In this document: positions 1-64,000 of the stretch, piece after piece
Numbering within the stretch: position 1 is the first letter of the stretch
Layout: every line of letters begins with the position of its first letter
IMG/VR virus record: IMGVR_UViG_3300032254_000001
Span: 64,001 to 128,000 of that record
DNA length: 64,000 bases
Source: a virus
Taxonomy: Duplodnaviria; Caudoviricetes
Direction: 5' to 3' (one strand)
Made by a program: the position numbers and the translations under genes
The notes under the pieces: model-generated
The model's input: the letters and a program-made list of their open reading frames with translations, nothing else
Databases searched by the model: none
What the model was told of the DNA's origin: nothing

Positions 1-162
1 AGCTAATGTTTTATCATCTGCTTGCCACTGTACATGCGGACTATAGCTATACGGATGTTCATGCTTAGATCGTTCAACCGCGTTACCGTAAGCGTCAGTA
101 TTAATCTGGACGCCTTCACTATAACGATATACTGCACCTGCTATATTGTACATTGTCTGCAT
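1..162 (-). CDS. Hypothetical protein, truncated by window edge
   Basis: ATG at 162 preceded by GGA; open frame to position 1 (MQTMYNIAGAVYRYSEG...). Confidence 0.6.
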   Translation of the reverse strand, partial: MQTMYNIAGAVYRYSEGVQINTDAYGNAVERSKHEHPYSYSPHVQWQADDKTLA

Positions 163-169
163 GATATTC

Positions 170-712
170 CTATTGTGCTAATCTAAATTTGCCCAAACGC
201 TGCATCAACTCAACTTCCCATTCATTGTATTGGACCTCTGCTGGAGAGCCCTCAAGAACAAGAATTCGTTCACGTTTAAACAGTTGAAATTCATCAGATC
301 GCTTGTCGCGTCCAACCTTTCTCATTGCATTGCAACCTTCGTAAATCTTAGGTGGAAGGATGATACCAAAACAAGTAGCAGCACCACAAAGTGCTTCGTC
401 ACTTTCATGGAAGATTCCAAATGGGTACGGTGAGTAACCATCATACACTTCGCTTAATCTTGTAACGCCTGGCGCGCCAAGTGTGCCTTCAAAGAAAGCT
501 TCAAGCTCATGGATGTTTTCACCGTAGCCTGCATTAAGCAGTATCATCGTCTTGTGGTTATCGGCCCAATCGTATAACATGTCATACTGACCGCTAGAGT
601 CATCGTTGAAACCTGGGCTGTACTTTACGAACATTTCAGATATAACGTGACCGGATTGTATGCCTTGCTGTATGCTTGACAGGTACATGTTACCGAAAAA
701 ATATGCTCTCAT
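170..712 (-). CDS. PTH2-like (peptidyl-tRNA hydrolase II fold) phage protein
   Basis: LSSIQQGIQSGH...W..NHKTMILLNAG resembles the PTH2 pattern (AQxxH ... W ... KIVL); family recalled, not searched. Confidence 0.5.
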   Translation of the reverse strand: MRAYFFGNMYLSSIQQGIQSGHVISEMFVKYSPGFNDDSSGQYDMLYDWADNHKTMILLNAGYGENIHELEAFFEGTLGAPGVTRLSEVYDGYSPYPFGIFHESDEALCGAATCFGIILPPKIYEGCNAMRKVGRDKRSDEFQLFKRERILVLEGSPAEVQYNEWEVELMQRLGKFRLAQ

Positions 713-829
713 TCTATACTCCGAAATATGCCATTAGGCCAAAACCTAATGCGCCGATTGCTATTACTATTGTAAACCAACCTATCCAGTCTACTAACGT
801 GTAGTTCTCAATGTCTGGTAGTAACTTCA

Positions 830-3537
830 TTACCATCTCATCTTAGCTTCGAATACTATACCACCGTCTTCTGTAGCACGTACATCGTATTCTATGTCGC
901 TTTTAAATTCATATTGTATTGCTTTATCGTAAAAGTGGAAACCACTGTCTTTGATAAGCAATACAGAATTCTCTAATTCAAATGTTTCGCCATCGTATAC
1001 TTTAGCAACTCCATAAGCTCCTGTGTATCCTATTAGGAGTATAATTGCAAGACCAACCATTACTTTAAATAATCCGTCTATAAATCTGATACCCATGTTA
1101 TTTTCCTTGTAGTTCGCTATTGGCCCATTCTTTGAATGTCCAGGAGTTAATAAATTCATCGCCTACATCGAGGCTAACAAAGTCTTTACCTTGCATACCT
1201 TGTTCACTGTAACCAACGTCAACATCGTTAAGCTCGAGTACCTCGAGACATCCACGTAAATCATCCATAAACTGATCGTCTGTGTAAATTAGTCCGTCCT
1301 CATTGACGTCCCAAGTTGCGGTATCAAAGTACACGCGCAATTCACCATACTGCTCGTCCATTGACGAGATATCAAGTTTAATTTTAGTTGCCTGCACTTC
1401 TTTGCAAACGTCCGACCAGTATCCAGTACCGTCTGTGTTAAGAATAAAATTAAACTTCATTTCTCGTACGTCGTGATGCATGTTATTCGCCTTTAAATTT
1501 TAATGCTTGTAACCTGTAAAATTCGTCTGTAAGCTCTGTTATGTTTTCGTCGCTTACGCCTTTGCTCCAAAAGAACTTTTCAACTTGATCACGTTCTTTG
1601 CAGTTTACGTGGTCCATTGCCATTAACTGGCAGAACGCTTCCCTGCGGCTAATTGATTGTGATGCTGATATCTGTGCAACTTCACGATCCAGTTCTACCA
1701 TTGCGAGCATTTCGCGTTGGTTAGCTACGGGAGAATACATATCCTGTATAATATCAGGTATGGCATCTTCTACAGCTTCGCATATGTCGCATACTGCCTC
1801 ATTGGCTGTTTCGTTCTCGCCAGTGAAGATCTGGCGTAGTGTGCTAAGTAACTTCATATTAGTTTCCTCGTGTTGCACTCTACTTATCTCCATAATCCTA
1901 CCATCCTAAAGATCAATACCAAGCAATGCGACATAAAGCTAATTGGGCCTAATGCTAATGCAAGTACTGAACCAACAACACTTGAAAAAGTGCTGCCTGT
2001 GCTGTACACAAGGTACAATGTACCAAAGCCAGCTACGTACCAACCAAGGATTAACTGCCATACACTTACAAGATCCCGGTTAAGAATAATGTTGTATTCC
2101 ATTGGGGTTATAGCTGTACCAACAACAAATGCAAATAATGAAAGTAAAAATGAAATAGCTGACAGACCTTGATTTTCATCTGCGTTTGGATTGTGATGTG
2201 TTTCAATCATTACGTGCTTCCTCTTCTAGTTGTTTAGCTCTTTCATTGAATGCTGCTACTGCTTCGTCAACTTCGTCGCCATTATAGCAAACTTTAGCAC
2301 CAGACAATACTCTAATATTACCAAAACCATTTGCTTCAATTGTAACATGTCTAATAGACATCTTGCCTTCTATCATTCTAAATGAAACAGAACGATATTT
2401 TGATTTTTCAAGCAACATGCTTGCTTTAAGTTCTTCAACGTTCATTCTGCATCTTTAAAATATGGTTGTTCTTTAATTGCTTCAATTGCAAGTCTGCGAG
2501 TACGCATCCAAACTTGAAGCTCTTTGCAATTCACCGGCCCAATCATTTCAGCTATTTCATTTACCTCAGCAAATATAGCATCGAGGTCATTTTGATCTAA
2601 TTCGTACTTGTCAACTATGTTAGCAAGTCTTGGATCAGTAATTTTAAATTCCATTAAATTACTGCCTCAACAGTTAGGTAACCATATGGAAGGTTAAACG
2701 TGTATTCAAAATAACCATCATCCATGTATTCGTTATCCTCTGCATCACGTAACCAACGTAGAGCAGTTTCACGATCACCTGCGCCTGCTGCCTGTAGCTC
2801 AACAAGCTTACTTTCAAATTGTTTAACGCAAAGCTCTTGAGCAGCTTTTGATTCTAAATACGCTTGTTCAGCAGCCTTACATAAATCATCATACGCAACT
2901 TCTAATTCATTGAATGTCATGTTACGTGTATCAGGACACATACTGCGAGTTCCGTATGCTTCCTTGGCCAGGTTGGACATTACAGCTTCCATCTCCCAAC
3001 GCTTGAAATCTTCGATAGTGTGGATGCCTTGCTCATTCCACCATTCGAATGATTCAGCTAACATACCGATAAAAGTACCGGGGTTAGCATCCATCTCAGC
3101 TTGTGATTTAGCGTTCTCTGCTTTAATGAAATCGATAAGTTCTATCATGGTAGTTCCTACTGGTACGTTGGTACGATAAAAATGTTTTGGTAGCCTGAGT
3201 CTAAATTTGCAGCTCTTGTATAAGCTGGAAACCACTCAGTACGCAAAGCAAGTCTAATAGACTTTTTGCCTGGTGCAACTAACACACCATCTTCTTCTAC
3301 CATTCCAATCTCTTTAAGGGCAGCAACCAATTCGTTCATTAGCGTATCGGTTTGTTCGTTATGTGCATTGGTAACAGTTAGAGGACCGTAACAGGCAGCG
3401 TATATACCTCTAACACGCTTACCAGCTCCATCTGTGTAGCACTTGCTAGTATTATGCATGTAACTACCTGAGCTTAGTTTAACAAAGCTTAAACCTTTGC
3501 CCTTTAAAACTACTGCTATGTCTGCCTTTGTAACCAT
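830..3537 (-). other. Run of ~8 small hypothetical early genes
   Basis: Tightly packed ORFs 830-1096, 1098-1460, 1483-1893, 1884-2210, 2203-2445, 2442-2654, 2654-3148, 3157-3537 with SD motifs, downstream of the promoter at ~3570-3600. Confidence 0.75.
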
Positions 3538-3559
3538 TGCATCTACCCTTTATCTAACT

Positions 3560-3697
3560 ATGTACTAATTATACGGGGTTCGAGCACAAAGGTCTACCTT
3601 TTTCTACTCTTTTTGCCCTTTATAAATCAACGACTTACAAATTAATTGCAACCTTTTAGAATCAATGACTTACGTTCGTAACAAAATCAATGACTTA
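3560..3697 (-). promoter_or_regulatory. Sigma70-type early promoter with three upstream IHF boxes
   Basis: Minus strand TAGACC-17nt-TATAAT; -35 inside palindrome AAAGGT-AG-ACCTTT; WATCAANNNNTTR matches at 3624-3637, 3659-3672, 3683-3697. Confidence 0.8.
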
Positions 3698-3781
3698 GCT
3701 CAGGGCTAGACGCAATTTAAGCGTCTCTAAGCGGTTTAGGTGGTTTCTGGGGTATTTGGTGCTGTTTGAGATGAATGCTGC

Positions 3782-4144
3782 TTATACTGGGGTTCTGTAC
3801 ATGGTATCGCCGTAGTACTGGAAGTCCTTATTGCGTCCTTTGTTCTCTACGAACCCAAAACGTTTGTAAAACTGCACCAATCTGCTGCGAGATGTTGTGC
3901 CGTGTTTATCGTCCCTTTGTCCCGGAGTTAGCACTATTACCTTATTGACCTTATCAGCGTACTGTATCAGCTCGTTCATTACAGCACTGCCTACACCTTG
4001 CTTGCGATTAGCCTTAGGCACTTCAATCATGCTTAATGTTATAGTGTCTGCATTCTCGTACGCCATAAATGAATTAAGTTCGTACTTCTTTTCAATTTGA
4101 GTTGCTAGTGCTGATACGTCTTCTGTAAGTTGATAGCCTCGCAC
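3782..4144 (-). CDS. GNAT-family acetyltransferase
   Basis: Acetyl-CoA motif VPKANRKQGVGSAVM and SRLVQFYKRFGF. Confidence 0.85.
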   Translation of the reverse strand: MRGYQLTEDVSALATQIEKKYELNSFMAYENADTITLSMIEVPKANRKQGVGSAVMNELIQYADKVNKVIVLTPGQRDDKHGTTSRSRLVQFYKRFGFVENKGRNKDFQYYGDTMYRTPV

Positions 4145-4146
4145 GA

Positions 4147-5178
4147 CTATTCTCCTGCGAATGCTTGCTTAACTATGCTCACACCTTTAGCGATCTTGTC
4201 ACGCAATTCCTGGACTTTAGCTAGCTCTGCGGGTGTAGTAGCTTTGTCTAATTTAGCTCCACGTCCTGCTTTGTCAGCTTTGTCTAAGTAGTGCTTCAGG
4301 TATGTATCAATCAGCTCTTGTGCGTTATTGTAATCTTTAAGAACATGCTTTCCATAAAGACCATTAAGTTCAAAGCTCTTAGCTAGTCCTTTAACTGTAT
4401 GCACAAGGTCTGTGATCTGTACGCTTGCTGTCTTTAGTCCTGGATACTGCTGAAGCTCGGGATCTACTTGCATGCCACTTGAGTCGCCATTGTTCACTGC
4501 TTCGTAAACAAACTTTAGAATGTCAAGTCCGAAGTTTTCGATGTCGCTTGTAACTTCAATGACTTGGTCTGGCTTACGACCTTTCTGGAAGTTAATAGGC
4601 TCACCGTTTTTAATTTTCATTAATACAGCTGATTGCAAACTCATGTTAATTACTTCACCTAGTGTAGAATATAAGTTGCCTGTAATCAAACCCTTTATAC
4701 CTTGCATAGGTGTCTTGCGCCATCTATCCCATTTAGCTAAACGCTGCACGGTCCACAACATATCAACCTGCACATATACATCATCACTTAGTTTAAAAAT
4801 TGGATGACCGTTAGTAGGCTTGCCTTTGTCGTAAATGTAGTCTGGTTTTGCTGTAGCGATAAATTGATCTATTAGCTCATTATAGTGTTTGGTAATTTGG
4901 AATGACGACTTACCTTCAATGTCAGGTGCAATCATCTGCATATCAATATCACCGTACTCTGTTTCCGGCTCGTCAACATTAACGTAAGCCGTACTACCTA
5001 GTGGATGACCCATCTTAACTGGATCAATTCCTTGTGAATACAGGTACTTGTTAAGACCGTTAACGAATACTTCAACAGTCCTAAGAGCTGCTTTCACAAT
5101 CTCTGGGTTAAGTTTTGTTTTTTGGGTAATCACGTCCTCCCAGCCGCCCTCGTTTAAAATAAATTCATTTGCCCTCAT
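4147..5178 (-). CDS. Pol-beta-superfamily nucleotidyltransferase-like protein with capsid-targeting-like N-terminus
   Basis: LGS...YGDIDM motif; likely start MRANEFILNE overlaps the HNH stop (ATGA). Confidence 0.55.
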   Translation of the reverse strand: MRANEFILNEGGWEDVITQKTKLNPEIVKAALRTVEVFVNGLNKYLYSQGIDPVKMGHPLGSTAYVNVDEPETEYGDIDMQMIAPDIEGKSSFQITKHYNELIDQFIATAKPDYIYDKGKPTNGHPIFKLSDDVYVQVDMLWTVQRLAKWDRWRKTPMQGIKGLITGNLYSTLGEVINMSLQSAVLMKIKNGEPINFQKGRKPDQVIEVTSDIENFGLDILKFVYEAVNNGDSSGMQVDPELQQYPGLKTASVQITDLVHTVKGLAKSFELNGLYGKHVLKDYNNAQELIDTYLKHYLDKADKAGRGAKLDKATTPAELAKVQELRDKIAKGVSIVKQAFAGE

Positions 5179-5855
5179 TTTTTCACCTTTCCTAATTTCC
5201 ATCCTGTAGGTTGTTCACCCTTAACAAAAAATTTTGTAATTATTCCGTTGTTATAGCCGCATTTACCTGTGTTGCCTGGCGTATGCCCTTTAAGACTTTT
5301 TGATATTTTCTGTCTTGTTTTGTCAGACACTGAGTGACCCAATGTAATAGTTCGCATTATTTCTTTCGTAGCATCTGACATTTTCGGACGATCGAAGTGT
5401 CGCTTGCCTCTGTTGGCTTTCCCTATTTTCTGTTTAGTTTCTTCAGTTTGTGGATGTGATATTCCTTTGCTTGAAATCGACATTTTTAATTTAGATTCGT
5501 CTGACCACTTGCACCCTTTATTCCAGCTTGGTTTGCCGTATGCAGGATTATTTTCTCCCATTTTAGCTTTGGATATTTTTTCTTTTGTTTCAGCTGATGC
5601 TTTGCGTCCGTTTATTGATAGGATTAACGATTCTTTGATGTATTTGTCGCCACGAAGTTTATGTATGGTCCAATGATCATCTGGATGCAATGCTATTAAA
5701 TTAGATGGGTGATGAATACGTGGATCGTTTTTATCATTGAATAAGCACTTTGGCTTTATGTGATGTACATGATAACCTTCCGGTATTGAATACTCAGGAT
5801 AGAACTGCTGCCAGTATAATTTTAAATTCTTTCTGTAATCTTTAGAATAGGTCAT
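5175..5855 (-). mobile_element. Free-standing HNH homing endonuclease with NUMOD3 repeats
   Basis: YHVHHIKPK...NLIALHPDDHWTIH; repeated SEETKxKISxA-type motifs (SAETKEKISKA, TEETKQKIGKA, SDKTRQKISKS). Confidence 0.9.
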
Positions 5856-6241
5856 TTCTCGTCCTTTAATTCTACAGCATCAAATGCTTTGGTATCTTTG
5901 CCCGGAAAATAGATATTATCCATTGAAACAATAATTCTATTTCCGTTGATTTTTATAATCGTGCCAGGACGAATCGGGGTTATAACTCTGTCCCCTACTT
6001 TAAAGTTATGATCTTTTCTTACATACCGTGGTGGATGTTTAAGTGCTGGATGGGTGTGTCCTACGTTATCGTCGACCCATTTACCACCTTCATTTAAGTT
6101 TTTTAATTGTGATTGGGCTTTACGTAATCGTTTGACTTCTGGACCGGACAACCCGTCTGATTTCTTTAAGGCTGTTAAGTAACCTATTAAATCTTTAAGC
6201 TTACTAGCTTCGTTCTCTACTATAAATTCTTGTGCTCGCAT
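5852..6241 (-). CDS. Putative virion internal protein with C-terminal KOW/SH3-like segment
   Basis: Starts MRAQEFIVE; TAAATA-N5-ATG promoter; FKVGDRVITPIRPGTIIKI. Confidence 0.5.
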   Translation of the reverse strand: MRAQEFIVENEASKLKDLIGYLTALKKSDGLSGPEVKRLRKAQSQLKNLNEGGKWVDDNVGHTHPALKHPPRYVRKDHNFKVGDRVITPIRPGTIIKINGNRIIVSMDNIYFPGKDTKAFDAVELKDEK

Positions 6242-6269
6242 AGATATATTTATCGGTTTACTTTAGGGT

Positions 6270-6587
6270 TTAAAATTTGAGGAATATCTCCTCTATGTGT
6301 CTGCTATCGTCACATGCATATATTTCAGCGTGTTCGCTTCCTAAAGGAACTCGTAGTACTAAATCCTTTTTGGTTGCCACAATACCGTATATACCCCTTG
6401 ACTTCTCGCCAGGTTCTAAACGCTTGCCTCGTATGAAATGTGCTTGTCTAAGCTCGTACCCAGTTGTAGAATCTACTATAAGGGTAGCTAGTGACTTTGA
6501 AAATGTGGCCCTGTGGATACGGTTGGTATCAGGGTCGATGATGCAGTAGACTATTGATGAGTCTTTACATGAACATAATTTAGCGTT
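6270..6587 (-). pseudogene. Start-less 105-codon ORF (amber read-through extension or frameshifted gene)
   Basis: In frame with TAG of 6588-6881; no ATG/TTG in frame and first GTG only near the end; reads NAKLCSCKDSSIVYCIIDPDTNRIHRATF...EEIFLKF*. Confidence 0.55.
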
Positions 6588-6881
6588 CTAAGTCATTGGT
6601 TTATCTCCTTTGTTAATCCAGTGTTTCAATTTTTGTGCGTCTAATTCGCTTTCGTCTTTAGCAACGATATAGCCGTGTTGTTCTAACATTGCTCTTGCTT
6701 CTTTGATCTTTTTCTGTATCATGTCGTCGCGTCGCATATCTTGTAATCGATCAGCCCAGTTTATAAACGTTGCAGGATCTAATTTAAAATTAGGATCAGT
6801 TCGTTCAAGGTATTCAATAAGATTTGCTACAAGCTTATCTTGTTCCTCTAAACGCTTTCTGATATCTTCTAATTCGTCCAT
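6588..6881 (-). CDS. Hypothetical helical protein ending in TAG
   Basis: 97-aa ORF from track. Confidence 0.7.
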   Translation of the reverse strand: MDELEDIRKRLEEQDKLVANLIEYLERTDPNFKLDPATFINWADRLQDMRRDDMIQKKIKEARAMLEQHGYIVAKDESELDAQKLKHWINKGDKPMT

Positions 6882-7259
6882 TTAAAATCCGAATATAATT
6901 TGGTACGAGATCAATAACGTTGTTATGTGTATAGCTTGATCAAAGCCAATGGTTACAAAGAACCAATGTACTTTCTTCTCAGCCCAAAGCTTTGAAGTGA
7001 TACGCGATGTACACCAATCAGTTATAAAGTGAGCAATACCGTTTATAAGTGCAAAGTACCATCCTAGCCATAGGAAGAATGGAAGACTGTATGCAGCAAT
7101 ATGAAGGCCAAGCCACTTATTGCTTGAGCTTTTCTTAGTAGCCATACTGTCGGACTGTAGTATAAAGTCAGCGAAGAAGTGCATCCAAACTAAAATGATT
7201 GCAGGATGCATCAAATATACAGTAATGAAATTCCAAATTGCATCAAACGTTTCTAACAT
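6882..7259 (-). CDS. DUF3307-like membrane protein
   Basis: HFFADFILQ...WLGLH...HFITD...DQAIH histidine pattern with hydrophobic helices. Confidence 0.8.
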   Translation of the reverse strand: MLETFDAIWNFITVYLMHPAIILVWMHFFADFILQSDSMATKKSSSNKWLGLHIAAYSLPFFLWLGWYFALINGIAHFITDWCTSRITSKLWAEKKVHWFFVTIGFDQAIHITTLLISYQIIFGF

Positions 7260-7289
7260 ATTATACCTTTAAATAATGACAGACTTTAA

Positions 7290-7761
7290 TCTATTGTTAT
7301 CACGCATACAACCCACACCACTCCGAAGAGAAGGACCTAATCCTACGGTAGGAGCTTCGCGATCTGTCGTGAGCTCGATTGCCAAGTACTGTACGGTCTG
7401 AGTCTAATGCTTTGTATGCTACGCTTGCAACGCCTGCACATTAGTCTCGGATAACCACCCTTCCTCGTTTGTCAAATACACCTTCAGCCTTTACGCTGTG
7501 GATGCCGAGTTTAACAGTACAAATTTATTTATGCAGGCATTCCACCTGCTTGCTGGTTTGAGCCACGGCGGTCCCGGCTTCGGACTTCCCCATTCCTTAC
7601 GGCGCACTTACAGTTTCATAGCTCAAGGGCCTTTGCTCCACTGCTTGCGTTCTTTGGTCCACAGACAATCATTTATGTGTCTTAACCGGGTTCTTAGCTA
7701 TGTTTTCAATTTAGCCGTTTCGTCTCCACTATATAGGCATTCGGGCACATAAACGTATTAC
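7290..7761 (-). ncRNA. Candidate large structured non-coding RNA
   Basis: No credible ORF, GC-richer than flanks, own promoter (TAGACA-17-TATTAT at 7768-7796), several hairpins with GNRA/UUCG loops. Confidence 0.6.
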
Positions 7762-7818
7762 AAGTACATAATAACACCAAAATTTTAGCGTGTCTAGAGC
7801 TTTTGGTTAAATACCATT

Positions 7819-8292
7819 ATGGGAATTAAAATTTATATTTACTTAATCATATTTGCATTGCTTGCATCAGCAGTCGGTGGAGCCGTTTGGTACTACAAAT
7901 GGTCACAAGCTGAAATCAAAGTGCTTACCGCAAACAATGTGAAGCTTAACTTAGCAGTGGATACTCAAAAAGAAACCATTGCTACTATGGAAAAGGATGC
8001 ACTTCTTCAAATTGATATTCTTGCAGAAGTTAATGTAGAGTTTGAAGTTGCTCGTAGCGAAAACAATGCATTACGAAAGAAGCTTGCAAAGCACAACATA
8101 TCTTACCTTGCTTCCAAGAAGCCTAAAACAGTGGGCAAGATACTTACCAAAGCTACAAACAATGCCGAACGTTGTTTTGAAATATTAAGTGGTTCACCGT
8201 TAACAGAAGCGGAGAAAGCTGCAACTAAAAAGAGTCAAGCTAACAACGAATGCCCATCTCTTGCTAATCCAAACTATGTGGTGAAACCATGA
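7819..8292 (+). CDS. i-spanin (Rz-like)
   Basis: Single N-terminal TM helix then coiled coil; overlaps downstream lipoprotein gene; late promoter TAAATA at 7808-7813. Confidence 0.8.
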   Translation: MGIKIYIYLIIFALLASAVGGAVWYYKWSQAEIKVLTANNVKLNLAVDTQKETIATMEKDALLQIDILAEVNVEFEVARSENNALRKKLAKHNISYLASKKPKTVGKILTKATNNAERCFEILSGSPLTEAEKAATKKSQANNECPSLANPNYVVKP

Positions 8293-8690
8293 AACTTATA
8301 TTAATTGCATTCCTAACAATTACCCTAACAGGCTGTTCTTGGTTTAATACAAAACCTATTGTAATACATTCCAAGCCAGTAGACCGAATCCCTTTGATAC
8401 TGCCAAATGTAGATCGTTTGTATAAGCGTGAAACAAAATGGATTGTAATTACACCTGACAATGCAGACGAAGTATTTGCATCGTTAAGAAAGTCAGGCTT
8501 ACCAATTGCAATCATTGGTGTAACTGGAGAAGGGTACAAAATCTTAGGCGCTAGCAATGGCGATAAGATGCAACTCATCAAACAGCTTCAATCACAAATC
8601 AACGCATACAAGAAGTACTACATTGCAGTTGAAGAGCGTGACGAAGCCCACAATATAAAAGCCGAAGAAGAAGCCAAGTCCGTTAAATAG
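8289..8690 (+). CDS. o-spanin (Rz1-like lipoprotein)
   Basis: Signal peptide with lipobox LTGC; Pro-rich region; paired with i-spanin. Confidence 0.8.
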   Translation: MKLILIAFLTITLTGCSWFNTKPIVIHSKPVDRIPLILPNVDRLYKRETKWIVITPDNADEVFASLRKSGLPIAIIGVTGEGYKILGASNGDKMQLIKQLQSQINAYKKYYIAVEERDEAHNIKAEEEAKSVK

Positions 8691-8734
8691 CCAAAATCCT
8701 ATAAATACTTGTAGATGTTTTATGGGAGTTTAAC

Positions 8735-9004
8735 ATGGAAAATAAAGAAAAGTGGCTTACCCTAGCCGAGGTTTCTGACTCACTCAGAATAGTTCCTCGC
8801 GCCGTTTTAATAGCAGTTCTGTGGTTTGCAGGAATGTACATTTATAATATTTCAACTTGGTACATGGCGCTACCAGCACTTGAGCGAACAGTAGAAGTAA
8901 GTGGATTTGCTGGCGTTACTATCCCAGCAGTATTTGGTCTTGCAGGCAAGATGATTGATTGGTATTTAAAGACTGGTCGTTCTTGGAAAGAAGATAGCGA
9001 ATAA
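8735..9004 (+). CDS. Holin-like small membrane protein
   Basis: 89 aa, two TM segments, charged C-terminus, follows spanins. Confidence 0.55.
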   Translation: MENKEKWLTLAEVSDSLRIVPRAVLIAVLWFAGMYIYNISTWYMALPALERTVEVSGFAGVTIPAVFGLAGKMIDWYLKTGRSWKEDSE

Positions 9005-9754
9005 TAACGCACTCAAAGAAAAAGGACCTAAGTCCTTTTTATAACTTTTGTCCTTTTTGTTGTACTTTGTCTTATCTTTGTGTGTTGCTGGCCTATTGTA
9101 TGTTTCCATAGTCCTTGCAACAGGATTCTTAATCCTACGCTTCTTAGCCATAATAGTCTCCTAATTGTGATTTATAATCTTCATACGCTTTGCGTTCTTG
9201 CATTGTTTTAGCGTCTTCTGTCCAACCATTTCTTCTTGGGTTTCCGCACATATAACAACTACATGGAGTAGGCGTATTAACTACTCCACCTGCTACCCTT
9301 GGTGGCATATAATTAATTTCTCCGGCCTCTGCAGGGGTTCTGCCTGCCCATGCACATATATGTCCGTAGCCCCAATGGAACTGACGTTTTACTTTTAGAC
9401 GTGCTCTGTCGTGACGACGCTGAGCTCTAGAGTGCTTTTCTATCATATTATAATCTCCTTTGTTGCGCCTACCTAGCTAATAGATAGGCTAGATAGGCTT
9501 GATTATAGTATTCACACTCTCTCCTTTTTGTTTGGGTCTAATTCTGTACATCTTTCTAAATTGTCTCTGTTCTTTCGTTTGTTGTAACTTATCGTTGCAC
9601 AATTAACACATAAGAATTTTTGTTTACCTTTCACAGTGTGACCAAAGCCACCCGATACAATTGTGTGGCAAGTGTTACACCACGGATAATGTCCTAATGC
9701 ATTCATCCACAACCTATAAGGAAGTGTTAACAAGTTGGATATTATTCGTCTCAT
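8966..9754 (-). other. Three small basic or Cys-rich hypothetical ORFs
   Basis: 8966-9151 (Lys/Arg rich), 9144-9446 (CSCYMC), 9512-9754 (CxxC...CxxC). Confidence 0.65.
9019..9040. terminator. Bidirectional intrinsic terminator
   Basis: AAAAAGGAC-CTAA-GTCCTTTTT between convergent genes. Confidence 0.75.
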
Positions 9755-10320
9755 TATGAACGTTGTTGACGTTCTAATTCTTTAATCTGAGCAGCAATTT
9801 TATCTGCTGCCGCGTAACTGCGTACTGCACTAGATCTGTTATTTTGTGCAACCATTTCTGCTCTGTACGCACTTTGCAATTCTGCAATTTTAACTTGTAT
9901 CATTGGGTCTGAGCCTTCCATTGTACGATCGTGATACGTCTGTACCTTATCGTCTTTATGTGGTAACGCAAAGCGCCACGTTTCAGTAATGTTGCCACGA
10001 CGTCCATCGTCAGATACATTCCATTCAACATCATTAAATGATCCTGATAAAACTTTACCTACCGAAGGGGAATTAATTACTTCGCTCTTCATTCCAGCGT
10101 CTTTGATATTTAATTTAGTATTCTCAAGTCCTGCAGATGGTTGTATTTTAACAACCACCATATGAGATCCTGCTGTGTTGTACGCTTCGACTTTGCCGTA
10201 GCGATCAAATGCCATCCAAGCACCGGTGGCTTTGAAGAACTCGTAAATTTCTGGATGATTTTTCTTAACATCATCTACAGTTTTATCGTCGCCTTCAAAT
10301 ATAAATTCTGTTGATTTCAT
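9754..10320 (-). CDS. Putative virion internal protein
   Basis: Starts MKSTEFIFE; upstream TAAATA at ~10347. Confidence 0.5.
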   Translation of the reverse strand: MKSTEFIFEGDDKTVDDVKKNHPEIYEFFKATGAWMAFDRYGKVEAYNTAGSHMVVVKIQPSAGLENTKLNIKDAGMKSEVINSPSVGKVLSGSFNDVEWNVSDDGRRGNITETWRFALPHKDDKVQTYHDRTMEGSDPMIQVKIAELQSAYRAEMVAQNNRSSAVRSYAAADKIAAQIKELERQQRS

Positions 10321-10635
10321 TCTACCTACCTACCTTTAATTAGTAGTATTTATGATTGATCGGGGTCTGTCTCGCCTTCGTATTCGTCGTACTGTTCGTA
10401 CTGTTCGTCAGCCCAATCAATTGGACTTGGTGTTGGATATACAAGCTGTGATGTTAAATGACCACGCTCTTCGGTTATTACTGCTTTTGGTTCTGGGACT
10501 TTCATTGACTCTGGGACAAAGCGCATTTCTCACCTTTAAGTGTTATGACTTATGATTAGGCTGTTGCCTAACAGGACCATCAATAATATATATCTAAGAA
10601 AACAATAATACAGCAAAAATGTACTCAAAGTCAAC

Positions 10636-13270
10636 CTATATTTTTTCTATATTCCAAGCGTGATATCCTAGGTTATTTCCCTTTGGTGTATCAATACGGA
10701 CATAATATCCAATGGGCTTACCGCTGCCAACTTCTGTCATATCCGTTACATCGTGCGGGTCAACCACAACACATTCGCCTAATTCTTTTTGGTGCTTAAC
10801 AATAACTTTATCGCCCTTGCTTAACATCTACTTTCTCCAAACGTTCATATTCTACTATTGAAAGAGTGTTGCGCACAAATTCGCGGAACTCCTCTGCGGT
10901 TATATTTTTATTGTCAACGTTTGCTTCTAACGTCCTCATAAAATGTTCTGCTGGTACTGGCCTGCTCATGATTTAATCCACCGTACTAACCTAATCATTC
11001 CGTACCCAACACAACCAGCACCGAGTACAGCTAACAAAAATACCGTAAATGCAATTGTAAGTTCAATCATAAAGCGACTCCATACATGCAATTTGACTTG
11101 TGAAAGTTTCACCACAGCGGTTACTACCATTTGGAAAGTATGCCCAACCACCCGGCACTTCTTTTATCTTGCCAACTACTGTGTTGTCCAGTTTGACTTT
11201 GATAATACTTTCATGCTCGAATTTTATATCACTCATTGTTTGTTTCCTTTAGTTTCTTAAAGACATAATCTTTAGGATCAGCTGTTGCATTAATTTCATT
11301 AAGCTTCCTCCAACATTCTAAATGTTACTTCTTCGTCTGTTATGATGTATCCGGAATCCAAAAGGATTTTGTTTCTTTCATCGTTAGTTAATTGTAACCA
11401 ACTCTCAACATGTGTCCAAGTACCAAAGCTGTCAGCTGGCGCACACGCTACAAGCCATTTCATCATCTCTACTATTGATCTCCAATCATTGGCAGGATGT
11501 GTGTTTCGTGCTGCACCAGCCATATCATTAGCAAAACATGCAGAATGGAAGCTGCCCGGAGGGAAGCCGCAGATAACATAATTGTATAACTCTTGCATCC
11601 ACTCATCATTCACAGGCCAGGTATAAAACGTTTTGAAAAAGCCTGATGCTTTGAGTCTGTCTGATTTACTAATATTACCCATTATGTTGTCCTGACAGCA
11701 TTGTCATCATCTTCATGTATTCTTGATTCGCTTTGCTGAATATCGGTACCTCAAGCAATGCGTCCTGAGATTCTGCGTCTTCGGCTATTATCGCTAGTAT
11801 TCTCTTTTTATACATTGTTGATAAAATTGGTATCAACAATGTATACATGAATGGTATAAAAATTAAGAACATTAAAAACAAGAACCATTCTTTAAAAGTC
11901 TTGTAATCCAATTCAAAAGCCGGAGCAACTACTGTATATGTCAATCCAAGCCACATCTCTTTAAACGCGAAAGAATATGTAAGACCTTCGATAATTTGTG
12001 GCTTTACATTATAAAACATCTTAGGTCCCATTATTTAGATCCTTGTAAATGTTCGATGAGTTTCTCTTTAAATTTCTGGAAACCATCTGCAAATTTATAA
12101 TCTTCGCTAAGTGCTGCACCAAGTCCGTACAGTATATCGTCAATTAGCATTTCATCTGGATACTTCTCGTACCCGTGTTGGTTGTTATACGTGCCAACAT
12201 AATCCTGCAAGCTTGCAACAACTTCTTCCATTGTTGGTAACGGTGATTGACCGTTAAGCCTGCGCCATGTATTTTCTTTTGCCCTGTTCATTATTCTGCA
12301 TCCGGAATATGTATACGTGCAACTGTAAACTCTTCTTGACAGCGAGCACATTCACCAACTACTCTAGCATGGACACGACCAATACCATCAGTAGCACCAA
12401 TCTTAACTTTAGCATATTCTTCGCCAGGTGAGTACAAACCCTTAGCGGCGTATACTGGTGGCTTATGGCCAAATACTTTACACAGTATGTTCATCACGTT
12501 CCTTTTTAAGTTTAGCTAAGTCTCTCTGCTCTTGCTCTTTAACCAACTTTATTGCATTCATAGTAGAACGAATTAATTTAGCTTTTGACTTATTGCCAGT
12601 TAATTCGTGATACGTTAATTGGTGCTCAAGCGTCATGTGCTTCTTCTCTCTGACGTGCAATGTAATGGAATGGACGTTCGAACCTGCCATCTGCATTACG
12701 GTAAACAGAAATGTACATATTCTGTCCAAAGCTATCTGTTGCATGATACGAAACAGTTTCACCATTTGGTATCTCACTGGATGTATTATCCCACGTACCA
12801 GTTAGACCTTCTGAAGCAAGTGCTTCGTCAAGTGCATCGAACCAATTTTGTTTAGAAACTATCATCGTCATCCTCGTCGTCTTCTATTAGTATTTCAGCT
12901 GAGCCTGTTTCAGTACAGAATTCAACATAAATGTTTTCATCGTCTGACTTCAGGAACTTGTTAATTAAACCACGCATAACATCACGTTGTTCGTCTGTTA
13001 TATGTTCTTCAAACAAATCGTTTGAATAAACTGCTTCGGGCTTTTTAAACGATGCAATAAATTTCATTGCGCCTCCGCTCTAGCTTTATGATCTAATAGA
13101 GCTTCGTTCTTTAATCTTTGCAGCACATTAGTTCGTCCTGCAATTGGTGCTCCGGTGCGGCTTAGTTTAACACCGTTTATAGAAAGTAGTCTTACTTCGT
13201 TGCCATCGCTAACGACATATTCTACTGTCTGTCGTCTGCTAGCCATTATAGTTTCAAATGTATTAAACAT
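10636..13270 (-). other. Run of small hypothetical early genes
   Basis: Abutting ORFs of 50-130 aa (e.g. 10636-10827, 11299-11682, 11675-12031, 12291-12497, 12626-12871, 12852-13067, 13064-13270). Confidence 0.7.
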
Positions 13271-13271
13271 A

Positions 13272-14120
13272 TTAGCCTACCTTCTTTTTACAGTTTTGGT
13301 AATAACCAGCTGCTGCATGACGATCACAATTCATAACATCAGCTAATACGGTAATCATCTCTTGACGAGTAATGTCTGACTTCAATTCTTTTGCTGCTTG
13401 GTACGCGGTAACAGCGGTAGCAATTTTAGTACCTGCTTTAGGAGCTGCCGCCTTTTTAGCTGGAACATGCACTTCAGTCTTCTTACCTGAATATGATGTT
13501 ACGGTTTTTGTATGACCTTTAGGAGCTGCCTTAGCTGGTGCAGCTTTAGGAGTCATAAACTCTGGAGTTTTATGGTCCATTGCTTCCGCAGTAGTCATCT
13601 TACCTAATGCTTCTTTGTGTACTAACTTAGCACCTTTGCACTTGTTATGTGAATAATTTGCGCGTCCACGTAACATCTTGTTATGGCGAACTGAGCTAAG
13701 AACAATCTCTTGACCACAACCTTCACATACATAAATGTGTTTCGCTTTTGGCATTGCTACCTTGCTCACATCCATTGCATGAGTGCGATCTGGGTTAACA
13801 CCAATCGCTTGCATAACCTTCTTCCAGTAGTAACCATGTGCTGAATTGCGACCTGGGCCACGACCGTAAATATGTTCTTTTAGTAAATGAGCAACTTCAT
13901 GTGGGATAACTTGGTTCATGTATTCGTCCCAGTTATCAACCATAAGACCTGCGTTGAAATTCAACTCCATTTGTGCGTACCATGCAGTGCCACCACATGT
14001 GCCACGCTTATCAAATTTAACATAAGGACCTTCAAGATCAGTACCAAGTACTTCATTACCTAGTGCAACAAAGTGATCAACTCTTTCGTATACTTCGCTT
14101 TTTTGTGCTAATGTCAACAT
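13272..14120 (-). CDS. SprT-like zinc metalloprotease with basic PAK-rich C-terminal tail
   Basis: IPHEVAHL...HGYYWKKVM; YVCEGC; C-terminal APAKAAPK/AAAPKAGTK repeats. Confidence 0.85.
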   Translation of the reverse strand: MLTLAQKSEVYERVDHFVALGNEVLGTDLEGPYVKFDKRGTCGGTAWYAQMELNFNAGLMVDNWDEYMNQVIPHEVAHLLKEHIYGRGPGRNSAHGYYWKKVMQAIGVNPDRTHAMDVSKVAMPKAKHIYVCEGCGQEIVLSSVRHNKMLRGRANYSHNKCKGAKLVHKEALGKMTTAEAMDHKTPEFMTPKAAPAKAAPKGHTKTVTSYSGKKTEVHVPAKKAAAPKAGTKIATAVTAYQAAKELKSDITRQEMITVLADVMNCDRHAAAGYYQNCKKKVG

Positions 14121-14149
14121 GTATTGTACCTTTGCTCGTTATCTAACTG

Positions 14150-14300
14150 TTATATACATTATATGATTTTATAGCCGAAAGGTCAACCTTTTTAGGAAAA
14201 TACATCCTTAAGGATTTCAAGAGGTTAGCAGTTTTTGTGAAAAAAGATTATCCTACTGTAAAATCAATGACTTAGCAGAATAGTGAAAATCAATGACTTA
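14150..14300 (-). promoter_or_regulatory. Sigma70-type early promoter with IHF boxes
   Basis: TTGACC-17-TATAAT inside AAAGGT-TG-ACCTTT; AAAATCAATGACTTA at 14260-14274 and 14286-14300. Confidence 0.8.
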
Positions 14301-14315
14301 CGTCACCTTTGTAAG

Positions 14316-15679
14316 CTATTCGTTGATCAGTTCCAGATATCTGTCAAAACTAGGGTACATTCTGATCATTGTTGCTAGCTGTTCGCTATATATTGTGATT
14401 TGCGATGCTGAGTAATCAGCATAGAACGGAGTCCTTAGCTTAACCAAACGTTTAAGCCCTGCTCCTGTGTTGCTTAGTGTACAATCAAAGGTAAATGGTT
14501 TTAGCACTATCCCAACTGCCGCATTGCCTGCGCTGGTTAAACGTGCTGATTGATTGTTACCGTAGTCGCGCCACCACCATACTTTGAGAGCGTATTCAAA
14601 ACTAATGTTTACACCTAATTCTTCGAGTACGGCTGCGGTGATGGCCTTCTTGTCCATTACGGATAGACAGTGTCGCCTGCGGTTAACTTAACAACACTGA
14701 AGTCTTCCGTTTGGAATTGCCTGTTAAGTTTCTTGGCAAGGTTGATTGCGTGTCCTGGGTTACTAAACGAAACCTTCTTGTACTTAGGACCAGGATATTG
14801 GATAAGCATGTTCTGCGTTTTTATATTAATTGGGCGGTCTTGAAAATACACAGCCCATATGCCATCGCTCGCTAATACTTGATCTGTCTTGTAAGTAGCC
14901 TTGTTAGTAAGTTCTGTTAAAATTGTTGGTCTTGGTCTTGCCAATTGTAAATCCTCATGCTTATACTTTATTTATCTTAAAAAGTACGTACATAACCATT
15001 TACTTGAAATCACCGCCTGAAACTTCTATTTTCTGAATAGTATTATCATCGGATTTATTAGATTGTAATTCCTGCAAGACAAGAAGCAACTTAGTGATGT
15101 CGCCGTGCAAGTCCTTTGCTTCCTGAATAGATAACGACACTGCCTTCATTCTCTTAGACTCTGCCATCTTTATTTTATCAATGAATCTGTTTATATGAAT
15201 GCTCATTCGAATATAGTGTTAAATTGGTTTAAGCCAGGATTCGTCTTGTACGGTCCTTTGTATTCATGACGCTGCAATGTAATAAGTTTAGGGCAGTACT
15301 GCACAATCCAAGTGCCATTGATACTAACTTTATAATAACCAGCAGCGAACCACGACTTACTATCATCAGTCTGTGTAAACAAAGGCAAAGCGTATTGCAC
15401 ATTCCATACAGCATTATAAGCTAGTCCATCTGTAGGAAATCCGTGTGCATCCTCTGAGATGGTTGCACGTGGCTTAGGTAATTCACTAAACTCAAACAGC
15501 CCAGACTCTTTTACATCAGTTAATGATTTAAAATCTCTTGCTGTGCTACCATGTATCTTAACTTCTATTTCATTGTTGGACTTTGTTTTTATCTGTCCAA
15601 TCTTTATATTATTTTGTTGTAAGATCCAGAACTCATCCTTTACGACTGATTTTGCTCTAATCTTCTGTAAGTCTTCCAT
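14316..15679 (-). other. Four hypothetical genes downstream of RNase H
   Basis: ORFs 14316-14657, 14657-14944, 15000-15206, 15203-15679. Confidence 0.7.
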
Positions 15680-16713
15680 TCATCTACCCCTGTTAAATTT
15701 GTAATATGACCCTTGTACGGTTTCATCATCCACTTAATAATATCGCCTGGGTGTTCCGATAACTTAACTAAGTCATGTACACCGCAGAACTTCATAAACT
15801 GAAAGTTGATATCTGTTGCTGGGATATGCTTTACTGCACTAATCAATAATTCGTTAATAATAGTCTCGTCAACCATGTCTTTAATTTCATCTGGCTGTAG
15901 AGTTAAATCGATTAACCTACGATTGCGTTCGTAATCGTCAAGAACTTTGTGTTCAACATCGTTGTGGTCTGTCCAACGCTGTAGCATTAAGTTATTCCAA
16001 TTATAGCCTTTCTTATCTTTATCAGCGAATGCTTCTAGAAGGCCTGTTTTATTCTTTGTGCCCTTTTTACGTACACCTGGATATGCACTAAACACGTTGT
16101 CTGACTTATCACCACGGATACATTTTTCAAATAGTAACCATTGTGGGTCTCCAATAACTTTGTGCTCCTGTGTCTTCTTATCGATAACGTGTCTGCCGTT
16201 ATCGTCGAAGTTACCCTCAGGTGTAATCATTTCTTTTGTTATACCATTGTACATGTGTACCTTATCTGTGATAAGCTGGTAATAGTCTGTGTCGCTGCTT
16301 AGTATAACATGCTCATCGTCTGGGTGCAATGCAATGAATCTAGCAATAACATCATCAGCTTCAGCGCCAGGTGCTGAAATAACAGAACAGTTAGTCTTAT
16401 CATTTAAGTAAGTTACAAAGGCATTGTATACTTCAAAGTACAAATCATCTTCTTCAATTTCTGTTTCTGTGCGCTTCTGTCTTTCAGCTGCACGTTGTTT
16501 CTTGTAAGGTTCATAATAAGTCTTACGCCAGTTATTGCCACCTTCTAGTGCAAACAAAACGTGGTCAGTGCCATCGCGCTTTATTAGCTTGTTAGCTGCG
16601 GCTAGCATCATGTGCATACTAAGACCTAACTTATCCGATATATCAGCGCCACGGTGTACTGTGTGTCGTGCGCGGAAGAATAAGTTCATTGTGTCTACTA
16701 AAATATATTTCAT
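15640..16713 (-). CDS. rnh: T4 RNase H-like 5'-3' exonuclease (FEN family)
   Basis: ILVDTMNLF, EADDVIA, ILSSDTDYYQL, GDKSDNV acidic motifs. Confidence 0.9.
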   Translation of the reverse strand: MKYILVDTMNLFFRARHTVHRGADISDKLGLSMHMMLAAANKLIKRDGTDHVLFALEGGNNWRKTYYEPYKKQRAAERQKRTETEIEEDDLYFEVYNAFVTYLNDKTNCSVISAPGAEADDVIARFIALHPDDEHVILSSDTDYYQLITDKVHMYNGITKEMITPEGNFDDNGRHVIDKKTQEHKVIGDPQWLLFEKCIRGDKSDNVFSAYPGVRKKGTKNKTGLLEAFADKDKKGYNWNNLMLQRWTDHNDVEHKVLDDYERNRRLIDLTLQPDEIKDMVDETIINELLISAVKHIPATDINFQFMKFCGVHDLVKLSEHPGDIIKWMMKPYKGHITNLTGVDEWKTYRRLEQNQS

Positions 16714-16715
16714 TG

Positions 16716-17315
16716 TTATACCATCTTGTTATCTGTTATGTGTTGTATTAAACGTCTTGCCCATGCTGCATGAGCTTCAGCGCCGTAGTGTTCGTTAGAT
16801 GTAATAACGGTACTGTAGCCATTTAATTGCAACCAGCCATCAAATGATTCTTCGGGGAGATATGGGTTGATGTAACACTCTCCAAAGTCATAGCGTTCAT
16901 CTTCTGGAATGTCTAAAAAGTTATCCTTGCCATTAAAGAAGATATGCTTAATGCCTAGCTTCTTCAAGTACAAATGAAATCCTTCTATTACCTCAAGTGT
17001 ATTGAATATATCTAGCCTCCAATCACACCACTGGATAATCATAAACATATCCGAGGCTGGAACGATATCAGCTTTCTCTTCGATCCATTCCTTTGTTGTT
17101 TTTATAATACGTGCATTGCTACTTTCGCTTTCTGCGTCGGTAACGAATGTCATCTTTAATAAGTTTGCAAGTACAGCTCCATATGATACTTTGATATTCT
17201 CAGGGTGCGGTGCATTTTTCAGATGAACATAGCGATGTTCATCACTAGCATATGAAAATGAATTAATTGCTTCTGCTGCCGCTGTATGACTACCACCGTT
17301 TACGTAGAGCATCAT
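16716..17315 (-). CDS. SGNH/GDSL-like hypothetical protein
   Basis: LYVNGGSHT...SYG...SN...II...W...H(YG)...AH pattern; start at MMLYV. Confidence 0.45.
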   Translation of the reverse strand: MMLYVNGGSHTAAAEAINSFSYASDEHRYVHLKNAPHPENIKVSYGAVLANLLKMTFVTDAESESSNARIIKTTKEWIEEKADIVPASDMFMIIQWCDWRLDIFNTLEVIEGFHLYLKKLGIKHIFFNGKDNFLDIPEDERYDFGECYINPYLPEESFDGWLQLNGYSTVITSNEHYGAEAHAAWARRLIQHITDNKMV

Positions 17316-17319
17316 TTGA

Positions 17320-17583
17320 CTAATCTCCGTACTTTTCCAAACGAGCAATTTCTGCTTCGATGTAGTACTTGATTTTCTTAGCGTCACGGATCTTTTCTGA
17401 ATGTGCTACTTGTCCGTATCTGTACCATGCGCGACCAATCTCGCCCATCTGCGCGTTCATGTTCTTGTAGCTAATTAAGTCTTGTAGTTCTTTAGCTTCT
17501 GCTGGTAATTCATAATAGCTTGCTGTGCTACCGTCACTTTTCACCTTTACGAGATTATCGTTTTCGTCTGTTGTATGTGCCAT
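17320..17583 (-). CDS. DUF3310-like phage protein
   Basis: SDGSTASYYELP...YRYG...DAKKIKYY motif. Confidence 0.5.
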   Translation of the reverse strand: MAHTTDENDNLVKVKSDGSTASYYELPAEAKELQDLISYKNMNAQMGEIGRAWYRYGQVAHSEKIRDAKKIKYYIEAEIARLEKYGD

Positions 17584-17747
17584 TTTATTCTCATTTGTAT
17601 ATATTCTTCAACGTATCTACATGATACGTAACTCCGCATTCTCTACAGAATGTGAAGCCCATTGCATTATATGCAAACCTATGATTGCCGCATACACGGC
17701 ATTTAAATCCTTTTTCTATAAGTAGATCAAGCTTTAACCCAACGGTT

Positions 17748-18179
17748 TCAAGATCCGGATTCGCTGCTTTCTTTGTCATTTTTTTCGTTTTCCTCGTCGA
17801 GGTATTCCTGAGCTGGATCAGGACAGTATGTTTCCATTACGTCCAACAATGCTTTAGCAATATCAAATTGTGCTGCCATTGTTGAGTACGTAACAAGCCG
17901 ACGAATCTCATCAGCTATACCAGTACGTGCTGCGCTATTTGCTAGATTCAGCTGAACAGTAATACCAGCTTCACGCAGGCTGCGAATGTGTTCAGTGTAT
18001 CTAGGTTCAAGAACAGTACTATGAACTTTTATAGTTTCTGCGTGTCCTGGAGTCACACGTTCAACAAGATCCTTAGCTTCTTTAAGGCCAAGTTGAGCAA
18101 GTCCGCGAACTGCTTTAATGCAGGCTATCTTGTTTTCCATATCCTTAACGGTTCTAACTGAAAGTACAACTGTTCTCAT
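17748..18179 (-). CDS. Ribosomal protein bL12 C-terminal-domain-like protein
   Basis: KIACIKAVRGLAQLGLKEAKDLVE matches the bL12 CTD helix motif. Confidence 0.7.
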   Translation of the reverse strand: MRTVVLSVRTVKDMENKIACIKAVRGLAQLGLKEAKDLVERVTPGHAETIKVHSTVLEPRYTEHIRSLREAGITVQLNLANSAARTGIADEIRRLVTYSTMAAQFDIAKALLDVMETYCPDPAQEYLDEENEKNDKESSESGS

Positions 18180-18187
18180 AATGATAC

Positions 18188-18595
18188 CTATTTGTATTCG
18201 CGACGTCCGCCGCCTAAGTCTGTTCTGTTACCTGGATCTGCTTTATCTTGTTCGAATGTCTCAAGTACTACATTTCTGCATACATCAGTAAACCACTGGT
18301 CGACTAAGTCTGCATCTTCTTTACCTTGGTATCCAAATCGCATTAACTGTGCAATGAACTTTTCATTCCAGTCTAGCTCAAATGCGCCATCGGATAAGTT
18401 ATTATAATCTACGTCCATAGTGACAATAGCAACCCACGGTTCGCCACGTGTTGTTGCTGCTGCTTTTTCTTTTTCAAGTTGTGATAAATGATCTTCGATT
18501 TCTTTCTTTGAACGCTTTTTAACTTTAACTGGTTCTGGACTGTTAACATCCTTATTTCGCAATACCTTCCATGCGGCTTTAACTGTTTTAAACAT
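18188..18595 (-). CDS. Conserved hypothetical phage protein
   Basis: GEPWVAIV...GAFELDWNEKFI...VDQWF. Confidence 0.6.
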   Translation of the reverse strand: MFKTVKAAWKVLRNKDVNSPEPVKVKKRSKKEIEDHLSQLEKEKAAATTRGEPWVAIVTMDVDYNNLSDGAFELDWNEKFIAQLMRFGYQGKEDADLVDQWFTDVCRNVVLETFEQDKADPGNRTDLGGGRREYK

Positions 18596-21211
18596 TTATT
18601 CTACCTGACCTTGTAATTTTAAATATGTGTACTGGCGTGGAGTCAACCAGTAGGTATCAGTTGGCCACTGATACAGTTCTTCACCTGTTACCATTTTCTG
18701 GAATGGCCAAATGATTTGTTTTGAGTCTGTGCATCTTTTAATAGTAAGACCGTTGCGCACCATTTTCCAATGTGCATTATATTTGTATACGTTAATTGAC
18801 ATGTCTAGTCCAACATCTGCAGATTCTGTGCCCCAGTACTGTGTCATTATATTTCACCCTTTAAACGCGCAATGATAAATTCATCTTTATCGACCCAATG
18901 TTCACAAAAGTTATCTTTGTAAACATACGCTTCGGACATCATGTTTATTTGTTTACCCGATAATATACACTTCTTTGGCCATAGCGTTACTGTTAGCATC
19001 CATTTATTATACGCTTCTTGGCGTGGTTCGTCAACCGATCCCATCACGAGTTTACTCTATCCCAGCGCCTGCCACCTTCGAGCTTTGCAAATAAAAATTC
19101 TTCTTTTGAAACTTGACGTACTTCTGGCGGAGACCATTTAGATTTAAGTAACTTATGTGTTCGTGTACCTATGTACATTTGTGGAAAGAATCCAGTCCAA
19201 GTTAATGTTGCATAGCACACACGAGGTAAGATGAATCGTTTTAATTCCCACTCAAACTCACCTTCCATTTCTTTTATAAATGCATTTAGTTCGTCTAAGT
19301 CATGATGTGACATTGCCATTACAGATTACCTCTTACACCTTCAAACATAAACGTTTCTCGAGATACCCACTTCTCAATGAGTAGGTCTTCGTAAGGACCT
19401 CGTATAATCTGATAGCCCCTGTACGCCTCGGAGAACATTGGCAGGCGCTTGCCTGTAATGCAATCCTTACGTGGCCAAGCAGTCCAAGTCTTTTCCCACG
19501 TAAACTCTTTCGGTTCCCATTCTTTGCGGATTGCTTCGATGTCGAAGTCACACACTTATAAATTGCCTTTTAACTTTTCAAACATATACGATTCTGATGA
19601 TAACCAGCGTACAAGAAGTAAATCCTCACCCGGGCCAGAAATAATTCTATATCCTCTGTAAGCTACTGAGAACCATGGCATGCGTTTACGTGAAAGACGA
19701 CACCTGCGTGGCCAAGCAGTCCAAGTCTTTTTCCATGTGAAACGTGACATATTTCTAATAGCTTCTTGAGTAAAGCGGTCACCTTGTATTACAGAATCCA
19801 CTGGCATTATATATTACCTTTTAACTTTTGTATAATAAACTGGTCTTCGTTCAACCAAGCAATTGCATAGCTTCCAGCCGCCCTTTCCGTCCCGTATCCG
19901 TATGCTGGATCTGTGGTATGTCCGATTGCAACTACACCGTACCAGCACTTCTGCAAAGGCCAAATCCATTTGCCACTTGCATTGCATCTACGGAACCACG
20001 GGCTCTTCATTGTGCGCCACCGTTTGTGATCGCTGAACAGGATTGACATTAGCATCCCGTCAGACGCCGGTTCCATCTTAGGTATGTACTTCCAATCCTC
20101 AGGACATTTCCAACCCATTATATTCTATTAGTAAGAGTCCTGAAGGTGTATGCCTTTGCAGACAACCACTCAGTCTTACCATCGTCCGGTGAAGGTCGAG
20201 TATGCAGTTTTGTATAGGCTTTAGTTAAAGGCCATATAATTGCATTAGTGTCAACACATCGATGAAAGCCCAAAGCAAGTGTTTCGCTCCAAGACCATCT
20301 AGGTTTGTTTGTGTCTTCTTGGTCGCAACTGCAACCACCGATCCATTCTGTAATCATATCACCCTCTTCTCTTACAGGCATTATATCTGCCCCCTTAGTC
20401 GTCTTATTGTAAACTCTTCTTTTGTTAACCATATCACTTGTGGATAGATAACAAATTCTATTTGGTCTGCTGGCATCTCTGGACACAGTGATTTAACACC
20501 TTTGTATGCTTTCATGCCCGGGTAAATTGTTTTACCACATCCAAAACAGGTCTGCGGTGTAAACACACGCTTAAATGTCCATTCGAAATATTCTACTGGC
20601 TCATCATTACTAAATTTTTTCTGTAGCGTTTCTCTAGCTACGCGCTGTTTAATTATCTTCATCTTCTCTTGAAGAATAAGATTCATGCGCTCTATACGTT
20701 TATCGATATCGTTCCTGATCTTCTCAACTTTAATCTGGACCTCGTCACGACTGCTCACGCTTCACCTTTAAGCTTTAACAGCATATAGCCTTTGTTAGAC
20801 ACCCAACTAAAATCTGTTACTATGTTGCCTTGGTACTCGTAGTTCATCCACCTGCGATGTGCTTTAGTAAGGAAGCCAATACGTTCGCCTGTTACTTTGC
20901 ACTTAACTGGCCACAATGTAATACCTTTTGACCAAATAACAATTGGATGTAACTCAACTCTTGTCATAGTTGTATCCTTTAAGCTTCTGTATAACAAGTT
21001 CTTTTGGTGTTGTCCAGAAAGCAACATATTCCATGTACATTATGCTTGTTGGTCCGTAGCTAGAAATAGGACGACTCCTGCATACCTTTGTAAATGGCAT
21101 AAGCCACTTGCCAGTAAACAGGCACCTGTGCGGAAACAGCATTACTGGTTCATCCCACACACGATGCGCGAGAGAGATATCACCATAGTATGTAGAGACT
21201 ACGTTCCCCAT
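18596..21211 (-). repeat. Tandem array of ten paralogous small genes
   Basis: Shared W..WP..C..SGK.IWP...Y...W....F...KLKG motif in 18596, 18847, 19044, 19319, 19556, 19807, 20118, 20381, 20755 and 20954 ORFs. Confidence 0.85.
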
Positions 21212-22074
21212 TCATTCTTCCAAAGATCAACTTGTAAACGTGGACTGTAACGGAAACCATATGACATTGCTAACTTAGCAACCTCTGGCGCATTTAAATT
21301 ATACATGTCAGGATCACCGCCGCATGGCATAAGATACACTTCACCATCCCATCCAGCTTTTCTGTACTCTTCAACAAAGTCAACAACGTCTGACATGTCA
21401 TCGCGCGTTGCAACTACAAATTTTAAATACACTGTGCCGAACTTCATGTAGCTTGCAACTACCTCTGGCTTCAGTGCATCGCTCGCGTCTTCACCAGACA
21501 TGTACAGCTTAGGACTAACACTAAACGTTAACGATGTGCTTGCTGTAGCATTTTTGATTTGACGTAGCAGTAGGTAGTCTGCAAACTTATCTGTGATCTT
21601 CTGTGTGCCGTTTGTTTCAAAGGTAATGTGTTTGTAACCTTTTTCATAAGCTGCATCAAGCAACTCAGGATATGCACGTTGCCATCCTAGCAGTGGTTCA
21701 CCACCTGTTATAACAAGATGTGTGTTGCCGATGATGCCTGATATATGACCACCGCCTCTACGTGCTTTTTCAATCTCGTCCATTACTACAGGAATATCCA
21801 TAACAGGACTTAATGATTTAAACGCTGGATGCCATGATGCATAACTATCACAACCTGTCTCTGCAAGTGGTAAGCTAGTGTAATCCCATTCCGGGTGTTG
21901 CTTAAGTTGTTCTGCAAACTTTTCTGGCTCGCCTGTGTATTCACCGTTCGGCATACCAAAGCCACGACATTGGAAATTACATCCAAATGTTCTTAGGAAT
22001 ACGCTTGGTACTCCTGTCCATAATCCCTCACCTTGGAGGGAATAAAATATTTCTGCTACTTTAAGTTTTGCCAT
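21199..22074 (-). CDS. queE: 7-carboxy-7-deazaguanine synthase (radical SAM)
   Basis: EIFYSLQGEG...FLRTFGCNFQCRGF...CD; ITGGEPLL; FETNGT; SPK; PRLQVDLW. Confidence 0.9.
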   Translation of the reverse strand: MAKLKVAEIFYSLQGEGLWTGVPSVFLRTFGCNFQCRGFGMPNGEYTGEPEKFAEQLKQHPEWDYTSLPLAETGCDSYASWHPAFKSLSPVMDIPVVMDEIEKARRGGGHISGIIGNTHLVITGGEPLLGWQRAYPELLDAAYEKGYKHITFETNGTQKITDKFADYLLLRQIKNATASTSLTFSVSPKLYMSGEDASDALKPEVVASYMKFGTVYLKFVVATRDDMSDVVDFVEEYRKAGWDGEVYLMPCGGDPDMYNLNAPEVAKLAMSYGFRYSPRLQVDLWKNEWGT

Positions 22075-22076
22075 TA

Positions 22077-22799
22077 TTAATCCATAAAAAGTAAATCATA
22101 TTCAGGCCACGGACTAACGTCACCATTGATTATACGTTGTTCTTCGTATTGTACATGATCTCGTACCTTGTTGTCAATCATTATATTAAGCTCTGGAGCT
22201 ATAAACTTTTCGAAATATTCGTATTGACAGTTTGGTGTTGGGTGCATGTCATTTGAATCAAAGCTGTGTTTGATCTTTCGTAACTGTTTTGTTCTTGTTT
22301 GGTATTCTAATAGACTTTCACGTTGCAAGAAGTTATTGCTTATGTCGTCTTTGTACTTGTTGTATATTGCTAACAGTTTGTCAACATCATTGCACTTGCC
22401 CATCTCTCCTTCAAACAAAGGAAAGGCGCTAAAATTATATACAGTGTATCCGTTTTGCTTGGCATGTAAGTTTACCAATCTTATGTAGTCCATTGTAGCT
22501 GTAAAACGTTCCACAGGTGAAAAGATGTTTGCAAAGTATTCCATGTTGGATACAACTGATCCGGTGTAATGCCATTTCTTATCGTAATGATTCCAGCGAT
22601 CAAAGCCAGTCCACATCACTACGACAATATCATTTTCCTTAGCTGTATCTATTACACCACGTGCAATAGTTGCGTTATCGGCTCCAACCCTTCCTGCACG
22701 ACTGAACTCTGTGTAGTGCTTGCTTGCGTAGTCAGCCCAAGTGGGCCAAATATAATTTGTAAAACTGCATCCACCTACAACTAATTTTAAGTCTACCAT
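22077..22799 (-). CDS. SGNH/GDSL-like hypothetical protein
   Basis: VVGGCSFT...W...GADN..IA...VVMWTGFDR...DMHP. Confidence 0.5.
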   Translation of the reverse strand: MVDLKLVVGGCSFTNYIWPTWADYASKHYTEFSRAGRVGADNATIARGVIDTAKENDIVVVMWTGFDRWNHYDKKWHYTGSVVSNMEYFANIFSPVERFTATMDYIRLVNLHAKQNGYTVYNFSAFPLFEGEMGKCNDVDKLLAIYNKYKDDISNNFLQRESLLEYQTRTKQLRKIKHSFDSNDMHPTPNCQYEYFEKFIAPELNIMIDNKVRDHVQYEEQRIINGDVSPWPEYDLLFMD

Positions 22800-22833
22800 G
22801 CTGTATTATAACACCTTAGGGCCGGAACGTCTA

Positions 22834-23373
22834 TTATTCAGGTTTAGCTGTCCACCAGTCTTCCCAAGGGAAAACAATCCAAACATCGTGCTCGTCTTTG
22901 TAAATGGTTGTTCCAGTGTATGAGATTTCTTTGAAGTTACTTGAATTGTTATTAACGATTGTTGCTATGCGTACATTATCGCCGAATACAGTATTCCATT
23001 CAGGACTTGCTGGGCGGTTAGTGCTTTTCCAATCATCAACAATCCAGTCTAGTGTTGCGCCTGAGTCATTAATATCATCTACAATAAGAATTCGTTTCTT
23101 ACCTAACGCATCTTCTGCCATCCAACAATTTGATTCTGGTCCCATTGTATCTTTGTTGTCACGTAAACTAACGTCTAATGAATACATTGGTACGCCAGTG
23201 TATTGACTGATTAATGTAGCTGGCAAAAGCCCGCCTCGAGTTAGGCCGACTATGTAATCTGGACGCCAGTGACTTTTCTCTAAATCATGCAGTATGCTTT
23301 GAACGTGTCCTTCAACATCTGCATAACTTAAATATACCTTTTCTGTCATTTTTATCTCCGTTGTGTGGTTCAC
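22834..23373 (-). CDS. Type I phosphoribosyltransferase (xanthine-guanine PRTase-like)
   Basis: IVGLTRGGL and PRPP-binding ILIVDDINDSGATL; WIVFPWE. Confidence 0.9.
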   Translation of the reverse strand: MNHTTEIKMTEKVYLSYADVEGHVQSILHDLEKSHWRPDYIVGLTRGGLLPATLISQYTGVPMYSLDVSLRDNKDTMGPESNCWMAEDALGKKRILIVDDINDSGATLDWIVDDWKSTNRPASPEWNTVFGDNVRIATIVNNNSSNFKEISYTGTTIYKDEHDVWIVFPWEDWWTAKPE

Positions 23374-23378
23374 ACTAT

Positions 23379-24695
23379 TTATTGTGGTAAAGCAACTCGA
23401 GCAGTATAAACATACGTGCCATTGTTACTGTTTACAACATCAACCATGCCGTCACCTTTAAGGTCGATTATTGTAATGTACTGCGACAGGTCTCCTAGTG
23501 TAGCAACCCTTGTAAACACTTGGTTCACGTTAAGGTATACGCCAACATCAGTATTGCCTGTGTTATCGTTCTTAGCAACAATCATATCCTTAAAGCCATC
23601 GTTGTTAATATCTCGCACAATGAATGATGGATTGTAATTGTGTGCCATTACAACTGGGCTAGGTAGGCGTGTTGCTGTTTCGTCTACGAATTGACCAGTG
23701 GTGTCATAATCATTAATTAACACTTGAACAACACGGTTATCAAAGCCTGCGCTAGTGTTGCCAATAATTAGATCTTCACGACCATCGCCATTAACATCAG
23801 CTACATGAGCTTCTTCAATCTTGCCATCAAGTTGCGAAACTGGCATTGCTATTGTACCTGCGGTGAAGTTACCCTCACCGTCGTTTAGCTCTATGGTACT
23901 TACTGAGTCGCCGTTACCTATGAACAAGTCAGGTGATGTATCGCTGTCTGCTTTAACAAACTGAACCCACATTTCTGCCTGCGGCATAGATGTTTTAACT
24001 GTAAATGAACCCATGCTGTTGTTTTCAAATACGGTTGCACCTGCCCAAGCGGTATTAATAACTAAATCAATATCACCATCGTTATCAATGTCTGCGCTGT
24101 CAATACCGTGCGTATACCAATTACGGGTTAATCCCACACCACTAACATTGATCTCAGGCATGTTGGTATCCATTGCATCGTTGTTAAATGTACCGTATGG
24201 ATTCGAAAGTAATAGTACATCTTTCTCGTACCACGTTGCGCCTGTTGCTACGCCAATTTCAAGTCCGTGGTTACCAAAGTAAATATCATCAGCACCATCA
24301 CCATTAAAGTCTGCAACTTCAATATGACGAGCAAGTGCTATGGCAGGAACGGTAGCTAACATTGTGCTAGTTTTATCTTCTAGCTCACCTGCTGCACTTT
24401 GTAGGTATATCTTAATTGGAACACCTAACCAGGGCTGAACTTGATCATCGCCTGGATCACTGCCTGCAAATGTAACAACTAAATCTTCAAGCCCATCACC
24501 GTTGAAATCGCCTGTTGCTGAGTTTGTATATGATGATGTATCAAGTTGCGTTGCATTATTAAAGTATGTATCTGTTATTTCCGATGGTACTAGTGGCTCA
24601 ACTGGTGCTGTAACTGAAGCTGGACCGCCGCTTCCACCACCACATGCTGTTAGGATCGAACACGTTGCTGCCACTACTAGTATTGATTTAACCAT
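23379..24695 (-). CDS. FG-GAP/VCBS-repeat lipoprotein (beta-propeller)
   Basis: Lipobox LTAC; repeated DFNGDG/DIDNDGDIDL/DVNGDGREDL Ca-binding motifs. Confidence 0.85.
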   Translation of the reverse strand: MVKSILVVAATCSILTACGGGSGGPASVTAPVEPLVPSEITDTYFNNATQLDTSSYTNSATGDFNGDGLEDLVVTFAGSDPGDDQVQPWLGVPIKIYLQSAAGELEDKTSTMLATVPAIALARHIEVADFNGDGADDIYFGNHGLEIGVATGATWYEKDVLLLSNPYGTFNNDAMDTNMPEINVSGVGLTRNWYTHGIDSADIDNDGDIDLVINTAWAGATVFENNSMGSFTVKTSMPQAEMWVQFVKADSDTSPDLFIGNGDSVSTIELNDGEGNFTAGTIAMPVSQLDGKIEEAHVADVNGDGREDLIIGNTSAGFDNRVVQVLINDYDTTGQFVDETATRLPSPVVMAHNYNPSFIVRDINNDGFKDMIVAKNDNTGNTDVGVYLNVNQVFTRVATLGDLSQYITIIDLKGDGMVDVVNSNNGTYVYTARVALPQ

Positions 24696-24714
24696 AATAA
24701 TTACCTGTTTGTTT

Positions 24715-24868
24715 ACTATGTACTAATTATATGGCTATTTGGGCAAAAGGTCAACCTTTTTGTGCATTATTTTTGCATTATTTTGGGTAATAAAATCAAT
24801 AAGTTAGCACCCCGTAGGGGCTATGTTTTTGATTTTATAAGGTTTTCAAACCCAAAATCAATGACTTA
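24715..24868 (-). promoter_or_regulatory. Sigma70-type early promoter with IHF boxes
   Basis: TTGACC-17-TATAAT inside AAAAGGT-TG-ACCTTTT; IHF-like AAAATCAATAAGTTA 24792-24806 and AAAATCAATGACTTA 24854-24868. Confidence 0.8.
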
Positions 24869-25264
24869 CAGTAGCTTCAAATCACCGGTGATTTTGTCAA
24901 TTTCTTCAGATACGCCAGGCCCTATTGCAACTGCTGTATAGGTAGGAACCCCGCCAAACTCAGTAAATCCAGCATCCTGTATCAAACTGCATGGCAAACC
25001 AGCGTCTATTGCTTCTTTGTGTACTGATCGCAACTTTTCTTCGCTGTCAACGGATACGCAGATTTTAGTAAAGCGGCCGGTTAGCCATTCCTTTATGTCT
25101 TCATTTAAGTAAATACTAAAATGTTCGCTATCAGACATCTCGCCGCGATTTAGCAGTACTGCCATAGATGCATGAGCACCTTGTGCAACCATCTTGCCTT
25201 TGCGCATGTTTAAATCTTTACGCAGGACAATAACTTGCTTAACTGCTTTAGGGTTCTTTGCCAT
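24866..25264 (-). CDS. pth2: Peptidyl-tRNA hydrolase type 2
   Basis: KQVIVLRKDLNMRKGKMVAQGAHAS...W...KICV...IQDAGFTE...T..AIGP...IDKITGDLKLL. Confidence 0.95.
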   Translation of the reverse strand: MAKNPKAVKQVIVLRKDLNMRKGKMVAQGAHASMAVLLNRGEMSDSEHFSIYLNEDIKEWLTGRFTKICVSVDSEEKLRSVHKEAIDAGLPCSLIQDAGFTEFGGVPTYTAVAIGPGVSEEIDKITGDLKLL

Positions 25265-26149
25265 CTTCTTGGTCCTTAGGGTTTGGGTCGTTCATAACTG
25301 CATTGTCGACCATTTCACATAGCATTTTCTTAACGAACTCTTTACTCATCATTTCGTTATCGCAGTAAATCGTATTGTCACCTTCCTTAGTATAAAAGTA
25401 AAACTCACCAAAGCCGCATCCCTTAGCAGTCCATTGAAAGGCAGTAGTACCATTTGGGTAGCATCTATCTTCTAGTTTTTCAAACATTTCGTGTAGTGAC
25501 ATATCGTACCTTTGTTATTCAGTGTCTTCGGAATCGCCTAAGCAGTAACTCTTCCAATTCATTAATTCAAGTGTGTAAAGTCTAAGTTTTAGCTTTGACC
25601 TTGCACTACGTTCATCAGCTGGAATAGCTTCGTACTTTGCAACTAGACCACTGTAGCGTTCAATCTTAGCTTCACACCTTGCTGACATTTCGGGTGTTTC
25701 TTTTAACTTCTGCTGCACATCATCCAGTATTATAACCATATTTGAGAATGCAGGTGTAGTGAACATTAGCATTAATGTAATTATAATATATCTCATTGTC
25801 CTACTCCTTTAATCTTGTCAATCCTAGCATTTAGCTCTTTGATATCGTTTAATATTTTAGCAATAGCACCGTCGGTGTCTGCTTCTTCAAGCTCTTCAAC
25901 AAGCTCGCTCTTACGTATTAGCAACTCACCTATAATTGCATTTCTGGTTACAACTGCTTCTTTGTGTATCTGCGTTATAATCCTATTCTCAGACTCTTCT
26001 AGCTCTGAGTTAGTTACAATATACTTTCCTACTGTATCAATAGCTGTACCACCAAATGTAACAATAGTAATAAGACCTGTTACGATACCAATTAACATTG
26101 CTGCCGTTGCGAAAGGGCGGTTGTTAAACTGTGTCTTTAAATCTGTCAT
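25248..26149 (-). other. Three small hypothetical genes (secreted or membrane)
   Basis: 25248-25502; 25515-25796 (signal peptide, two Cys); 25793-26149 (TM plus coiled coil, TAAATA upstream). Confidence 0.65.
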
Positions 26150-26197
26150 TTCAATAACTCCGTATAATGTACGTATTTATTGAATTACTAACAAATT

Positions 26198-26758
26198 TTA
26201 CACCTCAACCTTGCAATGCGACTTAGGTGTTTCCCAGAACTCAACAGCTACTACCTTAACATCCATTGCAGCCATCTTCTTCTGCGCTATGTCAAGTAAC
26301 CATGCGCTAAGGTTCTCAGAGGTTGGAACAAAGTCTACAAATACCATACCTTCGTACTTTTCAAGTACTGCTGGTGTTACTGCAAGTTCGAGATCTTCTA
26401 AGTTTGGTGTCCAGTATACTTCATCGTGGAATACACAAGCTGCTATATTAAGTTCACCGTCTTCGCAAATCTCAGGTACTTCGTGTGTAATTAGTGGATC
26501 GTTAATGTCCATGATGAACTTGTGATCAAGTACATCATCAATGAAGTTCTTCATCCAACCTAAGTGTTTAAAGTCTGTAACCATGCCACGCTCTAGCTCA
26601 TCGCCTTCTAGCATAACTTTAAGTTTACCCTGGTGACCATGTAAATGCCTACATGCTAAACATGTGCCTTCGCTACCTGTAAAGTCTGCATTTAGTTCCT
26701 GCGACCATACGCGATGACCGTAACACCAGTCAAAGCTTTTATCAATTGTCCACTTCAT
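26198..26758 (-). CDS. queD: 6-carboxy-5,6,7,8-tetrahydropterin synthase
   Basis: YGHRV...CRHLHGH...MVTDFK...LDH...PTSENL...ETPKS. Confidence 0.9.
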   Translation of the reverse strand: MKWTIDKSFDWCYGHRVWSQELNADFTGSEGTCLACRHLHGHQGKLKVMLEGDELERGMVTDFKHLGWMKNFIDDVLDHKFIMDINDPLITHEVPEICEDGELNIAACVFHDEVYWTPNLEDLELAVTPAVLEKYEGMVFVDFVPTSENLSAWLLDIAQKKMAAMDVKVVAVEFWETPKSHCKVEV

Positions 26759-27413
26759 TTATTTTCCTCTGTTTGTCTTTTTAGTAGTAAGAATGTTATC
26801 TGTTCAGAGTTCTCTAACATAATCTTACGTATATTCTTTTGAGTTAAACCTGTTTTACGATGTATGTCCATTACAGATAAGTCAGCACCAAGTCCGTTTA
26901 CTACGTTGCCTATACGCGCTGCTTCGCGGAGCCTCTTTCGCTCACGCATTAATCGTACATGCTTATCAGTTCTTCTACGTTTTCTCATAGCCATATTATA
27001 ACATCATTTATATCTTAGTGCAAGGAGTAATGCATCGTTTTCATTGTTCGTTCCTGCGAATACAGCATCCTTATCACCGAACTCATTGTGTTCAAATATC
27101 TTTGCGTTGTTGGTGTAGCTACCGCGCATCATTGTGATTACGGTGTGGTCACCTAACTCTCTGTGCGGATAGAAAAACTCTTCCCTAAACGCGGCTGGAA
27201 CTAACCATCCATGCATGCCGTGATGTTCTGAGTACACTTTCAAATGATCAAGCTCAATGATGTATTTGAATCCGTGTAGCATATCCTTAATAGTGCTAGC
27301 ACCTTGGCTTATGTTCTGTTTGTTCCATTCTTTTTCTACTTGTTGGTCTTGGATACTTGTGTTCGCAAATGAACATTGCACCCATTTATCTTTAATTAGA
27401 CCTAGTAGGTTCA

Positions 27414-28202
27414 TTAGTCTCTGTATCTCTTGTTGAGTTCACGTACTAATTCTAAAAGATGTAACGGTGTTCCACTGTTAGCTGCATACTTAACGAACTC
27501 GCTTGTATCCTTTGGTAAACAATGTCCACCAAAGCCGTACTCACCATCTGGGCCTGGTACTTGCGTATGTGAAAATCCTACTCTTTTATCTAACGCTAGT
27601 GCTTCAACCATGCCATCGTAGTTTATACCAATGGTAGTACCGTACAGTCGTTTAAGCTCGTTAAAGAACATTACCTTAGTAGCAAGGAATGAGTTTTCAG
27701 CGTACTTCAAGAAGCCTGCACTTTCTAAGTCTAAGAAACGTACATCGTTAACTGTCATTATTTGACTAAACACTTCATGCCACCAACGTCCACCTGTGCC
27801 ACCGTAAATAGCAAAGTCACATTCACGGAACTCTTTAGAAGGGTCAGCACTTATGCTACCTCTAAGGAACTCAGGACTAAATGTAACACGACTTAAGTTA
27901 CGAAAGCCTTGCAATGTTGATACTGACGTTGTAGACTTAATTAGTACCTGAGCGTTTGAATGGTGACGACCAATCTCAAACACGTAGTCTGTTACTAAGC
28001 TATCATCGCAGCGACCATTGTCGGCTTGCGGAGTTGGCACACAAATAATAAAACCGTCTACGCCTTTTATATTTTTAATGTCATCCAGTCCTTGATACAG
28101 TATGCCAGTGTTTGGGTCAACTATCTCAACCGTGTGCTTATCGCCAAGCACTGCGGCAATTGCTTTACCTACAAATCCGTTTCCTATTACTGCAAATTTC
28201 AT
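27414..28202 (-). CDS. UDP-glucose/GDP-mannose dehydrogenase family
   Basis: GNGFVG Rossmann, ICVPTP, KST, SPEFL, KYAENSFLA, GFGGHCLPKD. Confidence 0.9.
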   Translation of the reverse strand: MKFAVIGNGFVGKAIAAVLGDKHTVEIVDPNTGILYQGLDDIKNIKGVDGFIICVPTPQADNGRCDDSLVTDYVFEIGRHHSNAQVLIKSTTSVSTLQGFRNLSRVTFSPEFLRGSISADPSKEFRECDFAIYGGTGGRWWHEVFSQIMTVNDVRFLDLESAGFLKYAENSFLATKVMFFNELKRLYGTTIGINYDGMVEALALDKRVGFSHTQVPGPDGEYGFGGHCLPKDTSEFVKYAANSGTPLHLLELVRELNKRYRD

Positions 28203-28936
28203 GCTACTGTTTCTGCCTCTTCTTCTACTGCTTCGGGCTCTTTAACTTTGTTGTATTCAGTGATGCCCCATACAATTGCATATAGTATCCAAATGTAATG
28301 GAATGTATATTCTGTGCAACTGTAGTCCCAGAAGTCACACATATCAAACTTTAATTCTTTATTGTCTGATTCCCATCTAAAAGACATAGCTGCATCGTAA
28401 GCTCGCATCTGTCCATCATGTGAACAATCAATAACTTCTTCTTGCAATGCTTCCTTAAGCTCTTCTAGCATCTGCTTGTATGTTTGTGTGTCTTCCGGGT
28501 ACGCTTCTGTAACACCTTCTTCGTCTTCATCTTCGTACTGTTCGGCAAAATTCTTGTAATCGTTCCAAACATTTTCTTCAAACGTTTCTTGTGAAAACTC
28601 CTCGTAACCATTACCGTCACCGCGAGCACCGTCCCTATCAACTGACTGCAACTTCTCAGCCCAGTAACTAGGATTAATTACATGCTTCTTGTTAAAGTCG
28701 TTGTCGTTCATAATAAAGAACTCAAACATATCTGATACACGACTAAACACATAGGTGCCCATGTCTTGACAAATACACAAGTAACCTGGCCACGTGTGTA
28801 TGTCAAAGCGATAGCACTGCGAACCATTGTTTGTAAACTTTAGGTGTCGGTACAGCCCATCATCCTTTATGATTTCCATGGAGTGGTTTTCTGTATCACC
28901 TAAGAATCTTTCTTTAACTCGTTTTTGGTCTAACAT
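28199..28936 (-). CDS. Conserved phage hypothetical protein
   Basis: IIKDDGLYRHLKF...FDIHTWPGYL...DMFEFF...NPSYWAEKL. Confidence 0.65.
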   Translation of the reverse strand: MLDQKRVKERFLGDTENHSMEIIKDDGLYRHLKFTNNGSQCYRFDIHTWPGYLCICQDMGTYVFSRVSDMFEFFIMNDNDFNKKHVINPSYWAEKLQSVDRDGARGDGNGYEEFSQETFEENVWNDYKNFAEQYEDEDEEGVTEAYPEDTQTYKQMLEELKEALQEEVIDCSHDGQMRAYDAAMSFRWESDNKELKFDMCDFWDYSCTEYTFHYIWILYAIVWGITEYNKVKEPEAVEEEAETVA

Positions 28937-29266
28937 TATATTACCTCAAAATAATCTATCTTACATTCGTATACTACACCATCCCAGACCACACCCTTTG
29001 ACATTTCAATTGGTATAACTCCGTACAGCACTATGTTCTCTTCTGAGAAATCCAGTCTTTCAATTTTCTTACCAATTCTAAAGTCTACTTCGAAACCGTA
29101 TTTTAGTTTGTTCCAAACCTCGTCCTTGGGATTTTCGGTTGTGTAATAACAACCTATTTCGACATTACTCATAAACGATGGACCAGCTACATGGAAACTA
29201 TGCCCTTTAAGGCCCAGTGTTTGCGTTTGATTTATTGCAACTGGTTTCTTTAGTAATTTCATAATT

Positions 29267-29340
29267 TGGCGTCTGTGAAGGGGTTCGAACCCTTGTCCTG
29301 GGATTTAGAGTCCCGTGCTAAACCGCTCAGCTACACAGAC
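29267..29340 (-). tRNA. Amber-suppressor tRNA, anticodon CUA, with encoded CCA
   Basis: GTCTGTG/CACAGAC acceptor, D arm GCTG-AGCGGTT-TAGC, anticodon loop CT-CTA-AA (29306-29308), 4-nt variable loop, T arm AAGGG-TTCGAAC-CCCTT, G73-CCA. Confidence 0.9.
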
Positions 29341-29554
29341 AGTATAAGTAATATTAACACAATAATGAAGCCAATACAACCCCAACATATCTTGCAAGGT
29401 GGCCGTTTTCCAAGCCCCAGCATACATTTTCTAATAACGGTTTATTAAAGAATGCTATAAACTTTTTCAAGCCAATAACGCTATTACTAGAACTACCGCG
29501 GTAAGCACCACTACGCTTACATAAGTTGGTACAGTTTTGGTTAATATGCTCATT

Positions 29555-30211
29555 TCATTTCTCATTTGGTTCGTTAAGTTTTTGATACACTTCATAGCGG
29601 GTATGAAATGCCCGTTGTAACTCCAACACATCATTCCACGGAACTTTTGATTTTACCATTTCGTCCGTTTCCATCATTGTGTTAGTTGCAAGATACGCTT
29701 GCGACTCGTCTAAATATACATGTGAATGATAACCTTCTTTAGTCAGGTAACCAGTCACTGTATCTCTAAAGCTTTTGCTTAGATTGTTCACTAAGCCTGT
29801 CATTTCGGTTCTGTAGTCTTCGTCTAAGTAAAAGAATGCATGTGCAAATTCGTGATCGATTGTATTGTCCTGGCAGTGTACGCCAATAACATAAAACGGT
29901 TCGTCATTGTATATCCACTCAGATAACAAGTCTCGTAACCTTTTTTCTTTGTCTAGCAGTTCATGTGGACACTCTGCAAAAAACTCACGCACTACATCAC
30001 CTGGAACATTAAAGCCATTCCAGTCTGAAAAATATGTAAAGTTACCAAACGCGCTAGCATACCAATCCATGTATTCTTCAAGGGTTGGAAACTCGCCGCA
30101 GAACTTAGGTGACTCGTAATACTCTTGCAACCGCATAAATGTTGAAGCTAGCTCGTACTGGTTCTCACCTTTAAGGAATATAATATTCTCTGTGCTGCTT
30201 TGTATTTTCAT
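29555..30211 (-). CDS. Hypothetical protein (possible metallopeptidase-like HE motif)
   Basis: 218-aa ORF; TIDHEFAHAFFY (HExxH). Confidence 0.55.
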   Translation of the reverse strand: MKIQSSTENIIFLKGENQYELASTFMRLQEYYESPKFCGEFPTLEEYMDWYASAFGNFTYFSDWNGFNVPGDVVREFFAECPHELLDKEKRLRDLLSEWIYNDEPFYVIGVHCQDNTIDHEFAHAFFYLDEDYRTEMTGLVNNLSKSFRDTVTGYLTKEGYHSHVYLDESQAYLATNTMMETDEMVKSKVPWNDVLELQRAFHTRYEVYQKLNEPNEK

Positions 30212-30370
30212 TTAGGTACGTGCACCTTGCCGCAATCTTTACAATACATTTTAGCATAATCCCAGAAACCATCTAAGCCACTGTTGAGCTGTTCTTGCGT
30301 TGCTAGAATGCCTTCATCGGCTGCACAGGTCCAGTTGTGTAAACCTAGTACCTTACAATTAAAGAATACT

Positions 30371-30763
30371 TTAATCTTTTTTAGTTCCATCTTGCATCAA
30401 CTTTTCTATCATTTTGTATTGATCGTATGCATCTTTAAGAGCAGGATACATTTCGTGTTTTTCAAAGTCCGCTTGCAATATACACATACGTTCTTGCATA
30501 GTTGCAATAAAGTCGCCAACGTTGACGTCATTAACTATTAAGTCACCGGTGATTTCCATTGCTGGGTCACTATCATCGACGCTCTCGCGTATAGTGAATG
30601 CTTCATTTTCAGGTACACCCACTGTATTCGAAACCCAACTAGCAGTGATCTGCTTAGCCATGTTAGCTGCGAAATCTTTAGAAGTTATTCCTAAGTTAGT
30701 ACGGTCGTAATAACTATCTAAAGATCCGAACTCGATGTCGAGGTAATCGTCATCATCATTCAT
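30371..30763 (-). CDS. Hypothetical protein, PALxDAYxxY family
   Basis: C-terminal EMYPALKDAYDQYKMIEKL. Confidence 0.65.
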   Translation of the reverse strand: MNDDDDYLDIEFGSLDSYYDRTNLGITSKDFAANMAKQITASWVSNTVGVPENEAFTIRESVDDSDPAMEITGDLIVNDVNVGDFIATMQERMCILQADFEKHEMYPALKDAYDQYKMIEKLMQDGTKKD

Positions 30764-30772
30764 TTTAGTTCC

Positions 30773-31453
30773 TTAACATTTATTGTTATGGAAGATAGAC
30801 ATGAACTCCGATTTTGTTGCTGGATCGGATTTAAACACACCACCTAGCTTGCTAGTAACTGTGCTACTGCCTACATCTTCAACACCACGAGACTTAACGC
30901 AGAAATGTTGTGCGTCAATTATAACGCCTACATCGTCTGTGCCAAGTATGAAAGAAAGTGCGTGATAGACTTGCTCAGTAAGACGTTCTTGTATTTGTGG
31001 TCTCTTGGCAAAATATTCTACCACGCGATTAATTTTACTTAGGCCGATTACCTTATCTTTTGGAATGTAACCAACTGTAGCAAAGCCGTCGATAACAACA
31101 AAGTGATGTTCACAGTTTGATTGAACATTAACATTGCGCTCAACAACCATTTCGTCGTACTTCATTTTGTTTTCTACTGCTGTACACTTTGGAAATGCAT
31201 CTGGATCTAAACCCCAGAATACTTCATTAACGTACATCTTCGCTACACGGTTTGGAGTATCTTGGAGACTATCGTCTTCCATATCCAATCCTAGTGCTCG
31301 CATTACCTGGTACATGTGAGAGCTGATTGTTTCAATTTTCTCAGTACGAGATAACTTGTTTTCTTTCATAGGAGTTTGTACTCCTTTCTTTACTAAGTGT
31401 TCTTGAACTTTTCGACCCAGATCAGGGTCCGTTTTGGTTTTATTATATGACAT
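30773..31453 (-). CDS. folE: GTP cyclohydrolase I
   Basis: DTPNRVAKMY, SNCEHH, GLSKINRVV..FAKRPQIQERLT, HFCVKSRGV. Confidence 0.95.
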   Translation of the reverse strand: MSYNKTKTDPDLGRKVQEHLVKKGVQTPMKENKLSRTEKIETISSHMYQVMRALGLDMEDDSLQDTPNRVAKMYVNEVFWGLDPDAFPKCTAVENKMKYDEMVVERNVNVQSNCEHHFVVIDGFATVGYIPKDKVIGLSKINRVVEYFAKRPQIQERLTEQVYHALSFILGTDDVGVIIDAQHFCVKSRGVEDVGSSTVTSKLGGVFKSDPATKSEFMSIFHNNKC

Positions 31454-31476
31454 TTATTTTCCTTCCTTACACGGAT

Positions 31477-31506
31477 ATTATACTTGGATTGACAACGTAT
31501 TGTCAA
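31477..31506 (-). promoter_or_regulatory. Sigma70 promoter of folE with palindromic operator
   Basis: TTGACA-18-TATAAT; TTGACA-ACGTAT-TGTCAA inverted repeat 31489-31506. Confidence 0.65.
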
Positions 31507-31534
31507 CATGCTTTGTTACCTTTATGTAACAATA

Positions 31535-32467
31535 TTATTTATCTTTAAGTAGGTCTACCCAGTGTTTTATTGTTGCATCAAGCCCTTCGTCTAACGACGT
31601 AGTTGGTTTCCAGCCTGTATGTTCTGTGAGTAAATCGTGGTTACTGTTAAGCCAATATATTTCGCCGAAGCGTGGCTCTTTAGTTCCCCAGTTTACTTTA
31701 CCTTTCCAGTTAAGCTTCTTAGCAATCATGTCTACTAAGTCTGCTATTTGGGTAGGATGATTTGGTCCAATGGTATAGATATTGTTTTTAACTTTTTCTG
31801 GATTTTCGATTACAGTCTTCCAACAGTTAACCATATCGTCTACATAGATAAAGTTTCTGTACGGTGCACCATAACCCAGATTAATTTCTTTTGGGTTCTT
31901 AATCATCTGTGTGATGATCTGTTCAATAACGAAGAAGTCGTTATCTTTGCGTCCGTAACAGTTAGTCTGTCTAAGACTAGTGTACGGCATGTTATAAGCC
32001 CTACCTGCGTACTGCAAGTATTTCTCAGCACCAAGTTTTGCAACTGCATATGGTGCGTTAGGGTTAGCTTCGGTCTCCGGATCAAACGCAACAAAGTCAA
32101 CTGGTCTACCAAACTGTTCAACTTCGTCACTAATTGGCTGATGGCCATATACTTCCATAGTGCTAGCAAATATAAAGTTAACAAAATCATCACAATGCTT
32201 GTTAACACTCTCAATGAGATTCACAGTTCCTGTGTAGTTAATTTCACTAAATGTAATTTGCTCGTAAAAGCTTTTCTGTACTTCTGTACGTGCTGCAAGG
32301 TGCAATACCATGTTAGGATTAAATTCCTTAACCTCGGCCTCAACATCATCGTAATCTCTAAGATCACTTTTAAGTTCATGTATTACGAACTTATGACTTA
32401 GTGACGGTATGATATGAGAACCGAGAAATCCATCTGCTCCTGTTACTAGCAATCGGGTATTAAACAT
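31535..32467 (-). CDS. NAD-dependent nucleotide-sugar epimerase/dehydratase
   Basis: VTGADGFLG, HLAA, YAVAK (YxxxK), R.TNCYG, RNFIYVDD. Confidence 0.9.
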   Translation of the reverse strand: MFNTRLLVTGADGFLGSHIIPSLSHKFVIHELKSDLRDYDDVEAEVKEFNPNMVLHLAARTEVQKSFYEQITFSEINYTGTVNLIESVNKHCDDFVNFIFASTMEVYGHQPISDEVEQFGRPVDFVAFDPETEANPNAPYAVAKLGAEKYLQYAGRAYNMPYTSLRQTNCYGRKDNDFFVIEQIITQMIKNPKEINLGYGAPYRNFIYVDDMVNCWKTVIENPEKVKNNIYTIGPNHPTQIADLVDMIAKKLNWKGKVNWGTKEPRFGEIYWLNSNHDLLTEHTGWKPTTSLDEGLDATIKHWVDLLKDK

Positions 32468-33098
32468 TTATTGTTATCTCTCTAAGGTCAGGGTAGCTCT
32501 TGTACCCTTTATCACCAAGGTCGGTGATCTCGTTATTGGCTAATTTGTTTAAGCCAATAACGGCGTCTTCTGGGCGCATCATATAATGATACCCAACAAC
32601 GAATTCTTTCTGGTCTATCCATCGATCAAAACTTAAATCACGTCCATCGTATGATGCACGTTTAAGCCACTCGTATGCTTTCTTATCATTAGTAAGTATA
32701 GCACCACCGTGGCCAATTTCTAATGGCTTACCGTGTCCAAATGATAAACACACAATCTTCTTTTGATTAGGATTATCTAATTGGAACATATCTTTTTCAA
32801 AACGTCTAGCACTATCGTAAACAATAGAACCTTCAATCCTGTAATCTTTATCCCACTCTTCATCTGTCATCATGTACTCAATGCCAAGTTTCTTCAATGT
32901 CATTGGAACACTAAGGTAAGTGTGTGCTGGAATTGTTGCGTACAGCTTAGGCATTGTATAACGCAACCCAAGTTCAATTGCATGTGAGCAACTGTCGGTA
33001 GCAATAACACCACTGGCGCCTGTAAACTCAGCTAGCTCTTTTTCAAACTCTGATACTGCATCATATGGGTTACTGTAATCACTTATTTCTTTTTTCAT
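32460..33098 (-). CDS. DegT/DnrJ/EryC1/StrS-family aminotransferase-like, unusually short
   Basis: FEKELAEFTG...ATDSCSHAIEL...YDSA...LSFGHGKPL..G.GGAIL...GYHYMM. Confidence 0.75.
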   Translation of the reverse strand: MKKEISDYSNPYDAVSEFEKELAEFTGASGVIATDSCSHAIELGLRYTMPKLYATIPAHTYLSVPMTLKKLGIEYMMTDEEWDKDYRIEGSIVYDSARRFEKDMFQLDNPNQKKIVCLSFGHGKPLEIGHGGAILTNDKKAYEWLKRASYDGRDLSFDRWIDQKEFVVGYHYMMRPEDAVIGLNKLANNEITDLGDKGYKSYPDLREITINV

Positions 33099-34059
33099 AA
33101 TAATCCTTAGTTGACATAATAATGGTTTCTAAATCGCTAAATGCTAATTTCTGGCCTTGCTCTTCTTCAAACTTACTAGCGTCTGCTACTAGTGAATCTG
33201 GATCGCCTGCACGTCGTGGACGATAGCAAATATCAAACGGTGTAACGTACTTAAAGAATGCGTTGACAACTTCTTGGTTACTGTAGCCTGTGCTAGTACC
33301 AAGGTTGTATGTTTTTGATTTGCCACCACTGGATAGAACTTCACAGGCCCTAAGGTGTGCTAAGGCTAAGTCGCATACGTGTATGTAATCTCTTACACAC
33401 GTACCGTCTGGTGTATCGTAATCGTCGCCGTAAATAGAAAACACTTTGCCTTCCATTTGTGCTTCGAATATGCGCGGAATTAAGTGAGTGTCACCTGGCT
33501 CTGGACCGAGCTCATTATCCCAAACGTCCGCACCTGCTGCATTAAAGTATCTGAAACAAAAGTTTCGCATACCGTACGCTGCATCGTAATCACGCAGTAT
33601 ATGTTCAATCATCATCTTTGTATTGCCATATGGATTGACCGGCTTGGTGATCGATGATTCCTTAATAGGTAATTCCGTGGGATTGCCATATACTGCGGCA
33701 CTGCTACTGAATACAATGAATGGTTTATGTTTCCATTTCTTCATGTGGTCCAACATGCGAATAGTTCTGACTACATTGTTATTGTAGTATTCGCTTGGAT
33801 CTAAAACACTCGGACCAACGAGACTTGTTCCAGCACAATGCACAACTCCATCTACTCCGAACTCTTCCATCATATCAAGGATTTCATAGTCGTCGTAGTT
33901 TGACATGTAGAATTTTGTACCTTCTACTTTATTTTGTTCGACATAACGATTGTCGATTGTATAGACCTTTGCTCCTGCTGCTCGCAAAGACTTTGCAGTG
34001 TGGCTACCTACATAGCCACGACCACCTGTTACTAAAATTGTTACACCCTCTAATCTCAT
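33079..34059 (-). CDS. galE: UDP-glucose 4-epimerase
   Basis: VTGGRGYVGSH, FSSSAAVYG, PYGNTK, RYFNAAGAD, PDGTCVRDYIHVCDLA. Confidence 0.9.
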   Translation of the reverse strand: MRLEGVTILVTGGRGYVGSHTAKSLRAAGAKVYTIDNRYVEQNKVEGTKFYMSNYDDYEILDMMEEFGVDGVVHCAGTSLVGPSVLDPSEYYNNNVVRTIRMLDHMKKWKHKPFIVFSSSAAVYGNPTELPIKESSITKPVNPYGNTKMMIEHILRDYDAAYGMRNFCFRYFNAAGADVWDNELGPEPGDTHLIPRIFEAQMEGKVFSIYGDDYDTPDGTCVRDYIHVCDLALAHLRACEVLSSGGKSKTYNLGTSTGYSNQEVVNAFFKYVTPFDICYRPRRAGDPDSLVADASKFEEEQGQKLAFSDLETIIMSTKDYYEKRNK

Positions 34060-34260
34060 TTCTTACTCGCTATGTTGAATACGCTACAAGTAGCATTATA
34101 GCGCGATTCACGAGTAGATGCATCCGTTATGAGCAAATCTTTTTGTGTCTTTAACCGAAATATAAGGCCACGTAGCTCTTCTGCTGTCCAATTATCCTGT
34201 TCAGCAACTTTAGCCAAAATGTCTATGTCCATGCAGGTTAACGCTGCTACTTGTTGGTAC

Positions 34261-34770
34261 TCATCCATCGTAATCAAGCTCGTCGATTATAATGCCATTG
34301 CTTTCACTTGCATAGCCACGTACTCTGTCAAATGCATCGCCCCATCGTTCTTCTAATTCTGGAGGACATTTTGGTGCAACAAAACGAGTAATACCAGATT
34401 GCAACATGTGAACATAACATCTGTCACATGACAGGAAAGGGTATGTGTACAGTGTGTAACCTTGCAGTGATTGATCTTGTGCAAAGTTCACAGCATTCAT
34501 TTCGCAATGAATGATACGACTGTACTTTTCTTCTCTATTATTGTAAAACTGATCCGCGTCCGGCATTGCACGTGGAAAACCATTAAAGCCTACTGACGCA
34601 ATACTTTTGTCAGGACGTACAATTACCGCACCTGTTTGTGTGCTCGGATCCTTCGACCAAGTTGATGCTAACTTAGCCATGTCTAGGAATCGTTGATCCC
34701 ATTTATCTAATTTACTCATATCTTTATCATCACTGCCAATGCCAGCCAGTAGTATTCTAGCATCATTCAT
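34261..34770 (-). CDS. dCMP deaminase
   Basis: SKDPSTQTGA, GFNG, HCEMNA (HxE), PFLSCDRC. Confidence 0.9.
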   Translation of the reverse strand: MNDARILLAGIGSDDKDMSKLDKWDQRFLDMAKLASTWSKDPSTQTGAVIVRPDKSIASVGFNGFPRAMPDADQFYNNREEKYSRIIHCEMNAVNFAQDQSLQGYTLYTYPFLSCDRCYVHMLQSGITRFVAPKCPPELEERWGDAFDRVRGYASESNGIIIDELDYDG

Positions 34771-34778
34771 GGTAACTC

Positions 34779-35159
34779 CTACGGTGTTTTTGAACGTGTG
34801 ACTGTTGCTTGCTGCACTGCATCGTCTTCACATTCTGCGTACTTAGGCACATCTCTATTATTAGTAAGTGCCATAACTGTTAGCATTTGTTCGTATGCTT
34901 CTTTAACAGCTGGGTCTTGTGATGCACGGACCTTATTCATTACAGTCATATCACTAGCAAACTGTTCCAAGCTTATTGTCGGAGAGTGTGACATTGATAC
35001 AATGTTAACCGTTGTTTTCGTTAGACCAGGAGTAGAGAATTCATCTCGCTCAATGTTTACTGCTTGAATCCAAAGTCCGTAATGAGAAAGGTCCGCGTCA
35101 ATCATTTGAATTTCGCTCCTGCTACTTCGTCTCTGTAGCGCATGTCGTTTCGCTTCCAT
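34779..35159 (-). CDS. Hypothetical protein, PAVKEAYEQ motif (same family as 41279-42492)
   Basis: SQDPAVKEAYEQMLTVMAL. Confidence 0.55.
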   Translation of the reverse strand: MEAKRHALQRRSSRSEIQMIDADLSHYGLWIQAVNIERDEFSTPGLTKTTVNIVSMSHSPTISLEQFASDMTVMNKVRASQDPAVKEAYEQMLTVMALTNNRDVPKYAECEDDAVQQATVTRSKTP

Positions 35160-36274
35160 TCTGCACCGTTGCCTTCCATGATGTCAATGCAGCGATCAAT
35201 CGTACCGTTGGTCCAGTCACTAATCTTACCCATGTTCGGATGAGCTTCATCTAACAATGGTAGCATCTTGCTAATAGCATCGTCTATGCTCCAAGGCACG
35301 TATAAACGATCTGCGTCGTTTGCAAACGTTTCAGGAAATGATCTGTATGCTGGGTAAAGTACATTACAACCTAATGCATCAGCTTCACTTACTGTGTTAC
35401 TAACCCAATCCTGCAATGCACAATTGAACATTATACGACTATTGTTTACAATTCCGTAGTACTCGTTCTTCTTTAAGTTTTCGTGTATTTCTAACTTGCC
35501 TTCACGTTCAAGGTGTCTTGCACGAACAACGTACTTTTCGTTATTACTACGTAGCGGACCACCTTGCATAATTGCAAACTTAACAGTTGGATCTATGTCG
35601 TGCATCTTTTCAATTAAGTCCATGTAAAAGTCTGGTTGCTTTTCCTGGTCCCAACGTGCGCCAAATACTACACGGCGTTCGCGATCTTCAAATGATTTTA
35701 TTTGCGGTACACGAATTTGTACTTCGTCTTTACCAAATGCAAGTCCGCTAATGTTATACAGTGGAGCCTTCCAACGTGCTACTTTCATGTTCGCAATCAT
35801 TTCTTCATTGGTTGCAAGTACACTAACGTTAGGCATAGCATTGATCATATCTTCGTAATGATCCATCCAGTCCATACCCCATACGTGAACAAAGTCATCT
35901 GGGTCAACGCGCTGTGCTAATGTACGCACAAATATCTGCGGACGATCACGTTCTGGAATCTGGCACATAATGTAACCTAATGACTCCATGCCAGGACTAA
36001 ACATATCCTCAAAAAAGATACAGTCTTCGCCTGTCACTTCACCACTACGCATCATCTGAACTAAGTTCATCATCTGCGACATACTGAAAAATGATCTGCC
36101 ATGTGCATCGAGAACCTGTCCGACTTGAATGGACTTCGTATTGTCTATTTCCTGACCGGGGACAATTACATAGTCGATCCCACGCTTTTTAAATGCGCGT
36201 TCACTCCAGTCCTGTAATTGTAACGTGTAACGGCCTTCATAGCTCTCCAGGCCCATGTAGATCAATTTTCTCAT
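35102..36274 (-). CDS. GT-B fold glycosyltransferase
   Basis: RWDQEKQP, LQDWVSNTVSEADALGCNVLYP..RSFPE (GT4-like C-terminal motif). Confidence 0.75.
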   Translation of the reverse strand: MRKLIYMGLESYEGRYTLQLQDWSERAFKKRGIDYVIVPGQEIDNTKSIQVGQVLDAHGRSFFSMSQMMNLVQMMRSGEVTGEDCIFFEDMFSPGMESLGYIMCQIPERDRPQIFVRTLAQRVDPDDFVHVWGMDWMDHYEDMINAMPNVSVLATNEEMIANMKVARWKAPLYNISGLAFGKDEVQIRVPQIKSFEDRERRVVFGARWDQEKQPDFYMDLIEKMHDIDPTVKFAIMQGGPLRSNNEKYVVRARHLEREGKLEIHENLKKNEYYGIVNNSRIMFNCALQDWVSNTVSEADALGCNVLYPAYRSFPETFANDADRLYVPWSIDDAISKMLPLLDEAHPNMGKISDWTNGTIDRCIDIMEGNGAEWKRNDMRYRDEVAGAKFK

Positions 36275-37071
36275 GTTTGTTTCCTATTATAATTTTGTAA
36301 TGCACGACCTACTAGATCGTCATTGTCGATATCTGTAGATAGTGTAACATATCTAAAGCTTTCTTGCAAGTCACGGTATTCGCAATATTGCCGTTTCAGT
36401 GCATTAGTATCTGTGATTTCCGTATCTAAAAACTGTGCAATCTCTTGCATAGAATTCATAAAAGTATCAACGTTAACAAAGTCTAAGTAATCTAAATTGA
36501 ATACACGACTATCGTTAATTGGTTCTTTGTATTTGCTGTGGTATTCACTAAACTCTTGTTCAAGTGTTATAGTAATAGCATCAATTATCTGCTCGTCCGT
36601 TAACCCTTTTATAGTGTCATCGTTGAGTATTGAATTTTTATACGTGAACTTATTGTTCTTGCGTTGTACATTATACACTGCCATTAACTCTGCTAACACG
36701 CTAGGAGTATAAACTCTAACTGCTTTAGCATCTGGGTATCTATCTAAGAGCCAGGTAGTGTTATCGTTTCGTGTGCCTTGATCGCATAGTACGACAAGTG
36801 TTTTGTTTAGTACGTCTACGTCTTCTAATAGTTCTAATTGGAAGTCGAAGTCTTTGTATGTTTTGCCTGGATTCTCTCTAAGAAACCTAGGTAGGTGATA
36901 CGTGCGAATGTACTTTGCGCTGTGTGCATTGCCCGTCTCGGCAATGGTTGTTGTTTGTGCATTAACTGTACTGCTGAAGTAATCAGTTAATATTTTGTGC
37001 AAAAAGTGACCAGCACCACCCGACGGGTACATTATTAGTACAATGCCAGGCGATGCTTGATCGAGTGACAC
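36271..37071 (-). CDS. Sulfotransferase/P-loop-like hypothetical protein
   Basis: N-terminal YPSGGAGHFL glycine loop, similar to 62340-63050. Confidence 0.4.
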   Translation of the reverse strand: MSLDQASPGIVLIMYPSGGAGHFLHKILTDYFSSTVNAQTTTIAETGNAHSAKYIRTYHLPRFLRENPGKTYKDFDFQLELLEDVDVLNKTLVVLCDQGTRNDNTTWLLDRYPDAKAVRVYTPSVLAELMAVYNVQRKNNKFTYKNSILNDDTIKGLTDEQIIDAITITLEQEFSEYHSKYKEPINDSRVFNLDYLDFVNVDTFMNSMQEIAQFLDTEITDTNALKRQYCEYRDLQESFRYVTLSTDIDNDDLVGRALQNYNRKQT

Positions 37072-37359
37072 TACTTATTTGTTACCACGGTATGGACGAC
37101 CTGTTGGACGTCGGTGGAATCTGTTTAAGTCAAATTCCCATTGATTTTTACAATTCTTTCCATTGCGGAATTTATTGTACTGCTGGAACGGATATGTACG
37201 CATGTTGTACAAATCTTGTTCGTTAAACTTATACCCGTGACTTACGCAGAATGCGCGGTAAGCTTCTAGGTCCTTCCATACCTGTTCAGTGCGTGGGTTC
37301 TTTTTAGTAGTGTTTCTGTATGACTTAGCCATAGTGTTTCCCTTGTGTAAGGTTTATAG

Positions 37360-37776
37360 TTATAATGTGTATTGTGTTGTTGATCCGTTTTCATTATCTT
37401 CGCTTACGCTAATAATGATCTCACGGCCGGGGTACTTCATTGCAATTTTCTCAAATAGATCATCGCTAATCATCTCGCATGACTTGTTATCAAGCTGCAA
37501 AATTCCTTCTTTAAACAATCCTTCGCAGTATCGTTTAAATTGTATAAATTCAATATCTCGGTCGTCATGCACCACTGCTATGCGTACCTCGAAATGAAAT
37601 ATATGTCTGTGTTCGTTTGCTAAAAAGCTAACGTCTTCTAAGTTTGTATCAGTAGCTGCTGCTGGGTATGCATGTATGCCTTCTCTTTGAAAGCGTACCC
37701 AAATACTTTTTCCTGCACGATTCAATCTCGATGCCACTGTGTCAAACTTTGCTTGTATTCTCTGTTCTGTATCCAT
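37360..37776 (-). CDS. Second T-fold (QueD-like) protein, DpdL-like
   Basis: FLANEHRHIFHF (LxxxHRHxF), DDRDIEFI, SCEMIS. Confidence 0.65.
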   Translation of the reverse strand: MDTEQRIQAKFDTVASRLNRAGKSIWVRFQREGIHAYPAAATDTNLEDVSFLANEHRHIFHFEVRIAVVHDDRDIEFIQFKRYCEGLFKEGILQLDNKSCEMISDDLFEKIAMKYPGREIIISVSEDNENGSTTQYTL

Positions 37777-37815
37777 AGTATATTATAACATACTCTTAAT
37801 GTAATGTGTTAATGT

Positions 37816-38343
37816 TTAGATGATCTTGTCATCTTTGTATTTCTTCCAGTTAGTGTACTTGGTGTGATCCATTAAGTCGTGTAACTTATGGCACCATACA
37901 CCTGGGTTGCTCGCCTGGAAATCTTTGTCGTCTATCTTAACTGTTGCGTTGTAACCAAGTTGGTTAGCGTAAGGAATCTTAACACTAATCATTGGAATGA
38001 AGTTTGGATGTTCTGATAAACCTGATTCAGCAAATCCTTCAACATGTTTAACATCAAAGTCAAGTGTACACCAAAAGTCATCTGGATGATCTAAAACTTC
38101 TTTTATCATTTTTTCCCAAGGGATCCATGATTCATCGTTGCCAGTTACATCAAAGCTCATGTTAGCACCGAAGTATACTGCCTTGCATCCGAGTGTATTT
38201 GCACGTTTAAGGATTTCACTTACAGGTTGAATGCCAACAACAAATAAAGTCTTTAACTGATATGCTGGAGTGTGTTCGACTTCGTACCCAACAAAGAAAT
38301 CTGTGTTTTCGTTATGGTCTTGATTTTCGTATTCGCGTTTCAT
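37816..38343 (-). CDS. Conserved hypothetical protein in the DpdA cluster
   Basis: FFVGYEVEHTP...TLFVVG...YFGANMSF...KIDDKDF..SNPGVW. Confidence 0.6.
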   Translation of the reverse strand: MKREYENQDHNENTDFFVGYEVEHTPAYQLKTLFVVGIQPVSEILKRANTLGCKAVYFGANMSFDVTGNDESWIPWEKMIKEVLDHPDDFWCTLDFDVKHVEGFAESGLSEHPNFIPMISVKIPYANQLGYNATVKIDDKDFQASNPGVWCHKLHDLMDHTKYTNWKKYKDDKII

Positions 38344-38970
38344 TTACTTTCCTCTATTCCTAAGTCTACTAAGCGGAACTCAATATCCCCAGGGCCTATT
38401 TTAAATGCTTCTTCACCTAGTGCTTTGCGTAAAACATCATGTCTTTCATGTGTTAATGCTGTACCGATGTATTCGCCTTTGTGGTATATTTCCCAGTTAA
38501 ACTTTGAATTGTCTAGCTTCTTAGCTTCTTCAATTACCTGTCTGTTCATTTCACGTGCTGTGTTTAATGTTAAGAAATCTTCAGCACACAATGCTGCCTG
38601 CGCCCAGCCAATAAAACGATTTGCCTTAGCGCCAGTAACCTTACCGTAATACACTTGTTCAAGTATATCCTGTATATGACGTGCGCTTAATGCATGTTTG
38701 GTTTCAACGAATTCAGTTGATTCCCAGTCTACTAAGTCTAAGCACTTCTGTGCCATTAATTGTTCTTCAGTCATACAAACCTCATTTTTATCCAAGCATT
38801 AGATATCTTACATCTAGTCCACTTTTCTTCCCACGATGCTTCTGTGAGCCATTTTGTTTCAATTATCCTGCTGCCATCTTCTTGTGAACTTTCAATAGTT
38901 AACGGAAACAACAAGAACTTTGTTACTGTCCTGTATGTTCCTAATGGCGGCTCTACTCTTTTGCGTTGCA

Positions 38971-40554
38971 TTAATCACCAAAGTCAAATAAGTTAGTAGC
39001 TTCTTCCGCAACTTGCGTCTTGGTTTTGCTAGGTTTCATAATTAAGTGAGCTTCTTCTGCAAGCTCTGCTTGTGCCTCATCGAGGTCAAACATAGCATCA
39101 AAGCTGGCTGCGGCATTAATAGCTTTCTTGCCACCCATACCACGCGCACCGCTGATGCCCATAAAGAACTTAGAATACATATCAAGTATTGCTAGGCGTT
39201 CTTCGTATACATTAGTTGAGAATACTGCATCTATTATATTTGTTATTGTGACACCAGTATTCTCGTCTACTAACATTTTAGGCAGACAACCACTATCGTA
39301 TTGGCGGTTCGCTTCCTGTACACTGTTAATGTGGTGCCAAACATTGTGGCCCATCATTAATGCATACGAGAAACTATCCCAAGAAGTCTTCCCTTCCTTA
39401 CCGACCTTATTAAGGTCACCTGGAGCATATACACAGACGTCTTTCATTTGTAGGTGTTCACTAATAGGACTATCTTCAAAGAGGTCGTGTATTCCATCTG
39501 CAACTGTACCATCACTGAATTTGCGTGTATCTTTTGCATACGCCTTGTTATCAGCAGTGGGGTTCATACGATATGACCATTTACCCGATTTATTCTTCTT
39601 AGTTAAGGTTCTATAGTCTGGGGTGACGGTCTCGTGATATATCTGCCCGTTGGCAGTAGCAAGGAACGGGCTTGCACAATCGAAACTAATTGTAAAGTTT
39701 GGATTATGTGTGCGTCGTACAGCTCGTTGCAATGCTGTTAGTAGTACTGCCCACTCTAGTTTACTTGTTCCTAGGAAGTGCATCCAATCCTGTTTGCCTT
39801 CTTCAAGTAAACCATCATGTATCAATGTTACTACTCTTTTAATAGCCAGGTGTGGGTCTGCCATGTTAGCACCACCCATTGCCCAACCTTTAAAATAATT
39901 TTCGTGCTTAGTTGGATCGCTGTATTCTTTCATCTCTTCGTACCAACGATCCGCATCGGAATGATTTGAACCTTGTAATACATTTAAGAACTTAGCATTG
40001 TTCGTTGCATGTTTCATAAAGTATTCGTGGTTGTATTTTGTTGCATCAACTGCATCTTGATAAGTTTTGATGTTTGTCTTTTTAACAGACTCAGCGTTGG
40101 TGCAAGTCCATGTTGGAATATCAAGTGTCATGCTGTAGTCGCTAATGTTACACAACCATTTCAGTACAGTACTTCTGTACTTCTCAGCTTTAGGACAATT
40201 AGGATCTGCCCAGTCTGCTTCCCATACGCCTTTAGCAATCTGGAAACCACCTGAGTCAGCTAGCAATAATGTATCACTGCTACGCTTACGAATCATGTTT
40301 TCCTTTGGTACGTCCTTAGTTAAATCTAAGTTAGCATGACCTGCTGAATACAATCCCCATCTGTACTTAAACAATCCGTCCTTGTTATTAAAGAAGTTCA
40401 TCATTTCCATATCCGGAATGCCTGTTGGCATACGCGAAGGTGGAACATAGTTAGGATCGTCTTGCTGTTTGCCTATGTAAGTTGAGTAAAACGAACTAAT
40501 AGCAGGTAAGAATACTGCATAATCGTTCTGTTCATTTGTTAAATTTTTATTCAT
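38971..40554 (-). CDS. dpdA: tRNA-guanine transglycosylase-like DNA base-exchange enzyme (DpdA-type)
   Basis: LLADSGGFQI (TGT DSGGFQ), MTLDIP, NVLQG, GWAMGG, WMHFLG, ISFDCASP. Confidence 0.75.
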   Translation of the reverse strand: MNKNLTNEQNDYAVFLPAISSFYSTYIGKQQDDPNYVPPSRMPTGIPDMEMMNFFNNKDGLFKYRWGLYSAGHANLDLTKDVPKENMIRKRSSDTLLLADSGGFQIAKGVWEADWADPNCPKAEKYRSTVLKWLCNISDYSMTLDIPTWTCTNAESVKKTNIKTYQDAVDATKYNHEYFMKHATNNAKFLNVLQGSNHSDADRWYEEMKEYSDPTKHENYFKGWAMGGANMADPHLAIKRVVTLIHDGLLEEGKQDWMHFLGTSKLEWAVLLTALQRAVRRTHNPNFTISFDCASPFLATANGQIYHETVTPDYRTLTKKNKSGKWSYRMNPTADNKAYAKDTRKFSDGTVADGIHDLFEDSPISEHLQMKDVCVYAPGDLNKVGKEGKTSWDSFSYALMMGHNVWHHINSVQEANRQYDSGCLPKMLVDENTGVTITNIIDAVFSTNVYEERLAILDMYSKFFMGISGARGMGGKKAINAAASFDAMFDLDEAQAELAEEAHLIMKPSKTKTQVAEEATNLFDFGD

Positions 40555-41278
40555 CGTTACCTGTGTCTTTTAATCTGTTATACGTTTGCAACATACAAAA
40601 CTGTTCAAACGCTGCCTTTATATCTGGAAAGGCTTCGTGTACACTTACACGATCATATCCGCGTGTATCTGGATGTTGGTCCAAAGTCCATTCGTATATG
40701 TCCCAGGTTTCTTGTTCTAATTTAGTAAGTGGTCTGCCGTCTGTGTACTTGCTCATAGTTTGTATTTTAACATAAACATAGTTTTATTACTATCATTATG
40801 GAACACTACATCCTTAATGCCGTAGCCTGTAATATCTTTTACAAGCTTGCAGCCGTACTCTTTTTCAAAGTCTTCTGTTGTCTTGTCATCAGCTGTAAAA
40901 CTTTTTAGAGCTTTAGCTAGTACTATCAACTCTTCCCTGTCTAGCTTGATGTCAAGTTGACCGTGATATTGTGCGCGTTCCATTATCTAAAGAACAACCG
41001 TTTCATTGCTTGCTTGGTATAAAACCAGCCGCCGAAGTTATGTATACTAGAGTACACAATAAGGCCACCGCCTGCAATTGATAATATAGAACCAAAGAAG
41101 CCATAAAAGAATAAGTTGAATGCACCGTATATAACAAATATCACACCAAGTATAAACCAGGCATGCTGTACACTAAAGTTATGCACTAAACGGTTCTTTG
41201 AATTATAAAGACCATTTACAATGCGTTGCATAAAACTAGGTCTGCGGTTCTGCCTAAAACGATTTTCATGTTCGTATT

Positions 41279-42492
41279 TCATGATTTGTTTCCTGTTGTT
41301 AAAAGTGATTTTAGCACGTAGTATGCATTCCATGCTTCTTTTAGTGCCTGGTTGTCTGTTTCGACACCTTCAAGTAATTCAAAGTAATGCCTTTCCCACG
41401 ATGGTCTGCGGTCAACTGCTTCCTGCTGTGTTTCTGTTAATGCACGAATAGTTTTAATCTGTTCCCATGCATCGTTTAATGTTGGATTGTCTCTGCGAAG
41501 TTTTTCCATTGCCGACAAAGAGTTTTCTTCAATCTCAGCTTGAATTTTAGCTTCAATTTCTTCTTCAGTTAATCCTTCAAGTGAATCTATTTCTGCCATT
41601 ACTTTTTCACCAATTGTTTTATTGCCTGATACTTATCCCATGCATCCTTTAATGCTGGATGGTTCTCGTGTAGTATCTTTTCTTCGAGCTGTTCAATTTG
41701 TATAGTTTGAAGCGCGACTTTAAGTTGCATTAACTCTCGCTTCTCTTCGTCAATTGCACTTTCAACAGGTACGTTGTTCAACCAAGGTTCGTAGTCAGAC
41801 ATATCAGGCATTTTCCACAGTCCTTAAAATGATTTGGTACTTCTCCCAAGCATCTTGTAACGCTGGGTACTCTTCACGTAACTTGCGTTCTTTGATTTCT
41901 TGTTGTTTGTACGCTTTGTTTTTACGTTTCGCAGACCTAAGTAAGTCTGTACGCTTATCAATAAGATCGCCATCAATGCTGTACATAAAACCTTCCTCTA
42001 GAAACTCATCATTCATCTGCTTTTGTCAACTTCTTAGTTAATTGGTATTTGTCGTATAAATCCTGCAATGCAGGGTTCTGCTTACGTAACTCTTTTTCAA
42101 ACTCTAATTGTTCTTCTAATGCTTCAATACGAGATTCTAACATTTCAAATACGCTCTCATATGATGAGCCTCGTGGAACGTCAGCTATTCTCATAAAGTC
42201 AACCGCCACCGTCATTGCCTACGTTGTCGTCAGCTGTCTTTACTAATGTATAAACAACTTTGTACTGATCGTATAATTGCTGCAAAGCAGGGTTCTGCTT
42301 GCGTAACTCTTCTTCTCTCTTCTGCTGAGCTAGTAAATCGTTGAGCTGGGTCTTCATTAACATAAGGTCAGACTGCATATCAATAAGCTCGTAATTACCT
42401 TGAACCATAACCTGAACCTCAGGCTGACCCATGTTGTTGTAACCTTGGGTGGTGGTTATGTCTATCATTGGGCCAGGCTGAATCTTCAACAT
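41279..42492 (-). repeat. Five tandem paralogous coiled-coil genes
   Basis: 41279-41599, 41599-41811, 41804-42016, 42009-42215, 42199-42492 all carry (L)R..(N/Y/H)P(A/T)L..(A/L)(W/Y)(D/E).. Confidence 0.8.
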
Positions 42493-42493
42493 G

Positions 42494-43216
42494 TTATTTG
42501 CTCTGCGCTGGTAAGATGTATGTGTATTCTGCTATGCCGCTATCAACAATAATCTGTGCTGCACCGTCATCGCTGATGCGAAGTACTTTATCGCCTGGTA
42601 AGCTAAGAATGTTAATAACATGTGCAATTGGCCAATGCCAGCTACGCTTTAAGTCGCCTGATACGTCAGGTGTAAATACAAAGTTACCTGCGTGAGTGCT
42701 GTGATCGCCAAAGTAAAATACTAAATCGCCGTCTTCTGTTTTGGCAATGAATGTGCTTTCTGTTGGGTTAGCTGCTGCCTGGAACTTCAAACGCTGAATG
42801 CTTGCCATTGATGGTTCAAGCTCAACATGCCATGACACGCCTTTAAACTTAACCGTCTTAAGTTGGTCTTCAACGATTTCTTTAGTCATAAACCTGTAAT
42901 CGTTTGTGAAGTCACCAGTGGTATTTAAGAAGTTCATACTAACTGGACCTTTAACTGCATCCTGCTTTACTGTAATAACAGCATCGTTTAAATACTCATC
43001 GATACCAAGAATAGTTTTCAATGTTGACATGTTTGGCATACCAAACGTGCCCTTAAACTCAGCAATCGGTTTATGAAACGTTGCTTGGATAACTACACTT
43101 TTATCTTCTGCTAGACCTTCAATTGAAGTTTCTGTGTCTGTACCAGTAACCTTAACTAAGTCAATGCACCCTAAATCATGTGTATGTGCAATTAAATCTT
43201 TTAAATTATCAATCAT
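42494..43216 (-). CDS. DNA polymerase sliding-clamp-like protein
   Basis: 240 aa alternating beta/alpha, ends YILPAQSK (clamp-like terminus), close to polB; family recalled, not searched. Confidence 0.6.
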   Translation of the reverse strand: MIDNLKDLIAHTHDLGCIDLVKVTGTDTETSIEGLAEDKSVVIQATFHKPIAEFKGTFGMPNMSTLKTILGIDEYLNDAVITVKQDAVKGPVSMNFLNTTGDFTNDYRFMTKEIVEDQLKTVKFKGVSWHVELEPSMASIQRLKFQAAANPTESTFIAKTEDGDLVFYFGDHSTHAGNFVFTPDVSGDLKRSWHWPIAHVINILSLPGDKVLRISDDGAAQIIVDSGIAEYTYILPAQSK

Positions 43217-43239
43217 TTTTATTCCTCTATTGTTTTACA

Positions 43240-43268
43240 ATTATACTTGAACTAGTAATAAAAATCAA
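43240..43268 (-). promoter_or_regulatory. Sigma70-type promoter
   Basis: TTGATT-17-TATAAT. Confidence 0.65.
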
Positions 43269-43280
43269 GTATTTCGGTGG

Positions 43281-44228
43281 CTATTCGTCTACAATTTGTC
43301 CTAACGTCTTGCCACCTTTAAGTGATGTGAGTGTGCCTGGCTTCTTAAGCGCAAACCAAGAGACTCGATCTGTTGTTACTGACTCGACAATTTCGAAGCC
43401 AGCGCATTCGCATACCCTTCCTAACATAACTCCAGGTGTGTAACAGTACAAACCTTCTTCAAAGTTTCTTGCTCCAGCTGGTAAGTCACAATTGTTATAC
43501 GTAAACAATAAGTGACCGCCCGGCTTTAACAGCTCAAACGATTCTGCTAGGTACTGCCTAATAACATCCATTGGCTTGAAATTTATAAAGTGCTCCATGA
43601 CAATTAACCCAATCTGTCCTTTCGGAACTAAGTTAGTTAAGAACTGTTCTTTATTCTCATTAATCTGTTTGAATCGAATTGTTTCGTACAGACTTCCGGG
43701 TAAGTTTTCTTTAAGCCAACCAGTAACATCGCATTGTTCCATAACATAAAAGACATCACTCGCTTTAAGTGCATTAAAGAACCTAAGAGAGTTAGGCCTA
43801 ACATATACTGTTGCATGATGCCAAGACGAAAACTGTCGGATTGTTGAAACAAACTTATGTTCGCTCTCCTCGTTGTCAACAAACTGATCAAGCGATCTGT
43901 ACTTTGCTGCTTCCTCTAGATTGAACCAATCCTTGCGTTCGTCATACATGTCGTAGCTAGTGTTAAGTGGTTCCTTAGATAACTGTTGCATTAATGTATT
44001 TGCAGTAATTTTTATTTTATCTATGTCTTCGACTAATGATGTGGTATCGTTCAGTATTGCAAAGATGTCCTCATCAATTTCGTCTAAGTCAATTGCTAAG
44101 TCACTGTCTTTCAAGTCGCGTATATTATCCCTAATATCAGAAAGTTTTTTGTCAAGAGCTATTAGCTCTGGAGTGATATTCCAATTATCGATTGTTAACT
44201 TCTGTGTTAGTAAGTCGCTTAATTTCAT
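43281..44228 (-). CDS. Coiled-coil plus class I SAM-dependent methyltransferase-like domain
   Basis: IGLIVMEHFINF...YL.E.FELLKPGGHLLFTYN. Confidence 0.6.
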   Translation of the reverse strand: MKLSDLLTQKLTIDNWNITPELIALDKKLSDIRDNIRDLKDSDLAIDLDEIDEDIFAILNDTTSLVEDIDKIKITANTLMQQLSKEPLNTSYDMYDERKDWFNLEEAAKYRSLDQFVDNEESEHKFVSTIRQFSSWHHATVYVRPNSLRFFNALKASDVFYVMEQCDVTGWLKENLPGSLYETIRFKQINENKEQFLTNLVPKGQIGLIVMEHFINFKPMDVIRQYLAESFELLKPGGHLLFTYNNCDLPAGARNFEEGLYCYTPGVMLGRVCECAGFEIVESVTTDRVSWFALKKPGTLTSLKGGKTLGQIVDE

Positions 44229-46985
44229 TTAAAACTCAAATAGGTTACCGAATGTACTACTCGTATCAGTATGTGCTTTTAAATCCCAATCCAGCACACC
44301 AAGCAAGTTGTCAACCTTTTGGTCAATAACTGTTGCTTCCATTGTTGCATCATCAAATGGTAAATCCTTAAACCACTGCGGAATATTATTCTCATCCGTA
44401 GGACGAGCGACACTTGTAATGTTCAGCGGGTTGTCTTTTAACCTACAAATAATTGCCTTACTACCGTCAGTTATTGCCATAGTAAAGTTATCATTGTACA
44501 AGTTGCGAAGATTATTGTAGTTATAACCAGCACGTACATGACCGGGCAACCTTGCCTTTTCACCTTTCTTCTGTGCTGCTCTTTCCTGTGCGCTGTACAT
44601 TGTTAGGTTGTTAATACGCTTAGGAGATCCTTTCTCCCATGATGGTAATGCACCAAACTCTTTCTTAAACTCAAGTATTTGATCAATTACTTTCTCTTTA
44701 CCAAGTTCGTTAAGTGTAGAGTCAAGTATGTCCTTTAAGAACTCTTGTACTACAGGCGGAGTATCAGAACGTTTTAAGTCTAATCCCATTGCCTTAACTT
44801 TACCTGGCTTACCATCAACATCAAGTCGCTTGCCTTCATTATCAACAACCATAATTGCATAACGTTTCTTGGTTATAAACAAACCATTCACGCCAACAAC
44901 TTCTCGTCCGCACTTAATAAGTTCGCCGTAGTGGGTAGGACAATTAAATGCCCTGTGCATGTACGGTGGAAAACTTATATTACACTCTTCTGCTAAACTG
45001 TCGTAGAGTGCAATAGCGATGTCTACGTCCCATTCCTGCTGTCCTGATTCTACTGCGTCTTTAACTACAGGCCATGCTGTAAAGTAAGCTGAGTCAGTAT
45101 CACCGTAAACAATGCATTCACCAACATGATCATATTCGCCGGTAAGACATTGGTTAACTTGTGCATCCATGTGCTGTGCAATTGCTCGTCCTGTAAGTGT
45201 TGTAGACTGCCCGATACGTTTATCAAAGAAACGACAATGCTCGTTTAAGATAGCGCCGTACAGTGAGTTCAAGTTGATCTTTTTAACTAACTGTCGCTTA
45301 TCCCAGTACTCAACATCTGCATCTAAGCCTGCTGCAATAGCTTGCTTTAACTTGGCCTGCATTTCTTTACGCTCTGCGTACCAACGTTTTAACAGGTTTG
45401 GAATAATACCGGGATTCTTTAAACTAAAGATAGTACCGTTCGCAGATACAATCCAAGGTTGATCACTATTGAATATTAAATCATGTGCATCCTTAGCAGT
45501 CATTGTTGAATCGCCTGCTAGTTTAGCAAACGTAGATAGGTCATCAGATGTCTTTGGTTCCCAGTCAATGGTAACTTGTACGTCATCGCGACGTTCCATG
45601 ACTGCTGTGTATTCTAGACTACCGAACAAACCTTCCCAAGCTGCTGCAAATGAACAACCCTTTTTCTTTTTAGACTTACCGTTAGCTGCCTGTATAACCT
45701 TGTCGGCCATTTTATCAGCAATGTACTTGTCTGTTTCAATTGGTCGTAACTGTCCAACAATAGTTTCAGGAGCCATGTTACATGCTTGAATAGCAGATGG
45801 ATATAGACTGTTAATATCGACTGAGCCAATCCACTTATGTAAACCCTTCTTAGGATATGCTACATATGCGCCTGCTGCCTGTGTATTTTCATCTTCTCCG
45901 TAACGTACTTTGTCTGGCACAACAAAACCTTGTTCATGCGCTTCGTTGATAATTGCTTGCTCTGTTACTGCAACCGCACCCATAGTCTTAGGAATAAGAA
46001 CTGTGTTTTCGTGTGCAACTGAGTTAGCTAAGTCAATGAACTTTAACTTCTGATCCAGTTTATGCAGTAGCATGGTATCTTGTTGGTTGTATTCAATGAA
46101 CTTCGGAAAGTCCCTGTTGTACAATGCATCAAGCGAACCTTCGTATGCAACCTTAGTTTCGTTAAGTTCGTATTCGCCTATTGAATCTAAGCTGTACGAT
46201 GGCATTTCGTGATATGTGTACTTGCGATATAGCTGCATGTAATCCATATGGATACGACCAGTTAAATCGTACGTAATATTCTCGCCACCAAAGCGTTCAA
46301 ACGTGCGCTTCTTGGGAAGTTTATCCCACAAACAAAAACGTCTTGTATCATCCTTAGACAGCACTCGTGCAATACGATTAACCATGTACGGAATATCGTA
46401 GCCTTCACTGTTCCATCCACTTAGTACATCTGCATCTTCGATAATATCAAGGAAGTCTTTAAGCATTTCCTTTTCGTCTGTGTACAGGATTGTATTTTCG
46501 TATCTGCTACATATCTCTTTTGCTTCAAGCGGAGACATGTGCTGTGGTGCGATAACCTGTGTAACAAGTTGATCAGTCCAGTTAAGGTACGTTGAAATAG
46601 CTGTTACTTTGTTGAACGGATCAGTTACGGGACTAAATCCTTTTTCAGTATCAAAGTCTACCTCGATATCGAAAAATGCTGTTTGTAAGTCTGGAAACTC
46701 TGCGCCTCTGTAATTCCGTTCAAGGCAACGTGCAATAGGTTGGAAGTCGCTTTCGAACAACTGCGAGCCGCCGTGCATACGCTTTTCTTTTTGATACTCT
46801 TTATGTGAGTTTGATGTAAACTTATTAAGTTTATTGCCGTACACTGACTTATGCTTGCCGCGTGGATCGCTATAGAAAAACGTGTACTCTGCCGGGTACT
46901 CGACAAAGACACGCTTACCGTGTACTCTTTCTACAACAAATACCGTGTCTTTATCTTTATCGTATCTAGCGTCTACGAAACTCAT
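44229..46985 (-). CDS. Family B DNA polymerase (T4 gp43-like)
   Basis: Exo motifs FFDIEV, GWNSEGYDIPY, YNQQD; pol motifs SVDINSLYPS, KKINLNSLYG, YGDTDS, KKRY. Confidence 0.97.
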   Translation of the reverse strand: MSFVDARYDKDKDTVFVVERVHGKRVFVEYPAEYTFFYSDPRGKHKSVYGNKLNKFTSNSHKEYQKEKRMHGGSQLFESDFQPIARCLERNYRGAEFPDLQTAFFDIEVDFDTEKGFSPVTDPFNKVTAISTYLNWTDQLVTQVIAPQHMSPLEAKEICSRYENTILYTDEKEMLKDFLDIIEDADVLSGWNSEGYDIPYMVNRIARVLSKDDTRRFCLWDKLPKKRTFERFGGENITYDLTGRIHMDYMQLYRKYTYHEMPSYSLDSIGEYELNETKVAYEGSLDALYNRDFPKFIEYNQQDTMLLHKLDQKLKFIDLANSVAHENTVLIPKTMGAVAVTEQAIINEAHEQGFVVPDKVRYGEDENTQAAGAYVAYPKKGLHKWIGSVDINSLYPSAIQACNMAPETIVGQLRPIETDKYIADKMADKVIQAANGKSKKKKGCSFAAAWEGLFGSLEYTAVMERRDDVQVTIDWEPKTSDDLSTFAKLAGDSTMTAKDAHDLIFNSDQPWIVSANGTIFSLKNPGIIPNLLKRWYAERKEMQAKLKQAIAAGLDADVEYWDKRQLVKKINLNSLYGAILNEHCRFFDKRIGQSTTLTGRAIAQHMDAQVNQCLTGEYDHVGECIVYGDTDSAYFTAWPVVKDAVESGQQEWDVDIAIALYDSLAEECNISFPPYMHRAFNCPTHYGELIKCGREVVGVNGLFITKKRYAIMVVDNEGKRLDVDGKPGKVKAMGLDLKRSDTPPVVQEFLKDILDSTLNELGKEKVIDQILEFKKEFGALPSWEKGSPKRINNLTMYSAQERAAQKKGEKARLPGHVRAGYNYNNLRNLYNDNFTMAITDGSKAIICRLKDNPLNITSVARPTDENNIPQWFKDLPFDDATMEATVIDQKVDNLLGVLDWDLKAHTDTSSTFGNLFEF

Positions 46986-47248
46986 TATTCAGTGCGGCCC
47001 ACTGATTCTAAGATGTTTTCCAATAGCTCAAAGTCTGTAGTAGCTTGATGGAATGTTGACTTGTGTGCTGTCTTAATAGCTTTGTTAAGTACAGCTGGCT
47101 TGATATCCATTTCTTCTGCGATTGCTTTTACGGTGTCTTTTAGACCACCGTTTAGTACTTCAATTTCTGATAGTACTGATAGACCTTCACTCATTAAGTG
47201 CTTTAGTTTGGCCTTTTCTTCTGAATTAAAAACTTTATTGTCTGACAT
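46985..47248 (-). CDS. DsbA/GapR-like double-stranded DNA-binding protein
   Basis: 87-aa helical, LKDTVKAIAEEMDIKPAVLNKAIKTAHK. Confidence 0.6.
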   Translation of the reverse strand: MSDNKVFNSEEKAKLKHLMSEGLSVLSEIEVLNGGLKDTVKAIAEEMDIKPAVLNKAIKTAHKSTFHQATTDFELLENILESVGRTE

Positions 47249-47271
47249 TTATTATTCTCCTATGAATGTGT

Positions 47272-47300
47272 ATTATAGTGTAGTACTTAATAAATGTCAA
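47272..47300 (-). promoter_or_regulatory. Perfect sigma70 promoter for the replication operon
   Basis: TTGACA-17-TATAAT. Confidence 0.9.
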
Positions 47301-47310
47301 TGCAATAGGC

Positions 47311-47336
47311 AAAAAAATAGGTCCCTAAGGACCTAT
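47311..47336 (-). terminator. Intrinsic terminator ending the late-gene block
   Basis: ATAGGTCC-TTAG-GGACCTAT followed by a T-run on the minus strand. Confidence 0.85.
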
Positions 47337-47359
47337 AAATTTATTCTGTTATTTGGAGG

Positions 47360-50300
47360 TTATAAGCCTAGTACTTTACTCGGCGCCGGACTTAATTCAA
47401 AGCCACGTTTTTCTGCTGCGGCAACTACTTGCTTCAGGTAGACTTGTAACTTAGCTTTTCCGTGCGGATCTAAAGTGCGTAACTTTTGGAGAAGCTTCTG
47501 CCACGTTGCGTTTAACTTTTGGTTTGCTTGCTGATGTTTTGCATCAGCTGCGGCTTTGTTGCCTACGCCAGTGTCGCGATTGATACCTTTAACGCCCGCA
47601 AATGCTGGGTCTGGCTCAAAGTCAAAACCACCGTCTGCTTCAAGTAGTGCAACGACTGACTTACATAGCTTAATAGATTCATTAAGCATTTTATTTTCGC
47701 GTAACGGTTGTTTGTCGAATAATTCAAATAATTTCATAATAATATTTATCTCTGTTTTAGCGTATTAACTGAAACTTCGAGCCCAGTCGTTTGCGTTCTT
47801 AAAGCCCTGATCACGTGCTAACATATTAATTTCCTTCATGCTCATGTTATGCATAACCATTAAATGGTCAATTGGGTCTCCGCCGCCTGCTGCAATATCA
47901 CCAAACATGCTAATAGCATTATGGTCAATTCTTTTCTTAGGCTTTTTCATTTTCATTTCTAATTCCCAACCGTTCTTTTGGAAATCAATAAATTCTTTTG
48001 CTCTGTCGAACTTGCCATTTGGATATATTGCAAATCTAACGTTGCCGTTGCGACCTAATAAAGCTACTTCGTCACCTTTCACTAATGTAACATCGCTGTA
48101 TAAGTGACCGCCGGACTTTTCTAAACGTGATACTGTGTTGTTCTGTTGTTCTGTCGGGCCTGCTGGAGCTGCTTCGCTCATGTATTTTTCAAAATCCCTG
48201 TATCCACGACGCCTTAATTCACGGTTAATTATTTTGATTTGAAATTCACGTGGAGTACCTTCGCCTGGTGATTGTTGATCGTCTATACCTTTGCCCTGAA
48301 GCCTAAGTAATGTTTCGTCATCCATATCTTTAACGGCTGCCATCATGTCTTGTGGCTGACGGTAACCATCCCACCAAAATGCTTTATTCCATCTTTTGCC
48401 TAGGCTATCGGATTTTGCTTCTTCGACACTTTCATTCTTTTCATTGTGCTGTTTCCAAGCTGTAGCATAAAGCACTTCTTCCCACTTATCGCCGTACTGG
48501 TCTTTAAAGTCCGCTTTGCGATCTTTAATCCATCCTTCCATGCCCGGTGGTGCTTTCTCGTTAATCTCAGCTTCGCCTAAAATGTCAATTGGTTCTACTG
48601 CCCCGGCTCTATTTCGTTTACCCATATAACCTGTAAATTCCGTTTTATTTGCTAGTGGAAAGTACTGGTCGCTGTCGTCTGTTTCAACAGGTGTTTCATT
48701 TGATAACCAATGATAAGCACCTGCTGGAGTTTGCCCAACGTGTGTTGCCCATCGCGGTGCTTGGCTAGCTTTTGGTGCGCCGGGTGTTGTCTTGACTCCC
48801 ATCTTGCGGCCAATTGTATCGATTACGGACCCTTCGTGGATACGTCGTGGTGTTTCAAATAATTCAAATAGTCTCATTCGCCGTCTTCTATTGTTAATTG
48901 GTAGTCAAAGATATCACCTTTGTACTTGTCGCTTACGTGTGATTCCTTTGCAACAAGTTTAATCGTTTTGCCTTGGCTCATTAAACGTTTCATATCATCA
49001 GCCATACTATCAAAGTTTGATGTTGACATGCCTTCGTTAATTGGTTCTTCAGCTAAGTTAAACTTGCCGTTATCGCCTTTGCTTAACTCACGTGCTTTGC
49101 GTTCGTCGTGTAATTCTTTCTTAAATTGGGTTGCTTTGTCTTCTTCTGTCTCGTCCATTGAACGGAAAAGGTCTGCTAGTGATTGCTTCTTGTTCATTTC
49201 AGTACGCGGTGCTTCTGGTTGGGTAACTGTGTCTTCAAGTATTTCTGCGTGTGCTACTGTAGCCATTCTATCGCCACCTGCACCATCACCTAAATTAAAA
49301 CGCTTGCCAACTGCATAGTAATCAAGCATCTGCTCGTCGGATAGCCCAGCTGCCATGTTAGTTGACATTTCTTCGCCTGTGTCAAATGTAACTTTGATTG
49401 CACGTAAACCGCCTTCTGTAACTGCGCTTTCGCCTACGTTAATCTTTTCAAGTTCATCAACTACTTCTTTACCAGCTTCTGGTTCACCCTCTTCGCCGCC
49501 TACCAGGAAGTTACTTGCTGGGTGTTTAGTATCTGTATTCTTTGCCATTGTATGTGTACTTGGCATTTGGTTAACGCTCTTTTGCTGTGCGTCTAACCCT
49601 TCTAACAATGATCTCATTGCATTCTTTTCAGCGGCAGCGGTACTTTCTTTCTGCTCACCTGTGTTTGCATCCGTTACTATTCCAGTGCCGCCTTCAGCAT
49701 TAGAAAAGTTCTTTAGGATGTTTGTCATATCATTGTCAATCATAATTAGTCCTTGCTATTAGCGTATTTACCTGTTTTCTTGGCTTTTTTCTTTGTTTTT
49801 GGCGCACGTTGTACAGGTGCACCAAGTGGTGCTACTACTGTTGCCATACCGCCTGCACACGTTGTTTCGTTCAGGCTATTCTTTTCAAGTTCAATATAAG
49901 ATGCAGTAACATGACTTAATCGGTAATCGCCAAACTCTGCTCTACGTAGCTCATCAATTAGGTCTGCTGCTGTTTCACGCCACTCAACGTCCTGTCCTTC
50001 GTAATCCCAACGTTGTCCTGGCTTACGATTCTTGTTCCTAGGAACTGATACAATAACGTCCATATTTCTTTTAGCAGATGCTTTGTGTGGCTCGCCTAAT
50101 TCATTAGCAACATAGTTGTCCATGAAATGCTGTAGTTCTTCTTCGGTGCGGCTGTAGTCAGTGTCCTGTGGATAGTAATCATCCTCAGTTATAAATTCTG
50201 TTGCTCTCATGGTAATATCTCAAATTTGTAGTTGTCTATCATTTTAGCATCACCTAATTCAATATGCGGGTTGCTAACTGTGAACTCACCAATGCTAGGT

Positions 50301-50742
50301 TCTAACCTTTCAAGGCAAAATTCATATACACCTGGTACCGCTTTTACCTGGAGCATTTCTTTAATATATGTGTTGTCGTTGTACTTAAATGTGCGTTCGG
50401 TGAACAATTCATCGTTTAAATAGATTCTGTACTGCGGCGGAAAGGCTTCCCACTTGCATCTAACTTCAAATCTAACTTTGACAAATTTTGGTTCCATAAC
50501 ACTATTTAGCGTTCCATCTTAGCTAGTCTAGTATAATAGTCCGGCAACTCATTTAAATGATCTAGCGCAATTTCTCTTGCCGCTGCTCTGTTTGTTATGT
50601 GCTCTAATTCAACACCCGTACCCTTATCTAACTGCGCGTTGATTTCGTCGACAGTTACACCGTGCTTTGCAGCAATCTGCTCAACTGATGGTGTGTCAAC
50701 ACTTGGCATTATTTCTTCTGTTATAAATTCTGTTGATTTCAT
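47360..50742 (-). other. Block of putative virion internal/late proteins
   Basis: 47360-47737 (MKLFELFD), 47765-48877 (MRLFELFE), 48874-49743, 49746-50210 (MRATEFITE), 50207-50497, 50506-50742 (MKSTEFITE; HITNRAAAREIALDHLNELPDYY). Confidence 0.65.
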
Positions 50743-50745
50743 ATG

Positions 50746-51345
50746 TTATCCGTATATCCAATCGTTAACTAGCTTGAATCGGATGTTAAATGCATTCATA
50801 AACAACTGCATTTCTTTAAGACATTCGTGCTGTCCTCCGCCACCAAGTAACGATCCACTAAGTGATTTTAAATCACCAATGCTGATGTCTGGAATGTAAA
50901 TCCCATCATCGTACATCCACTCGCCGCCATCATCGCCAACAAGTTCTTTGAATATTTCTTCGCCGTTTTCTTGTCGCTCGATAATATCTCTACTATCGGT
51001 CATGTCATTCATAACCATGTAACGTACTACTTTAATAATAGTGCTGTCATCTACACCTTGGTCCATCCATGAACGTAACCAAGCATATGACTTCTCTTTA
51101 AAATTTATGTTGTGTGCTAGATCTTCATCTAGGCCGTGTTCCATATAATGATAAGCTACTTCAGACGGTGTGTCTTCAATGCCAACATCTTCGCCGTTAA
51201 AAAATGCAGTAACGTTTGGACGTTTTGCATTTATGTAGGCAATGGCTTCTTCTATAGCATCATTGTATCCAAAGTCGTCGGATTGATATGCTGGTTGAAA
51301 GTCTATTAAAATAACACTATTGCCACGCGCTTCAAATAATTCCAT
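50746..51345 (-). CDS. Cysteine hydrolase (isochorismatase/nicotinamidase)-like protein
   Basis: VILIDFQP near the N-terminus and GGGQHECL near the C-terminus. Confidence 0.45.
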   Translation of the reverse strand: MELFEARGNSVILIDFQPAYQSDDFGYNDAIEEAIAYINAKRPNVTAFFNGEDVGIEDTPSEVAYHYMEHGLDEDLAHNINFKEKSYAWLRSWMDQGVDDSTIIKVVRYMVMNDMTDSRDIIERQENGEEIFKELVGDDGGEWMYDDGIYIPDISIGDLKSLSGSLLGGGGQHECLKEMQLFMNAFNIRFKLVNDWIYG

Positions 51346-52928
51346 TAGTCTGTCGCCTTAACTATTAAAACTGGTACTTCTGATACACCAGCTTGTATTG
51401 CTGCCATTGAGCGATGCAACCCTTCTTGTGATATGCGTGGTCCTTTTGAATAGTCTAAAGTAAGAATTGGAAACTTCTCTCCACTCTGCATTTTCTCTGC
51501 ATAACTAGCAGCTAATTCTGGATCACGTTGGCTGACAATTTCGTCTGGTGTTTTACCAAAGCCTTTTGCTGCACGTTTTATATATTCTTGCGGCGACATT
51601 TTAATTAATTCAGTCGCTATCCCTTTTGCACGTTCAAAGTATTCTGGGTTCTGCATCATATTATCGTAGTACGGCATGTCTGTTGTATCCGCATGAAATG
51701 CGTCTATGCTTTCATTCAAACCCTTGGGTACACCGTTTGTTTGTAACATAGGCGGTATACCATCGTCAGTTGTTTTAAAGCCTAACTTTTCAGCTTCGAT
51801 ACGTGTTTGTGCTTCGCCTACGTCAGGAGTAACATTACTGCCTTTACGTATTAAGCCAACACCTTCTGAAGCGAATTGCTTGCCTTTTAATCTTGTATTT
51901 GTAACTTTCTGTATTAGCTGCCATGCTTCTTTATTCTTATTAGCTGCTATTAAACGGGTAAGTAAATCAACTTGTTTCTTTGGTGCTATTTCATAGAACT
52001 TCATAACTTCCATTACACCAATGTTGCCATTGTACGATGCTTCAAACACAGATAAGTTACCTGCTGCTTCATGTATGTAATCGTAATCAAAATCATCAAA
52101 CAAGCTGCTACGTGCTGCAAACAAACGCTTAATCATACCTTCAGTTGCATGTGTTGACTTGCCTGTTTCGAACTCTGCTTTTAATTCTTGTGCCAATGCC
52201 TCTGGCTTTTCCTTAGTGTGTTCTAAGCTTAAGTCGCGATCGTCATGTGCGCGTTTCTTTGCCCAAAGCTTTGCAAAATATCCATCTGTACGTAACATCT
52301 TAAATGCTAAGTTCTCTGGTCCGAATTCACCGTGCTTGTCTAGGCCTGCTTGTCTGTACTTCTTAACTAGATCCAAAACATCGTTTAAGTATTTACGGTT
52401 GTCTGATGCTAATGCACGGATAGCCAGGTTCTTTAAATTTTCGTATTTTAATAGCGTTGCTGTATCGTTAAGGTTTGCACGTTGCTTCGTTGGAATTCTA
52501 TTCCAATCGTCCTTCATAACACTATAACTACCTAGCGAATGATGTGCTTGTACTGCATCTTGTACGTACAATTCAACATCGTAGCCTTTGATTTTAATGT
52601 CGTGCATATCGTTGTATTGATACTTCTTAGAATCAAATAACTCTCTGTATATGTCGCTGTCTGGAAGTTGTGTGAAGTCCACTATTAAGTGTAAGTCGAT
52701 GTCTGAATGTGGTGTGTAGCTGTACGCTGCATTGGAACCACTTACTTCGATATCAACAAGTGCAATGTCCTGTACACCAAGGAACTCGCGGAAGTGATCG
52801 GCAATCTCCATTAGCTTATTACGGACCATCGGACGCATCTTATTGCCCATAAAGACTTGTGGGTTTAAATCAGTATTAAAGTCAATAGCTTTTGCTAATT
52901 GAAAGTTGTCTAATTCTGCTAAGTTCAT
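51345..52928 (-). CDS. Nucleotidyltransferase (pol-beta fold) fused to C-terminal ParB/Srx-like domain
   Basis: VSGSNAAYSY...SDIDLHL...ELYVQD; C-terminal YAEKMQSGEKFP..LD...QEGLHRSMAA. Confidence 0.7.
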   Translation of the reverse strand: MNLAELDNFQLAKAIDFNTDLNPQVFMGNKMRPMVRNKLMEIADHFREFLGVQDIALVDIEVSGSNAAYSYTPHSDIDLHLIVDFTQLPDSDIYRELFDSKKYQYNDMHDIKIKGYDVELYVQDAVQAHHSLGSYSVMKDDWNRIPTKQRANLNDTATLLKYENLKNLAIRALASDNRKYLNDVLDLVKKYRQAGLDKHGEFGPENLAFKMLRTDGYFAKLWAKKRAHDDRDLSLEHTKEKPEALAQELKAEFETGKSTHATEGMIKRLFAARSSLFDDFDYDYIHEAAGNLSVFEASYNGNIGVMEVMKFYEIAPKKQVDLLTRLIAANKNKEAWQLIQKVTNTRLKGKQFASEGVGLIRKGSNVTPDVGEAQTRIEAEKLGFKTTDDGIPPMLQTNGVPKGLNESIDAFHADTTDMPYYDNMMQNPEYFERAKGIATELIKMSPQEYIKRAAKGFGKTPDEIVSQRDPELAASYAEKMQSGEKFPILTLDYSKGPRISQEGLHRSMAAIQAGVSEVPVLIVKATD

Positions 52929-52946
52929 GACAGTATTTATGATGAA

Positions 52947-53534
52947 CTACGGACGCACTGGCTGAACGAGCTTGTGCGACCATACATGGCCGCCAATATC
53001 TTGCCAACGTTGTGTAAATTCCCATTCCTCTTCGCAGTATGTTCCGTTACGTACACCAGTATCAAAGTAAGTCCTCAAAAATGGGTCTTCGCCTATTTGT
53101 ACAATCTTCTCGTGATCCTGTAAATGTATCAGTGCCTCACGACTTACTAGCATAAAGCCATTGTTTATTCTACCAACCTCTTCAATATCGCCTTCGCTCG
53201 CCATAATATCGCTATGGTATCCGCCGCTGCCGATTATATGTTTCTTAGATGATAGTAGTGCTAGTATATGGAATGGTTCAAACAATACGTCTCCGTCAAT
53301 TAATAACATGTGGGTAGTGCCTGGTGAATTCATAAAGCCAGACGTTAGGATGTTACGTGCTGTTGCACCTTCATCTATTGCTGATGCTGTACTTGCTATG
53401 CCCATTTGCATTGCAAGTTCGTTCCATTTTTTAAAGCTTTGGAATGTGCCAACAGATACGCCAGCACGACATGCTATACAAACATGTACGCTTTGATCTT
53501 TAAGGTAGTCTAGTGGTGCTAAGTTTATGTTCAT
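52947..53534 (-). CDS. GT-A (family 2-like) glycosyltransferase
   Basis: TARNIL...THMLLIDGDV (DxD), NGFMLV.R, EEWEF..RW...GG. Confidence 0.65.
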   Translation of the reverse strand: MNINLAPLDYLKDQSVHVCIACRAGVSVGTFQSFKKWNELAMQMGIASTASAIDEGATARNILTSGFMNSPGTTHMLLIDGDVLFEPFHILALLSSKKHIIGSGGYHSDIMASEGDIEEVGRINNGFMLVSREALIHLQDHEKIVQIGEDPFLRTYFDTGVRNGTYCEEEWEFTQRWQDIGGHVWSHKLVQPVRP

Positions 53535-53557
53535 GTTCGTGTTCGTATTTAATACGA

Positions 53558-54229
53558 TTATGAACGTAGATTAAAATTATTCAGGAATTCTGCAAATTCG
53601 CGGACTAGGTCTTCTGTTTGTACCATACCCATTGATTTATCAAACTGCTTACGGACTTTGCTTCCTACCTCTTCGCCATAAAGGTCGGTAAGGATTCTGT
53701 TACGTGTCTTACTGTCTGCTACTGCATACATATCACGTATCTCAGTTGCGCCAGTAATCTTTTTGCCAGCTACAGGGAAAGTAACTGTTGGAGTTGCATA
53801 TGCATACATATGCCCTGATGATACAGGTTGTGCATCTTTACGCAACCATTGTATAGCTGCTCGCTCACCATTCTTTTTAAGTGCATACCCTTCTTCGTCA
53901 GTGTTAGTACTAACTAAACGATCGCCGTCCTTTTGACTTAGTGCAAGAATAAGAACAGTGTCTGCGGGATTGAATGGAATAGCATCTTTAATGAACTTAT
54001 CAACGTATACATTCTTAACTTGAACAAACTTTCCAGTAGGTACGCCCATTGCTACTGCAATACGCTTCTTCTCTTCCCACGTAAATGGATCCTTTGGCCC
54101 TGGTGCTTTATCAGCAGATGCCATGTACACACTATTACCACCAAACTTGTTAACTAACCAATCAAACGATGCCTTGTGGCCTTTATGTGGTGGCTGAAAT
54201 CTCCCTCCAAAAACTACAATTTCTTTCAT
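53558..54229 (-). CDS. HxGH cytidylyl/adenylyltransferase-family protein
   Basis: VFGGRFQPPHKGH; PFTWEEK; GATEIR. Confidence 0.8.
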   Translation of the reverse strand: MKEIVVFGGRFQPPHKGHKASFDWLVNKFGGNSVYMASADKAPGPKDPFTWEEKKRIAVAMGVPTGKFVQVKNVYVDKFIKDAIPFNPADTVLILALSQKDGDRLVSTNTDEEGYALKKNGERAAIQWLRKDAQPVSSGHMYAYATPTVTFPVAGKKITGATEIRDMYAVADSKTRNRILTDLYGEEVGSKVRKQFDKSMGMVQTEDLVREFAEFLNNFNLRS

Positions 54230-54649
54230 TTCTTAATTCTTCCTTTGACCCACCCGGCTGGCACATCATCTTTTTTAAAATACTTATACTGTCCTGTAAC
54301 AGGGTTATGGTAACCAACTGTTCCTGTAAACATCTTAGATTCTTTTCTTTTCTGAGCCTTAATAACTGGATCATCTTGCTTTTGTATATTTATCAGTCTA
54401 AGTTTTTCTTTTGTCTCTTCGGTTATTATCTGTTTAGCTCTTGTTTCTTTCATTAACGTTCTTGTTTCTTTAGAGTGTTTGTACCCTGTCATTCCTGATG
54501 TTTTGCCTCGTTTAATTATTGCTGCTTTGTGCCTCTTTCTTACTTCTGGGTTATGCATAGGATTATTTTTGGTAGCCATCGATTTTACGTATTTTAGCAC
54601 GATCAACTATTGAATTATAAACTTTAGTATATTTGTTATTATTAAACAT
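54226..54649 (-). pseudogene. Degenerate HNH homing endonuclease (N-terminus and NUMOD3 kept, HNH core absent, frames disjoint)
   Basis: 54563-54649 MFNNNKYTKVYNSIVDRAKIRKIDGY* followed in another frame by TKNNPMHNPEV...HSKETRTLM...TEETKEKL. Confidence 0.6.
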
Positions 54650-54681
54650 ACTGATATTTAGTTGGAATCGGCCGCCGTAAA

Positions 54682-55005
54682 TTACTTTTTGGGAAAGTTT
54701 AAAATATTTGAATTTTGTTTAGCTTCTGATAATACTTGCTGGAGTTCTACAGCATTTTGGAATTCAGAGACTTGGCTCCAAAATATACTGACTATAGCAT
54801 TGTACCTTGCTATTGGGTCTTTGAATTTGTTAAGTTGTTGTTCTAACTGCCATTGAAATTGCAAACAACGTTCTAATCTATCTGGACAATCAGCGCATAA
54901 GTCTGTGATGTGTTTCTCGATGGTTTCCTTACGATAGGTTTCGTAAGCTTCTGGATCTGCTTTGTACAGTTCCATTAATTCGTCAAACGATTTCTCGTCG
55001 CACAT
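54682..55005 (-). CDS. DUF3135-like protein
   Basis: SFDELMELYKADPEAYE...RLERCLQFQWQLEQ. Confidence 0.5.
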   Translation of the reverse strand: MCDEKSFDELMELYKADPEAYETYRKETIEKHITDLCADCPDRLERCLQFQWQLEQQLNKFKDPIARYNAIVSIFWSQVSEFQNAVELQQVLSEAKQNSNILNFPKK

Positions 55006-55145
55006 TTAGTCACCTTTATTTGTACTTGTCATAGTACGGATTAGCATTTTGTCTTTTCATGGCGTTTACTGACCATGTATAGATTGTCTTTGCTAAGCCA
55101 GCAATATCTGCTCGCGTAAATTCTTTGCCTTTTCATTTACTGTCC

Positions 55146-55511
55146 TTAGTATCCGATTGATACTTTGTTTATAGTTCCAGCTGTAAAGCTCGATACTGTG
55201 ACACGTAGCCATGTATAATTGCCTTCCAGGTTAACAAAGTCATTTTCAGTTAACGGGTTAATACCGTCACCTACAGTTTGGATTGGAAAATAGTTGCTGG
55301 TGTCGCTTGATTCGTCAAGCGTAGCTTCTATAGTTAGTACTCCAACAAATCCAGTTAAGTACCAAGATGTAGTTTGTACACTCTTGTCCTTGCTGTAGTA
55401 TGCTGCTGCCTTCTGTGGGATTCCACTAAAGGTTGCGGCACTGCCATCATAATTCTCAATAGCAGTGCCGAACGTAGTAGACGGTAATAAATTATACGAT
55501 GATGTTTTCAT
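55146..55511 (-). CDS. Late beta-rich protein (possibly structural)
   Basis: TAAATA-N5-ATG start; GFVGVLTIEATLD...GNYTWLRV. Confidence 0.5.
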   Translation of the reverse strand: MKTSSYNLLPSTTFGTAIENYDGSAATFSGIPQKAAAYYSKDKSVQTTSWYLTGFVGVLTIEATLDESSDTSNYFPIQTVGDGINPLTENDFVNLEGNYTWLRVTVSSFTAGTINKVSIGY

Positions 55512-55522
55512 ACCTGTATTTA

Positions 55523-57850
55523 TCAATCTTTAGGCTTGAACTGATCAAGTACAATGTAACCGTCATCGCCTACTTTACCTGGCTCTGCAGGAACGATTGG
55601 ACTTGGCAGTGATGGCATCGGATGTGACTTGCCTTCCTGGTCAAGGAACACCACTTCATCGTTTACATAATCAGCTGTGATTGTGCAATTGCTTAACGCT
55701 TCAAACAAGATACGCTTACTAAGTGGTTTCTTAAATACTTCAGAAATCTCACGTTTAATAGGTCTTGCGCCAAGTGTTGCATCGTAGCCTGTATCCGCAA
55801 TATGGTTAATTGCTGCTTCGGTTACTTCGAGTGTAATGTTCTTAGACTTTAAGCTATCCTTAAGTTCGTTAACAAACTTAACAACAATCTTCTTAACGTT
55901 AATGTCTTCAAGCTTGTTGAACTTAGCAATACCATCAAGTCTGTTACGGAACTCAGGCTTGAAGAAGTCTTTAACTGCTTTGTCTTCTTCGCCGGTACGT
56001 TCTAATGGAGTACCAAAGCCGATGTTGTTGTTTTCGTTAGCTGATGCACCTAAGTTAGATGTTAATATAACAATGCAGTTTCGTAAGCTAACTGACTTAC
56101 CTGAACGACTAGTAATCTTACCTTCGTCAAGTACCTGTAGTAATACATTCATTACATCAGGGTGAGCCTTTTCAACTTCGTCTAACAATAGTACAGAGAA
56201 TGGGTGTTTGCTAACATCCGATATTAGCTTACCGCCACCGCCTGACTCTTCAAAGCCAACATAGCCTGGTGGTGCACCAATTAATGATGCTACTGTGTGC
56301 TTCTCCATGTACTCAGACATGTCATAACGTAACAGTTCCATATCTAAGTTTTCACTAATTAACTTAGCAAGTTCAGTTTTACCTGTACCTGTTGGGCCTA
56401 AGAATAAGAAGCTAGCAACCGGCTTGTTTTCTTCTGCAAGTCCACTGAAGTTAACATAGATTTTATCAAGTACTTCGTCAACTGCTGTTTCCTGGCCGTA
56501 CAGTTTGTCATCAATGTTATGTCTAAGTGACATAAGAGTCTTGCTCTTTTCATTGCTTAAACGTTCTGGCGGAACACCTGTTACTTTGCTTAACTGTAAG
56601 ATAACTTTTTCTTCAGTTACAATTGCATTCTCGTTATCGCTTGCACGTTCTTTAGCGCATGCCGCATCAAGTATGTCAATTGATTTGTCTGGATTGTGTC
56701 TGTCGTGGATGTAACGTATGCTTAGATCAACTGCTGTTTTAATAGCTTCTTTGTTGATTAGCACTTTGTGGAATTCTGATAAACGATCTGCAACCCCTGT
56801 TAAAATCTTAACAGTAGTTTCCTGATCCGGCTCATCAACTGTTAGTTTGTAGAACCTGCGCATTAACGCTTTATCTTTTTCAAAGGACTCGTAGTACTCG
56901 TCCCAAGTTGTGTTTGCAACAACCTTAATCTTACCACGTGTAATTACTGGCTTAAGCATGTTTGCAAAGTCTAACGAAGTTCCACTGCCGGCGCCTGCGC
57001 CTTTCATAGTGTGTGCTTCATCAATAAACAGGATGCCTTTACCTGAGGATTCAAGTGCCGATATAACTTTCTTGAACTTCTCTTCAAAGTCACCGCGGTA
57101 CTTACTACCAGCTAACATGTCGCTGATGTTTAGTTCCCATACTGTGTGGTCTTCTAAGAATTTAGGTACTAGGTTATTAATGATGTTTTGTGCAAGGCCT
57201 TCAACAATTGCTGTCTTACCAACACCGGGCTCACCTATCATTAATACGTTAGACTTGAACTTTTTAGCAAGTATTTCAATTGCATCTTTGATTTCTTCGT
57301 CACGTCCAATAAGTGGTTCTAAGTCACCAGCAAGTGCCTTAGCTGTAACGTTGGTGCAATGTTCTTCAAGTAGTTCTGCAGACTGTGCGTCTGTTAAGCC
57401 ACCTTTGTTATCGCTGTAATGATCATTCCAGTATTCAGCAAATGCTTCTTTATCATCAATGCCGTACTTTAAAATGAAGTAATGTGCATGACTATTTGTT
57501 TCACTTGAAATGCTTAGGAATAAATCGATGGTAGTAACAAAGCGTCTACCGCTGAATAAAACTTGTGTAACTGCGCGGTTGAACACACGCTCTAAGCTGT
57601 TTGTACGTCTTGGTACATCGCTCGATGCAGTTTTTGTGGTTGGTCCTGGTAACAATCCGTCAATATAATCTTCAATATCTTTGATCATATCATCTGCATT
57701 GACACCATAACCCTTGAGACATAAATAGAATGGTTCATAACTTACTAAGGCGACAAGCAAGTGTTCAAGGAGTACGTATTCGTGTCCTTTCTTTTTCGCT
57801 AGTGCAATCGCATAGTCGGTTATTTGTTCAATCTCTGGATTAATTTGCAT
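55523..57850 (-). CDS. clpA: ATP-dependent Clp protease ATP-binding subunit, ClpA-like
   Basis: Clp-N (HEYVLLEHLL), GEPGVGKT, LFIDEAH, GPTGTGKT, LLLDEVEKAH, GARPIKR. Confidence 0.95.
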   Translation of the reverse strand: MQINPEIEQITDYAIALAKKKGHEYVLLEHLLVALVSYEPFYLCLKGYGVNADDMIKDIEDYIDGLLPGPTTKTASSDVPRRTNSLERVFNRAVTQVLFSGRRFVTTIDLFLSISSETNSHAHYFILKYGIDDKEAFAEYWNDHYSDNKGGLTDAQSAELLEEHCTNVTAKALAGDLEPLIGRDEEIKDAIEILAKKFKSNVLMIGEPGVGKTAIVEGLAQNIINNLVPKFLEDHTVWELNISDMLAGSKYRGDFEEKFKKVISALESSGKGILFIDEAHTMKGAGAGSGTSLDFANMLKPVITRGKIKVVANTTWDEYYESFEKDKALMRRFYKLTVDEPDQETTVKILTGVADRLSEFHKVLINKEAIKTAVDLSIRYIHDRHNPDKSIDILDAACAKERASDNENAIVTEEKVILQLSKVTGVPPERLSNEKSKTLMSLRHNIDDKLYGQETAVDEVLDKIYVNFSGLAEENKPVASFLFLGPTGTGKTELAKLISENLDMELLRYDMSEYMEKHTVASLIGAPPGYVGFEESGGGGKLISDVSKHPFSVLLLDEVEKAHPDVMNVLLQVLDEGKITSRSGKSVSLRNCIVILTSNLGASANENNNIGFGTPLERTGEEDKAVKDFFKPEFRNRLDGIAKFNKLEDINVKKIVVKFVNELKDSLKSKNITLEVTEAAINHIADTGYDATLGARPIKREISEVFKKPLSKRILFEALSNCTITADYVNDEVVFLDQEGKSHPMPSLPSPIVPAEPGKVGDDGYIVLDQFKPKD

Positions 57851-57856
57851 ATTATT

Positions 57857-58240
57857 CTATCCCTTCTTTTGTCGTTGGGCACGGTCAATGCCATTATGTA
57901 GCCGATCAATAGCTTTTTTAATCTCGCCATCCTCGTCTATTAGTGTAATTTCTTTAGTGCTACCTAAGTAATTGGTATAACTTAAGTGTATTGTACTGGG
58001 TTCTGGGTCCGTTTGCAAGTCTTTTGGCTCAGTTATGGTTGGATTGAAGTAAAAATGTGGCTTTGCTTTGGTAACCAGTATCTTTGAGTCTAGTCCAACA
58101 TCTGGGCCAGTTACTAGTGTTCTGGTTGTTAGATTTAGGGCAATTAACATTTCGATACCTTGTTTTTGGTTAGTAGCTGGTACTTCGAATGTTACATCGC
58201 TTGCGGGTTTCTTTAGTGGATTATCTTTTATACGTAGCAT
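57857..58240 (-). CDS. Degenerate peptide deformylase-like protein
   Basis: N-terminal LKKPASDV, FYFNPTI, AIDRLHNG in place of HExDHLxG; no EGCLS. Confidence 0.5.
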   Translation of the reverse strand: MLRIKDNPLKKPASDVTFEVPATNQKQGIEMLIALNLTTRTLVTGPDVGLDSKILVTKAKPHFYFNPTITEPKDLQTDPEPSTIHLSYTNYLGSTKEITLIDEDGEIKKAIDRLHNGIDRAQRQKKG

Positions 58241-58248
58241 TAAAATAT

Positions 58249-59004
58249 TTAGCCTTTATTGCTGCGAATCAAAGATAAAAGTGCCTCCGGAATGTCTTTA
58301 GGAATTTTGCCAATAAGGTTGACTAGCATGTCACCTCTTGAATTAGGGTCAATTCTTGATTGTATACCTTTGCCCTTAACGCGCATAAAGGTACCTGGTT
58401 GTGTTCTTGCTGGGACTCTAATTCGAATTATGCTACCGTCAATGGTTGCAACATCCAATTCTGTACCTGTAATTAAATCCCAGATACTAATGTCCTGCTT
58501 CCTTATTAAATTTCGTTCGTCTACGTCCCAATTTGGGTCAGGTTGTAGTTTGAAAGTAATAACAACATCGACACCTTTAGCTAGCTTTTTGTACTTAACT
58601 GATTCACCGTGTTTAACACCATATGGTATTGCTACCCGAACTGTTTCAGTAGTACCATGCACAGGAATCTGTAACACCTGGTTTCCACCAAGCATTGCAT
58701 CCTTAAAGGATATCGTTGCTGTTAGGCTTACTTGCATTTGATGGCGATATCTAGACTCACGTAGAAAGTCTTCTATATCATTTTTTGACTTAAAATTGAA
58801 ATCAAAGTCCGGTGCCTTCCACCTTTCGGGTTCAGGTTCACCGTCTTTAATCTTTTCGTACGCTGCTTGTATTTCTTTGAATTTATCATCCTTTCCATCA
58901 TTACGGTCTGGATGAAATTTCATTGCAAGTTTCTTATACGCTTTCTTGATGTCGTCTTCGGAGGCACCCCTCTTTACGCCAAGAGTAGTATATGGATCAC
59001 TCAC
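58249..59004 (-). CDS. DnaJ/CbpA-like co-chaperone
   Basis: J domain DPY..LGV...[17 protein letters not shown]...F.EI..AY; C-terminal DnaJ domain; no zinc finger; GTG start. Confidence 0.95.
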
Positions 59005-59623
59005 GACAGGCTCCCCTAGCTTCCTTATCGAAGTCACCTTCGTCGATTTGGCTTATGTACGCTTTATTAGAATTGATACTAAAGATCTTTTCGTAGTGCT
59101 CTGATACTAAGTTAATGGGAATTCCCATTAACTTACCAATTGCCTCAACGTAATCGAGTTGGTATATCATTGCAGTTTCAAAGCTTAAAAATGTATGCGG
59201 TAACGATGTTAAGTACTCTAGCGCATTGTGAAAATGTTCTGAGGTAGGTTCACCTCGTAACCTGGTTTGCTGCAATTCAAGAATGTTTTTATCTCTGCTA
59301 ATAATGCCAATTTGCACATTAAAACCTTTTGACAAAAACTTATCAACAACGGCTTTGTAATCAGGAATTAGTACTGTTCCTTTATTGAGATATGGACACG
59401 AAATACTAATGACATGATGGTCATAGCCCCATTCCATGGTATCAATTAAATCTGGATTGCCCCAAATTTCGTTATATGGTTCTTTACTATGTCCCATATA
59501 GGCATCACCATTGATTCCATCCCATCCTTTAACGTCCGGGTGTAAATCAAATATTTTAGAAAACAGGTGATTGCCACTTCCTTGCGGCCCTGATAAGATT
59601 GTTATAGTTTTAGATTTTAACAT
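58997..59623 (-). CDS. P-loop sulfotransferase/kinase-like protein
   Basis: [15 protein letters not shown]. Confidence 0.5.
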
Positions 59624-59695
59624 TTAACTCTCTAGCAATAACCTCTTCGATTATCGATTTGAATTCATAGGTCTATAGCACAACCCATCTTTCTA

Positions 59696-60763
59696 TTACT
59701 TCACCATTTCTGGCTTATAAATTGAACGTAACCCAAGTGCTTCTTTGTTAAACTTAACAAGAGCTTTAAGTGCTGGTTCAGTAACCATACCTTTTAATAT
59801 AGATACAGTTTTGTTACCATCTGCGCCTGTTACCCATTTGTACTTGCCAATTTTCTTTTCAAGAATTGCAACTGATTCTGGGTTCTGTGTCATTTGCTTA
59901 CATGCTAAACGTAAACGATCTGTGTTGGGATTGCCTTTGTTTACCCATAGTGCTTTCTGTATACTATCGCGCCATGTGTGAACCATTGTATATGCATCAT
60001 ATAACTCACCGCTTGGATATACACCGTGTTTCGCTTTAAATACATCTTCAAAACGCTTACCTAAGTAGTTGACATCGTCTACAGACTTACCAGTTTCGAG
60101 GTCAAGTACACCGTGATGCATCCAAGTAATAACCTTGCCTTCGTCAACTAACGGCTGTATCTTTGAAATGTACTGTGGTGGGTTGGCACGAGTAGCAAGG
60201 GTTTCACCACGTGTGAATGCAAGATAACGTTCGCTGCCTTCAAGACCGTTTACCCAAGTAACCTTGTCTTTAAAGATTGCAATATATTCATCTACCGTTT
60301 TACCAGGTCCACCAATTATCAATGCTAATGCTAAACCTTCTGGAACTACGCCTGGACCACCTACGTGGCTAATGCCGTTATCTTCATTTACACCAACGTG
60401 CTTAGACATGATAATATTTAGGTTCTGATGACAAACTGAATCATAGGCTTCGTAATCGTACTTAACTTTTTCCTGGAGGTAGCTAATGCCGTTACCACCA
60501 TGTGATATTACTACGGTACCATCTTTAAAACGTTCTGATCTATGGAACCTATTAAGGGCTGCCATTTCACGTGCGCCTGGGTTATAAGAGATGCGAATCT
60601 TCTCTCCATTCATTGCTGGAGTTTTTTCAAATTCTTTAGCAACGATTTCAGCCCATACACTTGTGCCTTGACCTGGTTTCTGTGGAACCATAAATGTAAT
60701 ATTAGCGAATGCCGAAGTTGTTACTGCTAATGATGCAGCAAGTAATAAAGTTTTTAGTTTCAT
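59696..60763 (-). CDS. Tripartite tricarboxylate transporter substrate-binding protein (TctC/Bug)
   Basis: Signal peptide; ITFMVPQKPGQGTSVWA; adjacent to TctA. Confidence 0.75.
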   Translation of the reverse strand: MKLKTLLLAASLAVTTSAFANITFMVPQKPGQGTSVWAEIVAKEFEKTPAMNGEKIRISYNPGAREMAALNRFHRSERFKDGTVVISHGGNGISYLQEKVKYDYEAYDSVCHQNLNIIMSKHVGVNEDNGISHVGGPGVVPEGLALALIIGGPGKTVDEYIAIFKDKVTWVNGLEGSERYLAFTRGETLATRANPPQYISKIQPLVDEGKVITWMHHGVLDLETGKSVDDVNYLGKRFEDVFKAKHGVYPSGELYDAYTMVHTWRDSIQKALWVNKGNPNTDRLRLACKQMTQNPESVAILEKKIGKYKWVTGADGNKTVSILKGMVTEPALKALVKFNKEALGLRSIYKPEMVK

Positions 60764-60771
60764 TTTCTCTC

Positions 60772-62343
60772 CTATGAATAACTAACGCGGCCCTTGTTCT
60801 TATAACCCCAATAAATTATTAGTACAGTTATAAGCACAATGCCAACGAATGTTGGGTGCATGAGCAAGTTATTGCCTTCTTTCAATGCAAGGTCTATTTT
60901 GCCCTGCCCAACATGATAACCGAAAAGTTCTTTCAGTTTTATTAATGGATAGCCACCGACATTAAATAATTGAAATGTCTGTGTAGCTAGCCCTTCTATT
61001 TTGTATCCTAACATGAATCCAATCATCATTGCTGGTCTACTAAACTCAAATTTCTTCATAAACAGGCCTAAGGCCGTAAATATGAATAACAGTATAACAT
61101 TTTCTACTCCAAATGTCGAGTAGCTACTGTTGTAGGTTGCCCAAACTATTGCCAATAGTATAAAGGGAAAGTAGTATTTAAACGGTACGTAGGCAATGCG
61201 GGAAATATACTTGATCAAAAACAAACACAATACGCCTGTGAGTGCTGTTGCTGCTATAAATCCAAAGCTTAATGCAGTAAAGAACTGACCATCAGCTAGT
61301 ACGCTGTCGCTGTCTAGTGTAAGCTCAAAACCTATTGCACCAAACAATCCTACAATAACCGCAGCAAACGGAGCACCCGGAATACCAAATAATACAGTGG
61401 GTATCATACTCGTTGCTTTCTGTGCGTTGTTACTGCCTTCTGGTCCAATAACACCTTTAATGTTACCGTTGCCAAATTTCTCTTTTGGGTTAGCTGCCAC
61501 AGTTGCACCATATGACAACCAGTCACTGACACTACCACCTATGCCGGGTAGGAACCCAACTACACTTCCTATTATGCCTCCGCGCAACGACGACTTCCAT
61601 TCCTTAAACGATACTTTAATCCCGTCTATCACTTGTTGTCTATTATCTGCTGCATATTGTTTGCTAACGGTCGAAGCCCTGAACAGCATAAGGATCATCT
61701 CTGGCATTGCAAATAAGCCTGCCATTATGGGCACCATTGGTATGCCACGTCCCCCGTCACCTTCTAGAAATTCAAAACCTAATGTAAAGCGCGGTGCGGC
61801 TGTAATAGGATCTGTTCCTACTAAGCTAAGGAATATACCTCCACACAATGCAGCGAGTGAGAAGAACCATTTACCATTTGCAACAAAGGTAACAGTTACG
61901 AATGCCATTATACAAAATGCAAATAACTCTGCTTGTCCTACTCCACCTTGCGTTGCTGGAAGCAGTAAGAAGTCTTTGTAGAACGGTAGCAATAAAAATG
62001 TTAAGCTACCGAATATTAATCCATTAACTGTAGACGTTGTTATTGCTGCCGATAATGCATAGCTTGACTTGCCTTGCTGTGCTAACGGGAACCCGTCTAC
62101 CATTGTTGCTGCCGAACTGTTAGCACCTGGTATTCCGAGTAACACAGATGCAAATGTATCACCTGTTGTACTTGCTGCTACTACTGCCATTACGAATACA
62201 ACACCAAGGTATGGGTCTACAGCTTGCAACATCACTATAAAAGGAAACAATGCTACCAGACCAGTAGTCGCTCCAGCAGCTGGTATAACTCCTATTATTA
62301 ATCCGTATAATGTGCCAACGAATAAAGCTAATAAGTACATCAT
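60772..62343 (-). CDS. tctA: Tripartite tricarboxylate transporter permease TctA
   Basis: Polytopic; LLGIPGANSSAATMVDGFPLA..G; GFLPGIG; IGPEGSNNA; LFGIPG. Confidence 0.9.
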   Translation of the reverse strand: MMYLLALFVGTLYGLIIGVIPAAGATTGLVALFPFIVMLQAVDPYLGVVFVMAVVAASTTGDTFASVLLGIPGANSSAATMVDGFPLAQQGKSSYALSAAITTSTVNGLIFGSLTFLLLPFYKDFLLLPATQGGVGQAELFAFCIMAFVTVTFVANGKWFFSLAALCGGIFLSLVGTDPITAAPRFTLGFEFLEGDGGRGIPMVPIMAGLFAMPEMILMLFRASTVSKQYAADNRQQVIDGIKVSFKEWKSSLRGGIIGSVVGFLPGIGGSVSDWLSYGATVAANPKEKFGNGNIKGVIGPEGSNNAQKATSMIPTVLFGIPGAPFAAVIVGLFGAIGFELTLDSDSVLADGQFFTALSFGFIAATALTGVLCLFLIKYISRIAYVPFKYYFPFILLAIVWATYNSSYSTFGVENVILLFIFTALGLFMKKFEFSRPAMMIGFMLGYKIEGLATQTFQLFNVGGYPLIKLKELFGYHVGQGKIDLALKEGNNLLMHPTFVGIVLITVLIIYWGYKNKGRVSYS

Positions 62344-63050
62344 TGTAATTTCTCCTGCAACCAAATTGGGTGTTTGTCTAACCAGAATTTTACAAAATCT
62401 CTGACTTTATCGGTTGTTTTGTATCCCAGTGGTTCTAGCAATGCAGCTCCTTCTGTTCTAATTATGTCTTTAAGATCTACTGCTAAGTCAGCAGTAATAA
62501 GCTTATCGGGTACACCACACCACAGTCCATTGACATTCATTGAATTCATTGCATCGTCGATGTATGTCTCTGGATTAATGTCTAGTTCTTCTTGTATGTA
62601 CTCTGGCAATGTACTATAATCATCAAAGCCTGTAACATCAGGCCAGGACTTATCTTTGATATTATTATACATTATGTTGAAACATCTATCGGCATGTTCT
62701 TTAAGCCAATACGGTTTATTAAATACAAATGCATGTTTAAATTCTGCTAAGGCCATATGTGTGTCGAAGTCTGTGTAAATTAATATTTGGGGATTAGGGT
62801 TATTATCCCATTCGTCATCGGTGGGACTACATACGAAAAGTACTTTGTTATTTATGTTGGATTTCTCAGTAGCATCATTATCGGGCCAACACTCGGACGA
62901 CTTCCACCTATCTTTAATATCCCAGTGCTTGTCCATTGTAGTAGATTTGTCTTCCTCAAATACACATTCGTAATCTGAGCCTAATATTAGAACCCAGAGA
63001 GCAAAGAAGCCACCGCTTCCACCGTAATAGTTTAATGAAATTGTGCTCAT
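62340..63050 (-). CDS. Sulfotransferase/P-loop-like hypothetical protein
   Basis: YYGGSGGFFALW N-terminal loop. Confidence 0.4.
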   Translation of the reverse strand: MSTISLNYYGGSGGFFALWVLILGSDYECVFEEDKSTTMDKHWDIKDRWKSSECWPDNDATEKSNINNKVLFVCSPTDDEWDNNPNPQILIYTDFDTHMALAEFKHAFVFNKPYWLKEHADRCFNIMYNNIKDKSWPDVTGFDDYSTLPEYIQEELDINPETYIDDAMNSMNVNGLWCGVPDKLITADLAVDLKDIIRTEGAALLEPLGYKTTDKVRDFVKFWLDKHPIWLQEKLQ

Positions 63051-63655
63051 GGTTTGAACACCGTTACTAGTATATCAGTCCAGTTTTTGATTTCAACATT
63101 GCATTCCTGTCCAAACGTTTCTTGAATCCACTCAGCATTAAACGATGACCACTTTAAGTTTTCTTGGTTTGCGAAACGTAGCATGTGTGAATTCTGCCTT
63201 TGAATTTCAGCTAACATTTTACCAGGGCCTTTGTATGCAGTGTAGTCAGGATAGGTAATATTAAAGCCGCCAGCTTGATGCCACCATTCTAGGCTCGGTA
63301 AGTCTGGTCTGTACACAAGCATGATCCAATCGCCCTGCTTGTAAGATTGGTATAGTTGCACACCTATTAAGTCTGTTGCCCACTCGTGGCTTTTAACTAT
63401 CATGCACCCTGCTTCTGGGTTTGTGTACGCTTCATCTGTGAATGCGCAATTAGCTTCAAACTCCATACCTTCGCCGAAGTACGCGCCCCTGTGTCCGCTG
63501 AAACCACTGTGAGTGTACTCCCTGTGATTCCGTCTGTCTGTAGTGTTCATACCTTCTAACGACTCTATTACCTGTGCAATGCCGCTCCAACGTGAGCCTG
63601 GCACACCTGTGAAAAATATTCTCTTAGGGAGTTTAACCGAAGATTCGTCTGACAT
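63047..63655 (-). CDS. Sulfotransferase-like protein
   Basis: IFFTGVPGSRWSGI; IVKSH; IMLVYRP. Confidence 0.5.
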   Translation of the reverse strand: MSDESSVKLPKRIFFTGVPGSRWSGIAQVIESLEGMNTTDRRNHREYTHSGFSGHRGAYFGEGMEFEANCAFTDEAYTNPEAGCMIVKSHEWATDLIGVQLYQSYKQGDWIMLVYRPDLPSLEWWHQAGGFNITYPDYTAYKGPGKMLAEIQRQNSHMLRFANQENLKWSSFNAEWIQETFGQECNVEIKNWTDILVTVFKP

Positions 63656-64000
63656 GTTCTGTACCTTTAATGTATTCTAATGCTGCTTTGTGTGCATCTT
63701 CCAATGGATGCCACATAGGGCTAATTTCAAAATCATTTTGTTTGCTCCACTCATGGAAGCCTATCCCATCAAACCAAGTAATATCATCCTTGTGTTGTTT
63801 CTGCAACTGATGTATCAATGGTGTGCTGTGATGCATATCTTTGTAAATGTTTTCATCAATGCATGTTGCGATGTACTGTATATTGTTTAGCTTTAAGTAA
63901 TCTATAATAAGATTAATTGCTTTAAGCGATTCAACTTGATCCCATATAGTGTTGTGTAAGTGTTTATAATACAGCTCATGGTATTCTACATCTTCTGTTC
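63633..64000 (-). CDS. SGNH-like hypothetical protein, N-terminus outside the window
   Basis: Frame open from 64000 into the track ORF; ends WHPLEDAHKAA. Confidence 0.5.
   Translation of the reverse strand, partial: TEDVEYHELYYKHLHNTIWDQVESLKAINLIIDYLKLNNIQYIATCIDENIYKDMHHSTPLIHQLQKQHKDDITWFDGIGFHEWSKQNDFEISPMWHPLEDAHKAALEYIKGTEHVRRIFG

Follow-up and report, generated by a model that had tools for sequence, protein, structure and literature searches.

Modular structure of a non-coding RNA locus in a jumbo phage and a candidate family of compact phage RNAs

The window analyzed in this study is a 64,000-nt stretch (bases 64001-128000) taken from a viral contig of 344,483 bp that carries direct terminal repeats and is the genome of a jumbo phage. 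At 40% G+C and with the standard genetic code, the phage genome encodes 39 tRNAs (a relative has 31), most of them in one array approximately 22 kb from the RNA locus described here. Near-identical DNA was found only in microbial-mat metagenome runs; there are three such runs, all of DNA, one of them possibly from the source sample. In the ORF calls, positions 7260-7818 of the window form a gene-free gap of 559 nt between two divergent genes. A gene on the minus strand (6882-7259) encodes a DUF3307 membrane protein (Pfam DUF3307, E 4e-8; PHROG 2470, "membrane protein"), and with its ribosome binding site (RBS) AAAGG at 7270-7266 this gene context covers 6882-7270. The other flank of the gap is a plus-strand Rz-like spanin gene (7819-8292).

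Nowhere else in the window is there as long a stretch lacking a plausible ORF. The first-pass annotation, made from the sequence alone, had described it as the only long gap without a credible ORF in a dense region, and this description holds, as the remaining gaps of at least 250 nt are occupied by abutting ORFs of 50-90 aa. It had also been described as richer in G+C than its surroundings, in agreement with values of 0.49-0.50 at 7300-7700 versus 0.34-0.40 in the flanks. The sole ORF of more than 60 aa in the gap is an antisense GTG ORF of 84 aa on the plus strand (7498-7752). It has no Pfam or PHROG match, its frame is retained in the relative L145 only and is absent from the homologue L009, and it was judged not to be a gene. 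Reading the gap with alternative codes (TAG as Q; TGA read through, table 4) opens no frame, and none opens under table 11 either.

Minimum free energy of the whole region is not better than that of shuffled sequences (z of +0.94 for the minus strand and -0.52 for the plus strand). Single-sequence folding energy is unremarkable, and the case for structure therefore depends on comparison with relatives. Homologues at approximately 70% identity carry compensatory changes, and the gap is supported as a structured RNA locus that does not code for protein and has a promoter of its own.

This sigma-70-type promoter is located on the minus strand at 7768..7796 and has the -35 hexamer TAGACA (7796-7791), a 17-nt spacer ending in TG, and the -10 hexamer TATTAT (7773-7768). 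It was already part of the first-pass annotation and was recovered by a promoter consensus scan with 10 of 12 matches, plus the TG of an extended -10. The hexamers and their spacing are kept in five lineages (the window, L145, L358, L359, and L009), whereas the spacers themselves vary in sequence, as expected of a working promoter. The predicted transcription start is near 7761 on the minus strand. The best explanation is a predicted transcript of approximately 490 nt that would run into the DUF3307 gene. Terminator prediction on the minus strand (7260-7300) gave none between the RNA and the DUF3307 gene, so the two are probably co-transcribed.

Relatives of the locus were collected by several routes. 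A search with the flanking proteins led to contig L009 (the same as L002 and L141), where a homologue of the locus with approximately 71% identity is located upstream of a DUF3307 gene. Pattern scans added L145, in which the order is spanin, RNA, and DUF3307, as in the window. Contigs encoding close DUF3307 homologues added L358, L359, L361, L362/L363, L357, and L360. In alignments of these relatives, invariant blocks alternate with helices that have changed on both sides.

Separate profile HMMs were used for the three RNA segments of the window (modules A, B5', and B3') and for an extra element of the relatives (module C). The order A-B5'-B3' is found in the window (7755-7533, 7521-7385, and 7382-7274), L009, and L145. 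L362/L363 has A, then a 169-aa ORF, then B3', and L358 has A, two diverged B5'-like copies (recognized by eye), and then B3'-C. L357 has B3'-C with no adjoining A; L360 also has B3'-C, and its contig ends just upstream of B3', so it is uninformative on A. The ORF that splits A from B in L362/L363 and the presence of B3' without A in L357 indicate that the modules are independent units. The locus is thus a chain of three separable folded modules and not one RNA. Of the single ncRNA of approximately 470 nt proposed at first, the non-coding, structured nature and the novelty relative to Rfam 15 stand, but its singleness does not. The locus also illustrates how an apparent long "ornate RNA" of a jumbo phage can consist of independent modules in a chain, which bears on how such gaps are annotated and modelled.

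Module A (7533..7755, minus strand; HMM match at 71764-71531 of the genome) is an enlarged member of an uncatalogued phage ncRNA family with helices P1 to P4. P1 (7670..7755) is a 10-bp helix between a 5' strand at 7755-7746 and a 3' strand at 7679-7670; it corresponds to the TTTATGTG/CACATAAA helix noticed at first and has strong covariation. It closes a conserved loop, CCCGAAUGCCUAUAU...GGUUAAGA, which also holds a lineage-specific inserted hairpin (7716-7696) and the "CR-V-like" word (7694-7680) discussed below. The J1/2 strand AUUGUCUGUGGAC (7657..7669) is conserved (family consensus AAUAGUCUGUGGA). It is followed by an optional central module (7595..7644), in which a K-turn-like internal loop, GCAGUGGAGC (7644-7635) opposite GCUAUGAAACUGU (7622-7610), precedes P2. 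P2 is a GNRA-capped hairpin, CC-GUAA-GG (7602-7595), with a covarying stem. P3 is a hairpin in which AGCCG (7579-7575) pairs with UGGCU (7565-7561), and it is followed by the conserved J3/4 strand CAAACCAGCAAG (7560-7549). P4 is a T-arm-like hairpin, GCAGG-UGGAAUG-CCUGC (7549-7533), with a covarying stem.

The window therefore has P1 with its loop and the AAUAGUCUGUGGA strand (7755-7657), together with P2, a P3 abutting CAAACCAGCAAG, and a P4 with the loop UGGAA(A/U)G (7602-7533), and its copy is enlarged by the P1-loop hairpin and the K-turn-like unit. P2 and P4 had both been listed as helices in the first-pass annotation (CC-GTAA-GG and GCAGG/CCTGC), and both were confirmed, P2 by its covarying stem and P4 by the pairing counts given below. 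The proposed pairing of CCCGGTT with AGCCGGG was not supported; AGCC instead pairs locally with GGCU as P3, which is GGUAC/GUACC in L009. The hairpin TCCTA-CCG-TAGGA is conserved only in part.

Members of the module A family were collected by scanning for the pattern CAAACCAGCAAG-N2-5-GTGGAA and then by nhmmer, and hits were filtered on the upstream motif GUCUGUGG. Approximately 26 distinct members of 135-330 nt were obtained from IMG/VR viral contigs and metagenomic contigs. Their sources include contigs of a human-gut assembly, and gut and microbial-mat samples are among those represented. In 185,579 species-representative prokaryote genomes, the exact pattern had 75 hits, and the second motif, GUCUGUGG, accompanied none of the 75. 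A first pattern scan, with GTGGAGCAAAGGCC, had returned nearly all chance matches, including 13 copies of one unrelated phage. L144 was also rejected as a member, as its match is a chance match inside a coding sequence.

The family order is P1, the AAUAGUCUGUGGA strand, P2, P3, the CAAACCAGCAAG strand, and P4. P1 has 9-11 bp and closes the loop CC(C)GAAU-CC-N5-GG-UUAAGA, with inserted hairpins there in some members. P2 loops are GUAA, GCAA, or GUGA, and P2 stems covary. P3 ends 0-2 nt ahead of CAAACCAGCAAG (CAAACC), and the 5-bp stem of P4, capped by the 7-nt loop UGGAAAG, gives P4 the proportions of a tRNA T-arm. The smallest members, L153 and L156, are approximately 135 nt long. GUCUGUGG is identical in 22 of 22 aligned members, but this motif is one of the two selection filters. 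The invariance of CAAACCAGCAAG...GUGGAA and of GUCUGUGG is partly an artefact, because the pattern and the filter fixed these strands.

Base pairs were counted by script on anchored strands. P1 is 96.6% paired in 13 type-A members, with 2-5 pair types per position, versus 18-50% when the 3' strand is slid by 1-3 nt. In P4, 96.2% of the positions pair across the 26 members, four of the five positions show 3-5 pair types, and slid controls give 22-56% pairing. P3 ranges from 3 to 7 bp, with 25 of the 26 members having 4 bp or more, and its sequence differs in nearly every lineage. The covariation that had been proposed as a check on the RNA among related phages is present in P1, P3, and P4 by these counts and in the P2 stems. 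When the whole family was aligned with MAFFT and folded with RNAalifold, insertions put the helices out of register, and P4 or P1 was all that was recovered. On sequence comparison, module A defines a new, widespread, and compact phage RNA family.

Enlarged members share a further element. A unit of the form stem-GUGGAG...AUGAA-stem is present in approximately nine members (among them the window, L141, L145, L277, L157, L326, L244, and L158), and its flanking stems covary. Its sequence can be fitted to the K-turn plan of C-stem, 3-nt bulge, tandem sheared G-A/A-G pairs, and NC-stem as CAGU-G-GA-GC opposite GC-UAU-GA-A-ACUG, with a C-stem of only 2 bp that changes from GC/GC to GA/UC to GU/AC. 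The central internal loop of the enlarged members may be K-turn-like.

G-U pairs of module A occur on the RNA strand only, and these pairs together with its shared orientation with neighboring tRNAs fix the strand of the module. The same observation bears on whether the gap holds an RNA gene at all. A DNA-level element (an origin, a packaging site, or a recombination site) could be imagined in a G+C-rich, repeat-poor stretch within a divergent promoter region, and the 84-aa antisense frame could be taken for an unrecognized or decayed protein gene. Such readings are very improbable in our estimation, given compensatory helix changes, some of them to G-U pairs that could form on just one of the two strands, a conserved upstream promoter, an antisense frame that L009 has lost, and family members inserted co-directionally in tRNA operons.

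Comparison with catalogued RNAs was based on Rfam 15 (4,227 models). The whole window and 14 related loci were scanned at gathering scores, and E-value scans (E ≤ 5-10) covered 7150-7900 of the window, 8640-9060 of L154, 860-1700 of L358, and 1500-1750 of L153. These scans gave no match for any module, and only tRNAs and one unrelated group I intron were reported. GOLLD, ROOL, RNase P, and tmRNA had been suggested as identities to look for, and the models gave no match even at E ≤ 10. By blastn, neither the window gap nor a short family member matched GenBank phages. ARAGORN predicted no tRNA or tmRNA in the gap (the sole tRNA of the window is at 29267-29340), and a literature word search for the conserved strands returned only primers. 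Module A is absent from the Rfam 15 catalogue.

The first-pass annotation had read the locus as one large ncRNA, possibly a permuted or derived RNase P ribozyme scaffold with its conserved words in inverted order. The words are present as strings: AGAACCCGGUUAAG is similar to CR-V and GGGGAAGUCCG to CR-I, and GGAGCAAAGGCC resembles GGAGCAAGGCC of E. coli rnpB. Module A as a family also has some likeness to bacterial RNase P RNA in ACCCGGUUA compared with CR-V, in GGAGCAAAGGCC compared with GGAGCAAGGCC, in AGCAA...UGNAA, and in a possible link to tRNA through its genomic setting. However, the CR-I-like word (GGGGAAGUCCG; GGGGAAGTCCG) is not conserved even in the closest relatives, which have GGGGAAGCACG (L009) and GGGGAAGAACG (L145), and it falls within a variable stretch of linker and hairpin. 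AGCCGGG, with which it was proposed to pair, is instead part of the local hairpin P3, for which GGUAC/GUACC is a covarying counterpart, and only GGUUAAGA of the CR-V-like word is retained family-wide. Without a conserved CR-I partner there is no P4 pseudoknot of the RNase P kind, and the inverted word order and the 135-nt family core are further differences. RNase P models (bacterial A and B, archaeal, nuclear, and type T) stayed without a match up to E ≤ 10, and the modular make-up of the locus is at odds with a single RNA. Module A was rejected as a relative of RF00010, RF00011, and their relatives, as neither a covariance-model match nor conserved CR-I and CR-V was found, and the ribozyme scaffold is a highly improbable identity for the locus.

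The function of structured RNAs encoded by phages (GOLLD, ROOL, and T4 RNAs C and D among them) has long been a puzzle, and module A adds to these RNAs a compact and widespread family of approximately 26 lineages. GOLLD (RF01998) and ROOL (RF03087) are, like module A, encoded by phages or prophages, often beside tRNA genes, and are richly structured RNAs whose role is unknown. However, module A has no match to their models at any threshold used, is far smaller (135-330 nt), and has another set of helices. Species 1 and 2 RNAs of phage T4 (rnaC and rnaD) are small stable RNAs of a tRNA cluster that are co-transcribed with tRNAs, and they occupy a slot like that of module A. Homology to rnaC and rnaD was considered and rejected, because the sequences in the T4 record have none of the module A strands or helices. 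The manA RNA (RF01745) and other orphan motifs borne by phages resemble module A in being structured, in coming from uncultured phages, and in occurring as leaders or free-standing genes, but module A does not match RF01745 or any other Rfam model.

Module B5' (7385..7521, minus strand) is a variable middle domain with the closing helix GUACUG (7520-7515)/CAGUAC (7391-7386). Its HMM matches only the window, L009, and L145; the closing helix covaries among three sequences, and the L145 copy has an insertion of approximately 95 nt. B5' contains CAAACGAGGAAGGGUGGUUAUCC (7473-7446), which echoes the J3/4-P4 segment of module A. Module B3' (7274..7382, minus strand) is a conserved leader directly ahead of the DUF3307 operon. 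Its closing helix pairs GACAGAU (7368-7362) with AGUCUGUC (7285-7278), and it contains a UUCG hairpin (7330-7321) and the invariant strand GUUGUAUGCGUG within 7314-7301. The hairpin had been listed at first as CTC-TTCG-GAG and is borne out by its L009 counterpart, GUC-UUCG-GAC. RNAalifold on nine lineages predicted 26 pairs for B3', 11 of which are preserved through two-sided changes. Module C starts and ends like B3' (CUCACRGCAGRU...AAAGYCUGC). B3' and C look like paralogous units, and together they define a second, narrower RNA family. B5' and B3' are lineage-specific, and B3' is always located at the head of the DUF3307 operon; because of this constant position, B3' most likely acts in cis on the operon. 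The remaining 21 DUF3307 loci found in a protein search of viral contigs have none of the modules.

Module A has a much wider range of genomic contexts. In at least six lineages it is inside phage tRNA arrays, in the same orientation as the tRNAs. The tRNA that comes next begins 9-13 nt past P4 in L257 and L336, where module A therefore fills a "tRNA slot." In L277 the RNA directly follows an ORF stop, and P4 with U7 forms an intrinsic terminator that is followed by a new promoter. In at least 14 members, P4 is followed at a distance of 15-50 nt by the start of an ORF that has an RBS; the encoded proteins are unrelated, and comparison of neighboring proteins across lineages found no shared family. 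More than 20 lineages have module A without DUF3307 in the neighborhood. tRNA genes are altogether absent from two complete phage genomes that carry module A. The tRNA link of module A is an enrichment and not a rule, and these tRNA-free phages weaken the link to the phage's own tRNAs. The variety of contexts (a tRNA slot, an own terminator, an own promoter in the window's lineage, and unrelated genes) is in keeping with a self-contained stable-RNA gene that is transcribed by whatever means are at hand, and not with a regulator of one kind of gene.

The main rival for the window phage treats the entire 490 nt as one cis-acting 5' leader of the DUF3307 operon, similar to a riboswitch or attenuator, with module A as part of the leader. 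With no terminator predicted between the RNA and DUF3307, all three modules may indeed be one long 5' UTR, and the order promoter, RNA, and DUF3307 is kept in the window, L145, L358, L359, and L009. The ORF with an RBS 15-50 nt downstream in most family members also fits a leader in cis. However, such a leader does not readily account for module A in more than 20 lineages where DUF3307 is not nearby and downstream genes are unrelated, for L257 and L336, where a tRNA is the next gene, or for L277, where module A follows an ORF stop and ends in a terminator. In L362 an ORF stands between A and B. The DUF3307 RBS is outside the predicted B3' fold, and the other 21 DUF3307 loci are without all modules. 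We consider a single long leader unlikely.

We lean somewhat toward a joint reading, in which the locus is modular, module A is a stable RNA acting in trans, and B3' is a leader acting in cis. A host-type sigma-70-like promoter would fire a minus-strand transcript of approximately 490 nt, from which module A may be freed by ordinary RNA processing; such release would be needed where module A is located between tRNAs. Module A could then serve as a trans-acting folded scaffold for a conserved partner of either host or phage origin. The genomic setting and the T-loop-type motifs suggest that this partner would probably come from tRNA or the translation machinery. B3' together with B5' (and C in the relatives) would serve as a lineage-specific cis leader of the DUF3307 operon. 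Placement in tRNA operons and the T-loop and GNRA motifs give this reading a concrete form, namely binding to tRNA or to the translation machinery, and a family fold of approximately 135 nt at its smallest is far more tractable for biochemistry and structure determination than the giant RNAs.

T-box Stem I contains a K-turn. T-box leaders are one comparison for a more specific proposal, in which module A is a tRNA-binding RNA whose T-loop-type elements and UGG strands grip the tRNA elbow, the 3' CCA end, or both, so that the phage could sense, sequester, or protect tRNAs. Likeness of module A to T-box Stem I includes an AGNNA pentad 5' of a short stem, a loop with GNUG/UGNNA, a K-turn-like loop in the enlarged members, and a frequent position 5' of an ORF. 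For the double T-loop module, by which RNAs dock onto the tRNA elbow, the published signature is the pair AGNNA...UGNNA with a "GNUG" apical loop, and T-box Stem I, RNase P, and the L1 stalk all dock the elbow in this manner (PMC3664808; PMC4810234). The candidate T-loop elements of module A are AGCAA within CAAACCAGCAAG and the GGUGGAA loop of P4, and CAAACC-AGCAA-G followed by the loop GG-UGGAA matches the published signature; E. coli rnpB carries AGCAA and UGAAA. The co-stranded placement in tRNA arrays in at least six lineages, the 39 tRNA genes of the window phage and 31 of its relative, and the K-turn-like loop of enlarged members, as in T-box Stem I, also fit tRNA binding.

Against tRNA binding, AGCAA and UGGAA are separated by a stem whose length ranges over 5-7 nt, so that the pentads for elbow docking are present but at a variable spacing that is hard to square with a fixed contact in which they interdigitate head to tail. 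The P4 pentad is placed like a tRNA T-loop and unlike the T-box apical loop. No member departs from AGCAA and UGGAA, but the search pattern itself had fixed these two motifs. Complete phages have module A but no tRNA genes. No T-box (RF00230) or RNase P model matches module A (E ≤ 10 for T-box), no specifier-like element, specifier loop, or antiterminator was recognized, and the genes that follow module A are unrelated hypothetical phage proteins or tRNAs. On balance, we hold tRNA binding to be quite unlikely. Slightly more doubtful still is its fullest form, in which module A would join the L1 stalk, RNase P, and T-box leaders as a fourth natural RNA class that recognizes tRNA by T-loop docking, and phages would carry it, often within tRNA operons of their own, to sense, sequester, or shield tRNAs during infection. 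If that were true, the enlarged version in the jumbo phage would be a fusion of such an element to further regulatory modules.

Two minor features of the module A fold were also noted. The pseudoknots UGGUU/AACCA and CUAU/AUAG are possible, and both use invariant strands, so they are beyond covariation. In the L146 group, the 5' flank pairs with the 3' tail in a closing helix, which is not general.

Module C, a conserved RNA element of about 170-200 nt, is present in related contigs (L358, 1478-1677; L360, 175-374; L357, 1910-2090). It is positioned with B3' on one side and the operon of the membrane-protein gene DUF3307 on the other, and both of its ends resemble the ends of B3'. Gene callers placed the DUF3307 start too far upstream, across module C, yielding protein calls of 167 aa (P0005) and 148 aa (P0008). 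B5' may be a partial, diverged duplicate of module A. Within B5', CAAACGAGGAAGGGUGGUUAUCC (minus strand, window 7446-7473) echoes the CAAACCAGCAAG-stem-GUGGAA of module A.

Module A also occurs within a tRNA array in a gut-phage group (L146, L151, L154, and L155; for example, L154 8884-9024). In this group a conserved ORF of 46 aa comes next, with tRNAs on either side of it, and L146 has a group I intron match at 3017-3224.

Next after DUF3307 in other phages (L364, 123-832; contig of P0010) comes a cytidylyltransferase-like gene of the NMN-adenylyltransferase type (PF01467). This arrangement is a hint that the DUF3307 protein might act as a small transporter tied to nucleotide or NAD metabolism. 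An HNH/NUMOD3 homing-endonuclease gene (window 5175-5855, minus strand) lies three ORFs downstream of DUF3307 in the same minus-strand gene string. Immediately upstream of the RNA locus in the 250-kb relative L009 (221-3065) are genes for two proteins, one GGDEF-EAL (663 aa) and one HDOD-like (286 aa). With domains assigned by reading the sequences by eye, these are putative cyclic-di-GMP signaling genes on a jumbo phage.

The phage genome uses the standard genetic code, although one of its tRNAs is an amber suppressor (CUA anticodon): ORF coverage is 93%, and TAG terminates 27 of the 286 long frames. This tRNA (window 29267-29340, minus strand), labeled "tRNA-Pyl" by ARAGORN, is isolated and distant from the main tRNA array.

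Follow-up and report, generated by a model that had tools for sequence, protein, structure and literature searches.

A clade-specific array of ten diverged paralogues behind queE in an uncultured phage belongs to an undescribed protein family with a putative finger-like fold

Results

Organization of the array

The window analyzed in this study comprises 64,000 nucleotides (positions 64,001 to 128,000 of IMG/VR record IMGVR_UViG_3300032254_000001) and derives from the 344 kb genome of an uncultured phage from a microbial mat. On the minus strand of the window, ten consecutive ORFs encoding 66-125 aa were found at 18596-21211, where an earlier note on this DNA had placed them. The run follows a queE-like radical-SAM gene of the 7-carboxy-7-deazaguanine synthase type (21199..22074, minus strand; PHROG 2076, E 3e-53), which is the conserved anchor upstream of the array. 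On its other side the variable slot is closed by a conserved gene coding for 135 aa (18188..18595, minus strand; PHROG 13349, E 5.8e-15), homologues of which were located closely behind QueE in other phages (L029:1691-2017 and L084:2233-2553, matched by eye).

The copies, all on the minus strand, are designated c1 to c10 starting from queE, and the E values in brackets are leave-one-out values, obtained with an HMM of the nine other copies. The queE stop and the start of c1 (20954..21211, 85 aa, E 6.7e-9) overlap by 13 nt; this copy belongs to a 'MGNV..YYGDISL' subfamily and has an orthologue of 72% identity (P0006/L009). It overlaps by 14 nt with c2 (20755..20967, 70 aa, E 1.1e-11), for which, as for c4, the coordinates use an internal ATG as start (at 20967 in c2). 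c3 (20381..20758, 125 aa, E 8.1e-9) begins with GTG in a GTGA overlap, carries ~55 charged, coiled-coil-like residues at its N-terminus and ends with RRLRGQI; its subfamily is represented by P0036, P0038, P0069, P0092, P0123 and P0150. A TAATG junction leads into c4 (20118..20381, 87 aa, E 1e-10), which, alone among the copies, lacks the KLKG end and terminates with TLTNRI; its nearest relative is L010:9975-10229 (46% identity). c5 (19807..20118, 103 aa, E 6e-12), likewise behind a TAATG junction, possesses a conserved N-terminal extension of its own (W-x-C-P-x-D-W ... ASDGM) as well as a long loop and is 54-59% identical to its relatives P0022 and P0057. c6 (19556..19807, 83 aa, pI 10.7, E 1.2e-19) was the copy used for AlphaFold2 modeling, and c7 (19319..19555, 78 aa, pI 5.5) starts with GTG directly after the c6 stop. 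The most diverged copy is c8 (19044..19319, 91 aa, E 1.8e-7), in which W68 of the family profile described below is replaced and a C-terminal extension, GGRRWDRVNS, is present; its counterpart L010:10232-10510 bears a similar kind of C-terminal tail. c9 (18847..19047, 66 aa, E 1.4e-12), for which GTG at 19047 (within a GTGA overlap) and ATG at 19044 are alternative starts, contains little besides the bare core of the family. c10 (18596..18847, 83 aa, E 1.4e-8) is entered through a TAATG junction, is most closely related to P0098 (47% identity), and its stop is immediately followed by the ATG of the gene after it.

In total, five TAATG junctions, two GTGA overlaps, two junctions with abutting stop and start and the 14-nt overlap of c1 and c2 were counted, and in most cases the stop overlaps the start that follows. 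At the C-terminal end of each gene, the conserved codons for Lys/Arg-Gly (AAR/AGR-GGN) lie ~9-13 nt ahead of the start of the following gene, which coincides with the usual position of AAGG-type ribosome-binding sites in this phage: AAGG was the commonest Shine-Dalgarno-like word 5' of 76 long genes (30% vs 7% background), with a peak at -13 to -9. A scan for promoters and terminators gave counts no higher than in shuffled sequence. The ten genes form a tightly packed block behind queE and are probably co-transcribed.

The ten genes are paralogues of an undescribed family

Amino acid identity among the ten copies ranges from 11 to 59%. When each copy was searched with the HMM built from the other nine, E values between 1.8e-7 and 1.2e-19 were obtained (Z = 627 ORFs), while the best non-family ORF of the window scored E 0.14. 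Over the whole genome of 344,483 bp exactly ten copies were detected, all of them in the array. As judged from these profile comparisons, the ten genes are true paralogues of one family, which bears out the proposal of a single, diverged family whose members vary at the N-terminus and in one loop.

The motif suggested in the earlier note agrees with the profile of 144 family sequences. Its N-terminal part contains W25 (94%), P/F33, R/H34, R/K35 and C36 (94%), followed in the middle by S/T39 (97%), I43 (76%), A49-Y50 and G52, and in the C-terminal part by W68 (95%), S/T70 (77%), Y/F74 (88%), L79 (90%), K80 and G81 (82%); two residues past G81 the proteins stop. The core of ~60 residues is basic and aromatic-rich, with a median pI of 9.7 and a median net charge of +5. 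N-terminal extension, one loop and net charge set the copies apart from each other; pI values range from 5.5 to 10.7, and four of the ten window copies are neutral to acidic (pI 5.5-7.9).

When the ten copies and 145 members were compared with Pfam, PHROGs, NCBIfam and PADLOC, no family was matched, in line with the earlier statement that the family could not be named. PHROGs and PADLOC, the latter holding defence models only, returned nothing meaningful for the array proteins, and the matches that did appear (RRN9, YhfH, DUF7511 and PbeC, the last on the coiled coil of c3) were discarded as noise. Neither tblastn searches with c6, P0157 and P0020 nor megablast with the array region produced a match among 50,697 GenBank phages. 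Among metagenome cluster representatives, 435 were found at E≤1e-3 and 54 at E≤1e-10. By these sequence searches the array belongs to a real and new phage protein family that is widespread and undescribed.

Copy number and genomic address

The variation in copy number that had been expected from the array was found, with 0, 1, 3, 5, 8 or 10 copies in related phages. Arrays of 3-10 copies all fall within one QueE clade (99% support), that of the window itself, and single copies are scattered outside it, including in many contigs of T4-like or smaller phages. The array is a lineage-specific expansion: ten copies are present here, arrays of 3-8 are restricted to this QueE clade, and relatives elsewhere have 0-1. 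In five relatives the family copies are confined to the array after queE.

In 20 of 80 related viral loci QueE is immediately followed by a family member, as is also the case in L009, L091-94, L098 and L099/100. In the other 60 loci the same slot is filled by unrelated genes; small membrane ORFs resembling DUF2061 behind QueE were considered as diverged members and rejected (HMM ~0-4 bits). Near-identical QueE loci can differ in the presence of the family (L077 vs L075, L023 vs L024). The neighborhoods are queE/folE/queD clusters with a phosphoribosyltransferase. In L095-97, a member is situated directly behind UvdE, and some members follow an AAA-like gene where no queE is visible nearby. The predicted complex of QueE and c1 reached a score of 0.01, a value that weighs neither for nor against binding.

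Age of the copies and selection

For nine of the ten copies, relatives in other phages are closer (40-72% identity) than the paralogues within the genome (28-35%). In the phylogenetic tree, four copies pair one-to-one with copies of L010 at 98-99% SH-aLRT support: c2 with L010:8852-9097 (98%), c3 with L010:9598-9972 (99%), c8 with its above-mentioned counterpart (99%) and c9 with L010:10745-10957 (99%; 61% identity). The sole lineage-specific duplicate of the array is the sister pair c6/c7 (97% support). These two copies had been described as near-duplicates; they are indeed the closest pair, yet they share only 59% amino acid and 63% nucleotide identity, with a dN/dS of 0.09 and saturated dS.

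Pairwise dN/dS values lie between 0.09 and 0.38, and the close single-copy orthologues of L091 and L092 differ at dN 0 and dS 0.15. Subfamilies are kept across phages whose QueE proteins are only 50-72% identical. DNA repeats within the array do not exceed 34 nt. The stretch is contained in two microbial-mat DNA runs, one of which may be its source, and no RNA run was listed for it. Contigs from these two runs showed no joints or indels over the array; those of the second run covered it in fragments and were identical where they did. The earlier interpretation as an accordion-type expansion under diversifying selection is not supported by these data, because outside relatives are closer, the single duplicate has saturated dS, dN/dS does not exceed 0.38 and long repeats are absent. 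Old, individually conserved subfamilies under purifying selection, that is, putative subfunctionalised paralogues, fit better than an accordion.

Predicted fold

The AlphaFold2 model of c6 (pLDDT 83.8, core ~90) consists of a beta-hairpin knuckle and a C-terminal helix. Structure prediction followed by Foldseek, which the earlier note had recommended, pointed to PARP-type and other treble-clef fingers at middling scores. Against the PDB, the best matches of both models were mostly PARP-1 Zn1/Zn2 and the DNA ligase III fingers (E 0.05-1.5, probability up to 1.0, TM 0.43-0.52). In the ESM Atlas the nearest named clusters were zf-PARP (TM 0.57-0.67, rmsd 2.2 A over 57-61 residues); a search of the same atlas by features was uninformative because scores did not exceed 0.76. 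Similar TM values were obtained with small phage proteins that carry a PARP-type annotation in BFVD. With VIA-align, RING, C1 and zf-PARP fingers were tied at Z 5.0-6.0, and according to the notes of the tool Z <8 is common.

At the sequence level, the zf-PARP model PF00645 matched none of the ten copies or the 145 members, and the six-frame translation of the genome likewise contained no match at E≤10. The zinc-ligand set C-x2-C ... H-x2-C is absent from the family: the first Cys alone is kept (94% of 144 sequences), the ligand +3 position is Ser/Thr in 97%, and at the helix start Ser/Thr accounts for 77%, while 5 of the 144 sequences have His there. Since the zinc ligands are absent, the case for homology to zinc fingers is one of geometry alone. 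A literature search for zf-PARP in bacteriophages found no papers.

Resemblance to eS21

When the core profile was compared with all PDB sequences, 15 of 16 matches were to the eukaryotic ribosomal protein eS21, all in one register (best E 0.09). The family block l-W-P-R-R/K-C-x-x-S-G/N-K/R-x-I aligns with Y-V-P-R-K-C-S-x-S-N-R-x-I of eS21 (residues 12-38; 15 distinct eS21 sequences, E ≥0.09), and eS21 chains reached Z 3.5-4.1 in the structural search. The Pfam model S21e (PF01249, gathering threshold 25 bits) found nothing in the genome, in the contigs of five relatives or with the family consensus; it matched 1 of the 145 members, at E 0.057 and under the gathering score.

Discussion

Putative function of the array proteins

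We interpret the array as an ancient, clade-specific expansion of an undescribed, widespread phage family whose members are putative finger-like nucleic-acid-binding modules, and we assign this reading a probability of about one half. The core is predicted to fold as a treble-clef or PARP-finger-like knuckle with a C-terminal helix, in which the zinc site would have been lost. Cys appears to be kept at ligand position 1, and Ser/Thr is placed at positions 2 and 3 by sequence register only. The proteins may be small nucleic-acid-binding modules, with DNA likelier than RNA as the ligand, and their variable parts would give each paralogue its own target or partner. Within the DNA-modification and DNA-metabolism region, the paralogues would be accessory genes that occupy a variable slot. 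As to their role, a set of small DNA- or RNA-binding adaptors is our best guess, though a tentative one. The basic core and the DNA-metabolism neighborhoods (queE/folE/queD, and UvdE in L095-97) are consistent with this. However, likeness of fold does not establish function, all structural matches were middling (Foldseek E ≥0.05, VIA Z <8) and the Pfam zf-PARP model was empty on the genome. The four acidic or neutral copies suit protein binding equally well, and adjacency to queE may be inherited synteny and not a functional link.

Protein binding is at the center of a somewhat unlikely alternative, already raised in the earlier note, according to which the paralogues serve host takeover or anti-defence, each blocking or decoying a different host protein, with the finger-like core as a mere scaffold. 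Small accessory proteins that come and go between close relatives, occupy a variable slot among accessory genes and differ in their N-termini, one loop and pI would be expected from such binders, and treble-clef folds such as the matched RING and C1 fingers often mediate protein binding. The signature of diversifying selection is missing, however, subfamilies are conserved where QueE has diverged considerably, the family core is consistently basic, and no known family was matched in Pfam, PHROGs, NCBIfam or the defence models of PADLOC. In another alternative, the proteins would assist QueE or the 7-deazaguanine pathway of DNA modification, for instance as a targeting or regulating partner. 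This is improbable: although the array start overlaps the queE stop, the family follows queE directly in most of the sampled contexts and the queE-linked loci also hold folE, queD and the phosphoribosyltransferase, the family is absent from three quarters of the related QueE loci (60/80), QueE genes that are nearly identical may have it or lack it, and members are also found behind UvdE or the AAA-like gene. Ten divergent partners per enzyme would moreover be hard to rationalise.

A link to translation was also considered. The family would then be a zinc-less finger homologous to eS21, with the first relatives outside eukaryotes, and the paralogues would bind rRNA, the ribosome or other RNA and tune host translation alongside the bL12-like, PTH2 and tRNA genes of the phage. 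We regard this as very unlikely. The single register of the PDB-sequence matches, the structural Z values of eS21 chains, the similar length (~83-89 aa) with a beta-then-helix layout and the nearby genes for a bL12-CTD-like protein and PTH2 speak for it. The E values stay above 0.05 over a match of only ~27 residues, though, the eS21 matches are not independent of each other, the reverse search with PF01249 was nearly empty, zf-PARP, RING and C1 fingers score better structurally, and bacterial hosts have no eS21 site. Scarcely plausible, finally, is a recent genomic accordion, in which rapid tandem amplification in an ongoing arms race would have been followed by fast divergence. The differing copy numbers of relatives (3, 5, 5, 8 and 10) and the lineage-specific c6/c7 duplication are what it would predict, but even this closest pair is saturated at 63% DNA identity, repeats above 34 nt are lacking, orthologues are common to several phages, and the fragmentary contigs of the second microbial-mat sample are identical where they cover the array. 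Small, tandem and diverged genes do not by themselves imply an arms-race accordion.

Large phages spend much coding space on arrays of tiny nameless proteins, and the array of expanded, putatively nucleic-acid-binding modules is a clean, well-bounded case. It is a tractable target because the family comprises hundreds of metagenomic clusters and has a confident model, a recognisable signature, a preferred address behind queE in DNA-hypermodification regions and about ten stable subfamilies in one clade. If the family recognizes DNA structure or modified bases, phage 7-deazaguanine biology would gain a component; should the likeness to eS21 prove real, it would have a bearing on where a 'eukaryote-only' ribosomal protein came from.

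Comparison with known systems

Among named folds, the PARP-type zinc finger (PF00645; PARP-1 Zn1/Zn2, DNA ligase III) comes closest in three structure libraries. As in the PARP finger, the lone conserved Cys of the family follows basic residues in a beta-hairpin knuckle and the surface is basic, and as in treble-clef fingers generally, the position at the start of the C-terminal helix, here Ser/Thr, is where the last ligands sit. Unlike PF00645 proteins, the family has neither the ligand set nor a sequence match, structural scores are middling, and DNA-break binding by the family is putative. With eS21 (PF01249) it shares the P-R-K/R-C-x-x-S-N/G-R/K-x-I block, the length and the order of beta strands before a C-terminal helix, whereas the match is sub-threshold (E ≥0.09) and limited to one block, the reverse Pfam search is empty and any ribosomal context of the family is putative.

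Gene accordions of the poxvirus type are tandem amplifications of K3L under selection; such accordions are recent, near-identical, recombination-driven and transient. The array resembles them as a small accessory viral gene in tandem with a copy number that varies between relatives. It differs in that its copies are old, share 11-59% amino acid identity and are under purifying selection.

A further parallel is the lineage-specific expansion of ~35 zinc-ribbon proteins in Bacillus phage G, for which roles as specific transcription factors or as structural proteins that bind DNA have been proposed (Iyer et al., 2021, Viruses 13:63, PMC7824862). In both cases a jumbo phage holds many diverged copies of one tiny finger-type domain. 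In contrast to the zinc-ribbons of phage G, the family described here is predicted to be treble-clef/PARP-finger-like with its metal ligands lost, and its copies number only ten, arranged behind queE as a single operon-like array, compared with ~35 in phage G. It also differs from the phage G expansion by occurring as a single copy in many smaller phage contigs and by having orthologues of each paralogue elsewhere.

An array of ten paralogous genes

The region 18596-21211 is filled by ten consecutive minus-strand ORFs without intergenic space (c1 to c10, numbered from the queE-like gene at 21199-22074 (-), which encodes a 7-carboxy-7-deazaguanine synthase-type protein). Their products comprise 85, 70, 125, 87, 103, 83, 78, 91, 66 and 83 aa, the lengths of c2 and c4 assuming internal ATG starts. 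Five junctions are TAATG and two GTGA, at two a stop is directly followed by a start, and c1 and c2 overlap by 14 nt; the c1 start and the queE-like stop likewise overlap, by 13 nt. Profiles built from nine copies recovered the tenth among all 627 ORFs of the window with E-values of 1.8e-7 to 1.2e-19 (best unrelated ORF: 0.14), which together with the gap-free junctions bears out the earlier reading of ten coupled ORFs as one family. A six-frame profile search of the whole genome detected exactly ten copies, all in the array. Pairwise identities were 11-34%, except between c6 (19556-19807) and c7 (19319-19555), which share only 59% and had been described too strongly as near-duplicates.

In 76 long genes of the window, the Shine-Dalgarno-like word used most often was AAGG (30% vs. 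7% expected), with a peak at -13 to -9. The near-invariant K/R-G codons of the family, located two codons ahead of the stop, have sequences such as AAAGG, AAGGG or AGAGG and stand at this distance from the next start. Conservation of the motif extends to single-copy genes, so it is foremost a protein feature; in the array, each unit would supply the ribosome-binding site for the next one. As c4 is the only copy lacking the motif, translation of c5 would rely on the c4/c5 TAATG overlap.

A large, unnamed protein family

No Pfam, PHROG, NCBIfam or PADLOC model matched the array copies, in line with the earlier note, which could not name the family, and a PHROG match was found for 0 of 145 members. 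Searches with three different members (tblastn) retrieved nothing from 50,697 GenBank phage records, and cultured phages apparently lack the family. When 1.84 billion cluster representatives were searched exhaustively with the profile, 435 proteins passed E ≤ 1e-3 and 54 passed E ≤ 1e-10; almost all of them have 57-131 aa and no name. In BFVD, one protein, from an 'uncultured Caudovirales phage', is a clear member (41% identity). This large, unnamed family is itself new here.

In 144 aligned cores (c6 numbering) the signature consists of W25, P/F33, R/H34, R/K35, C36, S/T39, G/K/N40, K41 and I43, followed by W44-P45-F46, K48-A49-Y50-R/K51-G52 and often G58-P59-G60, and then by W68, S/T70, Y/F74 and K78-L79-K80-G81, two residues before the C-terminus. 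Two metagenomic representatives gave more than one matched stretch. P0043 (147 aa, Logan contig of 2295 bp) is a natural fusion of two family domains with two matched stretches, and in P0032 (1246 aa) 18 short stretches match profile positions 24-43, the knuckle block; the latter could be a repeat protein built of this block or a compositional artefact.

Predicted structure

AlphaFold2 modeling of c6 with a 145-sequence alignment gave a mean pLDDT of 83.8 (core near 90) and predicted a strand (24-29), short bridges around Cys36, two strands (48-56 and 63-70) and a helix (71-80); a 36-sequence alignment led to the same topology. For both models, fingers of PARP-1 (Zn1 and Zn2) and of DNA ligase III made up most of the best Foldseek matches in the PDB, with E 0.05-1.5, TM 0.43-0.52 and probabilities of up to 1.0. 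The nearest named clusters in the ESM Atlas were zf-PARP families (TM 0.57-0.67, rmsd 2.2 Å over 57-61 residues), and BFVD matches included small proteins of phages and giant viruses that carry a PARP-type annotation. A Foldseek-independent aligner gave Z-scores of 5-6 to RING, C1 and zf-PARP fingers, a range that can reflect mere common arrangement. All three are treble-clef fingers.

The zinc site is missing in the family: Cys36 is kept in 94% of members, and Ser/Thr stands at position 39 in 97% and, where the helix starts, at position 70 in 77%. From sequence register and secondary structure, we read these three positions as standing where a treble-clef finger places its ligands. The Pfam zf-PARP model found no match in the genome. 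The predicted zinc-less, finger-like fold is also new here.

Genomic location

Every ORF of 80 viral contigs around QueE homologues was scanned for the family, which was present in 20 loci, each time immediately after QueE. Sixteen loci carried one copy and L087, L011 and L010 carried 3, 5 and 8; in five relatives searched over whole contigs, copies were confined to the array after QueE. Contexts of six further representatives were also examined. QueE was directly upstream in four of them (L009; L091-94; L098, with ~5-6 copies; L099/100, with 5); in one, L095-97, the upstream gene encoded a UvdE endonuclease, and in another, L090, an AAA-like protein. This preferred place behind queE is new here.

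The slot was occupied by unrelated genes, e.g. small DUF2061-like membrane ORFs, in the remaining 60 loci. One or two such ORFs, resembling two-helix membrane proteins, directly follow QueE in L021, L023-L028 and L081-L085; they end in H-E-R-I/V-W-L-K-I-x-W-G, are DUF2061-like by eye only, and were excluded as family members by HMM scores that did not exceed about 4 bits. Downstream of the array, a 135-aa gene (18188-18595 (-)) matches PHROG 13349 'virion structural protein' (E 5.8e-15) and has the conserved core E-P-W-V ... E-L-D-W-N ... D-Q-W-F. Because genes close behind QueE in L029 and L084 resemble it (apparent homology, judged by eye without a score), the array seems to fill a variable slot that two conserved genes flank.

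Age of the copies

In a QueE tree, all arrays of 3-10 copies grouped with the window in a single clade (99% local support), while single-copy loci were scattered over other clades. Presence and absence of the downstream small gene differed even between close relatives with almost identical QueE genes (L077 vs. L075, L023 vs. L024). In the family tree, c2, c3, c8 and c9 each paired with one L010 copy (98-99% SH-aLRT), c1 grouped with copies of L009 and L011, and the sisters c6 and c7 (97%) together corresponded to a single copy in each of L010 and L011. Whole subfamilies that carry N-terminal extensions of their own recurred among the metagenomic representatives.

The accordion-type expansion proposed in the earlier note was not borne out: all copies but c6/c7 have a relative elsewhere with 40-72% identity vs. 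28-35% for the best paralogue in the genome, the sole DNA repeat in the array is a 34-nt gene end common to c5, c6 and c7, and contigs of a second mat sample were identical wherever the array was covered. Nor was the proposed diversifying selection detectable, as Nei-Gojobori dN/dS was 0.09-0.38 whether orthologues or paralogues were paired, dS being saturated in most cases; dN was 0 and dS 0.15 between two single-copy orthologues. Copy number does differ among loci (1, 3, 5, 8 and here ten), as an accordion would have it, but the copies are old. The array is thus the product of an old expansion, in which stable subfamilies arose and copies were later gained and lost, and not a running accordion. 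Clean evidence, from these comparisons, that the ten copies represent old, conserved subfamilies is new here.

The phage and neighboring genes

The genome (344,483 bp, from IMG/VR), of which the window covers bases 64001-128000, has direct terminal repeats, and nearly all genes of the window lie on the minus strand. Identity of the family-B DNA polymerase to its counterparts in Sinorhizobium phage Phosso, Agrobacterium phage Atu_ph07, the Rak2-like jumbo phages of E. coli and further T4-like phages does not exceed 47%, and the phage is therefore a distant, uncultured T4-like jumbo phage. The stretch occurs in public microbial-mat metagenome runs.

A 143-aa protein (17748-18179 (-)) with a partial match to the ribosomal L7/L12 C-terminal domain (PF00542, E 2.4e-9, residues 15-44) may belong with the virus-encoded bL12-like proteins that PMC6375957 describes; a 33-37-nt stretch of its gene (18056-18092) is common to contigs of other organisms. 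Also encoded are a PTH2-type peptidyl-tRNA hydrolase (24866-25264 (-); PF01981, E 2e-32), an archaeal/eukaryotic type in a phage, a 438-aa FG-GAP repeat protein (23379-24695 (-)) with a segment like the periplasmic lysozyme inhibitor PliI (E 5e-9), and a 62-aa protein (17591-17779 (-)) with a TFIIB/Rrn7-type zinc ribbon (PF11781, E 1.4e-6). Archaeo-eukaryotic-type ribbons were noted in jumbo phages by Iyer et al. (PMC7824862).

Possible relationships and function

Against all PDB sequences, 5 of 5 matches of the full-length family profile and 15 of 16 of the core-only profile were eukaryotic ribosomal protein eS21, all aligning the same P-R-R/K-C-x-x-S-G/N-K/R-x-I block to eS21 residues 12-38 (best E 0.09), and eS21 chains also appeared among the structural matches (Z 3.5-4.1). 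These matches are, however, not mutually independent and span only ~27 residues, and the reverse search with the Pfam S21e model found nothing in the genome, the contigs of five relatives or the family consensus, matching 1 of 145 members (E 0.057). A relationship to eS21 is an unproven lead and very improbable.

The family has a basic core, with a median pI of 9.7, a median net charge of +5 and a pI above 9 in 79% of cores; the ten window copies span pI 5.5 to 10.7. Because of this basic core, the finger-like fold, and the queE/folE/queD DNA-modification clusters and UvdE in neighborhoods of the family, we tentatively favor, at a probability of about 35%, small nucleic-acid-binding modules, in which variable N-termini and loop would give the paralogues different targets or partners. 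Protein-binding factors of host takeover or anti-defence are a possibility nearly as likely. A dedicated accessory role for QueE or deazaguanine, to which the position behind queE might point, is doubtful, since the majority of related QueE genes occur without the family, some members of which are sited elsewhere. The nearest described case to the ten-gene array is the zinc-ribbon expansion of Bacillus phage G, whose roughly 35 copies Iyer et al. suggest to be transcription factors or structural DNA binders (PMC7824862).

Follow-up and report, generated by a model that had tools for sequence, protein, structure and literature searches.

The stretch of DNA analysed here, hereafter the window, is 64,000 nt long and corresponds to bases 64001-128000 of a 344,483-bp IMG/VR virus record that comes from a microbial-mat metagenome, has a GC content of 40%, carries direct terminal repeats and is rated complete. 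Its family-B DNA polymerase is 41-47% identical to homologues from Sinorhizobium phage Phosso and Agrobacterium phage Atu_ph07, and those of the 350-380-kb E. coli jumbo phages and of Vibrio phage 2.275.O fall within the same 41-47% range; the genome is therefore that of a T4-related jumbo phage. It contains 39 (ARAGORN) to 43 (Rfam matches) tRNA genes, all but two of which lie in a single cluster at 33-49 kb. The tRNA gene with a CUA anticodon that is the subject of this work is solitary, at 93.3 kb of the genome and about 45-50 kb from the main cluster, on the minus strand like nearly all genes around it, and it sits within a block that comprises folE, queD, nucleotide-sugar enzymes and many genes of unknown family. 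Two related phage contigs, both collinear with the window, were found via the 218-aa upstream and a 245-aa downstream neighbour of the tRNA: G001, of 42.8 kb (loci L033 and L059), and G002, of 249.8 kb (locus L085). The features of the locus, in the direction of transcription, are listed below.

31477..31506, minus strand: sigma-70-type promoter TTGACA-18-TATAAT before folE, 2.1 kb upstream of the tRNA (12/12 match, consensus match only)
29555..30211, minus strand: conserved 218-aa ORF without a known family, upstream neighbour of the tRNA and query that found the relatives
29354..29470, minus strand: small upstream ORF of 38 aa with a TTG start; homologues of 67 aa (L033 3994-4197) and 70 aa (L085 3154-3366)
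29351..29379, minus strand: putative promoter close to the tRNA, TTGTAT-17-TAATAT with a TGn extension, its end 11 nt upstream of the tRNA 5' end (read by eye, consensus match only)
29267..29340, minus strand: tRNA gene with CUA anticodon, 74 nt, CCA encoded (ARAGORN, Rfam RF00005, covariation, syntenic orthologues in L033 and L085)
29306..29308, minus strand: anticodon CUA, TAG on the plus strand (sequence; ARAGORN; invariant in 3 of 3 syntenic orthologues)
28936..29262, minus strand: 108-aa ORF of unknown family, its ATG 4 nt after the tRNA CCA; syntenic neighbour in both relatives
24866-25264, minus strand: Pth2, a PTH2-family peptidyl-tRNA hydrolase (111.6 bits), 4 kb downstream of the tRNA and on the same strand

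In the product of the small gene upstream of the tRNA, NKPL..VC is the N-terminal motif and CK.(C/A)W, with a hydrophobic tail after it, the C-terminal one. Its homologues in L033 and L085 extend 13-14 nt into the tRNA gene and stop at the TGA of the D arm; the copy in the window (29331-29470) is split into two frames, of 38 aa and 30 aa, through a 1-nt length difference, and the second frame stops at a TAG made by tRNA positions 8-10. The 108-aa ORF gave no Pfam or PHROG match, and megablast of the 5-kb surroundings of the tRNA against cultured phages returned no match. Around the tRNA (26198-34059, minus strand), a GTP cyclohydrolase (folE), a QueD-like synthase, a UDP-glucose dehydrogenase, two nucleotide-sugar epimerases and an aminotransferase-like ORF form a block of 7-deazaguanine and sugar genes. 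The window also holds, all on the minus strand, cargo that is unusual for a phage: an FG-GAP repeat protein of 438 aa (23379-24695), a full ClpB/ClpA-like double-AAA+ chaperone of 775 aa (55523-57850) and a TctA-family tricarboxylate transporter subunit of 530 aa (60772-62364). A search with the transporter, made for a clue to the host, found no close bacterial relative. Outside the window, the tRNA cluster of the genome (G000:C1:39203-47040) contains many Glu, Thr, Lys, Ile, Met, Asn and Gln tRNAs of 86-92 nt with an extra arm, identities that are normally short-armed, and two ARAGORN calls there have irregular anticodon loops.

A single tRNA is called by ARAGORN in the 64-kb window (29267-29340, minus strand; cta anticodon at position 33), and the Rfam tRNA model matches 29270-29340 on the same strand with 61.9 bits (gathering score 29, E 5e-11). 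A sequence-only reading of this DNA had described a canonical 74-nt cloverleaf with a CUA anticodon and an encoded CCA and had called for a tRNA finder to be run; both programs agree with it. The structural details that it listed are also all correct by sequence, namely the acceptor end (G1:C72, U2:A71, C3:G70) of a 7-bp stem, the discriminator G73 before the encoded CCA, the 4-nt variable loop and the pair C11:G24. The D arm follows U8 A9 and has a 4-bp stem (G10-C25, C11-G24, U12-A23, G13-U22) with G18 and G19 in the loop and U at position 21. The 7-nt anticodon loop reads C32 U33 C34 U35 A36 A37 A38 in the sole possible register, on a stem that a C-A mismatch at 27:43 shortens to 4 bp, and the T loop is UUCGAAC. 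The invariants U8, G18G19, U33, a purine at 37, T-psi-C and the 7-bp acceptor stem are all present. The C-A mismatch, U21 and the strand are additions to the sequence-only reading. Folded as a single sequence the tRNA is no better than its shuffles (z = -1.27), which is common for tRNAs. Over this stretch the contig of the source assembly is identical, at 398x depth. No RNA run is listed among the sequencing runs that contain it. In a second microbial-mat DNA run the flanks are present, the anticodon is without independent cover, and one short contig turned out to be a different tRNA.

ARAGORN prints 'Pyl' for this gene, which is merely the program's name for any CUA anticodon, and the sequence-only reading had suggested likeness to both tRNA-Glu and tRNA-Pyl. 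That the gene encodes a tRNA-Pyl or a Glu-accepting suppressor now seems to us barely credible, even if G1:C72, U2:A71, C3:G70, G73 and the absent position 47, which match E. coli tRNA-Glu, and the 13-mer GGACUCUAAAUCC, also present in archaeal tRNA-Pyl, can be counted in its favour. The identity of E. coli tRNA-Glu lies in U11:A24, U13:G22 with A46, the lack of position 47, G1:C72, U2:A71 and a UUC anticodon with modified U34. In the window tRNA we found C11:G24, G13:U22 and CUA; the D-stem determinants are absent, and the agreement is limited to the acceptor end, A46 and the absent 47. tRNA-Pyl has a 1-nt linker after the acceptor stem, a small D loop without G18G19, a 6-bp anticodon stem, a 3-nt variable loop and no T-psi-C. 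This architecture, with its compact core, is excluded by the 2-nt linker U8 A9, canonical G18G19, an anticodon stem of 4-5 bp, a 4-nt variable loop and T-psi-C within UUCGAAC, and the phage is without a PF01409 synthetase. Moreover, the syntenic orthologues differ from one another at 2:71, at 3:70 and at the discriminator (G73 in the window and in L033, A73 in L085), and the nearest tRNAs are those for Lys and Asn, with Glu tRNAs lower. The supposed likenesses thus give way to a body of the Lys/Asn class, with a relative's orthologue carrying discriminator A.

In G001 and G002 a CUA tRNA lies at the equivalent site, between the two matching neighbour genes. These relatives are far from identical to the window phage (54% amino acid identity for the neighbour protein of G001; a mean of 60% over 120 orthologue pairs for G002), and in G002 a distance of about 50 kb again separates the solitary CUA tRNA from the tRNA cluster. 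L086, a relative further removed (43% identity), lacks a CUA tRNA at the corresponding site. Covariation was assessed on an alignment of nine tRNAs (seven CUA and two Lys), in which 96.3% of the stem cells are paired and 11 of the 21 pairs show changes on both sides; none of 500 shuffles reached the observed covariation values and no slid register came close. Every acceptor pair except G1:C72, together with three of the five T-stem pairs, has changed on both sides, while across the CUA family the anticodon is fixed and the D arm unchanged despite the stem changes. Such compensatory stem changes in syntenic CUA orthologues indicate that the gene is under selection and has been kept at one fixed site in this clade of microbial-mat jumbo phages.

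To trace the descent of the tRNA, genomes were scanned with a pattern in which the D arm and anticodon arm are fixed but any anticodon is allowed. Among 185,579 species genomes it retrieved only tRNA-Asn(GTT) and tRNA-Lys(CTT/TTT), and in IMG/VR 27 Lys, 6 Asn and 3 CUA tRNAs. The nearest tRNA is a viral Lys(CTT) in L063, which is almost identical over positions 8-46 apart from U36; the D arm, the anticodon stem-loop and the variable loop are all as in tRNA-Lys(CUU/UUU), and Glu tRNAs score below Lys tRNAs in similarity. There is no close paralogue in the phage's own tRNA cluster, and exact and near-exact anticodon-arm patterns run against IMG/VR returned nothing beyond the phage's own record. 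An unbiased blastn search of the tRNA against cultured phages gave four matches, the CUA tRNAs of DLP_3, Summit and Arash and a Lys(ctt) tRNA of Arthrobacter phage Atuin. The simplest origin is a tRNA-Lys(CUU) in which U36 was changed to A. This change creates the A36-A37-A38 loop, which is the MiaA motif of tRNAs for codons starting with U.

A tRNA with a Lys-type body might also serve without decoding, as a look-alike that acts as a decoy or inhibitor of a host factor that binds or cuts tRNA-Lys (anticodon nucleases of the PrrC or RloC type, or PARIS). Phage tRNAs that counter tRNA-targeting defences are known, as with T5 tRNA-Lys against PARIS, and the Lys-type body, the position apart from the cluster of decoding tRNAs and the other tRNA oddities of this genome, such as the long-arm tRNAs, would all suit such a role. 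However, no orthologue departs from an exact CUA anticodon, nor do the tRNAs of the unrelated phages DLP_3, Summit, Arash, L064 and L074, and this invariance points to selection on codon reading and not on shape alone. Moreover, a decoy would need neither an encoded CCA nor an A36-A37-A38 loop nor an acceptor stem kept intact by compensation. We therefore regard a decoy as quite unlikely.

As to the amino acid, C34 and U35 of the Lys identity positions are kept, position 36 is A, and the discriminator is G in the window and L033 and A in L085. By the E. coli identity rules A36 removes one anticodon determinant of LysRS, and the usual bacterial Lys discriminator is A73; the residue inserted is therefore uncertain. 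The G/G/A series of discriminators suits a synthetase that tolerates changes at position 73. Together with the variation at 2:71 and 3:70 it argues against the strict readers GluRS, GlnRS, AsnRS and PylRS and fits a class IIb enzyme reading mainly U35. In E. coli work it is typically LysRS or GlnRS that charges CUA tRNAs. Provided that the tRNA is charged at all, we estimate about an even chance for lysine, a clearly smaller one for glutamine and a somewhat smaller one again for any other residue. With regard to decoding, CUA tRNAs in which 27:43 is unpaired reportedly show increased UAG read-through, and Asn and Lys tRNAs often lack this pair (PMC13092985).

What the phage itself could offer such a tRNA was examined on a crude longest-ORF call of 503 genes, with TAG screens that covered ORFs of at least 50 aa and the TAGs of well-conserved genes. 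The stop codons of these genes are TAA in 328, TGA in 122 and TAG in 53. The sequence-only reading had noted that TAG ends at least 15 ORFs of the window, often within the Shine-Dalgarno sequence of the next gene; our count is 16, of which 12 lie on the main coding strand, and genome-wide 13 of the 53 TAG stops begin a TAGG Shine-Dalgarno-like motif of the next gene. With translation table 11, the genome is covered to 84% by ORFs of 100 aa or more and to 92% by the crude non-overlapping gene set, and coverage gains no more from TAG as a sense codon than from TGA as one. No 40-kb part of the genome is free of TAG stops; they end both early and structural genes, a gene of 4373 aa among them, and show no bias by region or in the base that follows. 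The median distance to the next in-frame stop is 10 codons after TAG and 8 after both TAA and TGA, so the extensions match those of the other stops and give neither a back-up-stop nor a read-through signature. Orthologue pairs with aligned C-termini were available for only 120 of the 503 genes; of the TAG stops of this genome that were compared, 3 of 9 were kept as TAG in G001 and 2 of 15 in G002, and TAG swaps to TAA or TGA as chance allows. The marks of genetic code 15, in-frame TAG in genes and a low coding density under table 11, were not found in the genome. Thus, the 344-kb genome uses the standard code and TAG is an ordinary, evolutionarily labile stop, in line with the earlier view that there is no wholesale recoding, which the 92% coverage and the lack of conserved in-frame TAGs uphold.

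A cognate synthetase or a release factor elsewhere in the genome, for which the sequence-only reading had proposed to look, did not emerge from domain searches: there was no match to PF00152, PF00749 or PF01409 (class IIb, Gln/Glu and Pyl types), and no PCRF domain that would mark a codon-specific release factor. Outside the window the genome encodes an RF-1-domain protein of the ArfB type (145 aa, G000:C1:54566-54817, minus strand), which is without the codon-reading PCRF domain. The PTH2 hydrolase, this ArfB-like protein and some 40 tRNAs make up a toolkit for ribosome rescue and tRNA recycling.

We searched for a phage gene that the tRNA would be needed to read. In the crude gene set and the comparison with G001 and G002, no TAG was found in frame inside a gene, near its start or as a conserved extension, and the in-frame TAGs in late genes for which the sequence-only reading had proposed to look did not appear either. 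Seven TAG stops are followed by at least 60 open codons, and all of them run into genes with their own starts. A 195-aa and a 527-aa ORF that lie in frame across a TAG were considered as a fusion and rejected, since homologues begin at the downstream ATG and the two are separate genes; a 127-aa ORF and the ClpB-like gene were dismissed in the same way, the downstream gene having its own Shine-Dalgarno sequence, ATG and Clp_N domain. The sequence after the TAG stops conserved in G001 and G002 shows no conservation at the protein level. One conserved stretch after a conserved TAG stop, that of the gene at 10636-10827, was considered as coding and turned out to be a promoter, TTGACT-17-TATTAT (about 10600-10635), the second conserved promoter of the window. 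Genome-wide, 15 candidates have a start codon, a TAG within 12 codons and then an open gene, and none of them is conserved across the TAG in G001 or G002. In these screens, no phage target for the CUA tRNA was found.

It is possible that these screens missed a target and that the tRNA is the key to one or a few phage genes with a deliberate in-frame UAG, a translational gate; we consider this unlikely. The screens covered only ORFs of at least 50 aa and required relatives for confirmation, with pairs of aligned C-termini for only 120 of the 503 genes, and a gene that might be suspected of being gated, Pth2, follows the tRNA at a distance of 4 kb in the same orientation. However, Pth2 starts with ATG GCA AAG here and with ATG AGT GAT in G001, without an early in-frame UAG in either, and among 79 related Pth2 loci none has ATG-x-TAG and only 2 have a CUA tRNA within 6 kb. 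The lack of conservation across the TAG in the 15 start-then-TAG candidates, the seven long-open TAG stops that run into genes with their own starts and the turnover of TAG stops between orthologues also speak against a gate. In L108 (IMGVR_UViG_3300012956_000001; 6800-6875 and 10866-11203), an unrelated 218-kb phage contig, a related Pth2 gene occurs together with a CUA tRNA; this CUA tRNA is differently built and lies 400 nt after Pth2, and the contig has a tmRNA gene within a 19-gene tRNA cluster.

The promoters near the tRNA bear on the time at which it might act. The 12/12 match before folE is also present in G001 (L033 1684-1713), a relative at 54-84% protein identity. A promoter scan of the region immediately upstream of the tRNA gave nothing at threshold, the TTGTAT-17-TGT-TAATAT site read by eye falling below it. 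By consensus match, both G001 and G002 have TTGCAA-18-TGnTATAnT with an extended -10, about 87-90 nt before their tRNAs, and the window keeps the TTGCAA and has, as read by eye, a TGT-TAATAT extended -10 upstream of its tRNA. These promoters are host-type by consensus and hence probably early, which does not fit a late timing switch. The earlier proposal that conditional read-through serves as such a switch thus finds little footing here: no gene with an in-frame TAG was found, TAG stops occur in structural genes too, and the nearby promoters are of the sigma-70, or early, type. The other half of that proposal, disruption of host termination, may or may not hold.

Taken together, we think it somewhat better than an even bet that the gene encodes a functional amber suppressor of tRNA-Lys descent, charged by the host and acting globally rather than on one phage gene. 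Host RNA polymerase would transcribe it from the sigma-70-type promoters, probably early, and it would mature as other tRNAs do. A host synthetase would charge it, and the charged tRNA would compete with release factor 1 at UAG, where the A36-A37-A38 loop and the unpaired 27:43 should favour decoding. The effect would be read-through of UAG in the mRNAs of the host and, to a tolerable extent, at the ends of about 10% of the phage genes. Since no phage gene was found to need the CUA tRNA, this effect would be global and partial, or aimed outside the phage genome. The roughly 10% of its own stops that are TAG, without extra tandem stops, would be awkward for an efficient suppressor, and imply either a low efficiency or extensions that are tolerated. 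Expression, charging, the inserted residue, read-through and purpose are what we infer for this tRNA from these data; candidate purposes are the perturbation of host or defence proteins, the buffering of nonsense mutations and the pre-recoding state of Borges et al.

Conversely, the tRNA might have little or no activity, either as a tolerated by-product of a one-base change in a Lys anticodon or as a pre-recoding passenger that awaits loss by drift. No target was found and TAG is still an ordinary stop, as expected in that case, and Borges et al. view the suppressor tRNAs of standard-code relatives as a possible precursor state. Nevertheless, relatives that share about 54-60% protein identity retain the gene at the same site, its CUA unaltered and its stems changed in a compensatory way, and an equivalent design recurs in unrelated cultured phages, which makes an inactive tRNA very unlikely in our opinion.

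A wider version of the amber-suppressor reading starts from the range of the look-alike CUA tRNAs, which includes cultured phages of Salmonella and Stenotrophomonas as well as this jumbo phage of a microbial mat. They might form a widespread and horizontally shared family of Lys-derived amber suppressors in standard-code phages, made early, inserting lysine and kept to act in trans on the host rather than to decode phage genes. There they would lengthen those host or defence proteins whose genes stop at UAG, or else overload ribosome rescue; the ArfB-like and Pth2 proteins of the phage would then relieve this overload. To our knowledge, lysine insertion has been proposed for no phage-borne UAG decoder. 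We hold this version as a whole to be rather unlikely, if worth stating.

The common explanation for suppressor tRNAs in phages is that they serve to read a recoded genome. The window phage and phages DLP3, DLP5, Summit and Arash carry a conserved CUA tRNA with nothing in the phage to read, and the role of such tRNAs in standard-code phages is therefore a live question. The Lys-type body and the family members in phages propagated on laboratory strains of Salmonella and Stenotrophomonas make the question of residue and role testable. If true, host-directed read-through would be a new route of host takeover; if instead a neutral pre-recoding state is true, it would represent the first step of the code-change path of Borges et al., in a non-gut lineage with 40% GC.

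CUA tRNAs in cultured phages have been noticed before. Sup-CTA tRNAs are listed for Stenotrophomonas phages DLP3 and DLP5 (PMC7326821), and the annotation of Summit has a 'suppressor tRNA'. The records used here are GenBank MT110073 and MZ326862 for the Stenotrophomonas phages DLP3, DLP5 and Summit, and OQ632216 for Salmonella phage Arash. In GenBank the CUA tRNA of DLP_3 (MT110073.1 49181-49254; L031 1496-1569) is mis-labelled as tRNA-Glu, although PMC7326821 has it as Sup-CTA, and that of Arash (OQ632216.1 49173-49247; L182 299-373), which ARAGORN reads as CUA, is mis-labelled as tRNA-Phe. The tRNAs of DLP3, DLP5, Summit and Arash, all from genomes annotated with the standard code, equal the window tRNA in the D arm, the anticodon arm, the variable loop and the CUA anticodon. 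That of DLP_3 is 86.7% identical to it over positions 6-65, and DLP_3 and Summit have the C27-A43 mismatch in common with it. In contrast, the acceptor stem differs in DLP_3, Summit and Arash, and the discriminator is U or A there and G in the window tRNA. DLP3, Summit and Arash also belong to phage families, and infect hosts, that are unrelated to the window phage. Moreover, the CUA tRNA of the cultured phages lies inside a small tRNA cluster, whereas that of the window phage stands alone, far from a 38-tRNA cluster.

The phages that use code 15 (crAss-like and Lak phages; PMC9523058) likewise have a phage CUA tRNA, a host presumed to use the standard code, TAG as the rarest stop and no cognate synthetase. 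They differ in that their late and lysis genes contain in-frame TAG codons translated as Gln, and some of them have RF2; neither was found in the window phage, and the body of their suppressor is of the Gln type whereas that of the window tRNA is of the Lys type. Suppressor tRNAs are also present in standard-code relatives of recoded phages (Borges et al., bioRxiv 10.1101/2021.08.26.457843). Laboratory amber suppressors made from tRNA-Lys and further E. coli tRNAs (series of Kleina, Normanly, Abelson and Miller, J Mol Biol 1990, cited in PMC13092985) are alike in being elongator tRNAs with the anticodon changed to CUA and in being charged by a host synthetase that reads U35; unlike these, the window tRNA is natural, phage-borne and evolutionarily conserved. 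To conclude, suppressor tRNAs in standard-code phages are already known (DLP3, DLP5, Summit; Borges et al.), and what this case adds is a body of the Lys type, conservation in synteny over a deep distance, a search for a phage target with an explicitly negative outcome and the link to cultured phages.
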